From Octopus sinensis (taxonomy: Eukaryota), in NCBI RefSeq assembly GCF_006345805.1, contig NC_043002.1, positions 85,188,001-85,252,000 on the forward strand: a DNA stretch of 64,000 bases, written 5' to 3'. Under the pieces are notes generated by a model, which did not search any database, was not told the origin of the DNA, and saw nothing but the letters and a program-made list of their open reading frames with translations. Within the stretch, counting starts at the first letter, position 1. Every line of letters begins with the position of its first letter. Both the position numbers and the translations under genes were made by a program. This document shows, one piece after another, positions 1-64,000 of the stretch.

Positions 1-625
1 AAGTGTTATAGGCATTGTAAGTATAAGCGTTATGAGCATTGTAAACATAAGCTTTACTGGTGCTGCAGATATAAATTTAAAACATAAATATGAATGTAAA
101 TATGCCAATGTTAGATTAAGTAAATGGGTGGGTTGCAATCTGGTTAGGTTAGTCCCTGGCAAGAGAGAGAGTGGGAAGTGGGGGCCACGGGTGAGATTGC
201 AGGTATGAGAGAGGAGACTACCAGTACGGAAGGGGATTTCCGGTTAGATAAGCAAGATTTCCGATATTGGTGGTAGTGGTGTGTGTGGGGTGGGGCGTTA
301 AACTATATTTTTAATATATATACACTTCATGAATATTGTTTGGCATAGTTTTCTATGACTGATAATTTAATTTTAAAAATTTCTGTCAAATTTGTTTGGC
401 TTTAAAAGTTCATATTTTATATTTCTTCTCTTTCCAGGGACCACTATTTGGAAACCGATTTGTGTTTTTTTACAAAAAAGGCGTCAGTCGATTCATCACA
501 TGTTAGAAATAGTCTAAGTGGACAAATGTTTTGATAAAGTTTCTAATGTGCTAGATATACAGAAACTTCTGATACGAAGGCAAAGAGTGGTGGGGAAAAG
601 GGTAAAAGAAAATAAACAAACAAAA

Positions 626-1360
626 ATGAATCTGAATGAGAAAGATGAGTCAAAGGCAGCAGAAAGTGGTGAAAATAATTCCAAAACAAAACCACCGAGT
701 TCAGTTGATTGGTCAAAGTATGGTGTACAGCGGTGTTCTGGTTGTAAATTCACTACAGATGACCATGGCTTATTCGATGCACACATCTCAATGTGTCGTT
801 CTTTCAACAAGAAAAGGATCGCTACAACTAATCAGCCAGATAATGAAAAAAAGAAATACAAGAAACTCCTGCTTCAACTTGAAGAGCCATACCTGGAAGG
901 TAAAACTCCTTCTACAACTACTTTCTTGTTACGGTGTTTCCATTGTCGTGGCTATTTTTCTAAAGTCACTTCTATTAAAAATCACCATTCTGTAAAACAT
1001 GCAAGTAAGAATTTAATGTTTAGTCTTGTTCCTTTTGAGGATATTGTAAACCCAGAAAAAGTGACATCAGTTCCTGTAACTGATTCCCATGTAGATCAAC
1101 AAAATATTAGCTCTTCAATGTCTACTCCACAGCCAAGTTCTCCTATACCTATCACTGCTACCAAAACTGCTTGCTCATCTCATGGAATCATTCAGCCATC
1201 TTCTGTAAAGTCATCTTCAATGGTGAAAATTATGTCTGCTGTGAAAACACCTTTGAATCAGATGCCTATTGCAAAGAAAGATAATCTTCAGGCATGTCAG
1301 CCAAGAAAGAGTTTTGAGGAAAAATTCTTCAGAGAACAGTGTGTGCCGCCAGTCAAGTGA
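626..1360 (+). CDS. Zinc-finger protein, N-terminal (pre-UGA) part, 244 aa from ATG626
   Basis: ATG in caaaaATGa context. CSGC-x12-H-x3-C (C2HC) and CFHC-x12-H-x4-H fingers followed by an S/T/P-rich region. The ORF track's GTG518 start is preceded directly by in-frame TAA. Confidence 0.75.
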   Translation: MNLNEKDESKAAESGENNSKTKPPSSVDWSKYGVQRCSGCKFTTDDHGLFDAHISMCRSFNKKRIATTNQPDNEKKKYKKLLLQLEEPYLEGKTPSTTTFLLRCFHCRGYFSKVTSIKNHHSVKHASKNLMFSLVPFEDIVNPEKVTSVPVTDSHVDQQNISSSMSTPQPSSPIPITATKTACSSHGIIQPSSVKSSSMVKIMSAVKTPLNQMPIAKKDNLQACQPRKSFEEKFFREQCVPPVK

Positions 1361-1426
1361 CTAGACGGCCAACTGAAATTAGATGGATTACCAGGACAAA
1401 CTAATTCTCTAATTATCAGTGATGCC
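1358..1426 (+). promoter_or_regulatory. Candidate stop-codon readthrough element: UGA-CUAG plus 3' stem-loop
   Basis: aag TGA CTAG. ACTGA-AATTAGA (1372-1383) pairs with TCTAATT-a-TCAGT (1408-1420), giving 12 bp with one bulge. GGC1367-69/GCC1424-26 form an outer stem. Confidence 0.6.
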
Positions 1427-3499
1427 TCGACTGACACTCCATCTCAAGAGATGGCTAAGCATAACAAGGAAAAAACCTCTACTGGATCTTCAAAAAGTGA
1501 TTCACCTATAATTGTATCACCTGTAACAGCTGGACCTGTTAATCTTTCACAAAAGCAAATGTCTTACTCACCCAATCAGAAAAAACATGCAACTTTTCAG
1601 AAGAAATCTCCTGTTTTATTGCCAAATATATTACCAAAAAACTATTTAGGTACTATACAAACACCTTCAAACCAGAATTTTCAAATCGTTTGTGCTGCAC
1701 CTGAAGTACAGAGTTCTGTCAAAGTTTCTGAAGCTGTGCCACCTATTATTATTAATATTCCAAACACAACCAATTCTTTTGGTTACCAGCCACTTCTCAT
1801 TGGATCTTCAAACAAACAAATACCTGTAAGTTCAGTTCCAGTCACACCTGTGACTGAATCCTCAGCTACAAAAACATTTGCTTCTAATGTCCCAACAGCA
1901 ACTACCACTTCTCTTGCTCCATATGCACTTGCAACCAATGTTCAGGTTAATAACCAAAATCAAGACATTTTAGGATTTTTTGTTCGCCCTAATTTGGTAA
2001 CACCTACTCTACCTGTAGTTTCACCAGTTAATACTGCCAAATACAAAATACTGCCATATGCAAAATTCCCTCAAACTTTGGAGCCTGGTGTAATGAATCT
2101 TATTGCAACTACACCTTATTCAAACATATATACTCCTGCAAGTATCCCACCACCTAATGTTCAGTCTAATTCGCTAGCAACTAACCCAACTGTAGTTTCT
2201 CCTAGTGTATCGTTGTCTAATAATATTTACACATATTTACACATGACTGATGCACCTAAAACGAACCCTCCTGTGTCAAACCAAAGTGTAATTAGCTTAA
2301 ATGTCCATAAACCAAATTTGAAACCAAAATCTTCAGACAAAAATGCTTTAAAACATTTGAAACAGACTCCTACTACTTCCTACAACCGTTTACTCCTAAA
2401 CAATAAAACAATTTCTAAACTACTTGGACATAAACCTGAGATTTATCCAAAGCTATTATTCCAGCCAGGTGAAAAAGAAGAAATGCCTGGCCAGTCAGAT
2501 TGTGGCAACAACATTAAGGTTGAAGCAGTTTGGTCTGTTAGAGATGTCAAGAGGAATATATCAGATGGAAAGGTTATTGACTTAGATTTAGTGGAGCCTT
2601 TATCTGATGACTATTTGGAGTCAACTAAACTTTCTAAACAATCACTTAGTACTTTTGAGTCTGTAAAGAAAACATTAGCTTCTAATGCATATGTGATTGA
2701 TGATAGTACATTGTTTGAACCTGCTGAAAATAATTTATCCAGAGTAACTGAACTTGAATCTGGGAAGTTGATTGTAGAATCTCCACATTCAAATGTGATA
2801 TCAAATAAAGAGTCCACATCTGAGGAATCTAATTTAGTAGTTTCTTCAAATGTTGACAATGTTACTAAAATAAAAACAGAACCATTTAATTCAAAGACTA
2901 CCTATATTAATGTAAATCTATATCCTAAAGAGAAAAATGAAATCTATGGTGGGAACTTTTATATATGTGGATTTTCAAATTGTTTGTTTTCTAGCCTTGT
3001 GCAAGATGAATTTGTAGAGCATTTACGTTGTGTACATAGTAAACAGAAAAAAGATTATGCTTGTGCACACTGTGGCCAAGCATTTCCAGTTATTGACTGC
3101 TTTTTAAAACACTTATCTACCCATGTCTCTACAGACATGTTTCTTCTTTATTCTTGTTCCCTTTGTGGTTTTAACACAAATCTTATCAAAATGTTTGTAC
3201 AACACAATGATTCCGTTCACTCAGAGGAGAAAGAATTCTGCTGCGCATACTGTGGCCTCATATTTCAATGTAGTGCTGAGCTGTTGCAGCACTTGCAATT
3301 GAACTTGCTGAAATATGTACACTGTCCGCACTGTGAGGCTAAAAATAGTCAAAGACAGCAAATTTTGAAACATATTCAAGTAAAGCATCCTGGAAAGTCA
3401 AAATGCATTTTTGTAACTAGTCAAATAATATGTAAAGAAAAACAGAGAGCCTTAAATGATGTTGTGAACTTGTTGTCTGATGAGTCTGATTGTGACTGA
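1361..3499 (+). CDS. Zinc-finger protein, C-terminal (post-UGA) part; 957 aa total if fused with 626-1360
   Basis: Same frame as 626-1360. The 30 codons between TGA1358-1360 and ATG1451 are stop-free. Long P/S/T/N-rich linker, then five fingers (CGFSNC..H..H, CAHC..H..H, CSLC..H..H, CAYC..H with last ligand missing, CPHC..H..H) at ~2960-3390. Confidence 0.8.
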   Translation, partial: LDGQLKLDGLPGQTNSLIISDASTDTPSQEMAKHNKEKTSTGSSKSDSPIIVSPVTAGPVNLSQKQMSYSPNQKKHATFQKKSPVLLPNILPKNYLGTIQTPSNQNFQIVCAAPEVQSSVKVSEAVPPIIINIPNTTNSFGYQPLLIGSSNKQIPVSSVPVTPVTESSATKTFASNVPTATTTSLAPYALATNVQVNNQNQDILGFFVRPNLVTPTLPVVSPVNTAKYKILPYAKFPQTLEPGVMNLIATTPYSNIYTPASIPPPNVQSNSLATNPTVVSPSVSLSNNIYTYLHMTDAPKTNPPVSNQSVISLNVHKPNLKPKSSDKNALKHLKQTPTTSYNRLLLNNKTISKLLGHKPEIYPKLLFQPGEKEEMPGQSDCGNNIKVEAVWSVRDVKRNISDGKVIDLDLVEPLSDDYLESTKLSKQSLSTFESVKKTLASNAYVIDDSTLFEPAENNLSRVTELESGKLIVESPHSNVISNKESTSEESNLVVSSNVDNVTKIKTEPFNSKTTYINVNLYPKEKNEIYGGNFYICGFSNCLFSSLVQDEFVEHLRCVHSKQKKDYACAHCGQAFPVIDCFLKHLSTHVSTDMFLLYSCSLCGFNTNLIKMFVQHNDSVHSEEKEFCCAYCGLIFQCSAELLQHLQLNLLKYVHCPHCEAKNSQRQQILKHIQVKHPGKSKCIFVTSQIICKEKQRALNDVVNLLSDESDCD

Positions 3500-4564
3500 G
3501 CATAGAGACACAAATAAAACCCATATTTATTAACTGCTACAGGTAAATATTCAGCAGAATCTAACTTAATTGAACAGTTAGAAATGTTGATAAAGTTTTT
3601 GTTTCTTGACAAGAATCAAAAATTGAAATATTTTAAGTTTTTCTCTTCTAAAAAGGATAGTGATAAGGTGAAAAATTTATAATATTGTACAAAAAAAGGT
3701 AAAAAAAATGGTTTTAATGAACACCAAAATGTTTACAAGAAAATAGCAATACTGTCAGGATAGTAAGCATTCCAGAAACTTCTTTGTCCAAGTTTATGTC
3801 AGATACAGAAGCTTGGAATCCCTAATTTTGTTTAGTGTAGTTATAATGAGAGACTAAACAAGCTGGTGGTTCATTTTGGAATAAACAAGGAATTTTTAGT
3901 CTTGAGGTAAAACAGCTTAGAAATAAAGGTGCTGGGTTTTAACAATCAACAATGCACCATATTTTATTTCTTAATATTATTTTTTTTGCCTTAGTCTATC
4001 TGATTCACTGTATGTTCCATTTCTACTTAATGGTTCAGTGTGGTATGGTGTTGTTGACACAAAATGCAAATGGTCAAATTTGCAAAAATACCTACCGATG
4101 CTAGCTTCCTCTTTTGCTTGCTAAGAAACTTGTATATGATGACATGAAAGAATGCTAGTATCATTTTGTTTTACGAACATTAAAAGTAATCGCAGTTTTC
4201 ATGAAAAAAAAAATGAATGATGATGGTAAAGTATAATATTCAGTCACAAAAGAAAAGGCTAAATATTTATGCACTAATACATTAGTTTTTCTAGTACAAA
4301 ACAATTTTTGACTGAAAGGTACTTTAGTATATGTTTTTATTAACCTTAATAATTGAGGATTCTGATTTAAAGTGGAACTTGGGAATATTCTTTGGACATA
4401 TAAATCAAGTTCCTCATTTTTTTAAAGACATTTAAGTGTCAAGATATGTCAGTATATTATTGTGATGTACAGATCTGTCATTTCTGATTATCCAAACTTC
4501 AAAGTCATTGCTGTACAAAATACAATTCTCTTGTGACTTAGTAACTGTTTCATAATTGTTTTAT

Positions 4565-4850
4565 AGCTTAGAGAAGGGTAAGAATACACCAATAACGCCT
4601 TTTCAGTGCCCCCAAGGCTAATGGGAAGATGTTATCTTTGGTGTAGAGACCTGGTCTGAAAAGTGGACTCGTCTGAAATACACTGGGTATATGGTGTTGA
4701 TAAACTGGGCAACAGATATAAGAACCACCTACCAACAGAAGCAGTTCTTCCAGTTGACTGCTAATAAATTTCTGTCTATCAAATTTCACTCACATCGCTT
4801 CAGTCAACTCCAGGTTTTGTGCAGCGGGGTTGAACTCTTAACCACTGTCA
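4565..4850 (-). mobile_element. Degenerate tRNA-SINE fragment
   Basis: caaatttcactcac...gcagcggggttgaactc resembles the reverse complement of the SINE head/body seen at 17288-17688. Confidence 0.4.
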
Positions 4851-5140
4851 TTGTAAAACAAGCGTCTTAAACAAATGACTATTCTTCCTACATCTGTTGG
4901 CCATGATTCTGCTAAGTTTATTTTTCTTTGCTGACAAGACATTGAATTTTCATATCAGTAATTATATAAACAATAGAGGATCCAGGTAAATAGGAATAAA
5001 TTGCAATTATTTGTTAATTGTATGTGAACTGTAATACATGACACATTTTTACTGCTGTTTCTTCTTTTTTGTTTTTTTATTATAAAAATGTATTCGATCA
5101 GTGAATTTAGTCTTTTTTTGCAGTTGATAATGTGATACTA

Positions 5141-5370
5141 TTAACCCTTTTGATAATAACCCGGCCAAAACCGGCTCTGGCTCTGTAGTATAAATGTCTT
5201 GTTTTCATAAGTTTTTCATTAAAATATACCACCAAACCTTAGTCACAATTTATGATCCTAACAGTAGCTTAATGGTAACTAAGTTATTTTACTAAATTCT
5301 TTGTTATATTTACAATTAATTGAAAGAAACACAGAGCATCTCAAAATGAATACAGTAACGAAAGGGTTAA
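5141..5370. mobile_element. piggyBac-type MITE
   Basis: TTAA-CCCTTT...AAAGGG-TTAA termini, i.e. TTAA TSD with CCC/GGG ends. Confidence 0.75.
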
Positions 5371-6394
5371 TGACCAAGAGCGGATAAAAAAAAGAACAAG
5401 GAAGTGAATTCAGTTGTGCCTGTGTTCCGATAACTAGCCAATGTGACGAGAAATACAGTTCTGCCAGTAGGTGTTATAATACAAGAACAAGTGTTAGGAA
5501 AGGAAAAACACCCAAAGTAGAAGAATTATGCAATTACTATAATGTATATAACATGAAATATCAAAATTTTACTAAAGTATATTAAAATTATTCAAAATGT
5601 CCTTCTACTGACCAAAGCTAGTTTGCAGTCATTTGGGATATCAATTGACAAGCTTCGAGAAATAAATCTGTTGTAAATTGCTGAAAAAAAGATGGCTTGG
5701 TCACAACTGGAACATTATGTTAAGTGAATAAGGTTTGGCATCACAAGGCCATTCCTCATCACCTGTGCATATCTTCTTCAGTTTTCTTATATTGCATGCT
5801 CCATCCACTTTACTCAACAATCATTTGACACTTTACTTAATCATTCTTCATACACGTTTGTATCATTGCAGTCACTCTAACACACAACAGTGAATGTCTG
5901 ATTTTTTTTGCCTTTGCATAACACTTAGGTTGTGCTTCTATGCAAATATTTCACATCATACAGTCTGCCCAACACTTGATGAGAGAAGTTTGCTGTCAAC
6001 TAAAGTAACAGCTCTCTTTTCCTACCTTTGTCCTTAGCCTGGCAACTACAACTGTCTTGATATCCACCACTATTGTTGATTAGGTCACCTAGGTAACAAG
6101 CTTTCAGTTACTTTGATAATGTGGCTAGCCTGAGACTAAACAACTACACTACATTATAGTATGGTATGAGGATGCCTCTGTATGGCAACAGGCCTGATAG
6201 TTTACATTCAAACTGGACATACTGTCTGAATGATAAGACAAATTTGAGTATATTACAATTCAATCATTAGTTATCTTATCACCTTTTCTAACCTTTTAAC
6301 ATTTGGATTCCTCTGGCAAATGTAATGCTTAGTTATTTACATTGTTTTGCTGAGCCTTCCAAAGGAGATGACAAAAGAACCAAGTTATGTGGCA

Positions 6395-6650
6395 CATTGC
6401 TGTTCTCCAAAAGACCTGCCTGTCTCAACAGAATTGATCTCCTAAAAACCAAGGTGCCACGTAAAACACTGGTGATGATGCCACATAAAAAACATGCAGT
6501 ACACTCTGTAAAGTGATTGGGGTCAGGAAGGGCATCCAGCTGTAGAAACCAAGCCAAAACTGTCTATGGAATTTGGTGCGGCCCCTTGCTAGCTCCTGTC
6601 AAGCCATTCAACCCATGCTAGCTTGGAAAGCGGATGTTTAATGATGATGG
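6395..6650 (+). mobile_element. SINE 3' half with (GAT)n-like tail
   Basis: aggaagggcatccagctgtagaaac...aagcggatgtttaatgatgatgg, a typical interspersed-repeat body and tail. Confidence 0.5.
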
Positions 6651-6654
6651 TGTA

Positions 6655-6784
6655 TTTATCTTGTCGCTTTGAGATTTTGATGATGTGACTTTTAGGTCAG
6701 CATGAGAGGCTGGGTCTGGCCAATTTGAAAATATGCATAGAATATTTGGGCCAAATATGGCTGGTTTAAATGCTAATGGGTTAA
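6655..6784. mobile_element. Terminal fragment of a second piggyBac-type MITE
   Basis: Ends ...tgctaatGGGTTAA, the same terminal motif class as 5141-5370. Confidence 0.45.
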
Positions 6785-7489
6785 ATCAGTTGTGTCAATG
6801 AGAACTTTTATGGTCACTGGGTTTTTAGTTATTTGCTTTGTCAGGTGGAAAGGTAGTGCCAAAGATCCTTTATAGGACTTTTGAGTAGTAGTAGTAGTAT
6901 TAGTTGAGAGCAAGATAGTTTCAAACTGGAAACCTGGTTTAAATACAACAGAGTGACTCCACCTAAGGCATACAGGGTGCTGTTAAACCAGGTGATTAAG
7001 TTCGACTAATCAAAAACGCCATAGCAGGATTTGAACTCAGAATGCAGAGAGCCAGAACAAGTACTACAAAACAAAGGCAACCCTTTCAACTCTAATAATT
7101 CCACTTCGCCATTGCTCTAGACTGGTACTTTTATTTATCTGCCCTAAAAAAAAAGAAAAGAAAAAACATTAAAATAATGACCTTTTATTCTAAAAGGATG
7201 GGATTTTCTATTTTGATCATAGGCCAAAAGAGGAAATCCCGTCTGTCTCATGTATATATATATCATAATGTATGTATGTATATAGACGACTTCAGTCGTG
7301 TTGAAATCATCTTAGTTATCTCCCTTGATTTGAAAAACGTTTCTCACGCAACAATGCCCTTGTCACCATACAGGTACACAACCCCTTTATCCGGAAATCT
7401 AAAATCTAAAAAGCCCCTGAAACTTTTTTATGAAGGGTGGAGTGCGTCATAATACGTCATTTAGGTGTGCAAACAGCTGAACTCAATTC

Positions 7490-7930
7490 AGGTATGATGT
7501 GGCAATGCTTGGCAGGTTGGCCACCACTTATTGCCCAATTTCATGTGTGACTCAGCACTCATAGAGAGATGTCCATTTGCAATTTGCTGTCTTAGTGTTG
7601 TTCCTCGTGATTTTGCATATAATTTATCCTGAAATTGTTTGAAAAGAACTGCAGATACCCCAATGGATAACAGAAAAAGAAAAAGGAAACATCATTATCA
7701 ATAGTACAGGAAATAGAGTTACTACAGAAACTTGATCATGGGGTGTCTGTGCAGTGGCTCACTGAAGAATATGAAACCATTCCTACTGACGATATGGTGA
7801 AAATTTGTGATCAGTTAATAGCTGACCTTGAACAACATGCATTTATCGGTGAGCAACAGATTATGGGAGTTTACTCAAAGAGATATTGCTTAGACAAAAC
7901 CTATGCTAATGAGACAGATGACACTTGAAG
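7490..7930 (+). pseudogene. Degenerate pogo/Tigger-like transposase C-terminal remnant
   Basis: IPTDDMVKICDQLIADLEQHAFIGEQQIMGVY resembles Tigger/Jerky-type C-termini as I recall them. An NAW motif lies upstream. No intact ORF. Confidence 0.45.
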
Positions 7931-9269
7931 TCTTTAAAAATGCCCTCTCTCATTATGCTCCTTCCATCACATGAGAATGTCATTCCTGGCCCATTATCGG
8001 AAGTTTGCTTGCAACCTGATGATGGTGGCACTGATGGGTCCTGTTCTACAACTTAACTGCAGCTACATCTTTAGCCTAGTTTGAACCAATTTAAGGCTTT
8101 AGCATACAAATAAATTGTAATACCATTTATAGTATTTATAGTGCATCACATTACAGAAATATTATGGTAATGTGTATACCTGAACTTGTGGGTTGTGTAT
8201 CTTTGTTTTAAATTATCCCACTATGCATTCTGTTATTTGTGATCTTAATTATCTCACTATTTCATTTTCCAGTATATTACTCTATAAATAAACTGTAATA
8301 ATATTTATAATCTTTATGGTACTTTTGCTACCATAGTAGGATGTCTGTTTTGATGTTTGGTTTACAATCTGAGGCAGTTGGCTTTTGTTCTGAAATCCAA
8401 AATTCAGAGCACAACTGCCACCAAGGGTTCTGGATAAAGGATTGTGTACTTGTATTCATAAATTCACTGAGAAAAATGTTATGTATATATGTTTTGTGTG
8501 TGTGTGTGTATTTTGATGTTCTCTCTTCCCTTGGGCTCCTTTTGTCTAATTTATTTCTGTTTTTGGTAATTTAGATTTGGCATTATATGTTGACAAAATA
8601 CATTAAGGATATTGTGCAATCGTTGTTCATAAAAGTGTGCAGAGCCTAGTCCTGGTGGCTGTTTACAACTCAGAGGTCTGTGACAACAGGTTAAATATTT
8701 TGTTTTATTGATGGGAAATAATGCTGCCCTGTGGACAGTATACAGGCTCTTGAGACTTCAACCAGAAACCTATGTAGCTTGCTATCATCTTTAATACCAG
8801 TATCATTAGTATTTTTTCATTTCTTAATTGTCTATATTTCTTTTGCATTTATAAAAAGCCAGTTTTTTAAAGGACAGAACGTGTCCACTGTTTCTTCTAT
8901 CAGCAATGTTCAAAGCTCAAATCCTGACGAAGTCAGCTTTACCTACCACCATTAAAATAAGTACCAATAAAATACTGGGGTTTATCTAATCAACTATATT
9001 CCTCACTCCCACCCCTTAGCATTTTTTCTGTTATATATGAATATTAGAGTGGTTACAGCAGTAAACTGTTTCTCTTTACAATGCTGACCTGGATAACTGA
9101 TATTTTCTCTGAAACCTAATACAGGGCCAGTGACGTAATATGTATTTTGGTTAAGAGGCCAGTTGTACACACATCTCTTAGTACTTTATGAATCTTTTTT
9201 TTTTTAATGGTTTAATCATAGCAAGTAGGACAACAGCTCTGACTGTTTTAAGGACCTCTAAGCATGGCA

Positions 9270-9585
9270 CTCTGTTGGTTATGAAGAAAAGTGTTCCTTT
9301 TGATCAATGGAACAGCCTGCTCATGAATTAATGTACAAATGGCTGAGCACTCCACAGGCATATGTACCCTTAATATACTCAGGATGATTCATATTCAGTG
9401 TGACAAAGAATGTGACAAGGCTGGCCCTTTGAATTACAGGTACAACTCATTTTTGCCAGCTGAGTGAACTGGAGTAAAGTGAAATAAAGTGTCTTGCTTA
9501 AGGACACAACTTGCTGCCAGGAATTAAACTCATGGCCTTATGATCATGGGCCAGATACCTTGACCACTAAGCCATGTGCCTTCAC
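9270..9585 (-). mobile_element. CORE-type tRNA SINE
   Basis: Reverse complement begins gtgaaggcacatggcttagtgg (A box), with ...gagtttaattcc (B box) and tccttaagcaagacact (CORE-like). Confidence 0.75.
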
Positions 9586-10000
9586 TCCAAGACTGGTAAG
9601 AGGAAAGGAACAAGTTATACTTCCCAGATATCTGGCCTGAGTGCTTGCATGCAGGCTGGAGTTCACTAATGTCACACTAAGGTCCGTCTAATAACATTAA
9701 ATTGAGGTAATAAATTTATCTACCCAAGGACAAACTTTCTCTAATTGGTTTCCATCCAGTTTCCATTTACTAAACCGTCACTCAGAGATTTTAATCTCTC
9801 AAATTCTAAAACATATTACAGAGCGAACTTCATAACTATACAACTATGCCTGTTTCTTTGTCAAAAGAAATCATATATCCAATATTCCAAACTATACATC
9901 CAATATTCCAAATCATCTACAAAATTTTGTGGTGCCCCAGCATGGCTGCAGCCTTCGGGCTAAAACATTTTAAAGGATTTTAAGGATTAAAGTGAACAGA

Positions 10001-10165
10001 AGGCAGTGAGCTGGCAGCATTTTGTCTGTCTCCATTTTCTAAGTTCAAATTCCACCGAAGTTGACATTACCTTTCATATTTTTAGGGTCAATAAAATTAG
10101 TACTGGGGTTGATTTACTCCTTCCTCCGAACTTGCTGGCCTTGTGCTAAAATTTGAAACCAATAT
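10001..10165 (+). mobile_element. Nin/Deu-domain tRNA SINE (degenerate)
   Basis: gagctggcag...gttcaaattccaccgaagttgac...cctttcat...gggtcaataaaattagtac. Confidence 0.6.
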
Positions 10166-10789
10166 TAAAGTCAACAGAATTTTGGCATGTGTAGACCATA
10201 TTTCAACAATTGCTTTATATTTGTTAGAATGGCCATGCCTGGATCTTTATGATGTGAACTAGCTGTGCAGCTATATGAATTAATAGGGTGTCATCCATAT
10301 GACAGTCCAATAAATTCTTTGTGTTCTGCACTTGAGATAACACTGTATCCATTATCAACCCAGTTCTTACTGGCTCAGTTTATATGAGGAGCAGCTCTTG
10401 ATAAAGTGTTTAAGTACTTAATGTGGCATTCAAATCCTGTTTTTAGGCAAGTGGAAACTACTGCAGGAATATCAACTTATACACTACTATACGGAATTTG
10501 TTTTGTCTTATGGGTTCTCAACTCTTTATGTCGTCATAGGGGTGCTGTTAACACCTCTTTTCTTATTGGGATAAATGCAAAGGGCATAGTTGACTGGCAT
10601 AGTCAGTATGGAAGATCACCAGAGACTTAAGCATATTGTAGAATATACCAACAAGGTAAGTATGGGAGGTAATCAGGGACTGACACATGTAATACATAGA
10701 AAGATGGTAATTAATGGAAGATAACCTGAGTCTGAAATATATTGTAAACTATATAGAAACAACATATGGAAGATGACCTGAATCTAAAA

Positions 10790-11027
10790 TGGTGGTTCTC
10801 AACCGAGGTTCATATAAGATTTTGTTGTGAAAATTTATGTGCAATAAATTGGTTATATGTCTATAATGAATAAAATATTTTAATTTTTTAAAGCAATTCC
10901 TAATATCATTTAATTATAAAAATATTGTAGAATTTTTTTTTTATATAAACATTGAATATCTATGGTGATCCAGTAGAGTAAAATAGGAATTAAAGGAGAC
11001 CATAAGCAAGAAATGGTTGAACCACTG
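10790..11027. mobile_element. hAT (Charlie-like) MITE
   Basis: TIR (c)agtggttctcaacc / ggttgaaccactg. Flanking 8-mers atctaaaa / atcgaaaa (7/8 TSD). Confidence 0.7.
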
Positions 11028-11040
11028 ATCGAAAACATGC

Positions 11041-11200
11041 TATACGAGGTAGTATCAAAAAGTTCCCGGACTTACGATTATAAAGTACTAAAAGTAAAGA
11101 CCACCACCAGCTTTCGATCATGAATGACCATGGAATTGCACTAGAAAGTTCTCTCTTTGAGGTAAAGTTGTTTATGGAAGTACCAGCAGTCACCCATGCA
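11041..11200 (+). mobile_element. Mariner-type TIR fragment
   Basis: TA-cgaggtagtatcaaaaagttcccggac, an irritans-like terminal sequence. Confidence 0.45.
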
Positions 11201-11204
11201 GATC

Positions 11205-11420
11205 AGTCTCCCCTCTTCACGCCACCGATGCTGTCCAAGGGGAAGACCAATACAGTTTGGCACCAGTGACATCACAACCCATTTCTACAGCTGAGTGAAC
11301 TGAAGCAACATGAAATAGAGTGTCTGGCTCAAAAACACAACACACAATCCGGTCCAGAAATCGAACTCACTGTCTCATGCTTGTGAGCCTGATGCTCTGA
11401 CCACTGAGCCATGCGCCTTT
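11205..11420 (-). mobile_element. CORE-type tRNA SINE
   Basis: gctgagtgaactgaagcaacatgaaatagagtgtctggctc...ccactgagccatgcgcctt, homologous to 9270-9585. Confidence 0.65.
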
Positions 11421-11699
11421 ACGGATAAATTACTGTAATATATAAAAATAGTGAGTATGGAATGTTTTAAATTATTTGAATAATATCTCACCCCAAGAAC
11501 TTTTACATGATATTTTTTTCACTGAAATTTTAAAGTCTAAGTTGAGCTATGATTAAGAAAATCATAATTTCTTTACAATCTTTCATTTTCAATATTTTTC
11601 AATTAATTTGTCTCTTTAGATGCAAAACAATTTTTAGAAATAATTACATCAATATCTGTTCAAATTCCACCGAAGTTGACTTTCATCCCCCTTGGGTCA

Positions 11700-11818
11700 A
11701 TAAAATAAACACCAATCAAGACACACAGACGTCGATATAATCAATTGTTCTTCTCTCTAAAATATTTACACCTACAATATATAATTTCAGGCTCTGATCA
11801 TCATCTCATTTCATAGTA
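11700..11818 (+). repeat. Left arm of a perfect 119-bp inverted repeat
   Basis: Identical to the reverse complement of 16971-17089 (compared base by base). Confidence 0.9.
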
Positions 11819-12956
11819 TGTACAGAGCACCAGATTGATTTTGAACTTAAAATCTTTATCTAAACTAGGGGTAAGATAGTGGATTAACAGACTCATTAGA
11901 ATGAGAAAAGAATCTCCGTATTTCTTTTGGCGACTAACATTCTGAGTTCAAATCTTGTAAGTGTCAACTTCACCTTTCCTGCATTACGGGGTCGATACAA
12001 AAGTGTTCCCTTCTCAAATTCCAAGCTGTGTTAGAGACAACTATCCAGACATGAGATGGAAAAACTTTGCTCTCTTTACTATCTAAACTAAGGGCAGTAA
12101 CTCTCCTTAGTCCGTTTAGTTGTAGGTTCGAAGTTGTACTTGACTGGCAAAAGAATAGATTATGAGAGAGATTGAGTGTCGAAACGGAAGCAACTACATC
12201 GGGGAAGAGCAATTTACTAACAAATAACGCTGTTAGATTCAATTAAATTTAAATGTATTTCATGAGGTGTCAAAATGATGATTTCCATTAGAGCAATAAT
12301 AAATAAATAAATTACACGCTATGAAACATTTACCGTTAATCTAACAGCTTTGTGCGTTATTATTAAATGGTTCTTATTCGATATAGATGCCATTTCAAAG
12401 TTATTTAGATGCATATTTGTATTATCTACGTATCTACGCAATAAGACATCAGATGTCTTCCAAACATTAAACTAATCGAAACGTAGTGTTGACTTAACTA
12501 TTAAAAGTTTCATCTATAAAGATGAGGTTAATAGTCTGAAAAACCTATAATTTAGTATTCCAATGTGATTTTGTGGGGTCATCAGGTAAATTCGTTATTT
12601 ATTTTTCTTTTTGGCACTCCACTGTCATATATCTGAAATGGGGCAAAATTTCTTCAAATTTCAAAACTAATAAACAAAGGTTGTAGACGTAGAATAGACC
12701 GACAAAGACGAAGAAAAAGGAAAAAAATAATTTTGTGTTAATTCAAATTAAATTGGAGAGGATAAAAAAATAAAGGGAAAATAAAAACAAAAACAAATAA
12801 TTTATCTGACAATCCAGTAAGTTATATATATATATAAGAAATATTGAATTTCTAAATCTCTCGTAGAGACATGTACGATGGTGGGGCGATAGAATGGTTG
12901 TATACTGTCAATCTAACAAGAACGTGACAGTAGGGGGTACACCACCGCTGTATAGC

Positions 12957-12977
12957 CCTATATATATATATATAATT

Positions 12978-13019
<42 letters not shown>

Positions 13020-13153
13020 ATATATATGTATATATTATATATGTATATATATATAAGTATATGTATATATATATGTATATATATATGTATATATATATAT
13101 GTATATATATATATGTGTATATATATATGTATATATATATATGTATATATATA

Positions 13154-13193
<40 letters not shown>

Positions 13194-13325
13194 AATATAT
13201 GTATATATATATATGTATATATAATAAGTATATGTATATATATATGTATATATATGTATATATATATATGTATATAATATATATGTATAATATATATATG
13301 TATATATATATATATATATATATAC

Positions 13326-13356
<31 letters not shown>

Positions 13357-13363
13357 TATGTAT
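12957..13363. repeat. Compound (TA)n/(TATG)n microsatellite
   Basis: Direct inspection. Confidence 0.95.
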
Positions 13364-13509
13364 AATCAGCCGAAATTGCAAGGATGATCCGGTTCTTGAC
13401 TGAAGATTGAAGGCTTCGAATGTCCCGTCCGTGTTTTTTGTATCGTCTTCTCAATGTTTTGCGTTCTTGTCTCAGTTTGTATTTTTTTACATATGTATAT
13501 ATGTATATA

Positions 13510-13552
<43 letters not shown>

Positions 13553-13830
13553 TAATTAATAAGGGTGAGAGAATTAGATACTAATTTAATAGTATATCTA
13601 TTCCACACCAAGTGGCCCAGTGCCTCGAGAAACCTGGATTATTATAATATTTTATATATATTATAATATTTATACAAAAATAAATATAAGAGAATGGTCA
13701 CTATGTGGCTCATTCTAGCACCAGCAAATCCAAAAGGTTTCAACCACAAAAATACATGTTTCACATGAAAGTCAGTACGATTGTTAGCTCACACGAACAG
13801 GGCAAATAAAAATAACAAAAATACAGATTA

Positions 13831-13910
13831 TTTTGGGACAATGTTTCGCTATTAATGAATTAAATGTAATTCTACTTACAAAAAACCCACTTGCAGCTCC
13901 TCAGCCAAAA
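13831..13910 (-). ncRNA. Type I hammerhead ribozyme, 533-bp family (1-nt deletion in stem III)
   Basis: Reverse complement: UUUUGG CUGAGGA GCUG..UAGC GAAA CAUUGUC CCAAAA. Confidence 0.6.
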
Positions 13911-14361
13911 CTATCTGGATGAAATCCACTCATCACACGCCAGATTTTACCATAACGATAAATGCACGTGTGGTTCAATTGATTACATCCGACGTTATAA
14001 TTCAAATGCCCTTACCAACAGCGCGCCAAACTTTCACGGAAACAAATACTACATTTAGAAATAAATGTAGCATAATTATAATTAATTAATAAGGGTGAGA
14101 GAATTAGATACTAATTTAATAGTATATCTATTCCACACCAAGTGGCCCAGTGCCTCGAGAAACCTGGATTATTATAATATTTTATAATATATTATAATAT
14201 TTATACAAAAATAAATATAAGAGAATGGTCACTATGTGGCTCATTCTAGCACTAGTAAATCCAAAAGGTTTCAACCACAAAAATACATGTTTCACATGAA
14301 AGTCAGTACGATTGTTAGCTCACACGAACAGGGCAAATAAAAATAACAAAAATACAGATTA

Positions 14362-14442
14362 TTTTGGGACAATTGTTTCGCTATTAATGAATTAAATGTA
14401 ATTTTACTTACAAAAAACCCACTTGCAGCTCCTCAGCCAAAA
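14362..14442 (-). ncRNA. Type I hammerhead ribozyme, 533-bp family
   Basis: Reverse complement: UUUUGG CUGAGGA GCUG..UAGC GAAA CAAUUG UC CCAAAA. Confidence 0.8.
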
Positions 14443-15467
14443 CTATCTGGATGAAATCCACTCAATCACACGCCAGATTTTACCATAACGATAAATGCAC
14501 GTGTGGTTCAATTGATTACATCCGACGTTATAATTCAAATGCCCTTACCAACAGCGCGCCAAACTTTCACGGAAACAAATACTACATTTAGAAATAAATG
14601 TAGCATAATTATAATTAATTAATAAGGGTGAGAGAATTAGATACTAATTTAATAGTATATCTATTCCACACCAAGTGGCCCAGTGCCTCGAGAAACCTGG
14701 ATTATTATAATATTTTATAATATATTATAATATTTATACAAAAATAAATATAAGAGAATGGTCACTATGTGGCTCATTCTAGCACTAGTAAATCCAAAAG
14801 GTTTCAACCACAAAAATACATGTTTCACATGAAAGTCAGTACGATTGTTAGCTCACACGAACAGGGCAAATAAAAAATAACAAAAATACAGATTATTTTG
14901 GGACAATTGTTTCGCTATTAATGAATTAAATGTAATTTTACTGAGGAGCTACAAGTGGGTTTTTTGTAAGTAAAATTACATTTAATCATTAATAGCGAAA
15001 CAATTGTCCCAAAATAATCTGTATTTTTGTTATTTTTTATTTGCCCTGTTCGTGTGAGCTAACAATCGTACTGACTTTCATGTGAAACATGTATTTTTGT
15101 GGTTGAAACCTTTTGGATTTGCTAGTGCTAGAATGAGCCACATAGTGACCATTCTCTTATATTTATTTTTGTATAAATATTATAATATATGATAAAATAT
15201 TATAATAATCCAGGTTTCTCGAGGCACTGGGCCACTTGGTGTGGAATAGATATACTATTAAATTAGTATCTAATTCTCTCACCCTTATTAATTAATTATA
15301 ATTATGCTACATTTATTTCTAAATGTAGTATTTGTTTCCGTGAAAGTTTGGCGCGCTGTTGGTAAGGGCATTTGAATTATAACGTCGGATGTAATCAATT
15401 GAACCACACGTGTATTTATCGTTATGGTAAAATCTGGCGTGTGATTGAGTGGATTTCATCCAGATAG

Positions 15468-15548
15468 TTTTGGCTGAGGAGCTACAAGTGGGTTTTTTGT
15501 AAGTAAAATTACATTTAATTCATTAATAGCGAAACAATTGTCCCAAAA
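15468..15548 (+). ncRNA. Type I hammerhead ribozyme, 533-bp family
   Basis: Stem I UUUUGG/CCAAAA, core CUGAGGA, stem II GCUA/UAGC, GAAA, palindromic stem III ACAAUUGU, GUC cleavage after 15542. Confidence 0.85.
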
Positions 15549-16000
15549 TAATCTGTATTTTTGTTATTTTTTATTTGCCCTGTTCGTGTGAGCTAACAAT
15601 CGTACTGACTTTCATGTGAAACATGTATTTTTGTGGTTGAAACCTTTTGGATTTGCTAGTGCTAGAATGAGCCACATAGTGACCATTCTCTTATATTTAT
15701 TTTTGTATAAATATTATAATATATTATAAAATATTATAATAATCCAGGTTTCTCGAGGCACTGGGCCACTTGGTGTGGAATAGATATACTATTAAATTAG
15801 TATCTAATTCTCTCACCCTTATTAATTAATTATAATTATGCTACATTTATTTCTAAATGTAGTATTGTTTCCGTGAAAGTTTGGCGCGCTGTTGGTAAGG
15901 GCATTTGAATTATAACGTCGGATGTAATCAATTGAACCACACGTGTATTTATCGTTATGGTAAAATCTGGCGTGTGATTGAGTGGATTTCATCCAGATAG

Positions 16001-16081
16001 TTTTGGCTGAGGAGCTACAAGTGGGTTTTTTGTAAGTAAAATTACATTTAATTCATTAATAGCGAAACAATTGTCCCAAAA
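16001..16081 (+). ncRNA. Type I hammerhead ribozyme, 533-bp family
   Basis: Same motif exactly 533 bp downstream of 15468. Predicted cleavage after 16075. Confidence 0.85.
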
Positions 16082-16243
16082 TAATCTGTATTTTTGTTAT
16101 TTTTTATTTGCCCTGTTCGTGTGAGCTAACAATCGTACTGACTTTCATGTGAAACATGTATTTTTGTGGTTGAAACCTTTTGGATTTGCTGGTGCTAGAA
16201 TGAGCCACATAGTGACCATTCTCTTATATTTATTTTATATATA

Positions 16244-16312
<69 letters not shown>

Positions 16313-16333
16313 AACATATGAATAAATAAATAA

Positions 16334-16590
16334 ATGGAGTTGAACGAAGATGTTAATAAATTATTTTTACTTTCGACAGCATGGTTTTACTCCAAAGGAA
16401 TAAACGGTATAAGATGCAATCTTCTCACCAGGAAAGAGAGCCTCTCTCAACAACAAGACATTATAACATTTACGATGGCTGCCTACATGATAAACAGAAC
16501 CTTATTAAGTGTTTAAAAAAACCGTTAGTAGATTTGACGTCAAAGGCAGATGGAAGGAGGAGAAGGGTTAAAGGGATAGTAATTAGGGAA
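16334..16590 (-). repeat. Decayed copy of the 328-bp hammerhead repeat family (see 41050-41670)
   Basis: Homologous along its length to 41050-41340. The core reads CUGGUGA and the GAAA/stem III segment is deleted. Confidence 0.7.
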
Positions 16591-16970
16591 CAAATAGAGA
16601 GGGAGGGATACGTTGATTAAAAGAATGTTCAAAGGCTTAGGAAAAAATTCCCCTATTGAATTGAAGTGCAAGTTAAACTAATTGTTCAAATTACAATGAC
16701 TGGCGAAATCACTTATATGAGTAAAATGTATGTTTCTGCCAGTGTTTACATTTGTACGATCTCTCTATGAGTGTGTTTACAAGGGGATTCTTTGAGAAGA
16801 GAATATGGAAGAGTTCAGAGTTGCAAATGTTACTAAATCTCTTGCCCTTATCGTAAGGAAAGGCTACGGACAAAAAAACGACATAGCACAGGGCTAAGTA
16901 AATTAGTTTGGCGTCTTAAAGACAACAATATAGATTTTAAGTTAGATTGGTTCATACAGTCCGTAGCCAG

Positions 16971-17089
16971 TACTATGAAATGAGATGATGATCAGAGCCT
17001 GAAATTATATATTGTAGGTGTAAATATTTTAGAGAGAAGAACAATTGATTATATCGACGTCTGTGTGTCTTGATTGGTGTTTATTTTAT
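16971..17089 (-). repeat. Right arm of the perfect 119-bp inverted repeat
   Basis: Reverse complement of 11700-11818. Confidence 0.9.
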
Positions 17090-17287
17090 CAAACCCAAAA
17101 GCATGAAAGGTAAAGTTGACTTCAACATAGTTTGAATTGTGTTCATAAATAGCTGAAACAAATGCTCTGCAAAGCATTTTGTCATAACAATTGTCTAACA
17201 ATTTTGCCAGCTCATAGCGTTCACTGTTAAGAGAAATCTGGTTGTCAAGAGTTGTTCCCCTTAGGTCATTCATACATGTATATATAT

Positions 17288-17688
17288 TTTTCTTCTCTCT
17301 TTTACTTGTTTCAGTCATTTGACTGTGGCCATGCTGGAGCACCGCCTTTAGTCGAGCAAATCGACCCCGGGACTTATTCATTGTAAGCCCAGTACTTATT
17401 CTATCGGTCTCTTTTGCCGAACCGCTAAGTAACGGGGACGTAAACACACCAGCATCAGTTGTCAAGCAATGCTAGGGGGACAAACACACACACATACACA
17501 CATATACATATATATATATATATACGACGGGCTTCTTTTAGTTTCCGTCTACCAAATCCACTCACAAGGCATTGGTCGGCCCGGGGCTATAGCAGAAGAC
17601 ACTTGCCCAAGATGCCACGCAGTGGGATTGAACCCGGAACCATGTGGTTGGTTAGCAAGCTACTTACCACACAGCCACTCCTGCGCCT
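17288..17688 (-). mobile_element. Full-length CORE-type tRNA SINE with internal microsatellite
   Basis: Reverse complement: aggcgcaggagtggctgtgtggtaag (A box)...gggttcaatccc (B box)...ttgggcaagtgtctt...gactgaaacaagtaaaaga tail. Confidence 0.85.
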
Positions 17689-17695
17689 ATATATA

Positions 17696-17920
17696 TATTT
17701 CTTTATTACCCACAAGGGGCTAAACACAGAGGGGACAAACAAGGACAGACAAAGGGATTAAGTCAATTACATCGACCCCAGTTTTTGACTGGTACTTAAT
17801 TTATCGACCCCGAAAGGATGAAAGGCAAAGTCAACCTCGGTGGAATTTGAACTCGGAACGTAACGACAGACGAAATACGGCGACGCATTTCGCCCGGCGT
17901 GCTAACGTTTCTGCCAGCTC
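17696..17920 (-). mobile_element. Nin-domain tRNA SINE with a Tx1-like 3' tail
   Basis: Reverse complement: gagctggcagaaacg...gagttcaaattcc...tcatcctttcggggtcgataaattaagtaccag. Tail resembles 27300-27377. Confidence 0.75.
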
Positions 17921-17941
17921 AATATATATATATATATATAT

Positions 17942-18255
17942 AGGTGAAGGCCTGCGGCTTATTGGTAAGAGCATTCGCTGCACGCTCGTAAGGTCGTGAG
18001 TTCAATTCTCACCGACGCGCTGTGGCCTTGAGCAAGACACTTTATTTGACGTTGCTCTAGTTCATTCAACTGGTAAAAACTAGTAGTACCTGTATTTCAA
18101 AGGGCCAGATTTGTCACACTCTGTGTCATGCTGAATCTCCATGAGAACTATGTCAAGGGTACACATGTGTGTGAAGTGCTCAGCCACTTGCACGTTAATT
18201 TCACGAGCAAACTGTTCTGTTGATCGTATCAGCTGGGACCCTCGTCGTCGTAACC

Positions 18256-18256
<1 letters not shown>
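17942..18256 (+). mobile_element. Full-length CORE-type tRNA SINE
   Basis: aggtgaaggcc..ggcttattggt (A box), gagttcaattc (B box), ccttgagcaagacact. Same family as 9270-9585. Confidence 0.8.
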
Positions 18257-18314
<58 letters not shown>

Positions 18315-18551
18315 TACGGTTTAGTACTTATATATAAAATTCACGAGCCTTGATTCACTTGAGCCAATTAATAATCCTTTCTACCATAGGCACAAGGCCT
18401 GAAATTTGGGAGTAGGGGGTAAATCTATAATATCGAACCCAGTACTTGACTGCTAACTATTTTATCGATACCGCAAGGATGAACGGCAAAGTTACGTCCG
18501 TGCCATTTGAAGAAGCAATTAACAACGAGTATATGACCTGAGCTCACTAAG

Positions 18552-18582
<31 letters not shown>

Positions 18583-18829
18583 CACACACACACACACACA
18601 CACACTGCGTTCTGGATATCTCAGGTTACGGGATTTCGCGCTTACGGAAATTATAAGATATGGCCATTAATTTCGGGGTAGAGTGTAATTTCGCTCTCGC
18701 GGTATCTCGAATGCATAGTTTAAAATTGTTTACAATCTAAAACTATTCTTCCTTCTTAGCTCAAAAGTCACTTGCGTTTTAGTTAAGATCAAAATATATA
18801 GTTAACGATTTGGAAAACTGTCATTACAT

Positions 18830-18884
18830 TTTACACATATATGCACGCTCATACAAACATGTAAATATAATGTACATAATGTGA

Positions 18885-18921
<37 letters not shown>

Positions 18922-18981
18922 ATATACACCCATATATATGTGTGTGTGTGTGTATACAGTATATATATACATATATATAAG

Positions 18982-19026
<45 letters not shown>

Positions 19027-19110
19027 AACACACACACATATATATATAAACACACACATATATATACATATACATATATGTATATGTATATATATATATG
19101 TGTGTATATA

Positions 19111-19180
<70 letters not shown>

Positions 19181-19245
19181 AATATATATATATATGTGTG
19201 TATGTATATATCTATATATGTGTATATATATATATATATATACTT

Positions 19246-19321
<76 letters not shown>

Positions 19322-19335
19322 TCATACATATATAT
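18830..19335. repeat. Compound (TA)n/(CA)n/(TG)n microsatellite block
   Basis: Direct inspection. Confidence 0.95.
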
Positions 19336-19646
19336 ATTTATTAATAAGCTTGAAAATAGAGAGATTCAATGGATATAAATTAATTTATCAATTAATTAAC
19401 ATTGCCTACAATTGTTTCACTTCACACCCATTTATAATTGCAAAACACATGTAATAATATAAGTTTGCATTTTGAATATCCTGAGTGGAAGATCTTCAGG
19501 GCAAAATGGACATTACAGAGTTTATATTTTGATTAATTGAAATACCCCAACAGACTAACCAGATGAAAGCACGTTTATTGTGTATGTATGCGCGTGTGTG
19601 CGCGCGTTCGCAGGTGTCCGTGTGTGTGTGTATTGTACTTAAATAC

Positions 19647-19693
<47 letters not shown>

Positions 19694-20182
19694 ATTAAAG
19701 TATATAAGAATAAAAATAAAGATTAATAATAGATAATGAAATATTATATTAATAAAAATAAATAAAAAAAAAAAATAAAGGTTTTTTTTTACAAAACATG
19801 AATGTCCATGGTCCATAGTACACATAAATTATGTTAATTTATGTGTACCATAAGTTAATTTATGTATACGTATGTGTGTATGTGTGTTGGCATAAAGTTA
19901 TTGAATACAAGTATGGATGCCATCGTTTATGCATGTGTATGTGCGTGCTTTTATAGATCCTTATTACTTAAGTTGCTTTACTTGTGCGCAAATCTGTATA
20001 TATATTAGTAAAAGGTTATCGAATATTTCTATAACTATATATGCGTTTATAGGTATGGATATTCATAGCCCATTTCAGATTATCTATGATTGTTCATGTG
20101 TGTGTGTGTGTGTGTGTGTATAATAGATGTCTACTGTTCAAGTTGATTTATGTATGTTAGTAACGTGTTATGAAGTCAAATT

Positions 20183-20983
20183 GGATCTTTTCCTTTTGAA
20201 CGGCAGATGTCAACACAATTTCTAGTTAACTAAACACTTTTAAACTTCGTATACTGGTAGAATGTGTTTATAAAACATCATTTTTTCTTGGCTTTATTGA
20301 GAAAATTCTATAGTTTGTAAGATATTTCGTCTGAAAATCCGAGCATTTCGGCAATTTTAACCAATCGATTACCTCCATTCAACTAAAATCATTTGCTGCG
20401 TCTAAAACTGAGACAACATCCTGTAACTAACCCTAACCCTCCCCCTAACCCTAACCCTAATCCTAATTTTTTTTCTTAATTGTTAAATTAATTTAATTGT
20501 TACGCGTGTAAAAAAACCCGAAAGCAATGGAAAATTATTTAAACAATTAACAAACAAAATAATTCTATAATTTTATACACACGCTTTCCGTACGTATACG
20601 GAAAGCGTGTGTTACGGAGAGCGTGTGTATAAAATTATAGAATTATTTTGTTTGTTAATTGTTTAAATCATTTTCCATTGCTTTCGTTTTTTTTACACGT
20701 CTAGCAATTAAATTAATTTAACAATTAAGAAAACAAAATTAGGGTTAGGGTTAGGATGAGGGGTAGTGTCTCAGTTTTAGACGCAGCAAATGATTTTAAC
20801 TCAAAAGCGAGCATAGGATTGGTTAAAATTCGAAAAATTAAACTACGTTAAACAAACAAATTACAATTTTCTCAAGAAAGCCAAGAGAAAAAAATGTTTT
20901 ATTTTGACACATTCTACCAGTATACGAAGTTTTAAAGTGTTTAGTTAACTAGAAATTGTCTGCCGTTCAAAAGGAAAAGATCC
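20183..20983. mobile_element. Foldback DNA transposon (GG termini, 8-bp TSD; Merlin-like) carrying (TAACCC)n
   Basis: GGATCTTTTCC...GGAAAAGATCC termini. TSD GTCAAATT on both sides. Arms of ~400 bp pair up to a centre near 20592. Confidence 0.8.
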
Positions 20984-21580
20984 GTCAAATTAGTTTGTTA
21001 ATACACATATATATTCCTTTATATTCTGTTATCTTATTCATGAAAAAGTCAATCATAAAAGTCATTCATAATTATTATAATATGAAATTGTAAGATAATT
21101 AGTAAAGTAATTATATTTGTGTTTAGTTATTGATTCATAATTTATTCTATATAACATTATGTATTTAAGTGTATCCGTTTCAAATAAAGAGAAAAACATA
21201 TAGTGTTGTGTCCTATTTCATTTTGAAAGTTGAACGAAGTCTCTTTTGATCTTAGGTCTATGAAGGTTGATCTGAGACTAAACAGCCACAACGAAACAAT
21301 TAGTAAAGACAATGTAACCACTTCAGCATCAACAATATATGCCCACCGTCGCTAACATGTAAACCAATGCAATCCACATCTTCCCTACTATCAGCCTACC
21401 AACTTTTGAACCCAGATGGTTACAGAAGACATCAGTATATACGTCAGCACATGTGCAGGTATGTGTGTCTGTCTGTGTGTATGAGTGTGTGTATGCATAT
21501 CTGCGTATAAATGCGTGCATGCATGTGCGTGTGCGAATAATCAATGAAATCTGGTGAACCTTTCTTTTTTTAATGCATCG

Positions 21581-21610
21581 AAGTGGCTGTGTGGTAAGTA
21601 GCTTGCTTAC
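21581..21610 (+). mobile_element. 5' part of a SINE head split by the Tx1 insertion
   Basis: aagtggctgtgtggtaagtagcttgcttac, which continues at 27377. Confidence 0.8.
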
Positions 21611-21789
21611 CTTTGTCGTAGACAGACGTGTTTTTTTTATCGGCGAGTCAAACATTTTGTTGCACGTGGATAATTTTTTCTATTGGAATTGTTGTCTATT
21701 GTTGAATATTTTTGAAATGTTAAACTTTGTTGAACTTTGAAAATTTTGTGCTTTTACCCGGTGACGGGAGAAAGTAATTGTTGAAATAT

Positions 21790-22290
21790 TAAAATTATTA
21801 ATATTGAACTTACTAATATTATTAATATTGAACTTACTAATATTATTAATATTGAACTTACTAATATTATTAATATTGAACTTATTAAAGCCGTTGTAGG
21901 CTTTATTATCGTGCCCCTCCCCCAGCGGGGGTGGAATTTGAACTGTTATCCTCATTAAGAGGAAAAAAATATTATATGTTTCCCGTTTTTTGCGGTATGC
22001 AATTTATTATTGCGAGAAAAATTAAATTTTAGCCGTTGTAGGCTCTATTGTGGCATCCACCACTAGCGTGGGCGAGATTTGAATTGTTGTCCTCGTTGTG
22101 AGGAAAAAATATTATAGGTTTCCCGTTTTTTAGGATTCTATATTTTATTATTGTGTGAAAAAAAAAAAAAATTTCGAACGTTGTAGGCTTTGTTGCTACG
22201 TCTCGCCCTCAGCGGGGGTGGGATTTAAACTGTTGTCCTCGTTAAGAGAAAAAAAGAAGTAAAAAAATTATAGGTTTCCATTTTTTGGGG
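21790..22290 (+). repeat. Tandem monomers in the LINE 5'UTR: 4 x 24 bp, then 3 x ~143 bp
   Basis: aatattattaatattgaacttact x4. gttgtaggc recurs at 21893, 22035 and 22180. Confidence 0.8.
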
Positions 22291-22394
22291 ACTGAATTGT
22301 GTACCATTTATTTCGAACGAATATGTCGGTCGAAATAATCCAAGAAAAGAACCAGCTGCATGAGCCAGCAAAATAGTTCGAGGCAGTAACCGCT

Positions 22395-23736
22395 GTGTCT
22401 TCAAAAAATATTATAATTGAAACGAAGAAGCTCTCCGAGCTTTTTGAGAGAATGAAAGAGGGTGGGGATATAAAGATCTCACCCTCCCCTAGTGCTAAAA
22501 ATTTGAAGAGAAGGACACTCGTTTACAAAACGTACTGTCCTTCATCGAAGAAATTCAAGCACTTCGAAAAGTGCGAAATAGAAAAATGCCTGGCCCCTAT
22601 ATGGAAAGATATAAAATACATAGCGAGGGGCCGGGCATATGGAATAATAAAGGCCAGCTTCGAGACGGCCGAAAAAGCACAAAAGCACTCAGTGAGTCCT
22701 CTAAAAACGAAGGAGGTGGTGCTGCTCCCAACATACATGGGAAGGAGAACAGCAAGCGTCCTAATAAACGACGTACCACCAGAAATTGAGGCAAGGGAGG
22801 TGATGGCCGCCCTGTTGTATAACAGGACTGACAAAAATCACCTTCCTCCAAATTACATGCACTGCCCCACAAAATTGGCATGGGCAGAGCATCTCTGCGA
22901 TTATTCAAGGAACGCAACAAGACATCGAAATGTTGCCAGAAAGAGTGCTCTTGAGGGAAGATATTGACCTCAAGATTCAAGTAGAGGGCAAAAAGCCCAC
23001 GTGTTTCGAATGTGGTAAAAAAAGGCCACATTCGTGTAGACTGTGAAATATGGAAAAAAAGAAAATAAGTGCGCAGACATCAGGCCCTTCAACTACAGAA
23101 AAAGACCCCCAACCCGCACACAAATTAGCCCCCACAGAAACAAATACTCCCACCCCACCATCTGTAGCACCCGCTCCCAAACAAAACACCCCAAAGCCCC
23201 AGGCCATGCACACACCGGTTCCGACAGAAACAAATGCACCCACTCCCTCTGAAGTAACAACTCCTCTGGAAGATACCATGGAGGTGACTTTAGGGTGAGT
23301 TCAAGACACCCAGGAAAAAAAGTACACATGCACCTTCCCCATCCATATCCCCCAGAAAGAAAAAAGAAGAAAAACAGCATACCACAGAGAAAAAAGATCC
23401 CGCTCCACTGTTCCAGAAGAGAAAATAAAAAAGAACAAAGATGGAACAAAAACCCTGGTAAAGTTTGATACCGGGGATAAATATATTATGGACATTTTAA
23501 AAAAGCACCACACCGTGGAGCTGTTGCAGCAGCCCGATGGCACAGAAGAGAGATGTGCGTGGATATCAGAAAAATTGTATAATGAAATGAAGTGTAGGCA
23601 TCCGAGGACCATCACGAACATCCCGGACCTTCCGCGGTATTTGAAGGAGTTTTTGAAGGAGCAGGAGAAAAGGACTGCCTCATCTGTGGTGAGGTCAGCC
23701 CCAGCATCACCAATAAAAGAAAAAGTTAAAGAGTAA
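22395..23736 (+). pseudogene. Tx1 ORF1 remnant (frameshifted)
   Basis: C-F-E-C-G-K-K-(+1)-G-H-I-R-V-D-C at 23002-23044, followed by a P/T-rich segment. Confidence 0.7.
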
Positions 23737-23765
23737 GTAGAACCCTTGCTTTTCTTTTGTTTTAA

Positions 23766-26700
23766 ATGACTGCACTTAACCTTGGGTGTTTGAATGTGCG
23801 TGGTCTGAGCTCGAAGTGGAAGCCAGCTTGTTTCCCCGACGACCTCAGATCACACGATATGCATGTATTGGTTGCTACAGAGACCAAGCTGGACAGTCTA
23901 CAAACCTTCTCGCCCCTCTTGAATGACTATGAGAAAATCATGTCTCCTAGCCGGACCGGAGGCCGAGGGGGTGTAGTAGTACTGGCTCGAAAAGGCTTGG
24001 CGCTGCAGACAAATTCAGTCTATGTAGACCCAGAAGGTGGGCTGGTCGTCCTTGATGTGACATACAGCAGTAAGGACTTCAGGTTGATCGGGATCTATGC
24101 ACCTTGTGCTAGAGGATTTCAAACTGATTTTTATCGGCGCCTAGAGAATTTTCTCGTGACGTCGAAGATATTAATGGTGTTAGGTGACTATAACGCTATT
24201 GTTGATGCGCGCATCGATAGCGTTGGCTCGATCTATAGGAAAGTAAAATCACGTCGCGTGGATCTGCTCAAGCGGTTACAGCTGGCGGTTCGTTACAGAC
24301 TTGACCATCCGAACGTCCCAGAGTGGACCTGGATGAGTGGCGACGGAAGGTTCAAGTCCTATTTAGATAGGATAGTGATAAGAACTGGAGATAAATCTAG
24401 TTTTAGCTGTCCACAGCTTGTCCAAGTAGCATACACTGACCATAGAATGGTTAAGTGTAGACTGGACATAGATAGTACAGTTAAGAGAGGATCCGGCTAC
24501 TGGAAACTGAACAAGACTATTTTGACTTGCGAAGCATACCGTAGCCGAATTGAGGAATTAGTACAGAGGGCGTTAATTAGTACAGAAGGCGTTCGCCCTG
24601 AAGAGAGCCATTCATTTTGAGTCTATTAGATTTAGCTGTCAGCTAAGACTAGATAAGACCAGAATAGAAGGGCAACTAGTTAAGGACCAAGAGGAGGCGT
24701 TGAAGTTGGGCTCTGCATCTCACATTTTGGCAGCCAGAATGGCCTTGGACAGTCACCTCAAAGCCAAACATGAGGGGTGCAGAGTTCGGGCTAAAATGCG
24801 CGCATTAGGCCGTGAGGGAATTAATGTTGCCGGATGGGCCCCGTACGGTAGAAACCCAGCGTGGCAATTATGCCACAATTAGGTCTTTCGTGGATGACAA
24901 TGGGAGTTCGGTCGATGGACGGGACGAGATGTGTGAGGCGATTCACAAGCACTTTGCCGAGTTGCTTGGGAGTAGCGGGGCGCTGGATCATGGCGAGGCC
25001 CTTAGGGACTTCCTCTCTGGCGGCCCGCGTCTCTCGGCACGAGAGACTGAGTGTTGTGAAGGGCTAATCACGGCTGAGGAGGTAATCGAGGTACTGGGCG
25101 GATGCCCCGGGGAGAAGTCGCCGGATCTCGATGGTCTGCCTTATGAATTTTACAAAACTATGCCAGACTTGTTCGGGCACCTGCTGGCCAGCGTCTACGC
25201 CAATTGGCAGCAGAATAGGAGAATTCCCAAGTCTGCGAGCCGGAGGGTGGTAGGGGGAAGAGATAGGGAACTTCAGGCCCATAACTCTGCTGAACACAGA
25301 GTTAAAGATTTTGGCCAAGGTGATTGCGAAAAGGTTGGCGCGGGTCGTGGACAAACTTGTCGAGGAAGCGCAAACGTGCGCTATCCCGAGCAGGACGATC
25401 CACGACAATCTCCACCTTATACGCTACTCCTTAGAGGGTGGGGAAGCTTGCTGGCGCGGGGGGGGGCACTGGTACATTTAGACCAGTCTAAGGCATTCAA
25501 TAGGGTCGACCATCGGTACTTGGCGGCGGTCCTCGAGAAGGTTGGCCTGGGCCCGACCTTCCGGGGTTGGATTGCTGCGTTGTACAGCGACATCGAGTCC
25601 GTCGTGAAAGTGAATGGTTTCCTTTCGAAACCATTCAGGATCGAGCGCTCAGTGCGTCAGGGGTGTCCCCTGTCCGCACCTTTGTATGTACTGGCTCTCG
25701 AGCCATTATTGCGGAAGTTGGAGGCACTAGGGGGCGCACCGCATGATCTATGGTGTGGAAGAGAAGCTACGGCGTATGCGGATGACATCTCCATCATCGT
25801 GGCGGATGAGGGTCAGCTTCCAGTGGTGGAAGAGGCTATCAAAAGTTACGAGGCGGTGGCAGGAGCAAAGCTTAACAAGGACAAGTCAATTGGTTTGCAG
25901 CTTGGCACCTGGAGGGGCAAGCCGATGCCGTCCAATAACGTCGTGGGGCGTTGGACGGAAGGTCCTGTTAAGCTGCTCGGAGTCTGGTTCGGGCCAGACC
26001 TCCAGATAGAGAAAAATTGGAGTGAGGTGGCCAGCAAGGTGACTGCTCCAACCCAGACTTGGTCTGGACGGGCGTTATCCTTGCTAGGAAAGGCGGAGGT
26101 GGTGCAGATGTTTATAGCGTCGGTTATCACCTACCGTCTGATTGTGGTGCCTTACCCCGATTTGTGGCTGAACAAGTTGGAGAGAATCCTTTTCCACTTT
26201 TTGTGGAAGGGAGGAAAGCCACTTGTGAAGCGCTCTGTCTGCTGCCAGAAACCGCTAAAGGGTGGACTAGGGATGCCTTGGCTGAGGATGCCAAAATTCG
26301 TGTTAAGGTTAAGGCACCTCTGGCTTTACCTGGATGGAGAACAGGTGTGGTCACTGCACGCTCGGTTCTACCTTCCGCAATTAACGTCCTTAACGGACAT
26401 TGGCAATTGGATCAAGCAGAGACCTAGGCTGGGGGACTGGTAATTGGAGTGCCGCCAGGCACTTCAGCTACTCTCTCGGGCGGGCAATTCCGGCAACAAG
26501 TGTTCCACCGCGGATTTCTATAGCGGGTTAGTAGAAGTCCGAAGACGCCTTGGGGGAGACCCTGGGCTAAGATGAAAATCAGTTAATCAACCTGTTCTGG
26601 AGAACTTTCGGGCCGGGGTATCTGGATAATTACCAGAAATCCCTGGCTTGGTAGTGCTTCCGTGCGGCGTTACCTGTTCGTGATAAACTGTCAAGGCACG

Positions 26701-27122
26701 GAAGTGCCGTCTCGCCGACATGTCCGAGGTGCAGGCAGGACAGGGAAACCGTCTTGCACGCATTTGTGGAATGTCCGCAATTAACGGGACTGATGGTTTT
26801 CGCAGAGCAACTGTTGTCATCGATGGGAAGTGTACAGCTATCAGCTGAATCTATCATCGAGATTGTGGCGCCTCCTTCCCTTAACAGGGAAAAGAAGGCT
26901 TGTTTTTTCTGCGTAGTAGTCATACTGAAAGAAACAGTATGGAAAACGCGTGTGAGAGGCATATTGTCGGGTACCTTTGTATCCGGCCAGGGGTTGGTTA
27001 ACATTTTTAGTTACCACCTCAGTAATACGATCAGGCTGGAGAAAAGGTACCTGTCACGAGACAGATTCATGAGAAGATGGAAGCTTGTGGCGAGGAAGCT
27101 GGGAGTGTTTGGCACCAGGTAA
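23766..27122 (+). pseudogene. Tx1 ORF2 remnant (APE endonuclease, RT, zinc ribbon), with several frameshifts and stops
   Basis: NVRGL, LVATET, LGDYNA, TDH, GYWKLN; SPDLDGLPYEFYK, LDQSKAF, RQGCPLS, AYADDI; CPRC..ETVLHAFVECP at ~26721. Confidence 0.9.
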
Positions 27123-27376
27123 GTGGAAGCCAAAAACAGGAAAGAAAATGCAGGGGTTCTACCCTGGTGGTCGGATGCCTATCCTTCAGAGAAACCATTA
27201 CAAATTTCATTTGTAATGAGCAACGCTTAAGTCAAAAGTTATAAACATATTTATTAAATTATTGTATATTTTAAATTGTAAATATTTAATCGCTACAGCT
27301 ACATCACCCTTTTATGTTTGTCCGTTCTTGTTCGCCCCCTCTTTGTAAAGCCTTCATGGCAAATATTTATGAAATA

Positions 27377-27780
27377 AAGTAGCTTGCTTACGAACCACAT
27401 GGTTCCGGGTTCATTCCCACTGCGTGGCACCTTGGGCAAGTGTCTTCTACTATAGTCTCGGGCCGACCAAAGCCTTGTGAGTGGATTTGGTAGACGGAAA
27501 GTGAAAGAAGCCCGTCGTATATATGTATATATATATGTATGTGTGTGTATATGTTTGTGTGTCTGTGTTTGTCCCCATAACATCGCTTGACAACCGATGC
27601 TGGCGTGTTTATATCCCTTTGCCGTAACTTAGCGGTTCCGCAAAAGAGACCGATAGAATAAGTACTAGGCTTACAAAGAATAAGTCCTGGGGTCAATTTG
27701 CTCGACTAATGGCGGTGCTCCAGCATGGCCACCGTCAAATGACTGAAGCAAGTAGAAGAGTAAAAGAGAGAGAGAGAGTA
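27377..27780 (+). mobile_element. Remainder of the CORE-type SINE interrupted by Tx1
   Basis: gaaccacatggttccgggttcattccc...gactgaagcaagtagaaga, same family as 17288-17688. Confidence 0.85.
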
Positions 27781-28329
27781 AAAGTAGAACCGCCCAATGA
27801 ACTTACACGACTTTTCTTATAATATGAGAGTAGAATATATCTCAAGAATACAACTTCTTTTAGACCATGGGCTAGTGAGGGGGGGGGGGTCACGATTCAC
27901 CCCCCCTATCCCTTGTGATTTACTTTAATGGGTATTTTAATGTAACCCTAGGTCTAACAAGTCAGAAATTTGATGCTGCCAGCAAAAAAGAAGCTGGGAT
28001 GGAAGACACCCACCATGGACTTTTTGAACATGGCCACTTTTACAGCTGGAGGCAGAAAATTAGGGGTATGGAAAAATCAGACAGCTCTAACTTTGCAAAT
28101 GACCACTTAAAATGATTGCCTGGTCAAGATCTACAAGTTCATGCAAATGATCAGCAAATTTATTCCGTAAAAAGGTCACCAGAGGTCAAAAGGTCAGGAA
28201 CTTTGACCTTTACCTAAAACTTTACCTATAATCTGTTGTGTCTGGGGAGAGTAATTTTCTCTTTGTGTCTTATAATTTAACTGCATTCACAGGCTTTATC
28301 TTTCACCAAGACCATATAACGTTTTTTTT

Positions 28330-28744
28330 GGATCTTTTCGGTTTGAACGGCAGTTTTTAACATAATTTCTAGGTAACTAAAAAATTTTAAACTTCGTATA
28401 CTGGTAGAATGTGTTTATAAAACATCTTTTTCTCTTGGCTCTATTGAGAAAATTCTATAGTTTGTAAGATATTTGTTGCTATTTTTCTTCAATTTCTGCA
28501 ATTTCAACCAATCACTGACGTCCATTGAGGTAAAAAACATTCTGTGCCGTATGAATATGTCCCTCGTTTAAGAAGCAGATTGGGTTTATTTACATTTGTG
28601 AAGAAAAAAGATACCCTTCCCCCACCCCTAACCCTAACCCTAAAACAGATTGAAATACAATAGATCGATACTAGGGTCATAATTACGGGTGACAATTTCA
28701 TGTGGCACCGCTAGAAAAAACTGCCGTTCAAACCGAAAAGATCC
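28330..28744. mobile_element. GGATC-terminal MITE (same superfamily as 20183) with (CCCTAA)n
   Basis: GGATCTTTTCGGTTTGAACGGCAG / CTGCCGTTCAAACCGAAAAGATCC. No matching TSD in this copy. Confidence 0.75.
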
Positions 28745-28989
28745 GTGGTACTTTGGAATCTTTCCTCGAATCCTTGCAAATGACCAAAGAAGATAATATT
28801 TGGAGTTGACCTATAAAAGGAAACATCAAATTATGCCAATATTTTTCATCAAAGGGGTTGTTGAAATTAAAGTAAACAGAAGTTGACCATGCCTACACCA
28901 TAGCAGTTTGTTATACATGATTGTTATGAAATGTGCCATATAAAATGAAATGTGTCACATAAACCTTCTTCGTGGAAGAAGGTTTATGT

Positions 28990-29390
28990 TCCTATAACCT
29001 GTGTTAATTCTGTAACCCTTTAAAATGGAAGATAAGAAAATTCATTTTCGGCACTTGATGCTTTGGGAACCAGACAAAAATTTCTGCAGCTCCATATTCA
29101 CCAGATATTGCTCCTTCGGATTTCCACTTATTCAGGTCTCTGCAGAATAGTCTTATTGGTAAAAATTTCAATTCCTTGGATGACGTAAAAAGATACCTTG
29201 ATGAATTCTTTGCGATGAAACCACCTCAATTCTGAGAAGTGGGTATTTTCAAGTTAAAGGAAAGATGGAGACGCATTGTGCAAGAAAATGGTTGATATTT
29301 GGTTGATTAAAAATGTAATGGCATGTATTTATTGATCTTTTTCTTTCCTTTGAAATAAAGTTCGGCACGAACTTTCCGGACAACCCAATA
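28990..29390 (+). mobile_element. Internally deleted mariner
   Basis: MEDKKIHFRHLMLWE joined to PYSPDIAPSDFHLFRSLQN...W...NG. Right TIR ...ccggacaacccaata. Confidence 0.75.
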
Positions 29391-30427
29391 CTTTCCCTTG
29401 ACTATCATAACCCAAGTCTGTGATCTTTGATATTGAAAACGAGTATCAATAAATTGGCTGTTCGCTTCTGCGCAAACTCTTGACCACACAGAATATTATT
29501 CTTCTTTATGTTTTATCATCTAATGTTTTTTTCAGTATACAGAGAACATAATTTATGTAATTAATTTCGATTTGGTAGCCAACTAAAAGTTTTCTCCATA
29601 TAATAAAACATATATCATCAATTCAACAGAGTAATTTCACTGAGTTTTCGGTGAAATTAGTCCGTTAGTCTGAAGGTCGATTGCAATTTACAAGAGGAAT
29701 TATTAAAGGTATGAGATTTTCCTGTTATCAGAACATGGTAAAGTTTCAGGATTTCCCGACAGCCACAGCTGAATCGTTAAAACATTTCCAATATTAATTG
29801 GACGATTATAAACTTGGAACTCTTAAAATTCATTTTGCATTGATAAACTGATAAAAGAGAAATATAGGAAATCTATTATTACTCGTTGAAAATCTGATCA
29901 AGTATTGTACATTTTGTGATATTGCACTTTCACGGCACTTCACTGTCTTCGCTTCCCTTAAGTACCTACTTTAAATGTCATAACCAATATCCAATTCCTG
30001 AATCCAATCATGCTGCACCAGGAATCTCCATGACTCGTTTATTCTATTCCTGTAACATGTCTTGGTAGTGTTACGAACTTTCTTCTCCACAATGTCAGAG
30101 ATCAGCTAAATCAATCAGCGTCACGTTATATACTATTGCAATCTAAATGCTATATACTGTTGCAATCTAAACGTTAAAGGTAATGTATAAAAGCTTCCCT
30201 TCTAGCAAAAGTAGAAGCTATTGTTATCTGAAACTGAAAACGAGAGTATGTTATTTGCATAAGCTTGAAGTTGAACATCTACTAATACGATTGGTAGCGT
30301 GTTTCCCTCTCTCTGTTTGTCTGCCCTATCCCTGACACGCGCTTTGAAAGCAATTAACTGTCATGACACTTTTATTATATCTCTGTTTCTTTAACACATT
30401 GACAGTCATATGAATATTGAGCAGATA

Positions 30428-31573
30428 CAGGGGCTGGTCAAAATAATGGAAACACCTTAAAATTTCAAACAAATTTATTTTAATATGGGGTAGGACTGCC
30501 TTTGGCAGTAATTACAACTTGAATTCTACGAGGTATGGACTCGTACAAAGTTTGAATTGTTTCCAAAGGAATTTTTGCTCATTCTTCAGCTAAAACAGTC
30601 TCCAGTTTTTGTAGTGACGATGGTGTAGGATATCGACTCCTTACTTGTTTTTCTAAAATGCATCGCCAGGACTTTTTTTAAGCCTAGTACTATTGGAATC
30701 TTTTGCCGAACCGCTAAGTTACAGTGACTGAAGTAGCCAAATAAGATGTTCAACTTCACTAGAATGTTCCTCGTACCATTCAGTAACAACTTTAGCTGTA
30801 TGAATTGGTGCATTATCATCATGAAAGCTTGTGTTTCCCTCTGGAAACAGTTCCGCAACCATAGGATGAATTTGATAAGACAAAATGCTTAGTCTCCACA
30901 CGTATACTCGGCCGGTGGTCGAAAGTAAAGTAAAGGATGACTCGTTCGAGAAAATGACATTCTCTAGGGACCAATTCTGTAGGTTTTTATTTCACTCTAA
31001 ACACTTTTCAACGTCTGTTTTTGAAAGTAGTGGTTTTCTGATTGCAGCCCTCCCGTGAAATCCGGCTTTGTGCAGCTCTTGGCGAACAGTTTTTGTGGAA
31101 ACTGGATTCTCGAGGTGGTCATTAAGCTCTGCAGTAATTTTGAAAGCTGTACTTTTGTGATCATTTCTAACAATTCTCGTAAGAGTCCGACGGTCCCTGT
31201 CTGAAAGTTTTCTTTTGGAGTTTTGCTTCGACGATGAGGTTTTTTCCCTCTCTTTCTCAAAGATTTCCTTACATTCGAGACAGTACTTCTTAATACACCA
31301 AATATTTCGGCTGTTTTCGTTACGCTAGCGCCTGCCATACCAGCACTAACAATTTGACCTCTTTGAAAGTCTGATAGATCTGTCATTTTAATGAATTTTT
31401 ATTACCCTTTTCTGATGACCTCTGAAAAGAAACAGCAATTTTAGCAAACCATTAAGCAACACTAATAACAAATAAAAAAAAAACAAAATAAACAAGTTTT
31501 TGACGGTTTTATAGATATTTAAAAATTATGATGCTATGATGCTAGGTGTTTTCATTATTTTGTCCAACCCCTG
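30428..31573 (-). mobile_element. Degenerate Tc1 element with TA TSD
   Basis: TIR caggggctggtcaaaataatggaaacacct / aggtgttttcattattttgtccaacccctg. MTDLSDFQRGQIV HTH and FHDDNAPIH motifs. Confidence 0.85.
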
Positions 31574-31635
31574 TATGCACATTAACTGCCCACGAATATA
31601 TTGTATGTAGTTATGTATGTATATTCTATTATTTA

Positions 31636-32021
31636 TCTCTCTCTATATAAAGCTGAAGTTGTCTGTGTATGGCAGGTTTGGTAGTCTTCAATTAACACTA
31701 TTTCCTTCGAGAGACCCTGCGGCGCAAGTTGACCAAAATTGGGAGTATGATAGAAGGCTTGCTCTTCCTTCCATAGAAACTTCAAATCGGACCATGTTAA
31801 GACCAAAAATTATTTACACCAAAAAGGTGCTTTTTTTCTATGAAAATCCCTACTTTTTACGATTTTTTGACTGCTGTGTCGCCATTTTTCGGTGTATTTC
31901 AACCAGAAAAATGTTCACTTAAAGAGAATAACAAGCTACATAATGCAAAATTTTTACTTTTCAAAAATTCCAATTCTATAAGGTCGAAACAAACCCGAGC
32001 AACGCCGGGCGATACTGCTAG
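31636..32021 (+). mobile_element. Non-autonomous Helitron
   Basis: A|TC start. Subterminal hairpin cccgagcaacgccggg. CTAG|T end. Confidence 0.75.
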
Positions 32022-32079
32022 TTAAATGATAAAGAGAAACGTGTTTTATTGGCAACCATTGCATTACGGAAGCGTTGCG

Positions 32080-32476
32080 GGATCTTTTCGGTTTGAACGG
32101 CAGTTTTTAACATAATTTCTAGGTAACAAAAAAATTTTAAACTTCGTATATTGGTAGAATGTGTTTATAAAACATTTTTTTCTCATGGCTTTATTGAGAA
32201 AATTCTATAGTTTGTATGATATTTGTTTTTTTCTTCAATTTCTGCAATTTAAACCAATCAAATACGTCTATTGAGGTAAAAAACATTCTGTGCCGTATGA
32301 ATATGTCCCTCGTTTAAGAAACATTGGGTTTATTTACATTTGTGAAGAAAAAAAGATACCCTTCCCTAACCCTAAAACAGATTGAAATGCAATAGATCGA
32401 TACTAGGGTCATAATTATGGGTGACAATTTCATATGACACCGCTAGAAAAAACTGCCGTTCAAACCGAAAAGATCC
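32080..32476. mobile_element. GGATC-terminal MITE with 8-bp TSD
   Basis: Near-identical to 28330-28744. TSD GCGTTGCG on both sides. Confidence 0.85.
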
Positions 32477-33425
32477 GCGTTGCGTTCATGAAAAACTCGA
32501 GTTAACGCGGAGTTCCGTAATGCGAAACACATATTCTCTTTGACGTCTACGCAACAGAAGGCAATGAAATATATGTTTCTCGTTATGGAACTCCAAAATA
32601 TGGCGAGCTTCTGTAACGCGGGGGATGATTGGAGATCAAGTTCTGCTTCTAGTAAGTTAACAACTGTAAAACTGAATATTTATTCTCAGTAGATATGCAA
32701 AGGGTACTCATTAGGTTGAATATGATTAAAAGGACGATGGAGTGACAAACGCGTTCTAGTTGTCGAACAAAATGTTATGCTGTATTTAGTTACGGTATTT
32801 TACGTTGTGTTCAAATCTCGCCGTGGACGGCTTTACATTTTATTTTTGGTATAGTGCTAGATTGGCAGAATCATAAAGTGTTCGACAAAGCGCGCTTTAT
32901 GTGTGTGTGTGTGTGTGTGTGCGCGTGTGTGCGTGTGTTGTAATTTATTTCACTGGTATTTTCGAAATGTTCCGACATTTTATGCGATAAACATTTATTG
33001 TTAGAGACGAAATTCCCCCCCCCCTACACCTACCCATCAACTCACCCACCCTCCAAATAAATAAATAAATAAATAAATAAATAAATGACACAGTCTCTTC
33101 CGTTATTATTTCGAAGACAACAACTTTAGGAATCGTGTCATGATAAAAAGAAAAAAAAAAAAAAGTAATTCTATTTGTCTCGTCACGTAATAGAAGTCTG
33201 ACAATATCGACAGTAAATCTACATTGCACAGAAAATACTATGGAATTACAACATACAACAAATAAACTTATTTTTCCAGATATCATTTTTCAGTCAAATC
33301 TGATGATATCTATTTGCGAAGCAGATTTCTGTAGAGAGCGAATGGTATATTTCTCAAGACATTATATTCAAGAAGAATAAACGGTTCGACGTCTCGCAGA
33401 AATTATATTGTTAGTCCGACTAGAC

Positions 33426-33466
<41 letters not shown>

Positions 33467-33902
33467 ATATGTATAGGTATGTGTATATGTATAGAAATGT
33501 ATATTTATATGTGTGTATACACACACACACACACACACACATGTCTTTTCATAAGTTCTGTCTCTGGATTTCCGTTATAACTTTATGCATATTTATGGCT
33601 GCCCTTTCAACCATTTATATGAACGTGTTATTCATTGGTTTTGCCGTTATTGTTGTCGTTTGTATCTGAAAAAACATATCTCGTAACAAACGGAGTTCCG
33701 AAATAAAATAAACGTCTCTAACATTTTGTATACTAAACAATAATTTGCGAGCAGGAAAAATATTAAATTATATTTTTGCAGACAACCCTTCCCCAACTTA
33801 CATTGGCTGGTGGTCCTCCGCACGATATCCGAACGGGTATTGCCAGTAAAGATGAAAAATGAAAACCAGGTGTTTAATGACAGAACGCAATTTAAATGGA
33901 TA

Positions 33903-33991
<89 letters not shown>

Positions 33992-34007
33992 TAATAATAA
34001 TAATAAC
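33903..34007. repeat. (TAA)n target array
   Basis: Direct inspection. Confidence 0.95.
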
Positions 34008-35350
34008 AACACTAAATGAACTGACCAAAATAGATAGGAAAACAAGAAAAATAATGACAGGATCTAGGATGCATCACCCAAAATCTGACATAGAAAGACT
34101 ATATATACAACGTATAGAAGGTGGTAGAGGCCTTATACAGCTGGAAAACTACTATAAAATAACCACCATAGGACTGCAAAAATATCTACTTCAGAAAGAA
34201 GGAAAACTGATACAAATAGCGGCAAAATACGAGCAAAACAAAAAACTGTTCTCGGTATTTAAGGAAGCTGACAAATACAAACAAGAAATCATACCACCTA
34301 ATAAATATGAAGAAGAAGAAGAAGAAGAAGAAGAAGAAGAAGAAGAAGAAGAAGAAGAAGAAGAAGGAGGAGGAGGAGGAGGAGGAGAAGAAGAAGAAGA
34401 AGAAGATAAAGAAACAACAAAAGCTATAAAACAAATGAAATCCAAACTAAAAATAGAACAGCAACGAACCATGATAAAACGATGGCAAGAAAAGCCCCTT
34501 CATGGTAAATACTGGACTAAACTAAACGCAAAAGAAATAGACAAAGAAAAATCCCAGCAATGGTTGAGAAGCTTAAGACTCAAAGCAGAGACAGAGGGAT
34601 TTTTAATTGCAGCACAAGACCAAAGCCTCCTCACCAGAAATTACCAAAAACATGTAATGAAAAGAAATATAATAAGTAACTTCAGAATATGTGGAGATGG
34701 ACAAGAAACAATAAATCATATTATCTCTAGCTGCCCAGTCCTGGCTAAGAAGGAATATATTCACAGACATGTCAGAGTTGGAACCTACATACACTGGAAG
34801 CTATGCCAACATTATGGAATAACAACAGAAAAAAGATGGTATAGGCACACACCAGAAAAGGTCACAGAAAACGAGAAAGCAGCCATACTCTGGGATATGC
34901 CGATACACACAGATAGAGAAATTAAGGCCAACAGGCCAGATATAGTTGTCAGAGATCATGAAGAAAAAAAATGCTTTCTAATTGATGTATCAATACCGGC
35001 AGATGACAACGTCTCTTTAAAAGAAATGGAGAAACTTTCAAAATACAAAGACCTGGAAATAGAGGTAACCAGAATGTGGAATCTAAAAACAGAAACAATT
35101 CCTATCATAGTAGGTGCATTAGGCATGATAAAAAATATTCAGACAAATACATAACAAAAACACCAGGACTTACAAACACATATAACATACAGAAAATTGC
35201 ACTACTAGGCACTGCACACATCCTACACAGAACACTTTCCATACGATAACCATCAGAGCATCACAACAAATCACAGCACATACCCAAGGCACACAGAGCT
35301 GCGCTCGGTAGTGAAGTGAAAGCACGCTATAAAAATAAAACTACCGAAAA
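34008..35350 (+). mobile_element. 5'-truncated R4/Dong-clade non-LTR retrotransposon (RT end, CCHC, restriction-like endonuclease)
   Basis: IDRKTRK, LYIQRIEGGRGL, CRICG..ETINHIISSC, RHVRV, RPDIV..LIDVSIP, EKLSKY. Flanked by (TAA)n. A 1-bp frameshift near 35135 hides the natural end ...LLGTAHILHRTLSIR*. Confidence 0.85.
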
Positions 35351-35363
35351 TAATAATAATAAT

Positions 35364-35485
35364 CCTACGCAGAACACTTTCCATACAATAATCATCAGAG
35401 CATCACAACAAATCACAGCACATACCCAAAGCACACAGAGCTGCGCTCGGTAGTGAAGTGAAAGCATGCTATAAACATAAAACTA

Positions 35486-35490
<5 letters not shown>
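35364..35490 (+). mobile_element. Second, very short 3'-end copy of the same Dong-like element
   Basis: Repeats 35222-35350 with a few substitutions and is followed by (TAA)n to ~35555. Confidence 0.85.
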
Positions 35491-35555
<65 letters not shown>

Positions 35556-35558
<3 letters not shown>

Positions 35559-36101
35559 GCCCTGACAAGTACCAGGCAGTGGCTCTCATGGCTTCTGATC
35601 TTAACTGATTGGAAGTGTTATCATGTACTTTGTTTTGTCTTGGTATAAAAGATGGGCTACAGCAAATATTCTGCTCAATACCACAGATTTGCTTGTCAGT
35701 TGTTTGACCATAACCGGTTGAGCATGTCCTTTAGTGGCTGACGATATGCGTATATCTGATCATGAGCAGAAGTAGTGGGGGAGTATCATAGCCATATGTT
35801 GAAAGGGGTTTGGATAATTTACTTCTGGGAACATGGGTGTTTCGTTCAACATCCTTAAACAACCCTTATTCAGGGATCATTTAAGTGGAATGGGCTACTC
35901 GACCTGAAGAAAATTCTAACTGGGCCCCACCTTCCAGGTCATGTTCTGTTTATCTTGATATGATATCACCATGTCGCGCACATTTGATTGTGATGCATGT
36001 GTCTGGTGTACCCTTTTCAGACGGGTATCCATGATGGGTATACTGGGCTTCGTATATTTTACCCGAGTGCCACTTTGATGGCATGCACTGCTCTCTCACT
36101 C
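35556..36101. mobile_element. Unclassified ~550-bp interspersed element bounded by (TAA)/(CAA) repeats
   Basis: Non-coding. Starts at the end of the TAA array and ends in caacaacaa/taata. Confidence 0.4.
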
Positions 36102-36529
36102 AACAACAACAACAACAACAATAATACTTTCCAGGAAAAAAAAACAGCCAAGCCCACGCAGGTTTTGTAAAAAGCCACTGTTGAAGAAGACTAAATGCGA
36201 CAAAAGTTTTATAATTTCTATAGCAACGTGTGTTTCTAAAGATTCTACGATACAATTGTGTAAAGAAAGATAATTAAATGTTCCATCAATGCCAAGTATA
36301 AGATGCAACCAGTTGAAAATATGTCAAGGGGCTCGAAGCCAACGTAGAGCAAACGAACACTTGTTAATTGACTCTGCGTTGGATACAGATTAACAAGAGA
36401 TACCAAAATGGAATGTAGTATAAGATGCAGAATACCTGTTCTGTGACTATGAAATAATACAAGAAGGTACAAGGTTGTGTAAAAAAATATGGGAAAATTT
36501 GATATAGACAGGAAATAGTAATAATGTTT

Positions 36530-36740
36530 TCAAATTTTGGCACAAGACCAGCAGTTTTTGAAGGAGTAAGTTAGTCGATTACATCGAAGCCAATACTTAA
36601 CTGGCACTTATTTTATCGGCCCCTAAAGGATAGAAAGCAAAGTCGACCTCGGCGGAATTTTACCTCAAGACGTAAAGACACGAAATGCCGCTAAGCATTT
36701 TCCCGGCGTGCTAACGATTCTTCCAGGTCACTGCTTTACA
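36530..36740 (-). mobile_element. Nin-domain tRNA SINE
   Basis: ttttatcggcccctaaaggatagaaagcaaagtcgacctcggcggaattt...cccggcgtgctaacg. Confidence 0.65.
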
Positions 36741-37081
36741 GGAAATAGCGATCATAATTGTTTCTAACATAGGCTCGAGGTTATAAAGTTGGGGGTGAGG
36801 TTTTAAGAGATTAAATAAACTGAAGAACTTGACTGGTATTTTATTTTATCGACACCGAAGATGAAAGACAAAATTAACCTCAGCAGGATTTGAACTCAGA
36901 ACGCAAAGAACTGGGACAAATACTGCAAGGCTGTGTATAGAACTTTAATAGTTCTGCCAATTTACAGCTCTATTTGTTTTTAGCATAGGCACAAGCCCTG
37001 AAATTTAGGGTGAGGGCCGTTGTTAGTCGATTAAATCGAACTCAGTTCTTGATAGATACTTCATATTATCGACACTGGAAG

Positions 37082-38449
37082 CAGGAGTTGTAAAAAATTA
37101 ATTGACGAAAAAATAATTGCAATATATTGGTCCAATTAATTGACTGGAATCGTACTGCCAATTAAATAATTGACTACTATCGTATCAATTAATTGCAACA
37201 TTGTCAGCAAAAGTTTTCCAAATGGCTCATACTTCCTTTGACGTTCAATTGACAAATGCAGCTTTCTATTATTATTTGAGACATTGTGTTGACGCTATGA
37301 TCTAGCTGCTGAGAATGATTCATACATTCTGTCATGCTTAGGAATTGACTATTGTGTATGTTGTCAAATAATCGCTGTCAAATGATTCTTGGTTCTGACT
37401 GCCGAGAGAATAATTCACACATTCTGTTAAGTCATTAAATCGCAACTTCACCTGCAACGCGGCTGTATCTTGAATTCCGCTCCAAAATATTAATTGAATC
37501 AGATTTTCATCAGTGGAGTAGCGAAATATCCTCAATTTAGACAATTTAGGAAAGTTACGCTCAGTAACAGTCGCCTTGCAAAGAACAGAAATAGATTTGA
37601 GAGATTCTCGAATTCTTTTTGATGAAATTCTCGCATTGTATCCTTACGAGGAGTTTTTAAAATATTTGCTTTCATCAGCAGCCATTGTGCACAGCCAAAA
37701 TTTTGAAAGTGAAGTTGTGAAATTTTACAACATGCAAAAACCGAGCTAACTGCGGATGAAATGGCTGCTCTACATCAGCTGAAATTGATGACAGACACGT
37801 TACAACAGTCTGATTTACCTGTAGAGGTTGATGATTTTGCTTCAATTTTGTTTGAAAATACACAAAAAAGATAAAATTCGATCCCAGAAATATCTGAACT
37901 GTAGATTTTTGTTACCAACGTGCAACACTTTGGAGCGTTTCTTCAGCTCAGCAGGTTACGCTTTTAATGATTTTCGGCAATACTTAACACCAATGCATTT
38001 AGAAATGAAATTATTTCTAAAAGTCAATTGCGTTTTCTGGGATGAAGAACTAGTTTCAGAAACCTGCAATTATTCATAACTTTTTGCTATACTAGAACAT
38101 TTTAATTGAGCTACTCGTTTGAGAAAATCTTTCAATTAAAGACTTTTAATTCATTTGTTTTTCAACTTCTGTACAACGTAGAGTATTCATGCTGTTTGTT
38201 CCGTTTTCTAAGTCAATAAAATTGAACTTTGAACGTTTTCTGATAATAAAGTTTTTTGAAACTATACGACGTGCAGTTCTGTATTTGAGAGATGATTAAT
38301 TATGTACATTATTTACATTTGACGGATATTTGTCCTTATCTTGTTTGTTGTTAACACATCGTTTCGGCTGATATACTCTCCAGCCTTCATCAGGTGTCTT
38401 GGGGAAAATTCGATCCTAGGTTTCATTCCTAAGGTATTTTTCGATGTTG

Positions 38450-38499
<50 letters not shown>

Positions 38500-38895
38500 C
38501 ATTGTTGTTGTTGTTGTTGTTATTATTATTATTCGGGTCACTGCCTAGAATAGAACTCGGAATCTTGGGGTTAGTAGTCCGCTCTCTGAACTAATACGCA
38601 ATATGCCCGTGGGCATATGGCGTAGTGTTCGAAATTTCCCCATGACACCTGATGAAGGCTGGAGGGTATATCAGCCGAAACGTTGTGTTACCAACAAACA
38701 AGATGAGGACAAATATCCGTCATGTAAATAATGTAAACATAAAACGTACCTTTTATATGTATGGCGTTTTTACGTTCGACAAAATATTGACAATTAATTG
38801 CAATAATTGATTGGCCTGTATTCCCAATTAAAATTAATTGATTGCTAGGAAAATAATTGATTGGAAAGGTTCCAATCAATTATTTACAGCCCCTG
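37082..38895 (+). mobile_element. Degenerate hAT-like DNA transposon inserted into a Nin-SINE
   Basis: TIR caggagttgtaaaaaattaattga / tcaattatttacagcccctg. TSD actggaag/tctggaag. Remnant LPTCNTLERFFSSAG of the hAT dimerisation type. Flanks rejoin as ttatcgacactggaag|gatgaaagg. Confidence 0.75.
38306..38728. repeat. Nested element with ~105-bp inverted ends, each containing a minimal hammerhead-like motif, around a tRNA-like head and (TAT)n
   Basis: 38306-38413 is the reverse complement of ~38622-38728. Plus-strand motif gacac CTGATGA a GGCTG..CAGCC GAAA cgtt gtgtt. Confidence 0.7.
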
Positions 38896-39265
38896 TCTGG
38901 AAGGATGAAAGGAAAAGTTGACGTCGGTGTGATTTGAACTTAGAATGCGAAATATACCACAAGATATTTTGTCCGATGCTCTAACAATTCTACTAAATAA
39001 TAACAGGTTAGCAAGTGAACTAGAGAGTCTCTAGTTGCTAGAAATAGTAAGCCAAGTCTTCATTAAGCAACCTGCCAACTATCTAAAAAAAAACAACATA
39101 AAAACAGAAAGAACACATTGGAAATTATAGCACGCAATATACAAAAAGACGAGAGGGTCATGTGTAGAATGTCTTTGATTATAGGATTGTTCAATAAAAG
39201 CTGACCCATGACTAAACAGCAACAACAAAACAACAACAACAACAACAACAATAAGAATACCAGTA

Positions 39266-39650
39266 TCTCTCTCTATATATAAACGGCAGTTTGTCTGTGT
39301 GTGTTTCTGTGTGTCTGTTTGGTTGTACCCTCACTCTGACCACGGCTTTCAACCGATTCTGATGAAACTTGACACACACATAGCCCAATGTCATAATTCA
39401 AAACTAACGCAGCGAAAATTTTGAAAAGTTCCCCCAGTTCTGAAAAAAATCGATAAATTCGACATGGGGTCGAGAATCAGAAACACAAACCACAGACTGT
39501 CTAGGGGACGCAACTCCACCTTTTTAACTCTCAAAAAAATTTACCATCATTTTTCCCCCATTTTTTTGCTATATTTTGGCTATAACTATCTAAAAATGCT
39601 TTATAGTTATTTCCCTTACAAACCCGAGCAACGCCGGGCGATACTGCTAG
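39266..39650 (+). mobile_element. Non-autonomous Helitron (different body, same 3' end as 31636)
   Basis: A|TC start. Identical aaacccgagcaacgccgggcgatactgCTAG|T end. Confidence 0.75.
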
Positions 39651-40317
39651 TAAATAATAAAAGATTCAGTCATTTGATGTTTTCACAATCAGTTTGATTT
39701 TGTTACATCAAGAGTTAACAACCATTCGATCAAGATTATGATCGTATGACCAAGATAGAGTTGTATTTAATTGTAATCGTTTCACCTAAGCCCACTGATT
39801 AGCAGTAGTTTTCTAAATAAGTATTTCAGTCATTCCACTGTCTTGGAATTGAATTAATTAATTAAAATAAACGTTTTATTTTCGTGATTGAATTGCTCAA
39901 CATTTTAAATGATGATATTCAACATTATTCTAATCAAGGAGCATCGTTCTTAAACTGAAACACTTTCAGTGATTGATTTTGATATCGATCTAACGCTTAA
40001 TTAGGGTCAAAACTGCAATGGAAGGAAATTAATCTTGGCCTGTGTCAGCAACTATTTGTTCACAGGAGGAGGGTTTATAGATGTGTTTGATAGGTTTAAC
40101 TTTAATTTAATGTTTTGGCCGCTTACTTTTGTATGAGAGAGAGTGAGTGAGAAGTGGGGTGGCCAGAGATTGGTGCTATCGCTGGTATTGTAGGAAAATT
40201 TACGTGCTAATATACGTACATACACACATATGCCCATACACAGACAGTAAGACACGGAAATATATAAATACATTCACACACGCACAAGAACCAAAGATGA
40301 AAGACATGTGCGCAAGG

Positions 40318-40378
<61 letters not shown>

Positions 40379-40549
40379 TACATACAAACATACATACATA
40401 CATACATACACAAACATTTATGCGATTTTCTTCCTCCGTCTTACTCTCTATTGGACTTTCCTCCGTTTCTGAAGAGGATCTGCTAAAACTTTACATGTAC
40501 CACATCCATGCGTTACTGTTTTTGTTGTTTGTTCTTCATTTTGGGGACT

Positions 40550-40588
<39 letters not shown>

Positions 40589-40661
40589 TATACATACACA
40601 TACATTTATATATATAAATGTGTATGTTTGTATTTTTATATATATACACACACGCATGCCC

Positions 40662-40726
<65 letters not shown>

Positions 40727-41007
40727 ACACACACACACAAATACACATATATATTCCGATTTGTGTTAGAAGTAGCTCAGTAATGTAACCATTATCAATG
40801 TCACACATTTAGTGCGCATGTATTGTTAAACGCTTGTAGCTACGGTATTTTGTCAAAGAAGGTCCCTCTAATAACGTATAGTGTTGAAAAAATACTTCAA
40901 AGCTAGGTGAAACGAAGCCGCCCCGGAGGTGAACGAGAATGATATATATCGATGTTTCACAGTATTTTCTGCTCAACAGCGCCTCGCTTCCGAAATTAAC
41001 TCGAATA

Positions 41008-41056
<49 letters not shown>

Positions 41057-41206
41057 ACCTATCATTCCTTTATCCCTTCTGTTCCTACTATCTAACTTTG
41101 ACGTCGATTCTTCTAACGGTTTTTTTAAAAAAGCACTCATTATCGCTTTGTTTACCATGTAGGCAATCATCGAAATGTTTGTTTGTCTTGTTGTCGAGAG
41201 AGGGTC

Positions 41207-41297
41207 CCTTGCTTCCTGATGAGAAGATTGCATAATGCACCCTTTATTCCTTTGGAATGCAAACATGCTGTCTTCGAAACATATGTCGAGAGTAAGG
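41207..41297 (+). ncRNA. Type I hammerhead ribozyme, 328-bp family
   Basis: CUGAUGA, GAAGA/UCUUC stem II (extended by UUGCAU/AUGCAA), GAAA, palindromic ACAUAUGU, GUC cleavage after 41287, bulged stem I. Confidence 0.8.
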
Positions 41298-41533
41298 AAT
41301 TTTGTTAACATCTTCGTTCGACTCCATTCTTTCATTCATATATATATATATTATATATATATATATATAATATATATATCCCTACCTATCATTCCTTTAT
41401 CCCTTCTGTTCCTACTATCTAACTTTGACGTCGATTCTTCTAACGGTTTTTTTAAAAAAGCACTCATTATCGCTTTGTTTACCATGTAGGCAATCATCGA
41501 AATGTTTGTTTGTCTTGTTGTCGAGAGAGGGTC

Positions 41534-41626
41534 CCTTGCTTTCCTGATGAGAAGATTGCATAATGCACCCTTTATTCCTTTGGAATGCAAACATGCTGTC
41601 TTCGAAACATATGTCGAGAGTAAAGG
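41534..41626 (+). ncRNA. Type I hammerhead ribozyme, 328-bp family
   Basis: As above. Stem I UUGCUUUC/GAGAGUAA gives 8 contiguous pairs including 2 G-U. Cleavage after 41615. Confidence 0.85.
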
Positions 41627-41973
41627 AATTTTGTTAACATCTTCGTTCGACTCCATTCTTTCATTCATATATATATATATATATAAACATACATACATAC
41701 ATACATACATGCATACATACATACATACATACATACATACATACATACATGTATGTATATAAATACGATCCAGGGGGTCAAGTGTAGGAGGTTTGTAAGC
41801 TTCAAGCAGTAGGCGGCCAGTATAGAGAACAAAAAGTGGGCAGTGTATGATAAGATAACAATTTATTGGCATTGAGATTTGCACACTTTTTCCTATATCG
41901 AAGTTGCAAAGAAATTTGATAAGCTGATAGTTTCTATAGAGCTCACTGTTAGCAACTAATACTGCTAAAGATG

Positions 41974-42256
41974 CGAATAAGATTCTAACTGAGGGAGTGG
42001 AACAGGTAAAATGTAAGCTACGTATGTTTCTTAACTAGCTGAAGCTCATTATACAAGTGTTATGGATTCACCATTGTGGCTGCCTTAGGACTCCTTTGCG
42101 GCAATGTAAACTTCTTTAAAGTAATCTCAGCCTGATGATTATATACACTGAGAAGGGTTTGTTGCACCACACTTGCATAAAGAATCGCAACCAGTTAAGA
42201 AACATATGTAGGTTACATTTTACCCGTTCCATTCACTCAATTTGGAATCTTATTCG
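41974..42256. mobile_element. Small foldback MITE
   Basis: cgaataagattc...taaaatgtaagctacgtatgtttcttaact is the imperfect inverse of agttaagaaacatatgtaggttacatttta...gaatcttattcg. Confidence 0.6.
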
Positions 42257-43027
42257 TGTATGTATGTATGTATATGTATATGAGTAAACAGTTTGAGATT
42301 TGACTACATTCACACACATATAGTATTTCTCACTACCTACACAAACACACACGTACATATATACTCACACACACATGTTTCTTAACTTTTTCAAGGAAAT
42401 GTTTGATAGAGACTCCAAAGTTTCCGCCTGGTTAATTCAGGCTAAATATATTTTTTTTTAGATTACCCTTTCTTTTTGGATATGTAATGCAGTGTGATAA
42501 TAATTAGGTGTGGTATAGGTGGTGTCGACAATTACTTGTGTAGGAAGGGAGGAATGGAAGATGATAGGAGTAGGAAGGTATGTATTTGTAGAGAAAGTAA
42601 GGTAGAGATATTTTAGAGTTACCTTACTTTGATGTAAATATTTTGTTATTGTTTAGGTTCAGTCAGGTATGAATATAAAAGTATAAACTGATGTTATATC
42701 TAGGTCGCAACGTTCTTAGTATATAACGTTGGTTTTTATTGATAATATAATTTATCGCTCAGTATAGATCAAATTGGCGTTGATGTTGTTAGTTTTCTAT
42801 TAAGAAATTTTAACCTGGGATATTTTGTGAAAAGTCTATATAAAGCCAAAAAAGGAACTCACAGTTCAAAGAAAATCAGTCTTCGAGTCCCTGTCAATCT
42901 CTCCATTGTAAAAGTTAATAAATGCTAAGGAAGTATTGATTTATCTCAGTTTAATGTTAAAATATATTTGTATATAACTTGATATAGAAGCAACATTAAT
43001 ATATACGTAAGCATATACGTATATGCA

Positions 43028-43093
<66 letters not shown>

Positions 43094-43291
43094 CTGCGAT
43101 CACCGTGACCGACCAGGCTATCAGATATTGCTACACATCGCTGGTCGCAATGCGCTTCGCATTGTTTTAGCCTTCAAATTACGCCACCCCTGTGGCAAAG
43201 AGTGAAAGAAAGTTGTGGCGAAAGAGTACTGCAGGGATCACCACCACTCCCTATCTATCTATCTCTCTCACTCTCTCTCTCTCTCTCTCTC

Positions 43292-43319
<28 letters not shown>

Positions 43320-43322
<3 letters not shown>

Positions 43323-44553
43323 CAGGTTGAGCAAAAGAATTTGTACCGGATTTTCGCAGAGTTTTGGATTTTTTAAAGCGTTTTTTTTTGCAATTGTCTG
43401 ATAATACAGATAAAGACTTGCCCAAATGCATCAATAAATTAACACTGATATTTTTTAACCATTGTTACAATCATCTGAAACAAAACTGTCAAAGCGCAAT
43501 ATTCGAGCAAATTCCCTATTCAACTTCAAAAACGGACGTACAGCAGCTGACACTGCCCGTGATATCAACGAAACGTTTGGTGACGAAATGACCAGTGACT
43601 GGTCAGCTCGAAAATAGTTTAAACGATTTCGCAGTGGAGACCTGAGCCTTGAAGTCGTGAGCTTAGTAGATGTCCATCTGTCATCGATGACGGTCAATTA
43701 AAGTCCGTCATTGAGAAAGATCCACGTGAAACAACTCGAGAACTGGCAAAAGAACTTCAAGTTAGCCAGAAAACAGGCTGCAACCATTTGAATGCGATCG
43801 GAAAATCAAAAAAGCTCGACAAACGGGTACCACACGATTTGAATGAAAATCAGAAAATGCGCAGATCTGAAATTTGATCATCGCTTCTCCGTAACCAGAC
43901 CGATCCATTTCCCTTTGCGATGAAAAGTGGTTTCTGTACAATAATAAAAATCGCTGGACCAAAATGAAGCACCGAAAACCTTCCCTAAACCCGAGCTCTT
44001 CAAAAAGAAGGCTATGGTGACTGTTTGGTGATGTACTGCTGGGCCCATCCACTATAACTTCTTAAAACCAGGAAAACCATTACTGAAGAAACATATTGCC
44101 ATGAAATTGCCAAAATGAACGAAAAATTACTAGTCCTCCATCTCAGATTGGTCAACAGAAGAGAGCCAGTCATTCTTCATGACAATGCTCGACCACACAT
44201 TTCACTAATGACGCTTCAGAAGATGAGGTAACTTGGCTAAGAAGTTCTTCCCCACTCAGCGTATTCCCCAGACCTTTCTCCTACCGACTACTACCTTTTC
44301 AAGCACTTTGATGGTTTCCTGCAGGAGAAGGAGTTAAAAAATGAAACCGATGCTGAAAGTGCGTTCAAAGAGTGCATCAGCCCCAGAACTCCAGAATTTT
44401 ATGTTATCGGAATAAACAAACTTGTAACTCGTTGGCAAAAATGTGTTGATTATAATGGTACTTACTTTGATGAATAAAATTTCCGCATTTTTGAAATATA
44501 TTGTGATGAAGTTCATGTTTCAAAACGTTGCTTACTTTTTACTCAACCTGATA
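43320..44553 (+). mobile_element. Near-full-length degenerate mariner (D,D34D) with TA TSD
   Basis: TIR tatcaggttgagcaaaag / tttttactcaacctgata. (W)VPHDL, DEKW, LHDNARPH and YSPDLSPTDY motifs with stops. Confidence 0.9.
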
Positions 44554-44559
44554 TATATA

Positions 44560-44594
<35 letters not shown>

Positions 44595-44677
44595 CATTCA
44601 AAATGTGACCTCGTGTGTACCGTTGGCGATTTTTTTCCCTCTGTCTTCTTCCCTCTCTGGATCTTTCCTTCTCCTAT

Positions 44678-44712
44678 GTTTCCGATGAAGAGCTCCGCTC
44701 GAAACGTTAATC
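44678..44712 (+). ncRNA. Minimal hammerhead-like motif (degenerate)
   Basis: CCGAUGA-A-GAGC/GCUC-GAAA-CGUU. Only 2 bp of stem I remain. Confidence 0.35.
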
Positions 44713-44826
44713 CCCCCCCCCCTTCTTTACTTCTTTCCTGAGCGTCCAATAATACTATATTTGTTCCACGTCCTCGCGTTGTTGTGTTTTTTTTGTGCTT
44801 TCTTGTTTGGATTAACTATATATATA

Positions 44827-44885
<59 letters not shown>

Positions 44886-44886
<1 letters not shown>

Positions 44887-45469
44887 GGATAGACCACTAA
44901 AAGTGGACAGCGTGTATACTAGAAATAGACGTCAAAATCACCATTTTCCACGGAGAATGTGTTCTCAAGAAAAAAATTCAGCAAAAAACCGAAACGTAAA
45001 AATAAGCAAGACAAATGAAAATATACGAAATAAAAAACGATTACCTATGTACTAATTAGTTTCACTTGTTAATAATTGACGTATATACATAGACATCTGC
45101 AAGATCATCAGCATAGTGAAGGCATTTGAAAGATACACATAAATATAATTTATGGAACTCTATGCAATGCTGGATTTCGGTCGATTGCCCTGTATCTATC
45201 TAGTTCTAGAAATTGTGTTTCATAAACGACAGACTATGCTAATGATCTTGCAGATGTTTATGTATTCATATACGTAAATTATTAACAAGTGAAACTAATC
45301 AGTACATAGGTAATCGTTTTTTATTTCGTATATTTTCATTTGTCTTGCTTATTTTTACGCTTTGGTTTTTTTGCTGAATTTTTTTCTTGAGAACACATTC
45401 TCCGTGGAAAATGGCGATTTTGACGTCTATTTCTAGTATACAGGCTGTCCACTTTTAGTGGTCAATCCT
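44886..45469. mobile_element. Foldback MITE with ~230-bp TIRs
   Basis: aggatagaccactaaaagtggac...cagcatagt versus actatgct...gtccacttttagtggtcaatcct. Spacer of ~114 bp. Confidence 0.85.
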
Positions 45470-45647
45470 CTAAATTTTGTATGTAAAAAATGTCTAATCT
45501 TCGGATACTTTTAAATATACTAGACCACTGGTTTTAATTGATTAATATCATTTCTACCCATATTTAATTATATATATATATATGATTGATTTGATTTTGA
45601 TTTTTCCAGTTTCAGCTAATGAGCTGTGGCCATGCTGGGGCACCGCC

Positions 45648-45704
<57 letters not shown>

Positions 45705-47619
45705 ATATATGTATATACGTGTGTTTGTATGTATGTATGTATGTATGTATGTATGTATGGTATGTATGTATGTATAGACTGATGAAGTCTACAACCAGGC
45801 TTTCAGCTTGAAGATGACTTATTCCTTCCACTACATCACTCTCGGTGGCCAAGTAATGTTTTTTCTCCAAACTAAAAGGTAAAATATATGTACATCTACA
45901 TTTGCATTAACGAACAACAAGAAAAAGTACTCAATACTGAATTAGAATGTAATTATTTTAGTACCGAGATTGCTTTGTGTCATTAGAACATTTCACTTAT
46001 CTCGCCCAACGCTGGGTTTTCTGGACCTCAATGTAATACAAAGTGGTATTAAGACCTAAGTAGACAATACATATGAGGTATGTGGGTGATATAATCATCA
46101 TAGGAGGACACTCTAGAAGTTGTCGAGAAATTAAAGAAGAAAAAATCACAAGCAAAAGAAAAAAAAACTCTAAAAATTTTTGTACTGAAATTCAACAGCT
46201 AGAACATTACGGATAAAACTCCCAGAAGCAATTCAATGACTCTGTTACTAGACATAAATACTCTAATGGAAAATAACATACATTACGTATGTGTACACCG
46301 AAGGCAGAAATAAATGCATGTACTTTCATGGAGTGAACGTCTACTCAGATATAAAACTTTAAAATGTCAGAGGTAAAACATCTACTTAGAATAGCATTCA
46401 GATTATCATCCACAAATGAAAGCAAATGAAGCAATAGATAAAGTAGATTTAAAAAATCTACAGAATAAAACAAACAATAATGAACAATGGATATTCTCAC
46501 AAACTAAAAGACCTAGCCATAGTACGTAACAGGCACAAATTCAACACAGTAAATACATCAGATACCACATCTATTTAAAATACATAAACCATCCATAAAG
46601 TCTGTTATATATATATCAAATACATACATAATAACTATAAAATTGACAAAAATATAAAAATTCTCAAAAAACAGAACACAAAATGCATTATTCCAAGCCA
46701 TAAGCTAACACTATTAATATATCAGAAACAAAATAGAATTAAAAGAAATTTTTCCTCAGTGATAAACCACCAGCTTGTAAACCTACAAATAAGTTACTAA
46801 TGATTAATGTATTTATAAATTCAGTTGCAAACATCGAAGTTGTAAGTTGTAAACGTCACGACTTCAACTGTTATTCTGGTAACACGCCCTCCCATCGGAT
46901 TACTATACACTTACAGCAGGAACACTTACATTACTTTATACCATATAGCACAAAACAATGCCTGATAAAAAAATTAGAGGACAATATGTGTATACACTAC
47001 AGAATTCACTCTAAGATATATATTTTATGATGGAAGCAACACTCACAACAGCACAACGTTGAAATAAACACACAAGATACAAGACTAGAATAAACACCTA
47101 ATCGCCACTATCTAAATCTTTTACCGATCACATAAATTCTGTCGAATATAAAGATGCAGTAACACACGCTAAATCCTCTTCATCCTAAAGGTGAGGCTAT
47201 GAAGGTCTAGAAACGTTCGTGATGCTTGCCAATAAAAAAAGGAAACGCTCACAAACACACGTTTTTTTATAAAGGCATATATATATGGTTTTGGCAAATT
47301 TACCACCCTAAAATAGATTTCTCTCAACAATGATATTACATCAAGAGTCTTGCAAAACAAAAACCACACACACACACACACACACACCACACACACACAC
47401 ACACACTCTGACTTCAAAGGCAAGGCGGTATTATTTAGTAGAATTGCTGTGGGAAGTGGAATATATAACGTTTTGGAAAGAGCTCTTCTTCAGGGAAAAG
47501 TTGACAGAAGTGAAATTCGGCGACTGCTCTTTAATTTCACTTCTGTTAACTTTTCCATGAAGAAGGGCTCTGTCCGAAACGTTGGAGTTTCCACTCTTCA
47601 AACAGTCAATTTTACTATA

Positions 47620-47807
47620 TGTATGTATGCATGTATGTATGTATGTATGTATGTATGTATGTATGTATTATGTATGTATGTATGTATGTATGTGTGTATG
47701 TGGTGTGTGTATGTATGTGTATATTTACATATACAAATGTATGTGTATACATACATATACATACACATTACATATACAACACACATACATGCATATATAT
47801 ACATACA

Positions 47808-47841
<34 letters not shown>

Positions 47842-47849
47842 CATACATA

Positions 47850-47918
<69 letters not shown>

Positions 47919-48113
47919 ATATCCTTATAGATAAACGAATACCCTTCAACAGTGTATATAACAATATAATCGAAACAAACGGCAGTAACCACACGGAACG
48001 TAACAACAAATCTTTTACTCTCGCTCAACAATCTCTCTCTCTCTATGTATGTATGTATGTATGTATGTATGTATGTATGTATTATATCTATCTATCTATC
48101 TATCTATCTATCC

Positions 48114-48166
<53 letters not shown>

Positions 48167-48295
48167 GCTATCTGTCTAGCTATCTATCTCTCTCTCTATA
48201 TATATATACATACATGCATGCATACATACATACATACATACATACATACATACATACATACCTACATACATACATAAATCCATACATACATGCAT
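47620..48295. repeat. Compound (TATG)n/(TACA)n/(TA)n/(TATC)n microsatellites
   Basis: Direct inspection. Confidence 0.95.
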
Positions 48296-48299
48296 ATGA

Positions 48300-49990
48300 T
48301 AAGACACCTCCTATTATTGCTCTCTGCCCTCCAACCCCACGTCTAACTACCAACAGATTGTGTCCTCCACTATTCATGACCCCATTTCTTCCTCCCACCG
48401 CCTCCAACATCATTGTCCATATCCCACGCACCCCCACTATTTAGTTCCTTCCCCAAATTCACAAGCCTAACAACCCTGGCCGCTCCATCGTCTCTGCCTC
48501 AACTGCTCAACGGAAATGATCGCCAAATACCTTGACCGTGTCCTTACCCCTTAGTGGCTTCCCTCCCCTCACACATCTACGACACCAATCATGCTCTCCG
48601 TCTGTTTAACTCTCTCTCCTTCTCTTCTGGCCCCGCTCAACTCCTGTTCACTCTTGACATTAAAAGTTTGAATACGGTGATCCCACACAACGGACTTCTT
48701 GCGCTTAAACACTTCCTTGACCTTCGGCCTGACTCTCAACCTGACACCTCCACACTTCTTCGTCTGCCTCAAGTGCTTCTCGTTCGCGGGGGAGTTTTAC
48801 CAACATAACTCTGGAATGGCCATGGGAACGAGAATGGGCTGAAACTATGCGAACCTGTTCGTTGGCTATGTGGAGGCCCAAATATTCTTACAATTCACTA
48901 ATTCCACTCCCGAGGTATACGGTTATTATATCAATGACTGTATTGGTGCGACCAAACTCTCCTGCGAACAACTGGACTCCTTTTTCTCCTTTGTCCAATC
49001 CTTCCATCCTGCCCTCGAATTCTCCTGCACTATCTCTAACTCTTCCGTCGAATTTCTCGACATTTCTGTCAGCATACACCACTCCGCTCTCACTACCTTC
49101 ATCCACTACAAACACACCGACTCACACTCCTACCTTAACTCCTCCACCCTACTCATAGCTCTCCATCCCCTACTCCCAATTCCTCCGTCTACGCAGGCTC
49201 TGCAGTGACGACCATGACTTTGAGATTCAGTTTTAACTTATGGCTCGTCACGTCATCCTACCATTATCCACACTGCCCTTGCCCGGGCACGATCTGTGGA
49301 CCATGCCTCTGCTCTTACCCGTCTCCCGTTTCCACTCACCTACCACCCCTCCAACACGCCATTCTCCGAGCCTTCCAGAGACTCCAGTCCAACTATCCTC
49401 TTCGCACATCTTCCCTAACCTACCCCTTCCTTCTTCAAAACGGCCCATAACCTGCGTGACCTCCTAGTCCACAGTTTCTTCTCCACCCTCGCCTCCCAGT
49501 CCTAGTCTTTCCTCTGCTCCCACCCACGTTGTCGCACCTGCCTCTACCTCTCCAACACCACCATCCTCACAGGTACCCATCACCGGCCCTATCATGTCAG
49601 TGACTCCTTTACATGCACCTCTAGTAATGTTATTTACTGCATCTTCTACTCTCTCTGTCCTTCCGTGTACATTGGCCAAAGGGACGCCGCTTGGCCGACC
49701 GGATCGCGGAGCACCTCCGAGACATCAGACTCGACAGTGACACTCCGGTCTCGCGCCACTTCCGCTCTACCTGTTATTCGATACATCTGTCTGTGTTCGG
49801 ACTGTCTCTGCACAGGGGCCACCCGGACTCCCGCTTTCGCCATGAACAGGAATGAATTTTCTCCCATCGTTCCTTTGCAACTTATGGGCTCACCTCACCT
49901 CCTCCCTTCATCTGACACCAACTTCGCACGGATTCCCATACACTTCCCACATTCAACTGCTCCTCCACCTATACACCTTCATACCGCCCA
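48300..49990 (+). mobile_element. Degenerate Penelope-like element (RT plus GIY-YIG)
   Basis: PKIHKPNNPGR, LFTLDIKSL, G-MAMGTRMG..YANLFVG, YINDCIG, EFLDI; FTCTSSNVIYCI..VYIGQ..RRLADRIAEHLRDI. Confidence 0.85.
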
Positions 49991-50639
49991 CCTCGCTACT
50001 CTCACCACATACGCACACCTTACACACACATGTACACGCTGTTCAACTCATCACGCACTTCACACACCTTTACACACCCACCCACAACACCTTCCCATTC
50101 CTCACACTCTAGCACCGACCACTTCTCAGCACCCACACCACACACCATTATACATGCACCCAGACACAATCTCCAATAACGTCATTACACATACCACTAT
50201 ACGAGCAGCCAGACACACTGTTTAACTCAGTACACACACCACACACCAACATGCACACTCCCACACCTGCATAAGCACACAATACCTGAAGACAGACAAT
50301 ATATAATCCCACAACCATACAAGCACATAATACATAAACACAGATAATATATATACATCCACACGCAACACGCATAGACAATGATAACTCACAAACATAC
50401 ACTATACACAGGCACACTATTTGCTCACAGACATACACACACATACACATGTGCACACACAACTTGAAAAAGCACACATCAGACTGACTCACCCTCATTC
50501 ACACATATACACTCACACACAACATTCTCACAAACGCATATGCTCGCACACCTTAGTTCATTGGGATCATCATTATTACCTCCCTTTCATGCAATCTCTT
50601 TTTTCCCCAAATCATTTATCATGTTGGACCGCTGATCTC

Positions 50640-51836
50640 TACACTGTAAATTACATAAAAATTACATAAAATTATCTTGAAATATTAAACTGTAAATTTA
50701 TTCAATGAAATCGCTATTAGCTTCAGTCACGGTCTCCAGACAGCGTCCGAACTCTTCTGGATGGTTTCCTTGTTTAAGTTAGTGAATGCTGCTATAATCC
50801 TTGATTTCAGTTCATCTTTGGTGTTACAAGGAGTTTTGTTGGTCTCTCGCTCAAATGCACCCTGCACATAACAATCAAGGGGCTACAGTCTGGGGAGCTA
50901 GGCGGTCAGATGTTATAGGTGGTGTGGTCGCAGAAATTGTCTGACAGTCATGACTAGATTCTCTTACTTGTGTAGCATGGTGTACAGTCCTGTTGCCAGA
51001 CATAGGGTCTTCCAGCAGCTACTCTCTTGATCCAGGGCAGCACTACCTCCTTCGCGCACTTGATGAAGGCCTCTGTGTTGTGTCAGAGGCCGTGTGGGAA
51101 GATGAATGGTAGCATAACGTTGCCATCTCTAGTGATCACGTCAAACACCATGATTTTTATTACTCTCGGTACATGCTTTGGGGACACGGCAAGCCAACGG
51201 TTGTTCCGTGTGTTCACCATCTAATCTTGACAGTAATTTTTCTTGTCTGAGAAAAACCAAATCATGTTCGGTTGGAGGGGATACTTGAGTTTGTTCAAAA
51301 GCTTCATAGCGCGGCCTTCCTCTTGTCCTTGATGGCTTGGGATACAAATTGGCGCTTTTTCATCTTGTTTGAGGAATACCAAATGTCTTCATGCACTACC
51401 TGCCTGAAACTCAGACACCCCCACGTTCCTGGCGATGGACCTGATTGACTTGGAGGGATCGTTGTCAATCTTGTCCTGGAACTCACCGACAAATTCAGGA
51501 GTTCTTTTCTCATCAGAACAATCAGAATGAGTTTTCCAAACTGCCGTACCTTCGTAATCACCATCAGACTTATCTCTTTCCGAATTCTCTGCATTGTCCG
51601 CAGATTGACACCCAAACACTCGGAAATGTTCGTATTGGAGATTCGGCACGAATGCCAAGCAGTACAGCATGTCGTTTCCAAATTTCTGGCAGACTGAATT
51701 GCATCATGGTGCTGTTTTTTCTCACAGACGGTGCCCAACTGACCCTACTATTTGTAGTCGACAAAATCAAAAAGGAACAATATGCATGCGCGAAATTAAA
51801 AATATAAAATGGTGACAATTTACCCATTACACCCTG
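50640..51836 (-). mobile_element. Degenerate maT/DD37D Tc1-mariner element
   Basis: TIR cagggtgtaatgggtaaattg at the right end. FFSD, VWQQD and PPSSPDCSPL motifs with ~37-residue spacing (1-bp loss at the third D). Confidence 0.8.
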
Positions 51837-51887
51837 TATACACACACACACCACATACACACAGGGTGTGATGGGTAAATTGTTGCC

Positions 51888-51926
<39 letters not shown>

Positions 51927-51931
<5 letters not shown>

Positions 51932-52323
51932 TATTTACAAGATAAGGGCAGAAGAAAAATTCTAATGCCAAATATGCCGAAACAAAAAATTGTCGATAAC
52001 CATTATAATTTATGCGTCTCGAAACAAACCAATAGAAATCTCTAAAAAATTCGTTATTACCGTATTGGTGCAATCTCGGGGTTAATTCATAAGAAATTTT
52101 CCCCTCTTCAGCGGCAAATACGCGAGATATAAATGAAATACTTACTCATACCCATTCTTATGAATTAACCCCGAAATTGGACCAATACGGTAATAACGAA
52201 TTTTTTAGAGATTTCTATCGGTTTGTTTCGAGACGCATAAATTATAATGGTTATCGACAATTTTTTGTTTCGGCATATTTGGCATTGGAATTTTTCTTCT
52301 GCCCTTATCTTGTAAATTATGTA
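51927..52323. mobile_element. Foldback MITE (TA-flanked, ~165-bp TIRs)
   Basis: tacattatttacaagataagggcagaag...ttcataagaa versus ttcttatgaa...cttctgcccttatcttgtaaattatgta. Confidence 0.85.
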
Positions 52324-53284
52324 TAAATTTTACCTTTAAAGGCATTTTTTGATATGCTGGCCATTGATAAATTTTTTTTCCCGAAAGATTTTTTATCCTA
52401 TATTAATTATATATATATATATGTGTGTGTACATATGTGTGATGTGTGAGTGTAATTGTAAGTGTGTGTGTGTGCGTGTGTGTAGTTTAGTCATCAAATT
52501 GCCACGTGATTCTCAGATTGCCATATGACTAGAAATAATTTGTTTGACTTCAAATATGTCATACCAAACTGAAATGACAGTGAGCTGAGCCATATCAAGA
52601 TCTTGGAAGGACTTTAGGATTTGAAAACCTTTGCAATAAAACTCCATATTAAAAACTATTGTGTCCAGTACCTAACGTTTCCGTGTCAGGATTCAAACAG
52701 ATCTAATTTTGGAAAAGGTTTTTCCAGAATCGATAAAATCGTCTCTTGTAATTCACCCGATTTGAGTAATTTGCCTAAATCTTCTCTATTTAAAAAGAAA
52801 AATAAATAGATAGATAAAATAAAATGAAGTAAATATAAATAAAAATAGCTACTATAATATGTAGAATTTCACTTACCTATAATAGATATCAATTTGATCA
52901 CTTATTCAATGATAAAATTAAATTATTTCAGAATTGTGGTAAACTAGTTTCAGTAATACAATTTGTTACGCTTATTGCTGATTAACTGACAAATTCAAAT
53001 ATCGTTTATAAGTACAAACTAAGAGAAAACACCATTCAACGTCAATCAACGTCGTAACAGTTTCATATACAAACACTGTAGTATAGTTGTAGGAAAAGTA
53101 AATACACTATTATGATAAATAAATATTAATTGAAACTCAGACGTAAAGTATTCACAAAAAACTTTGGCAAAATGCATGTTATAAACATGCAAAGTTCCAA
53201 CTCTTTATTCGTCTCCTTATTCCTTTACTCCTGTCCTCTATGTCGTCATTTCCTTAATCTATACTTTTCTCATTTCCCCTATTT

Positions 53285-53340
53285 GTCTCCGATGACGGAA
53301 TATCCCATACTCTGAGATATTCCGGAAACATCTGTAAGAC
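53285..53340 (+). ncRNA. Solitary type I hammerhead ribozyme candidate
   Basis: Stem I GUCU/AGAC. Core CCGAUGA (U4C). Perfect 9-bp stem II CGGAAUAUC/GAUAUUCCG. GAAA, stem III ACA-UC-UGU, GUA triplet. Confidence 0.65.
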
Positions 53341-53738
53341 TTTGGATTTTTTCCAGTAATGATAATCATGTATAATAAGGTTTTCGATTTGACCTTACTA
53401 ATACATTCCCCACTTTTAGGTCACTTTAAATAAAACCCTTGATTCAATAACACTGTGTATATACTCTATACATGGAATGACCAATTTTAAATACTATTGG
53501 ATCTTACTCATATTGGAATCTTATATGTATGCCATTCTGCCTAAATAATGGATCTACAAAGACAATATCCTTGCATATCTCACATCTATTTTCATTCCTC
53601 CACTTCACTCTCTAAAATAATTATTGCTTAACCATCTTCTCATACCGTCTCCAATGAAGGGATATAATAAATATTTATAAATGTTCTAAAATCTACACAG
53701 CCTTGGTTTTTTATCTCATTACGGAAAAAAATTATGTA

Positions 53739-53792
<54 letters not shown>

Positions 53793-53827
53793 TATATATA
53801 TATATATATATATATCTATATATATAT

Positions 53828-53913
<86 letters not shown>

Positions 53914-53955
53914 ATATATATTTTAATTTTTTTTTGTACTTGTTTCAGTCATTTG

Positions 53956-53986
<31 letters not shown>

Positions 53987-54033
53987 CACACACACACACA
54001 CCCACACACACACACCACACCACACACACACAC

Positions 54034-54082
<49 letters not shown>

Positions 54083-54097
54083 TTATATATATATTAC

Positions 54098-54875
54098 ATA
54101 GAAAAATGCGAGCATGAAAAGTCATATTCTTAAGATTATAAACCTGGAAAAGTTCAGGACAAGTTATTACATCTGTAAAAGTATAGGACAAGCTGTTTCT
54201 TCTAGTAAAGTAAAAGAATAAGAAACTTTTTACTTAAAATATTGCAGCAAGGAATGCCAGTTCTTCTAATTTATCACTCTTTACAGTTCTCATCTTTTAA
54301 ATTTATTGTACAAAACTGTTCAGCTAATTTGTAAGTTTGTCTAATTGTCACTTTTTTTCTGCATTTAAGGTAGTAAATTAGCCAAATTCTACTTAAATAA
54401 GTATAGTGATATTTGTAAACAATAATAAAATAATTTTTAATATTCAAATTTTAATTTTAGCTGCAATATTTTAAGTAAAAAGTTTCTTATTCTTTACTTT
54501 ACTAGAAGTAATAAAAAAATAAATAAATGCGCCCTTTTAAAGCCTAGTCAGGCTCATGGACCCGGTTTCAATGGCGTATGTGTTCCCCAGCTGGACAGGA
54601 CGCCAGTCCATCGCAGCGTTACTCATTTTTGCCAGTTGAGTGGGCTGGAGCAACGTGAAATGAAGTGTTTTGCTCAAGAATACAACGCGTCGCCCTGTCC
54701 AGGAATCGAAACCACAATCTTGCGATCATGATGCTGACACCCTAACCACTAAGCCACGCGCCTCCACACTAGAAGTAATAGCTTGTCCTATACTTTTACA
54801 GGTGTAATAACTTGTCCTGCACTTTACCATGTTTATAATCTTAAGAATATGACTTTTCATGCTAGAATTTTCCCA
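54098..54875. mobile_element. Foldback MITE whose right arm is interrupted by a SINE
   Basis: gcatgaaaagtcatattcttaag...aatattgcagc versus gctgcaatatt...cttaagaatatgacttttcatgc. Confidence 0.75.
54514..54767 (-). mobile_element. Young CORE-type tRNA SINE with 13-bp TSD
   Basis: TSD ACTAGAAGTAATA (54501-54513 and 54768-54780). A/B boxes intact on the minus strand. Confidence 0.85.
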
Positions 54876-57254
54876 TTTAATCCATGATTTTTCCAGGCAT
54901 TGCTGTTATAATTAATAAGGTGTCAATTAATAATTTAAGATTTTACCTTATAAAATACTGAAAGATAATATTTCAAATTTTCCATGTAAGTGATAATATT
55001 TCAATTTTTTTGTGTGTTTAATTAAAATATATGTTGTGATTGAATTATTTGATATTACCCATCAACACACCAAATTAATGGCAGGGATTTTTACCATGTT
55101 GTTGGTTGCACCATGGCTCACCAAAATTACAAACAACAAGACCCTAAAACCCTCTGTTATCAGGCTCACCTTAAGTAACCTAATTTGGCAATATTAGGAG
55201 GTCACAGGAATTCATTCAACGAAAAAAAAATTCCAATGATTCTGGGATCCCACCTAATTTTTTCCGAACCACAATAAGGGATTTGTAGCGTATTAGGAGG
55301 TCAGGGTACTTGATAGATTCTCATAAATTTCTTAGTGCAAAAGCCGAGAACATCAGATATGCTTACTGAAAAATTTAGTCTGGGTTTCGAATCCTGGCTA
55401 TGACTCTAGGAAGCGATTCACTTCACACCTTTCGTGACGTTCATATCTTTTTAAAGGGCACACACTTGTTCTCAGTCTGGTTATATGAAACTCATGTGTA
55501 TGGATTTGAATTCAAAGCCGTCACACAATGGTATCAAATCTCACACTCGAGCCAGCGAAGGAGCCTCTATATGGTGCCGACGCATTGCAATAAATAGCAG
55601 ACAAAATTTCTTCTAATAAAAACCAACACGCCTCAGAAAGACGGGATGGCCACTGCTAGAATGCTTTTGATCGGGCGTCATGACACATTTCCAACAGAAT
55701 CAAACGTGAAACAATGTTGCCTGTATTTAAATGAAACTAATATATTTAGACCATAACAAGGCTTAGTCCTAGTTGCAGTGTAGTTATATACTTCAATGAC
55801 CCTAAGAGTTATGCCAGCGGAGCACAAGCTGCTGTATGTGTCTGTGTGTGTAGGGGGGTTCCTATGCTGGACAGAGCAATAGATACCTTTTTCCAGAGGC
55901 AAAAGTGGGTTTGTGGTAGGGCCAACAGCTCTATCTAGAAAAACGTAAAGTTACAGAAGCATTAATGACAATTCAAAACCAACAAAGCTGGGGAGATGAT
56001 CGAAGCAGGAAAAAAAAACAAAAAAAAAACAGCCGAGTCGAGGACAGTGGAGAAAAGCTGTAGATGGCCTATGATCCATAGGGTACGAAGAGCTCATGTA
56101 AGAAGCAATATATTTAATGTAGTGACCTAGAAAATGTTTGATATACTAAAATTGAATTAATTACCAAAATAACGAGAGGACGAATGAGTAGCGTTAATGA
56201 AAATTCTCGTCAATGACAAGGGAGCTCTCCGTCGGTCAAGTTTGACCACGCATCTCCGTATGAATAAGCAGGACAACTGCAAAAGTTTTTGAGGAAGGCA
56301 TGTAGTTCTCCATACATGAAAGTCAGTTTCCTCTCTCTACGCTACCAAAGTTTAACCAAGGGAATGGTCACCGACATGGATCAATATAATTTAACACCAA
56401 TGTCATCACAAGTGTTTCAGTCAAAATGCAAGGAGCTGGAACATATTCCACAAGGCATTTAAAACTATCCTATAACAGTTCCGCCAATACACCTTCCACG
56501 ATTATTTTTTCATTACGGTTATAATTTTAATTGATTGAATTATATTTTGGCTCGCTACATTTACGTATGTTAGCTCCTACTTAGCTATACGTTTAACTTG
56601 CAGACGGCATCACTGGGGAAATATTCTCATGTCATTACTAAACTTCTGTAGACGTATAGGCACACATACACAAGACAGACATTTATGAAGATCGTTTAAA
56701 TTTCTTTGACAGAGGCTTTGAATGTCTGAAACCAATTTATTAGATGGTAGACACATTGTATTTAATAGCAAGAACTATTGATGCCAATCACATTTATTTA
56801 TTGACTTCTGCTTGCAAATAGAGCGATTGAACATCAAAAAATTTTAAAGCAAATTTTCCATATCGTTATCGTATTTCTAACAGACTGTGATTATAAACGA
56901 AATTTTGGAAATATATACTTAAATACAGACACACACTCTTACATAGATACATTGATAAACATAAAATTACTGCCAAAAAATATTTATATATATAAGTGCG
57001 TGTGTGTGTTTGTGTGTGTATGTTCACGTATCTTGCTTAATGTCGAACAAATGAGAAAGGAGTGCTCAATACATTTTGTAGAGGATATATTTATTTTTTC
57101 GTTAAAACTGAAACTGAAAGTTTGTTTCATGACTTGAGTATTGGTCACCAATATAGAGTGGTAACAGTTTCGCCTGAAAATCGCTGTTGCATGAAACTTG
57201 AGTCGCAAAATAAACTCTCAGCGTCAGTTTTAATTTAAAAAAAGGCATATATAC

Positions 57255-57940
57255 CGGTTTTCTGTGAATAGATTTTGATAAAACTTTCCCCAGCTGGTTT
57301 GCACACACTGGCAACGCCATTGTTATGATTTCATTATTCTGTGTAACGTCCTTTCTTTTATATTTCAGTTTCTTCAGATTTTGGGTTAACCATGCTAATA
57401 GCTTTTGAATAAAAAGAGCCCATCTAAAAGAGGTAGTTTCAGGGGTTCTCGCATCGAAGCCATGGTCCTAAGGATGCGATTTGTGATGGTTTTCGGTACA
57501 TGAGCAAGTCCGGAGGCGGTGAAAATGGCTTTGCTTGTTTGTCCAGGTTTCCCACGGAATTTGCGGACAATATTCCTTAAGCCCCTAGCTGTCACAGTCT
57601 TGGAGTTCCCACAATCGGACCGGTTCTTCCATGGCGAAGTGTTTTTCAGGAATCGTCTAACCGTGTCCACATGACGACCTAACTACTCCGCAATGACATG
57701 AAGAGAGGTGACTTTAGCACTTTGCTCGATGATGACAGACTTTTCTTCATCGTTAAGGCTTTTTCCACGTCACATTGTTCTTAGAGAGAAGAGATATTAT
57801 TAGCATGGTTCACCTAAAAACTGAAGAATCTGAAATAAAAAAAGGATATTACATAGAATAATGAAAACATAACAATGGTGTTGCCATAGTGTGCAAACCA
57901 GATAGGGAAAGTTTTATCAAAATAGATTCACAGGAAACCG
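57255..57940 (-). mobile_element. Internally deleted Tc1-like element with ~75-bp TIRs
   Basis: cggttttctgtgaatagattttgataaaactttccc / gggaaagttttatcaaaatagattcacaggaaaccg. HTH remnant LGRHVDTVRRFLK. Confidence 0.75.
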
Positions 57941-57999
57941 AGAAATCCTAAAGTTCACTCCTAAGCTATTAGCGTGGTTCTGATATATATATATATATA

Positions 58000-59213
58000 C
58001 AGGGTTTATTGAAGACATGCATGAATTTAGAAAAAGACGCATAGTTCATCAAAGAAACGCTGTATTTGAAAACAAATTAGTACAAATTATCTTGAAAATC
58101 CTTTTATCACACTTATTCAATCAATCCACCGCTGGCATTAATGGCTGCTTCAATACGGCGTTGGAAGTATTGACATATCCGAATCAGATGAATTTTATTA
58201 ATTTTGGATATAGTACTGCTTATGTTGGACTTGAGAGTTTGTATGCTGTTATGGGGATTTTGATTGGACTCTCGACTACACCCAATACGTTAGTGGATTG
58301 AGGTCTGGTGAGTAAGGAGCCATTTTTCTGGGAAAGCATAATCATGGAATTTGGCGTGCATCCACGCTTGGGTTGTCCTAGCCTTATGAGGCGGAGTAGA
58401 GTATTGTTGGAAGACGCGCTTGTTGCGAACTCTGGTTATCCAGTACCTCACAACTTTCTCCAATACCTCTGTATAGACAGCGGCATTGGCTGAAGCCCCG
58501 TGAAAAAATGTGAGGAGGCATGACATCTCTCTTGTTGTTGATGACTCCCAGAACCATCACAGTCGCTGGTAACTTAGTATACATGACCGCTGAAATCTTA
58601 TTCGGGTTTCTGCATGACCATCTCTATTTCTTTCAGTTACTTTTTTCTTGTTCGAAATTTTTCTGAACGGAGAAAAATCAAAGCATTCCAGCAGCTTAGT
58701 ATCTTCAAGAGCTTTGCGCGGATCGAATGGTTCTCTTTTGTCACACCCTCTCCGTGTCACATACGACTTGTATCAGATATCCTCATGCAGAACTCTTTTT
58801 TGATAGTGCATTCTGAAACCCTGAAGACCTTTGCAATGGCTCTGATTGATATTCCTGGGTTTTTATCGATTATTTCTTTTACTTTTTGTAAAAAATGTAT
58901 GTGTTCAGATGATATTATAGGATCCTGTGCAACCGTTTTGCGTTTAGTTGCTGATGTTGAATTCACGCCGGCAGCTTCCAGCTCCTTTCGAACTTTGACA
59001 ACGAAGGATCGGGCAACTTTCAAGAAGCGAGCTATGTCTGTATCAGTATGCTGCGCTTTTAAGGCTACGATTAGAGCATGTCTTTTCGTTTGCTGAGTCA
59101 ATATCATCGCTGATTTTATTGATCTGAAAAGTAAAGTAAAAAAGGTTAGAAGAAAGCTAGAGCTCTTGAAAGAGATTTTCTCAAAAAAAAAAGCAAAAGA
59201 AACTAACACTCTG
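58000..59213 (-). mobile_element. Degenerate maT/DD37D-like element (second subfamily)
   Basis: KRHALIVALKAQHTDTDIARFLKV..SIRAIAK..VSECTI; VMVLGVI..VMPPHIF; VFQQ..PPHKARTTQAW. TA flanks. Confidence 0.75.
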
Positions 59214-59499
59214 TATATGTATGTGTGTACGTATATGTTATGTATGTATATACATATACGTATATATTACACATATATTTACATACACACACATATATAT
59301 ATATATGATATATATGAACATATATGTATGCGTAATATATATGCTCACACATACACACAGAACCATAACCATTACTAGTAAGAGTATAACCAGGTAGAAT
59401 GTAATCTACGTAGTCGTGAATAGACATGGACATCCTCTCGACCATTCTACCCTTTAATTCAGTGGAAAGAGAAAGGGCCGCGCTCCGTAGCTAGTGCTC

Positions 59500-59640
59500 G
59501 TTTTCGACTGAATAGATTGGAGCAATGTAAAATGAAGCGCTTTGTTGGAAGGCATAACATGCCGTCGAGTCCAGCAATCGAACATACGACCGCGTGATCG
59601 CGAGTCTAACACTCTAAATCACTAGGCCATAAGTCTTCAT
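59500..59640 (-). mobile_element. Degenerate CORE-type SINE fragment
   Basis: attggagcaatgtaaaatgaagcg...aatcgaac...cactaggccat. Confidence 0.5.
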
Positions 59641-59885
59641 ACAGAAATAGACAAGCACGCGCACACATTCTACTACTACAATTGCTGCTGCTGCTGCAGC
59701 TCCTCCTACTAGTACTACACTTGCTATCGAAGACTTGGCCTGAGCGTATACCATACCATCGCTAATGATTCACAGGTGCCCATGCAGTTGAAAGCAGACA
59801 CAAGCATCTTGACCCACTCTAGATCCAAGGCCAGCAATTTTACGAGTCGTTTAATGTGAAAGATCACATTAACAAAGCATATTTG

Positions 59886-59949
<64 letters not shown>

Positions 59950-62900
59950 CAATCCTAGCAGATGTAACACCTCAATGAAAACGTTCGAAAAGTGAAGTAA
60001 ATACAAAACCCTTGAAAAAGAGATTTCAAAAAATGTGGTTTCTAAGAACGACAACAGTAATTGTGATTATCGGAGCTTCGACGATCATATCCAAAGATGA
60101 TCTTAAATACTTTGATCAAATACGAGGAGATCTAAAATTATCAGCGTTCTCATGTGCACACCTCAAGTCCTAAGAAAAACACTGTTCACCTGTGAATATT
60201 TGAATATTTTTAATCATCCAAAATCTGAAATATTACGACAGACTTTGAACAAAATTATAATTTTCTGTATTTGGTTTCATTTTTCTGAATTATGTCATAG
60301 CTTTCAATAAATAACACTCAGAGAAAAGCGTCTAATTTGGTGCTTATATAGTAAAACGTTTAACTTGCTATCTGAAATCTCGAGACTTCAAACAACAATA
60401 ACGTGGAAGGAATAAGTCTCTACAGATTTTTGCGTGTAAAAATACAGGTTTCGCCAAATGACCTCAGCTAACTATCAGTCACAGTGTTTCGGTGTGATTT
60501 CGCAACCTCAGTGATGCAACTCACCTCTGTAATGTTTGCTGCGTTCTATAAATAGGAACAGTAGTACCTGTCTAGTTCCAAATGACAGAGGGGGTGAATT
60601 AGAAATTAAAAAATCCCTTAACCTGTATGAATAGTCTAAAAAATTTGATTTATTCGATAACATTATTTAGGATGTGGAGAAAACTACACAGAGCAAACCG
60701 GGTGTCGTTAAGATAGCGTATGTCTCAGCACCGATCACAAATCCAGATACTATAGTATAGATAAATAGGACTCAATACACATATAGACACGTGTGCTGGT
60801 AGGAAATTATTAAATTTTACGATTTTTCGTAAAATCAATTTGTCGATGACCATGGCAAAAGCAACACATTAACAAAAGAACATTTATAACGAAATACCAA
60901 CCACTTTTCAACCGCTGTGAGAGAAAAGACCGATATTACTACTAGTAATATTTTGTGCTTTTCCTTTGCACATAAATTGCAATTATTGCCATGACAGTTC
61001 TATGGTTTCGTATTTGTAGCCACTTTTTACTTCATGGGGGTTATTTTCTCCTCTGATATTTAGGTACGAAATATATTTCGATATCTGGAAGAATGGTTAT
61101 CCTGTGTATATCGTATTTTAAAGGAGAATTCAGTTAATTTGATATATCTTTTATCCGTGCAATCTACTGATTTTTACATTGGTTCGATATACTAGCTCCT
61201 TCGACAGACATTTTCTGTAAAGGAGGCTATTAGTTACAATGCTACATTTACATGCCAAATGAATTATGTTTGCTGAAAAAGTTTTGAGATGAGATATGCA
61301 TAAATTTATTCATACATAAATCATCTCAAATTTATAATAATTCAATGACGATCGACGAGTCTTTTGCAAGTTTTGGATTTCCAGTCAGTGTAGACATGAT
61401 TGTGTGCATAAGAATTTCACTTCAGAATTACATGACTTTGGGTTCGCCCTCACTACGTAATAATTTGGAAAATTGTCTTCTACCATTGCCTCAGATTGAT
61501 CAAAGATTTGTTAATTAAAACTGTTCGTCAAGACCAATATGGAAGCTCATCGGAGTATTCGTTCCTTTGCATTGGGGAGGGGGACAAACCGGTTTAACAC
61601 AACTATCTGGCTCATAGGCACCTTTTGCGAGTACCCAAATTAAGTACTCACTTTGAGGACAACTCTATCCTTTTCTTCCATCAGTATCCAAAATCCTGGA
61701 AAGGGACATGGGTGTTGCATTTTCTTCTCTGACTAAACAGTTAGAGTAAAAATATTAACTTGCCGCTGACTTACTTGTAAAAGTCATTCTAGTTAATGCT
61801 ATCTCTTAAAGCAGTTGTTCTAATAAAACGCATATTTTCCCAATTCATTCGTGCGTAGAGAACAATACAATCCTTACATTTAATACTACTTAAATGCACA
61901 GTTTCTATCGGGTAAACCAACTAGTTGATATGTGCAATATAGCTGATTGTAGTTTACTTTTTTTAATATTTGAACACGCTCCAAAACGAAATCTAGTTAT
62001 TATGTTACATAATGCCACTAAACATGGTAAATCGAAGACAAAAACCTTTCGATCCAAAGTCTACAATCGAATTCCTCACACTTACATCTACGTGACTTTG
62101 GAAAAGCTAGTGCACAAAACATTTTTACATTCTTTGCGTAGGACGCTTCTTCCTTTTCTCTTTGCTCTTCAAGTGAAGGAAATTTATAGGAAATATTAAT
62201 ATCGATTACTTTTTATTCGGCACTTGGCCAATTTCTGTTAGGGCGAATCAGAACTCGATCGAATTTCCTTTAGTATATAATAAAACAATACTGATATTTA
62301 TTTTATCGACTCCGGCCGAGCATTGAACTCAAAACATCGAAGATCGACTAATTCATTTAGTATGTCATTGTACCATTTTCTTTTCTGCCAATGAACCATA
62401 ACCTAGAAAAACATTGATTTCTTACATCGGCTTCGTGCCGATGTTTGAAATCGGTAGAAATATGATAGGAAGAGGTTGTAGTCGATTCAATCAACCTCAA
62501 AATTAAACTGGTACTTTATTTTATTGCTCTCCACTCGAAAAGATGAAAGCGAAATCGACTTCAGCGGGATTCCAACTTAGGATATAAGAAAACTGAATAA
62601 ATACCACAAGATATGTTCCTTTCCGATTCTTAACCGATTCTAACAAGCTACTATGTATAAAATATTGATTTATTACATAGGTGCCAAGCCTCGAATTTTT
62701 TGGCTGATGGTGGTGGTGGTGGAGGGTGAAGCGAACATAGTTGAGTATATGGAAGCTCCCAAAATACATGGGTGTGGGTGTGATATACGTACACACATAC
62801 TCAGCTACACTCTCGCACACCTAATATATACACAGATAAAGTTTTAGTTGTTCAAAATTATGTTTCCATATTTTACTGTGCGTCTATATATTGGTTTCAA

Positions 62901-63196
62901 GTTGGTTTCAGTTTTTGGTACATGGCCAACAATTATAGGAAGATGGGCTAGTCGATTACATCGAACCCAGTGATCAACTTTATCAACTCCGAAAAAACGA
63001 AGAGCAAAGCTGACCTCGAAAAGATGAAAAGGAAAGTCGATCCCGAAAAGGTGAAAAGCAAACACGACCTCGAAAAGTTGAAAACGGCAGAATTTCAGCT
63101 CAGATCGTAAAGTTGGATGAAGCGCCGTCCAAAGAGAAAGAAGGAAAACTAAGGAAAAATCGCTAACAAGCCATCTGCAGTTACATTTCTGAAGTG

Positions 63197-63199
<3 letters not shown>

Positions 63200-63246
<47 letters not shown>

Positions 63247-63455
63247 TATACACACACAGAGTGAGACATACACACACACACACACAATATTATATATATA
63301 TAATATATATATATATATAATATATATATATATATTATATATATATATATTATATATATATATATAATATGTATGTATGTATATATATATATATAATATA
63401 TATATAATATATATATATATATAATATATATATATATATAGTATATATATATATA

Positions 63456-63493
<38 letters not shown>

Positions 63494-63520
63494 CATGTAT
63501 GTATGTATTTATGTATGCAT

Positions 63521-63585
<65 letters not shown>

Positions 63586-63605
63586 ATATGTATATATTCA
63601 TGTAT
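63200..63605. repeat. Compound (TA)n microsatellite block
   Basis: Direct inspection. Confidence 0.95.
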
Positions 63606-63689
63606 ACATGTAAACAGAAAGCAAGGACGGAAAATTTTCAGACGATGAATATTCAAGTACAAATATTCACATATTCCTTTCCGCTATAA

Positions 63690-63880
63690 GCATAAGGCCT
63701 GAAATTGGTGGGTAGGGGAAGGGGTATGTCGATTACATCGACTTCAGCGTTTCACCGGTACCTAATTTATCGACCCCGAAAGGATGAAAGGCAAACTCGA
63801 CCCGGTGGCATTTGAACTCAGAACATGAACACAGGCGAAATATCGCTAAAGCATTTCGCCCGGTGTGCTAACGATTCTCC
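63690..63880 (-). mobile_element. Nin-domain tRNA SINE
   Basis: ggtacctaatttatcgaccccgaaaggatgaaaggcaaa...atttgaactcagaac...cgcccggtgtgctaacg. Confidence 0.7.
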
Positions 63881-64000
63881 CTTATAGATATTTATATATT
63901 ATCAGAGCAAACTTACACAAAGTCACAGAAAAATTAATGGGCAGACTCACACCCTTCCGCGCACACATGCAGACACGTACACATCCGACGTGCACACAAA

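What the first reader, a model, noticed from the sequence alone, without database searches (positions are those of the whole stretch)
1352..1450. Candidate programmed stop-codon readthrough (UGA-CUAG plus 3' hairpin) fusing two zinc-finger modules
Seen: the two ORFs listed separately are one frame, open from ATG626 to 3499 except for a single TGA at 1358-1360. The stop is followed by CTAG. A 12-bp, one-bulge stem (1372-1383/1408-1420) starts 12 nt downstream, with an outer GGC/GCC stem starting at +7. Established: UGA-CUAG is the readthrough motif of mammalian AQP4, OPRK1, OPRL1, MAPK10, LDHB and VDR and of alphaviruses, and 3' stem-loops a few nt past the stop stimulate readthrough. Inference: termination gives a 244-aa protein with 2 fingers, while readthrough gives a 957-aa protein with 5 more fingers, i.e. 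a translational switch in nucleic-acid-binding capacity. I know of no such case described in cephalopods. The 2.1 kb of intact frame after the stop argues against simple pseudogene decay.
Basis: partly seen in the sequence, partly recalled or inferred. Interest (0 to 1): 0.92.

Follow-up and report, generated by a model that had tools for sequence, protein, structure and literature searches.

The report
Conserved leaky stop codon in octopus gene
An octopus zinc-finger gene is split by one in-frame UGA stop followed by CUAG and an RNA hairpin, all kept unchanged in five octopod genomes, so ribosomes most likely read through it part of the time to make a short and a long protein from one mRNA; this has not been shown at the bench.

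Summary
The frame is open from ATG626 to 3499 apart from TGA 1358-1360, which is followed by CTAG. A 12-bp bulged stem (1372-1383/1408-1420) lies 11 nt downstream.

It is not an assembly error or a private allele. O. vulgaris, O. bimaculoides, a third Octopus-like species and Argonauta hians all carry exactly one in-frame TGA-CTAG at the same place. Both flanking ORFs are under purifying selection (dN/dS 0.25-0.55 and 0.29-0.43).

Between Octopus and Argonauta, synonymous sites are saturated (dS about 1.0-1.4). Yet 31 consecutive codons around the stop (1349-1456) have identical third positions (0 of 100,000 permutations). The basal stem keeps one compensatory A-U to G-C change.

More distant relatives, including one 2053-aa uninterrupted ORF, carry both finger modules in a single protein.

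Programmed UGA readthrough is the best explanation (about 0.6). The pattern matches the published comparative criteria for readthrough sites.

Three rivals are not excluded without RNA or protein data:
- a weak 63-nt in-frame exitron (1357-1419);
- A-to-I editing of UGA to UGG;
- separate initiation at ATG1451.

If readthrough is right, this is a new member of a known kind. I found no cephalopod case in the literature.

The parts
626..1357 (+). ORF1, 244 codons. This is the N-terminal module with two zinc fingers (C2HC-like at about residues 37-57, C2H2 at about 104-125).
   Evidence: It is conserved in O. vulgaris (99%), a third species (84%) and Argonauta (58%). dN/dS is 0.25-0.55. It has only one copy in the genome.
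1358..1360 (+). In-frame TGA, the candidate readthrough codon.
   Evidence: It is the only internal stop of the frame in all five genomes.
1361..1364 (+). CTAG directly 3' of the stop, completing the UGA_CUAG motif.
   Evidence: Invariant in all five genomes; TGACTAGAC is fully identical. The motif is described in PMC5868278.
1361..1371 (+). 11-nt spacer between the stop and the hairpin (7 nt to the outer GC pairs).
   Evidence: The only change across all species is G1367A in Argonauta.
1372..1420 (+). Stem-loop. The basal 12-bp stem (1372-1383/1408-1420, bulge at 1415) is conserved. The apical part (1384-1407) is variable and 15 nt shorter in Argonauta.
   Evidence: It is the minimum-free-energy structure in all four distinct species and in the RNAalifold consensus. 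There is one compensatory A-U to G-C change, A1376/U1416 (column 49/89). All other changes fall in the bulge or the loop.
1439..1454 (+). Second small invariant hairpin, CCAUCU-CAAG-AGAUGG, whose 3' arm contains ATG1451.
   Evidence: All 6 pairs are invariant, and the only change is in the loop. Its function is unknown.
1349..1456 (+). Block of frozen synonymous sites around and 3' of the stop.
   Evidence: A run of 31 aligned codons has identical third positions between Octopus and Argonauta. The next longest run is 11, and 0 of 100,000 permutations reach 31. There are 0 synonymous against 12 nonsynonymous differences between TGA and ATG1451.
1361..3496 (+). Readthrough extension, 712 codons: a long low-complexity linker plus a five-finger C2H2 array (about 2936-3450).
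   Evidence: dN/dS is 0.29-0.43 overall and 0.07-0.17 in the finger array.
3497..3499 (+). Final TGA stop of the long frame.
1357..1419 (+). Rival reading: a candidate in-frame 63-nt exitron (CAA|GTGACT...TTATCAG|TG) that would remove the stop. It is 48 nt in Argonauta.
   Evidence: Found by the enumeration. The donor is weak: about 1.2 bits, against about 8.7 for the consensus under the same rough matrix.
436..437 (+). Putative 3' splice site (ttctctttccAG|G) opening the large exon. Inferred only.
   Evidence: Read directly from the sequence. The same motif is present in the third species and in Argonauta.
3543..3548 (+). Putative 5' splice site (CAG|GTAAAT) 43 nt after the final stop. Inferred only.
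   Evidence: Read directly from the sequence. GTAAATAT is kept in the third species and in Argonauta.

Best explanation
Proposed mechanism. This is programmed translational readthrough of a UGA stop. The gene descends from a single long ORF found in a molluscan family of giant C2H2 zinc-finger proteins. Before Octopus and Argonauta split, the ORF acquired an in-frame UGA about a quarter of the way along.

The stop sits in the leakiest known metazoan context, UGA-CUAG. An 11-nt spacer and a conserved 12-bp bulged stem-loop follow it. Most ribosomes would terminate and release a 244-aa protein with two fingers. A fraction would decode UGA with a near-cognate tRNA (Trp, Arg or Cys, going by other systems) and continue for 712 codons. 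That gives a 957-aa protein carrying five more C2H2 fingers.

The ratio of short to long isoform would then be set at translation.

Shown here:
- the anatomy of the site;
- its conservation;
- coding constraint on both sides;
- frozen synonymous sites around the stop;
- the single-ORF state in relatives.

Inferred: that the ribosome, rather than the spliceosome or ADAR, bypasses the stop; how efficiently it does so; and what the two isoforms do.
For: 1. One in-frame TGA followed by CTAG-AC is present in five independent assemblies: the window, O. vulgaris OX597819.1, O. bimaculoides CM046606.1, Logan SRR11869394/91, and Argonauta hians BAAFZT010000090.1.
2. Purifying selection acts on both sides. 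ORF1 dN/dS is 0.25-0.55, ORF2 is 0.29-0.43, and the finger array is 0.07-0.17. Both halves are therefore translated.
3. The frame relation is kept despite indels, including a 15-nt deletion between the stop and ATG1451 in Argonauta.
4. Third-position divergence between Octopus and Argonauta averages 0.45. It is 0.00 across 1352-1440, in a run of 31 codons that 0 of 100,000 permutations reach.
5. The basal stem is predicted independently in all four distinct species, with one compensatory A-U to G-C pair. All other substitutions are in the loop or bulge.
6. PMC3159437 describes the same pattern at readthrough sites in alphaviruses, plant viruses and Drosophila kelch: synonymous conservation 3' of the stop, plus a stem of 12 bp or more after a spacer of about 8 nt.
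7. UGA_CUAG alone gave 1.3-17% readthrough in every human gene tested (PMC5868278).
8. The closest relatives outside the octopods carry the N-module and the C-terminal finger array in one ORF with no stop (P0010, 2053 aa, a single genomic ORF in L015; and P0157). They group with the octopod gene in a tree, with 80/86 support. Many bivalve and cuttlefish family members also have the N-terminal finger motif and the C-terminal array in one protein.
Against: - I could reach no RNA-seq, Ribo-seq or proteomic data, so the bypass step is not observed.
- Covariation is weak: 1 of 24 pairs, equalled by 119 of 500 shuffles. The three Octopus-clade sequences are nearly identical here, so there are effectively two independent lineages.
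- Hairpin stability is only modestly better than shuffles (z -1.5 to -2.1).
- dS is 0 in the first 30 codons after the stop, so translation of that stretch cannot be shown by dN/dS.
- The same conserved bases can be read as splice signals of a 63/48-nt in-frame exitron.
- The conserved block ends exactly at a conserved ATG (1451) that sits in its own invariant hairpin. That would also suit an initiation element.
- Cephalopods edit mRNA heavily, and conserved flanks are also expected around conserved editing sites.
- Third positions are frozen while positions 1 and 2 change at the normal rate (14 changes in 31 codons). A plain RNA-structure constraint does not explain that asymmetry.
Confidence: 0.6

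Rival explanations
1. Exitron, meaning alternative splicing inside the exon. A 63-nt mini-intron (1357-1419; 48 nt in Argonauta), bounded by GT and AG, is spliced out of some transcripts. That removes the stop in frame (...VPPV-N-DASTD...) and gives a 936-aa protein. Retention gives the 244-aa product or nonsense-mediated decay (NMD).
For: - GT at 1357-1358 and AG at 1418-1419 are invariant.
- Both lengths, 63 and 48 nt, are multiples of three.
- Two CTAAT branch-point-like motifs and a pyrimidine-richer tract precede the CAG.
- This model would explain conservation of the frame on both sides as well as readthrough does.
Against: - The donor CAA|GTGACT (CAC|GTGACT in Argonauta) lacks both G-1 and G+5. 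It scores about 1.2 bits against about 8.7 for the consensus.
- From general knowledge of splicing, 48 nt, with about 32 nt from donor to branch point, is at or below the usual metazoan minimum.
- The branch point, pyrimidine tract and AG form the 3' arm of the conserved stem, which would hide them.
- CTAG at donor positions +5 to +8 is poor for a donor but optimal for readthrough.
- The databases hold no spliced or fused protein model. RefSeq annotates only the 691-aa downstream ORF in O. bimaculoides. The O. vulgaris and Argonauta annotations give two separate genes.
Confidence: 0.12
2. A-to-I RNA editing. ADAR deaminates A1360, so UGA becomes UGG (Trp) in a fraction of transcripts. The conserved flanks would be the double-stranded RNA (dsRNA) that guides editing.
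For: - Coleoid cephalopods recode mRNAs on a very large scale (from my own knowledge; also noted in PMC5868278).
- The stop is UGA, which one A-to-I change turns into a sense codon.
- Strongly conserved flanks with frozen synonymous sites are also what a conserved editing site would show.
Against: - The 5' neighbour of A1360 is G. That is the disfavoured context in all metazoans (bioRxiv 10.1101/2020.01.19.911685).
- A1360 has no conserved pairing partner. Its best partner is at -5 in O. sinensis and O. bimaculoides, -147 in the third species and -29 in Argonauta.
- The small local hairpin around the stop is broken in two species.
- The conserved stem starts 11 nt downstream and does not contain the site.
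- No assembled protein with Trp at this position was found.
Confidence: 0.12
3. Two separate proteins and no fusion. ORF1 terminates at 1360, and ORF2 is translated on its own from ATG1451. This could happen by termination-reinitiation, by an internal ribosome entry element in 1361-1450, or from a shorter transcript. The conserved block would be that element.
For: - ATG1451 is invariant and lies in an invariant 6-bp hairpin.
- The block of frozen synonymous sites ends just after it.
- All public annotations start the downstream protein at this ATG.
Against: - Stop and restart codons are 90 nt apart (75 nt in Argonauta), not overlapping as in known termination-reinitiation (from my own knowledge).
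- Out-of-frame ATGs at 1383 and 1422 precede ATG1451. The one at 1422 is kept in Argonauta and has G at -3.
- This model does not explain the CUAG.
- It does not need the open, in-frame 30/25 codons, nor an indel that is a multiple of three.
- Relatives make one protein.
Confidence: 0.1
4. Selenocysteine insertion, a decaying pseudogene, or an assembly error.
For: UGA is the Sec codon. A single stop could also be a recent lesion.
Against: - No SECIS (selenocysteine insertion element) or any other Rfam match at E up to 10 in 1-8000.
- The stop is present in five independent assemblies.
- There is purifying selection and no second stop or frameshift in 712 codons, despite dS of about 1 or more.
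Confidence: 0.03

Closest known systems
Vertebrate UGA_CUAG readthrough genes (AQP4, OPRK1, OPRL1, MAPK10, MDH1, LDHB, VDR) and alphavirus nsP3/nsP4 UGA-CUAG readthrough
   Same: The stop and the four following bases are identical, and the motif is conserved phylogenetically. In OPRL1-type cases and alphaviruses a 3' structure adds to the effect (PMC5868278; PMC3159437).
   Different: The vertebrate extensions are short C-terminal tails of 7-67 aa. Here the stop lies a quarter of the way into an ancestral ORF, and the extension is 712 codons with a whole DNA-binding array. The host phylum is Mollusca, and no efficiency has been measured.
Drosophila kelch (UGA, ORF1-ORF2 fusion) and headcase readthrough
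   Same: These are cellular genes in which readthrough joins two long ORFs. They have a conserved stem of 12-14 bp with a one-nucleotide bulge about 8 nt after the stop, and peaks of synonymous-site conservation 3' of the stop (PMC3159437).
   Different: The kelch context is UGA-AUG, not CUAG, and its stem encloses a loop of 268 nt. Here the structure is a compact 49-nt hairpin, with a spacer of 11 nt (7 nt to the outer GC pairs). The genes are unrelated.
Conserved A-to-I recoding sites of coleoid cephalopods
   Same: Same organisms; a codon whose meaning would change after transcription; strongly conserved flanking sequence.
   Different: The adenosine has a 5' G and no conserved duplex partner. 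The conserved bases spell a known translational readthrough signal.
Molluscan family of giant uncharacterised C2H2 zinc-finger proteins (for example Octopus LOC115224503, and Mytilus, Mercenaria, Argopecten and Sepia homologues)
   Same: The same C-terminal five-finger array (41-46% identity) and, in many members, the same N-terminal finger motif. These are large single-exon ORFs.
   Different: All of those are uninterrupted ORFs of 2000-3900 aa. Only the octopod gene studied here carries a conserved internal stop, and it is much shorter (957 codons).

Membership tests
Programmed stop-codon readthrough, UGA_CUAG type with 3' stem-loop | In-frame UGA immediately followed by CUAG | tested here: met
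   TGA 1358-1360 plus CTAG 1361-1364, identical in five genomes.
Programmed stop-codon readthrough, UGA_CUAG type with 3' stem-loop | Stop codon and its context conserved across species, rather than replaced by sense or other stop codons | tested here: met
   Invariant across Octopus sinensis, vulgaris, bimaculoides, a third species and Argonauta, at dS of about 1.0-1.4.
Programmed stop-codon readthrough, UGA_CUAG type with 3' stem-loop | Protein-coding constraint in the same frame downstream of the stop | tested here: met
   ORF2 dN/dS is 0.29-0.43 and the finger array 0.07-0.17. No stop or frameshift occurs in 629-722 codons in any species. The first 30 codons are inconclusive because dS is 0.
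Programmed stop-codon readthrough, UGA_CUAG type with 3' stem-loop | [quoted passage not shown] | tested here: met
   A run of 31 codons with identical third positions (1349-1456), reached by 0 of 100,000 permutations.
Programmed stop-codon readthrough, UGA_CUAG type with 3' stem-loop | Conserved RNA stem about 8 nt after the stop, supported by compensatory changes | tested here: inconclusive
   The stem is predicted in all species, 11 nt after the stop. It has one compensatory pair, and 100% of cells pair, against 28-47% in the slid controls. The covariation is not significant (119 of 500 shuffles).
Programmed stop-codon readthrough, UGA_CUAG type with 3' stem-loop | Measured readthrough: ribosome footprints, reporter activity, or a fusion protein or junction peptide | not testable with these tools
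   No RNA, ribosome or proteome data could be reached.
A-to-I stop-loss recoding by ADAR | Edited adenosine lies in a conserved double-stranded region | tested here: not met
   The best partner of A1360 differs between species: -5, -5, -147 and -29. The local hairpin is broken in two species.
A-to-I stop-loss recoding by ADAR | Favourable neighbours (5' U or A, not G) | tested here: not met
   The 5' neighbour is G. This is disfavoured across metazoans.
A-to-I stop-loss recoding by ADAR | A in DNA but G in cDNA | not testable with these tools
   No read data. No assembled protein with Trp at the site, which is weak evidence.
Exitron (in-frame intron inside a coding exon) | GT-AG boundaries and a length that is a multiple of three, conserved | tested here: met
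   1357-1419 is 63 nt, and 48 nt in Argonauta.
Exitron (in-frame intron inside a coding exon) | Competent splice signals and a feasible length | tested here: inconclusive
   The donor scores about 1.2 bits in a rough matrix and lacks G-1 and G+5. The 3' signals are buried in the stem. A length of 48 nt is extreme.
Exitron (in-frame intron inside a coding exon) | Junction reads | not testable with these tools
   No RNA data. No spliced model in public annotations.
Selenoprotein | SECIS element in the 3' UTR | tested here: not met
   No SECIS match at E up to 10 in window 1-8000. A spliced distal 3' UTR was not searched.
Termination-reinitiation | Stop and restart codons overlapping or adjacent | tested here: not met
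   They are 90 nt apart (75 nt in Argonauta), with out-of-frame ATGs in between.

The most novel reading that the evidence does not exclude
Octopods have kept a translational switch since before the Octopus-Argonauta split. An ancestral single-ORF zinc-finger gene was split by a UGA in the leakiest known context, and readthrough now sets the ratio of a two-finger isoform to a seven-finger isoform. This would be the first programmed readthrough described in a cephalopod or any mollusc. It would also show that the UGA_CUAG-plus-stem signal works across Bilateria. In animals already known for RNA editing, it would add a second, translational layer of recoding.
Probability: 0.55. Interest if true: 0.72.

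Novelty: new member of a known kind. Interest (0 to 1): 0.65.

Why it matters
Readthrough that joins two functional modules is well documented in viruses and insects. In vertebrates it is known only as short tails. I found no case reported in cephalopods or other molluscs.

This locus offers a compact element of about 100 nt, conserved over a distance at which synonymous sites are saturated. It can go straight into a reporter.

It also poses a sharp question in animals that recode mainly by ADAR: does the ribosome, ADAR or the spliceosome bypass this stop?

If it is readthrough, three things follow:
- The UGA_CUAG signal is shown to be ancient and general.
- We have an example of a stop fixed inside a formerly continuous ORF to create isoform control.
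- Genome annotators are warned that the two adjacent "genes" called in O. vulgaris and Argonauta, and the 5'-truncated RefSeq model in O. bimaculoides, are probably one gene.

Tried and rejected
- **Rfam scan of 1-8000 at E up to 10.** It returned only three chance-level hits and no SECIS.
- **Pfam on the full product and on P0010.** Nothing was significant. The fingers are too divergent for Pfam, but they match PDB C2H2 arrays.
- **Long-range complement of the conserved segment.** Bases 1419-1435 match 483-499 in the 5' UTR (17 nt, 88%). I rejected this because three mismatches arise in O. bimaculoides while 1419-1435 stays identical.
- **Small hairpin enclosing the stop (1345-1369).** It is predicted in O. 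sinensis and O. bimaculoides but broken in the third species and in Argonauta, so it is not part of the conserved element.
- **Overlapping ORF as the cause of the frozen third positions.** Both other frames have stops within the block (TAG 1362, TGA 1374, TAA about 1401), so I rejected this.
- **Homology of the stop to a Trp codon in P0010.** VPQVNW resembles VPPVK*, but the match is not colinear and MAFFT does not align the two. I treat it as chance.
- **TGACTAGAC...CAACT in P0010's gene.** It lies at a roughly colinear place but out of frame, and it is not kept in the sister sequence L016. I treat it as chance and recorded it.
- **Identifying the species behind the accessions.** No paper mentions SRR11869391/4, SRR9969967 or ERZ21867824.
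- **Scan of JGI metagenome contigs for the conserved 25-mer.** No hits.
- **Third homology search, with the N-module of P0010.** It found only P0010 itself.
- **Liscovitch-Brauer 2017 (PMC5499236).** The paper is not held in the library.
- **miRNA precursor or repeat origin of the hairpin.** The stem is too short in Argonauta, there is no Rfam hit, and the element is single-copy.


Full report

Yes. ATG626 opens a frame that runs to TGA 3497-3499 with a single interruption, TGA 1358-1360, followed by CTAG. Termination gives 244 aa. Reading through gives 957 aa.

Bases 1372-1383 pair with 1408-1420, with A1415 bulged. Octopus has an apical extension, and a short outer GC helix joins 1368-1369 to 1424-1425. 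Against dinucleotide shuffles the fold is only modestly unusual (z -1.5 to -2.1).

The C-terminal part is a true tandem C2H2 array, matching PRDM9, ZNF568 and CTCF fingers at E 1e-15 to 1e-9. Pfam itself sees nothing.

**2. Is it an error or a private allele?**

No. Protein searches and contig look-ups recovered the orthologous locus from four other sources:
- O. bimaculoides (CM046606.1);
- O. vulgaris (OX597819.1, 99% identical);
- an unidentified third Octopus-like species (Logan SRR11869391/4);
- Argonauta hians (BAAFZT010000090.1).

In all five the long frame has exactly one internal stop, at the same aligned column, and it reads TGACTAGAC.

Public annotations split the locus. O. bimaculoides RefSeq gives only the downstream 691-aa protein. 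O. vulgaris and Argonauta have two adjacent genes. The window's genome is 2.72 Gb in 13,516 contigs, and the 136-nt element is single-copy in it.

**3. Are both halves coding?**

Nei-Gojobori estimates give dN/dS of 0.25-0.55 for ORF1, 0.29-0.43 for ORF2 and 0.07-0.17 for the finger array. This holds at every distance, including Octopus against Argonauta, where dS is 1.0-1.4.

No species has a second stop or a frameshift. Indels are multiples of three, including a 15-nt deletion between the stop and ATG1451 in Argonauta. Decay is therefore excluded.

**4. The RNA-level signal**

Third-position divergence between Octopus and Argonauta averages 0.45 along the gene. It drops to 0.00 in the windows covering 1352-1440.

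The longest run of codons with identical third positions is 31 (1349-1456). The next longest is 11, and none of 100,000 permutations reaches 31. Between the stop and ATG1451 there are 0 synonymous and 12 nonsynonymous differences. Among the three Octopus-clade species, the least variable 40-codon windows of the whole gene include this same stretch; they tie with one window in the finger array.

All four distinct sequences fold into the same basal 12-bp bulged stem. Argonauta has lost 15 nt of the apical part. It carries one compensatory change in the basal stem, A1376-U1416 becoming G-C. The remaining substitutions in the hairpin fall in the bulge and loop.

Formally this covariation is weak. 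It is one pair in 24, matched by 119 of 500 shuffles, and the three Octopus sequences are nearly identical here.

A second 6-bp hairpin (1439-1454) is invariant and holds ATG1451 in its 3' arm. A small hairpin around the stop itself is not conserved.

**5. The ancestral state**

A profile search of 1.8 billion representatives found P0010. It is a 2053-aa product of one uninterrupted genomic ORF (L015). It carries both the N-module (41% identity to ORF1) and the five-finger array (46%). A related transcript-like contig (L016) shows the same arrangement.

In a tree of the finger arrays these two group with the octopod gene, apart from the Octopus paralogues, with moderate support of 80/86. ORF1 has no other copy in the Octopus genome.

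Many bivalve and cuttlefish members of this family of giant, uncharacterised C2H2 proteins also combine the N-terminal finger motif with the C-terminal array in one ORF. So the two octopod ORFs are halves of one ancestral protein. The stop is a derived, retained feature. I could not name the species behind P0010 and L016. That they are decapodiform cephalopods is my guess only.

**6. Mechanism**

The best explanation is programmed UGA readthrough. UGA_CUAG is the strongest autonomous readthrough context known in animals. Every human gene carrying it gave 1.3-17% readthrough, and several alphaviruses use it (PMC5868278).

Firth et al. 2011 (PMC3159437) showed that enhanced synonymous-site conservation 3' of the stop marks readthrough sites in alphaviruses, several plant virus genera and Drosophila kelch. 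The sites also have a stem of 12 bp or more after a spacer of about 8 nt. They proposed the combination as a criterion for cellular candidates.

The present locus fits the criterion, with a spacer of 11 nt (7 nt to the outer GC pairs). I put this explanation at about 0.6.

**7. Rivals**

*(a) Exitron.* The invariant bases can also be read as CAA|GTGACT ... CTAAT ... TTATCAG|TG. That is an in-frame mini-intron of 63 nt (48 nt in Argonauta) whose removal deletes the stop. Four points count against it:
- The donor lacks G-1 and G+5 and scores about 1.2 bits, against 8.7 for the consensus in my rough matrix.
- A length of 48 nt is extreme.
- The 3' signals are sequestered in the conserved stem.
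- No spliced model exists in any annotation.

*(b) A-to-I editing of UGA to UGG.* This is attractive in a cephalopod. However, the adenosine has the universally disfavoured 5' G and no conserved pairing partner. The conserved stem does not include it.

*(c) Independent initiation at ATG1451.* The conserved ATG, its hairpin and the end of the conserved block fit this. It does not explain CUAG or the open in-frame spacer. It also has to contend with out-of-frame ATGs at 1383 and 1422 and with a 90-nt gap between stop and start.

*(d) Selenocysteine.* No SECIS was found.

None of (a) to (c) can be excluded without RNA or protein data.

**8. What stays unexplained**

Inside the frozen block, positions 1 and 2 change at the normal rate (14 changes in 31 codons) while position 3 never changes. 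If changes were spread evenly over the three positions, this would have a probability of about 0.003. No alternative frame is open there. I have no explanation beyond chance combined with loop and compensatory changes that happen to fall on positions 1 and 2.

**9. Verdict**

The mechanism is still inferred. If it is readthrough, this is a new member of a known kind, UGA_CUAG plus a 3' stem and a long two-ORF fusion like Drosophila kelch. It would be in a phylum where I found no such case reported.

Noticed in passing
window 1349-1456: Within the conserved block, third codon positions are completely frozen between Octopus and Argonauta. First and second positions change at the gene's normal rate (14 changes in 31 codons). 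The other two frames carry stops, so an overlapping ORF does not explain it.
   Followed up: partly
window 1439-1454: An invariant 6-bp hairpin, CCAUCU-CAAG-AGAUGG, encloses ATG1451, the start used by all public annotations of the downstream ORF. The only substitution in four species is in its loop.
   Followed up: partly
window 436-437 and 3543-3548: The 3.1-kb coding exon looks bounded by a splice acceptor (ttctctttccAG|G) and by a donor (CAG|GTAAAT) 43 nt after the final stop. Both motifs are kept in Argonauta. If that 3'-UTR intron is real, termination at 1358 would leave a junction 2.2 kb downstream, and the mRNA could be an NMD target.
   Followed up: no
L015 about 4115-4135 (P0010 gene, codons about 372-378): The uninterrupted relative contains TGACTAGAC followed by CAACT at a roughly colinear place, but out of frame (CTG ACT AGA CCA ACT). 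The motif is absent from the sister sequence L016, so this is probably chance.
   Followed up: yes
L016 3590-3650: In the Logan contig of the second uninterrupted relative, the ORF shifts frame at an A-run inside a repetitive Asp/Ala/Asn-rich stretch, just before the finger array. This is either an assembly error or a true frameshift.
   Followed up: no
G000 contig C25 (loci L008-L012) and proteins P0011-P0038: The genome holds several paralogues with the same five-finger array inside giant single-exon ORFs of 2000-3900 codons. One is mis-named 'serine-rich adhesin for platelets-like'. Homologues occur in bivalves (Mytilus, Mercenaria, Argopecten, Solemya and others) and in Sepia. This is a large molluscan family of uncharacterised C2H2 proteins.
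   Followed up: partly
window 23766-26443 (+): Remnant of a non-LTR retrotransposon. One ORF has an Exo_endo_phos endonuclease domain (E 9e-11) and a second has reverse transcriptase RVT_1 (E 2e-15). The two are in different frames. This explains the GC-rich stretch at 22-28 kb.
   Followed up: partly
window 33904-35154 (+): An open frame of 416 codons begins in an (AAT)n array and has poly-Glu/Gly runs and a weak zf-RVT match (E 0.006). It is probably the tail of another retroelement.
   Followed up: no
window 12959-13364, 18885-19242, 53733-53921, 63199-63597, 41010-41703: Long (TA)n microsatellites of up to about 200 copies, and a 327-nt tandem duplication. They create spurious Tyr/Ile-rich ORFs.
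   Followed up: no
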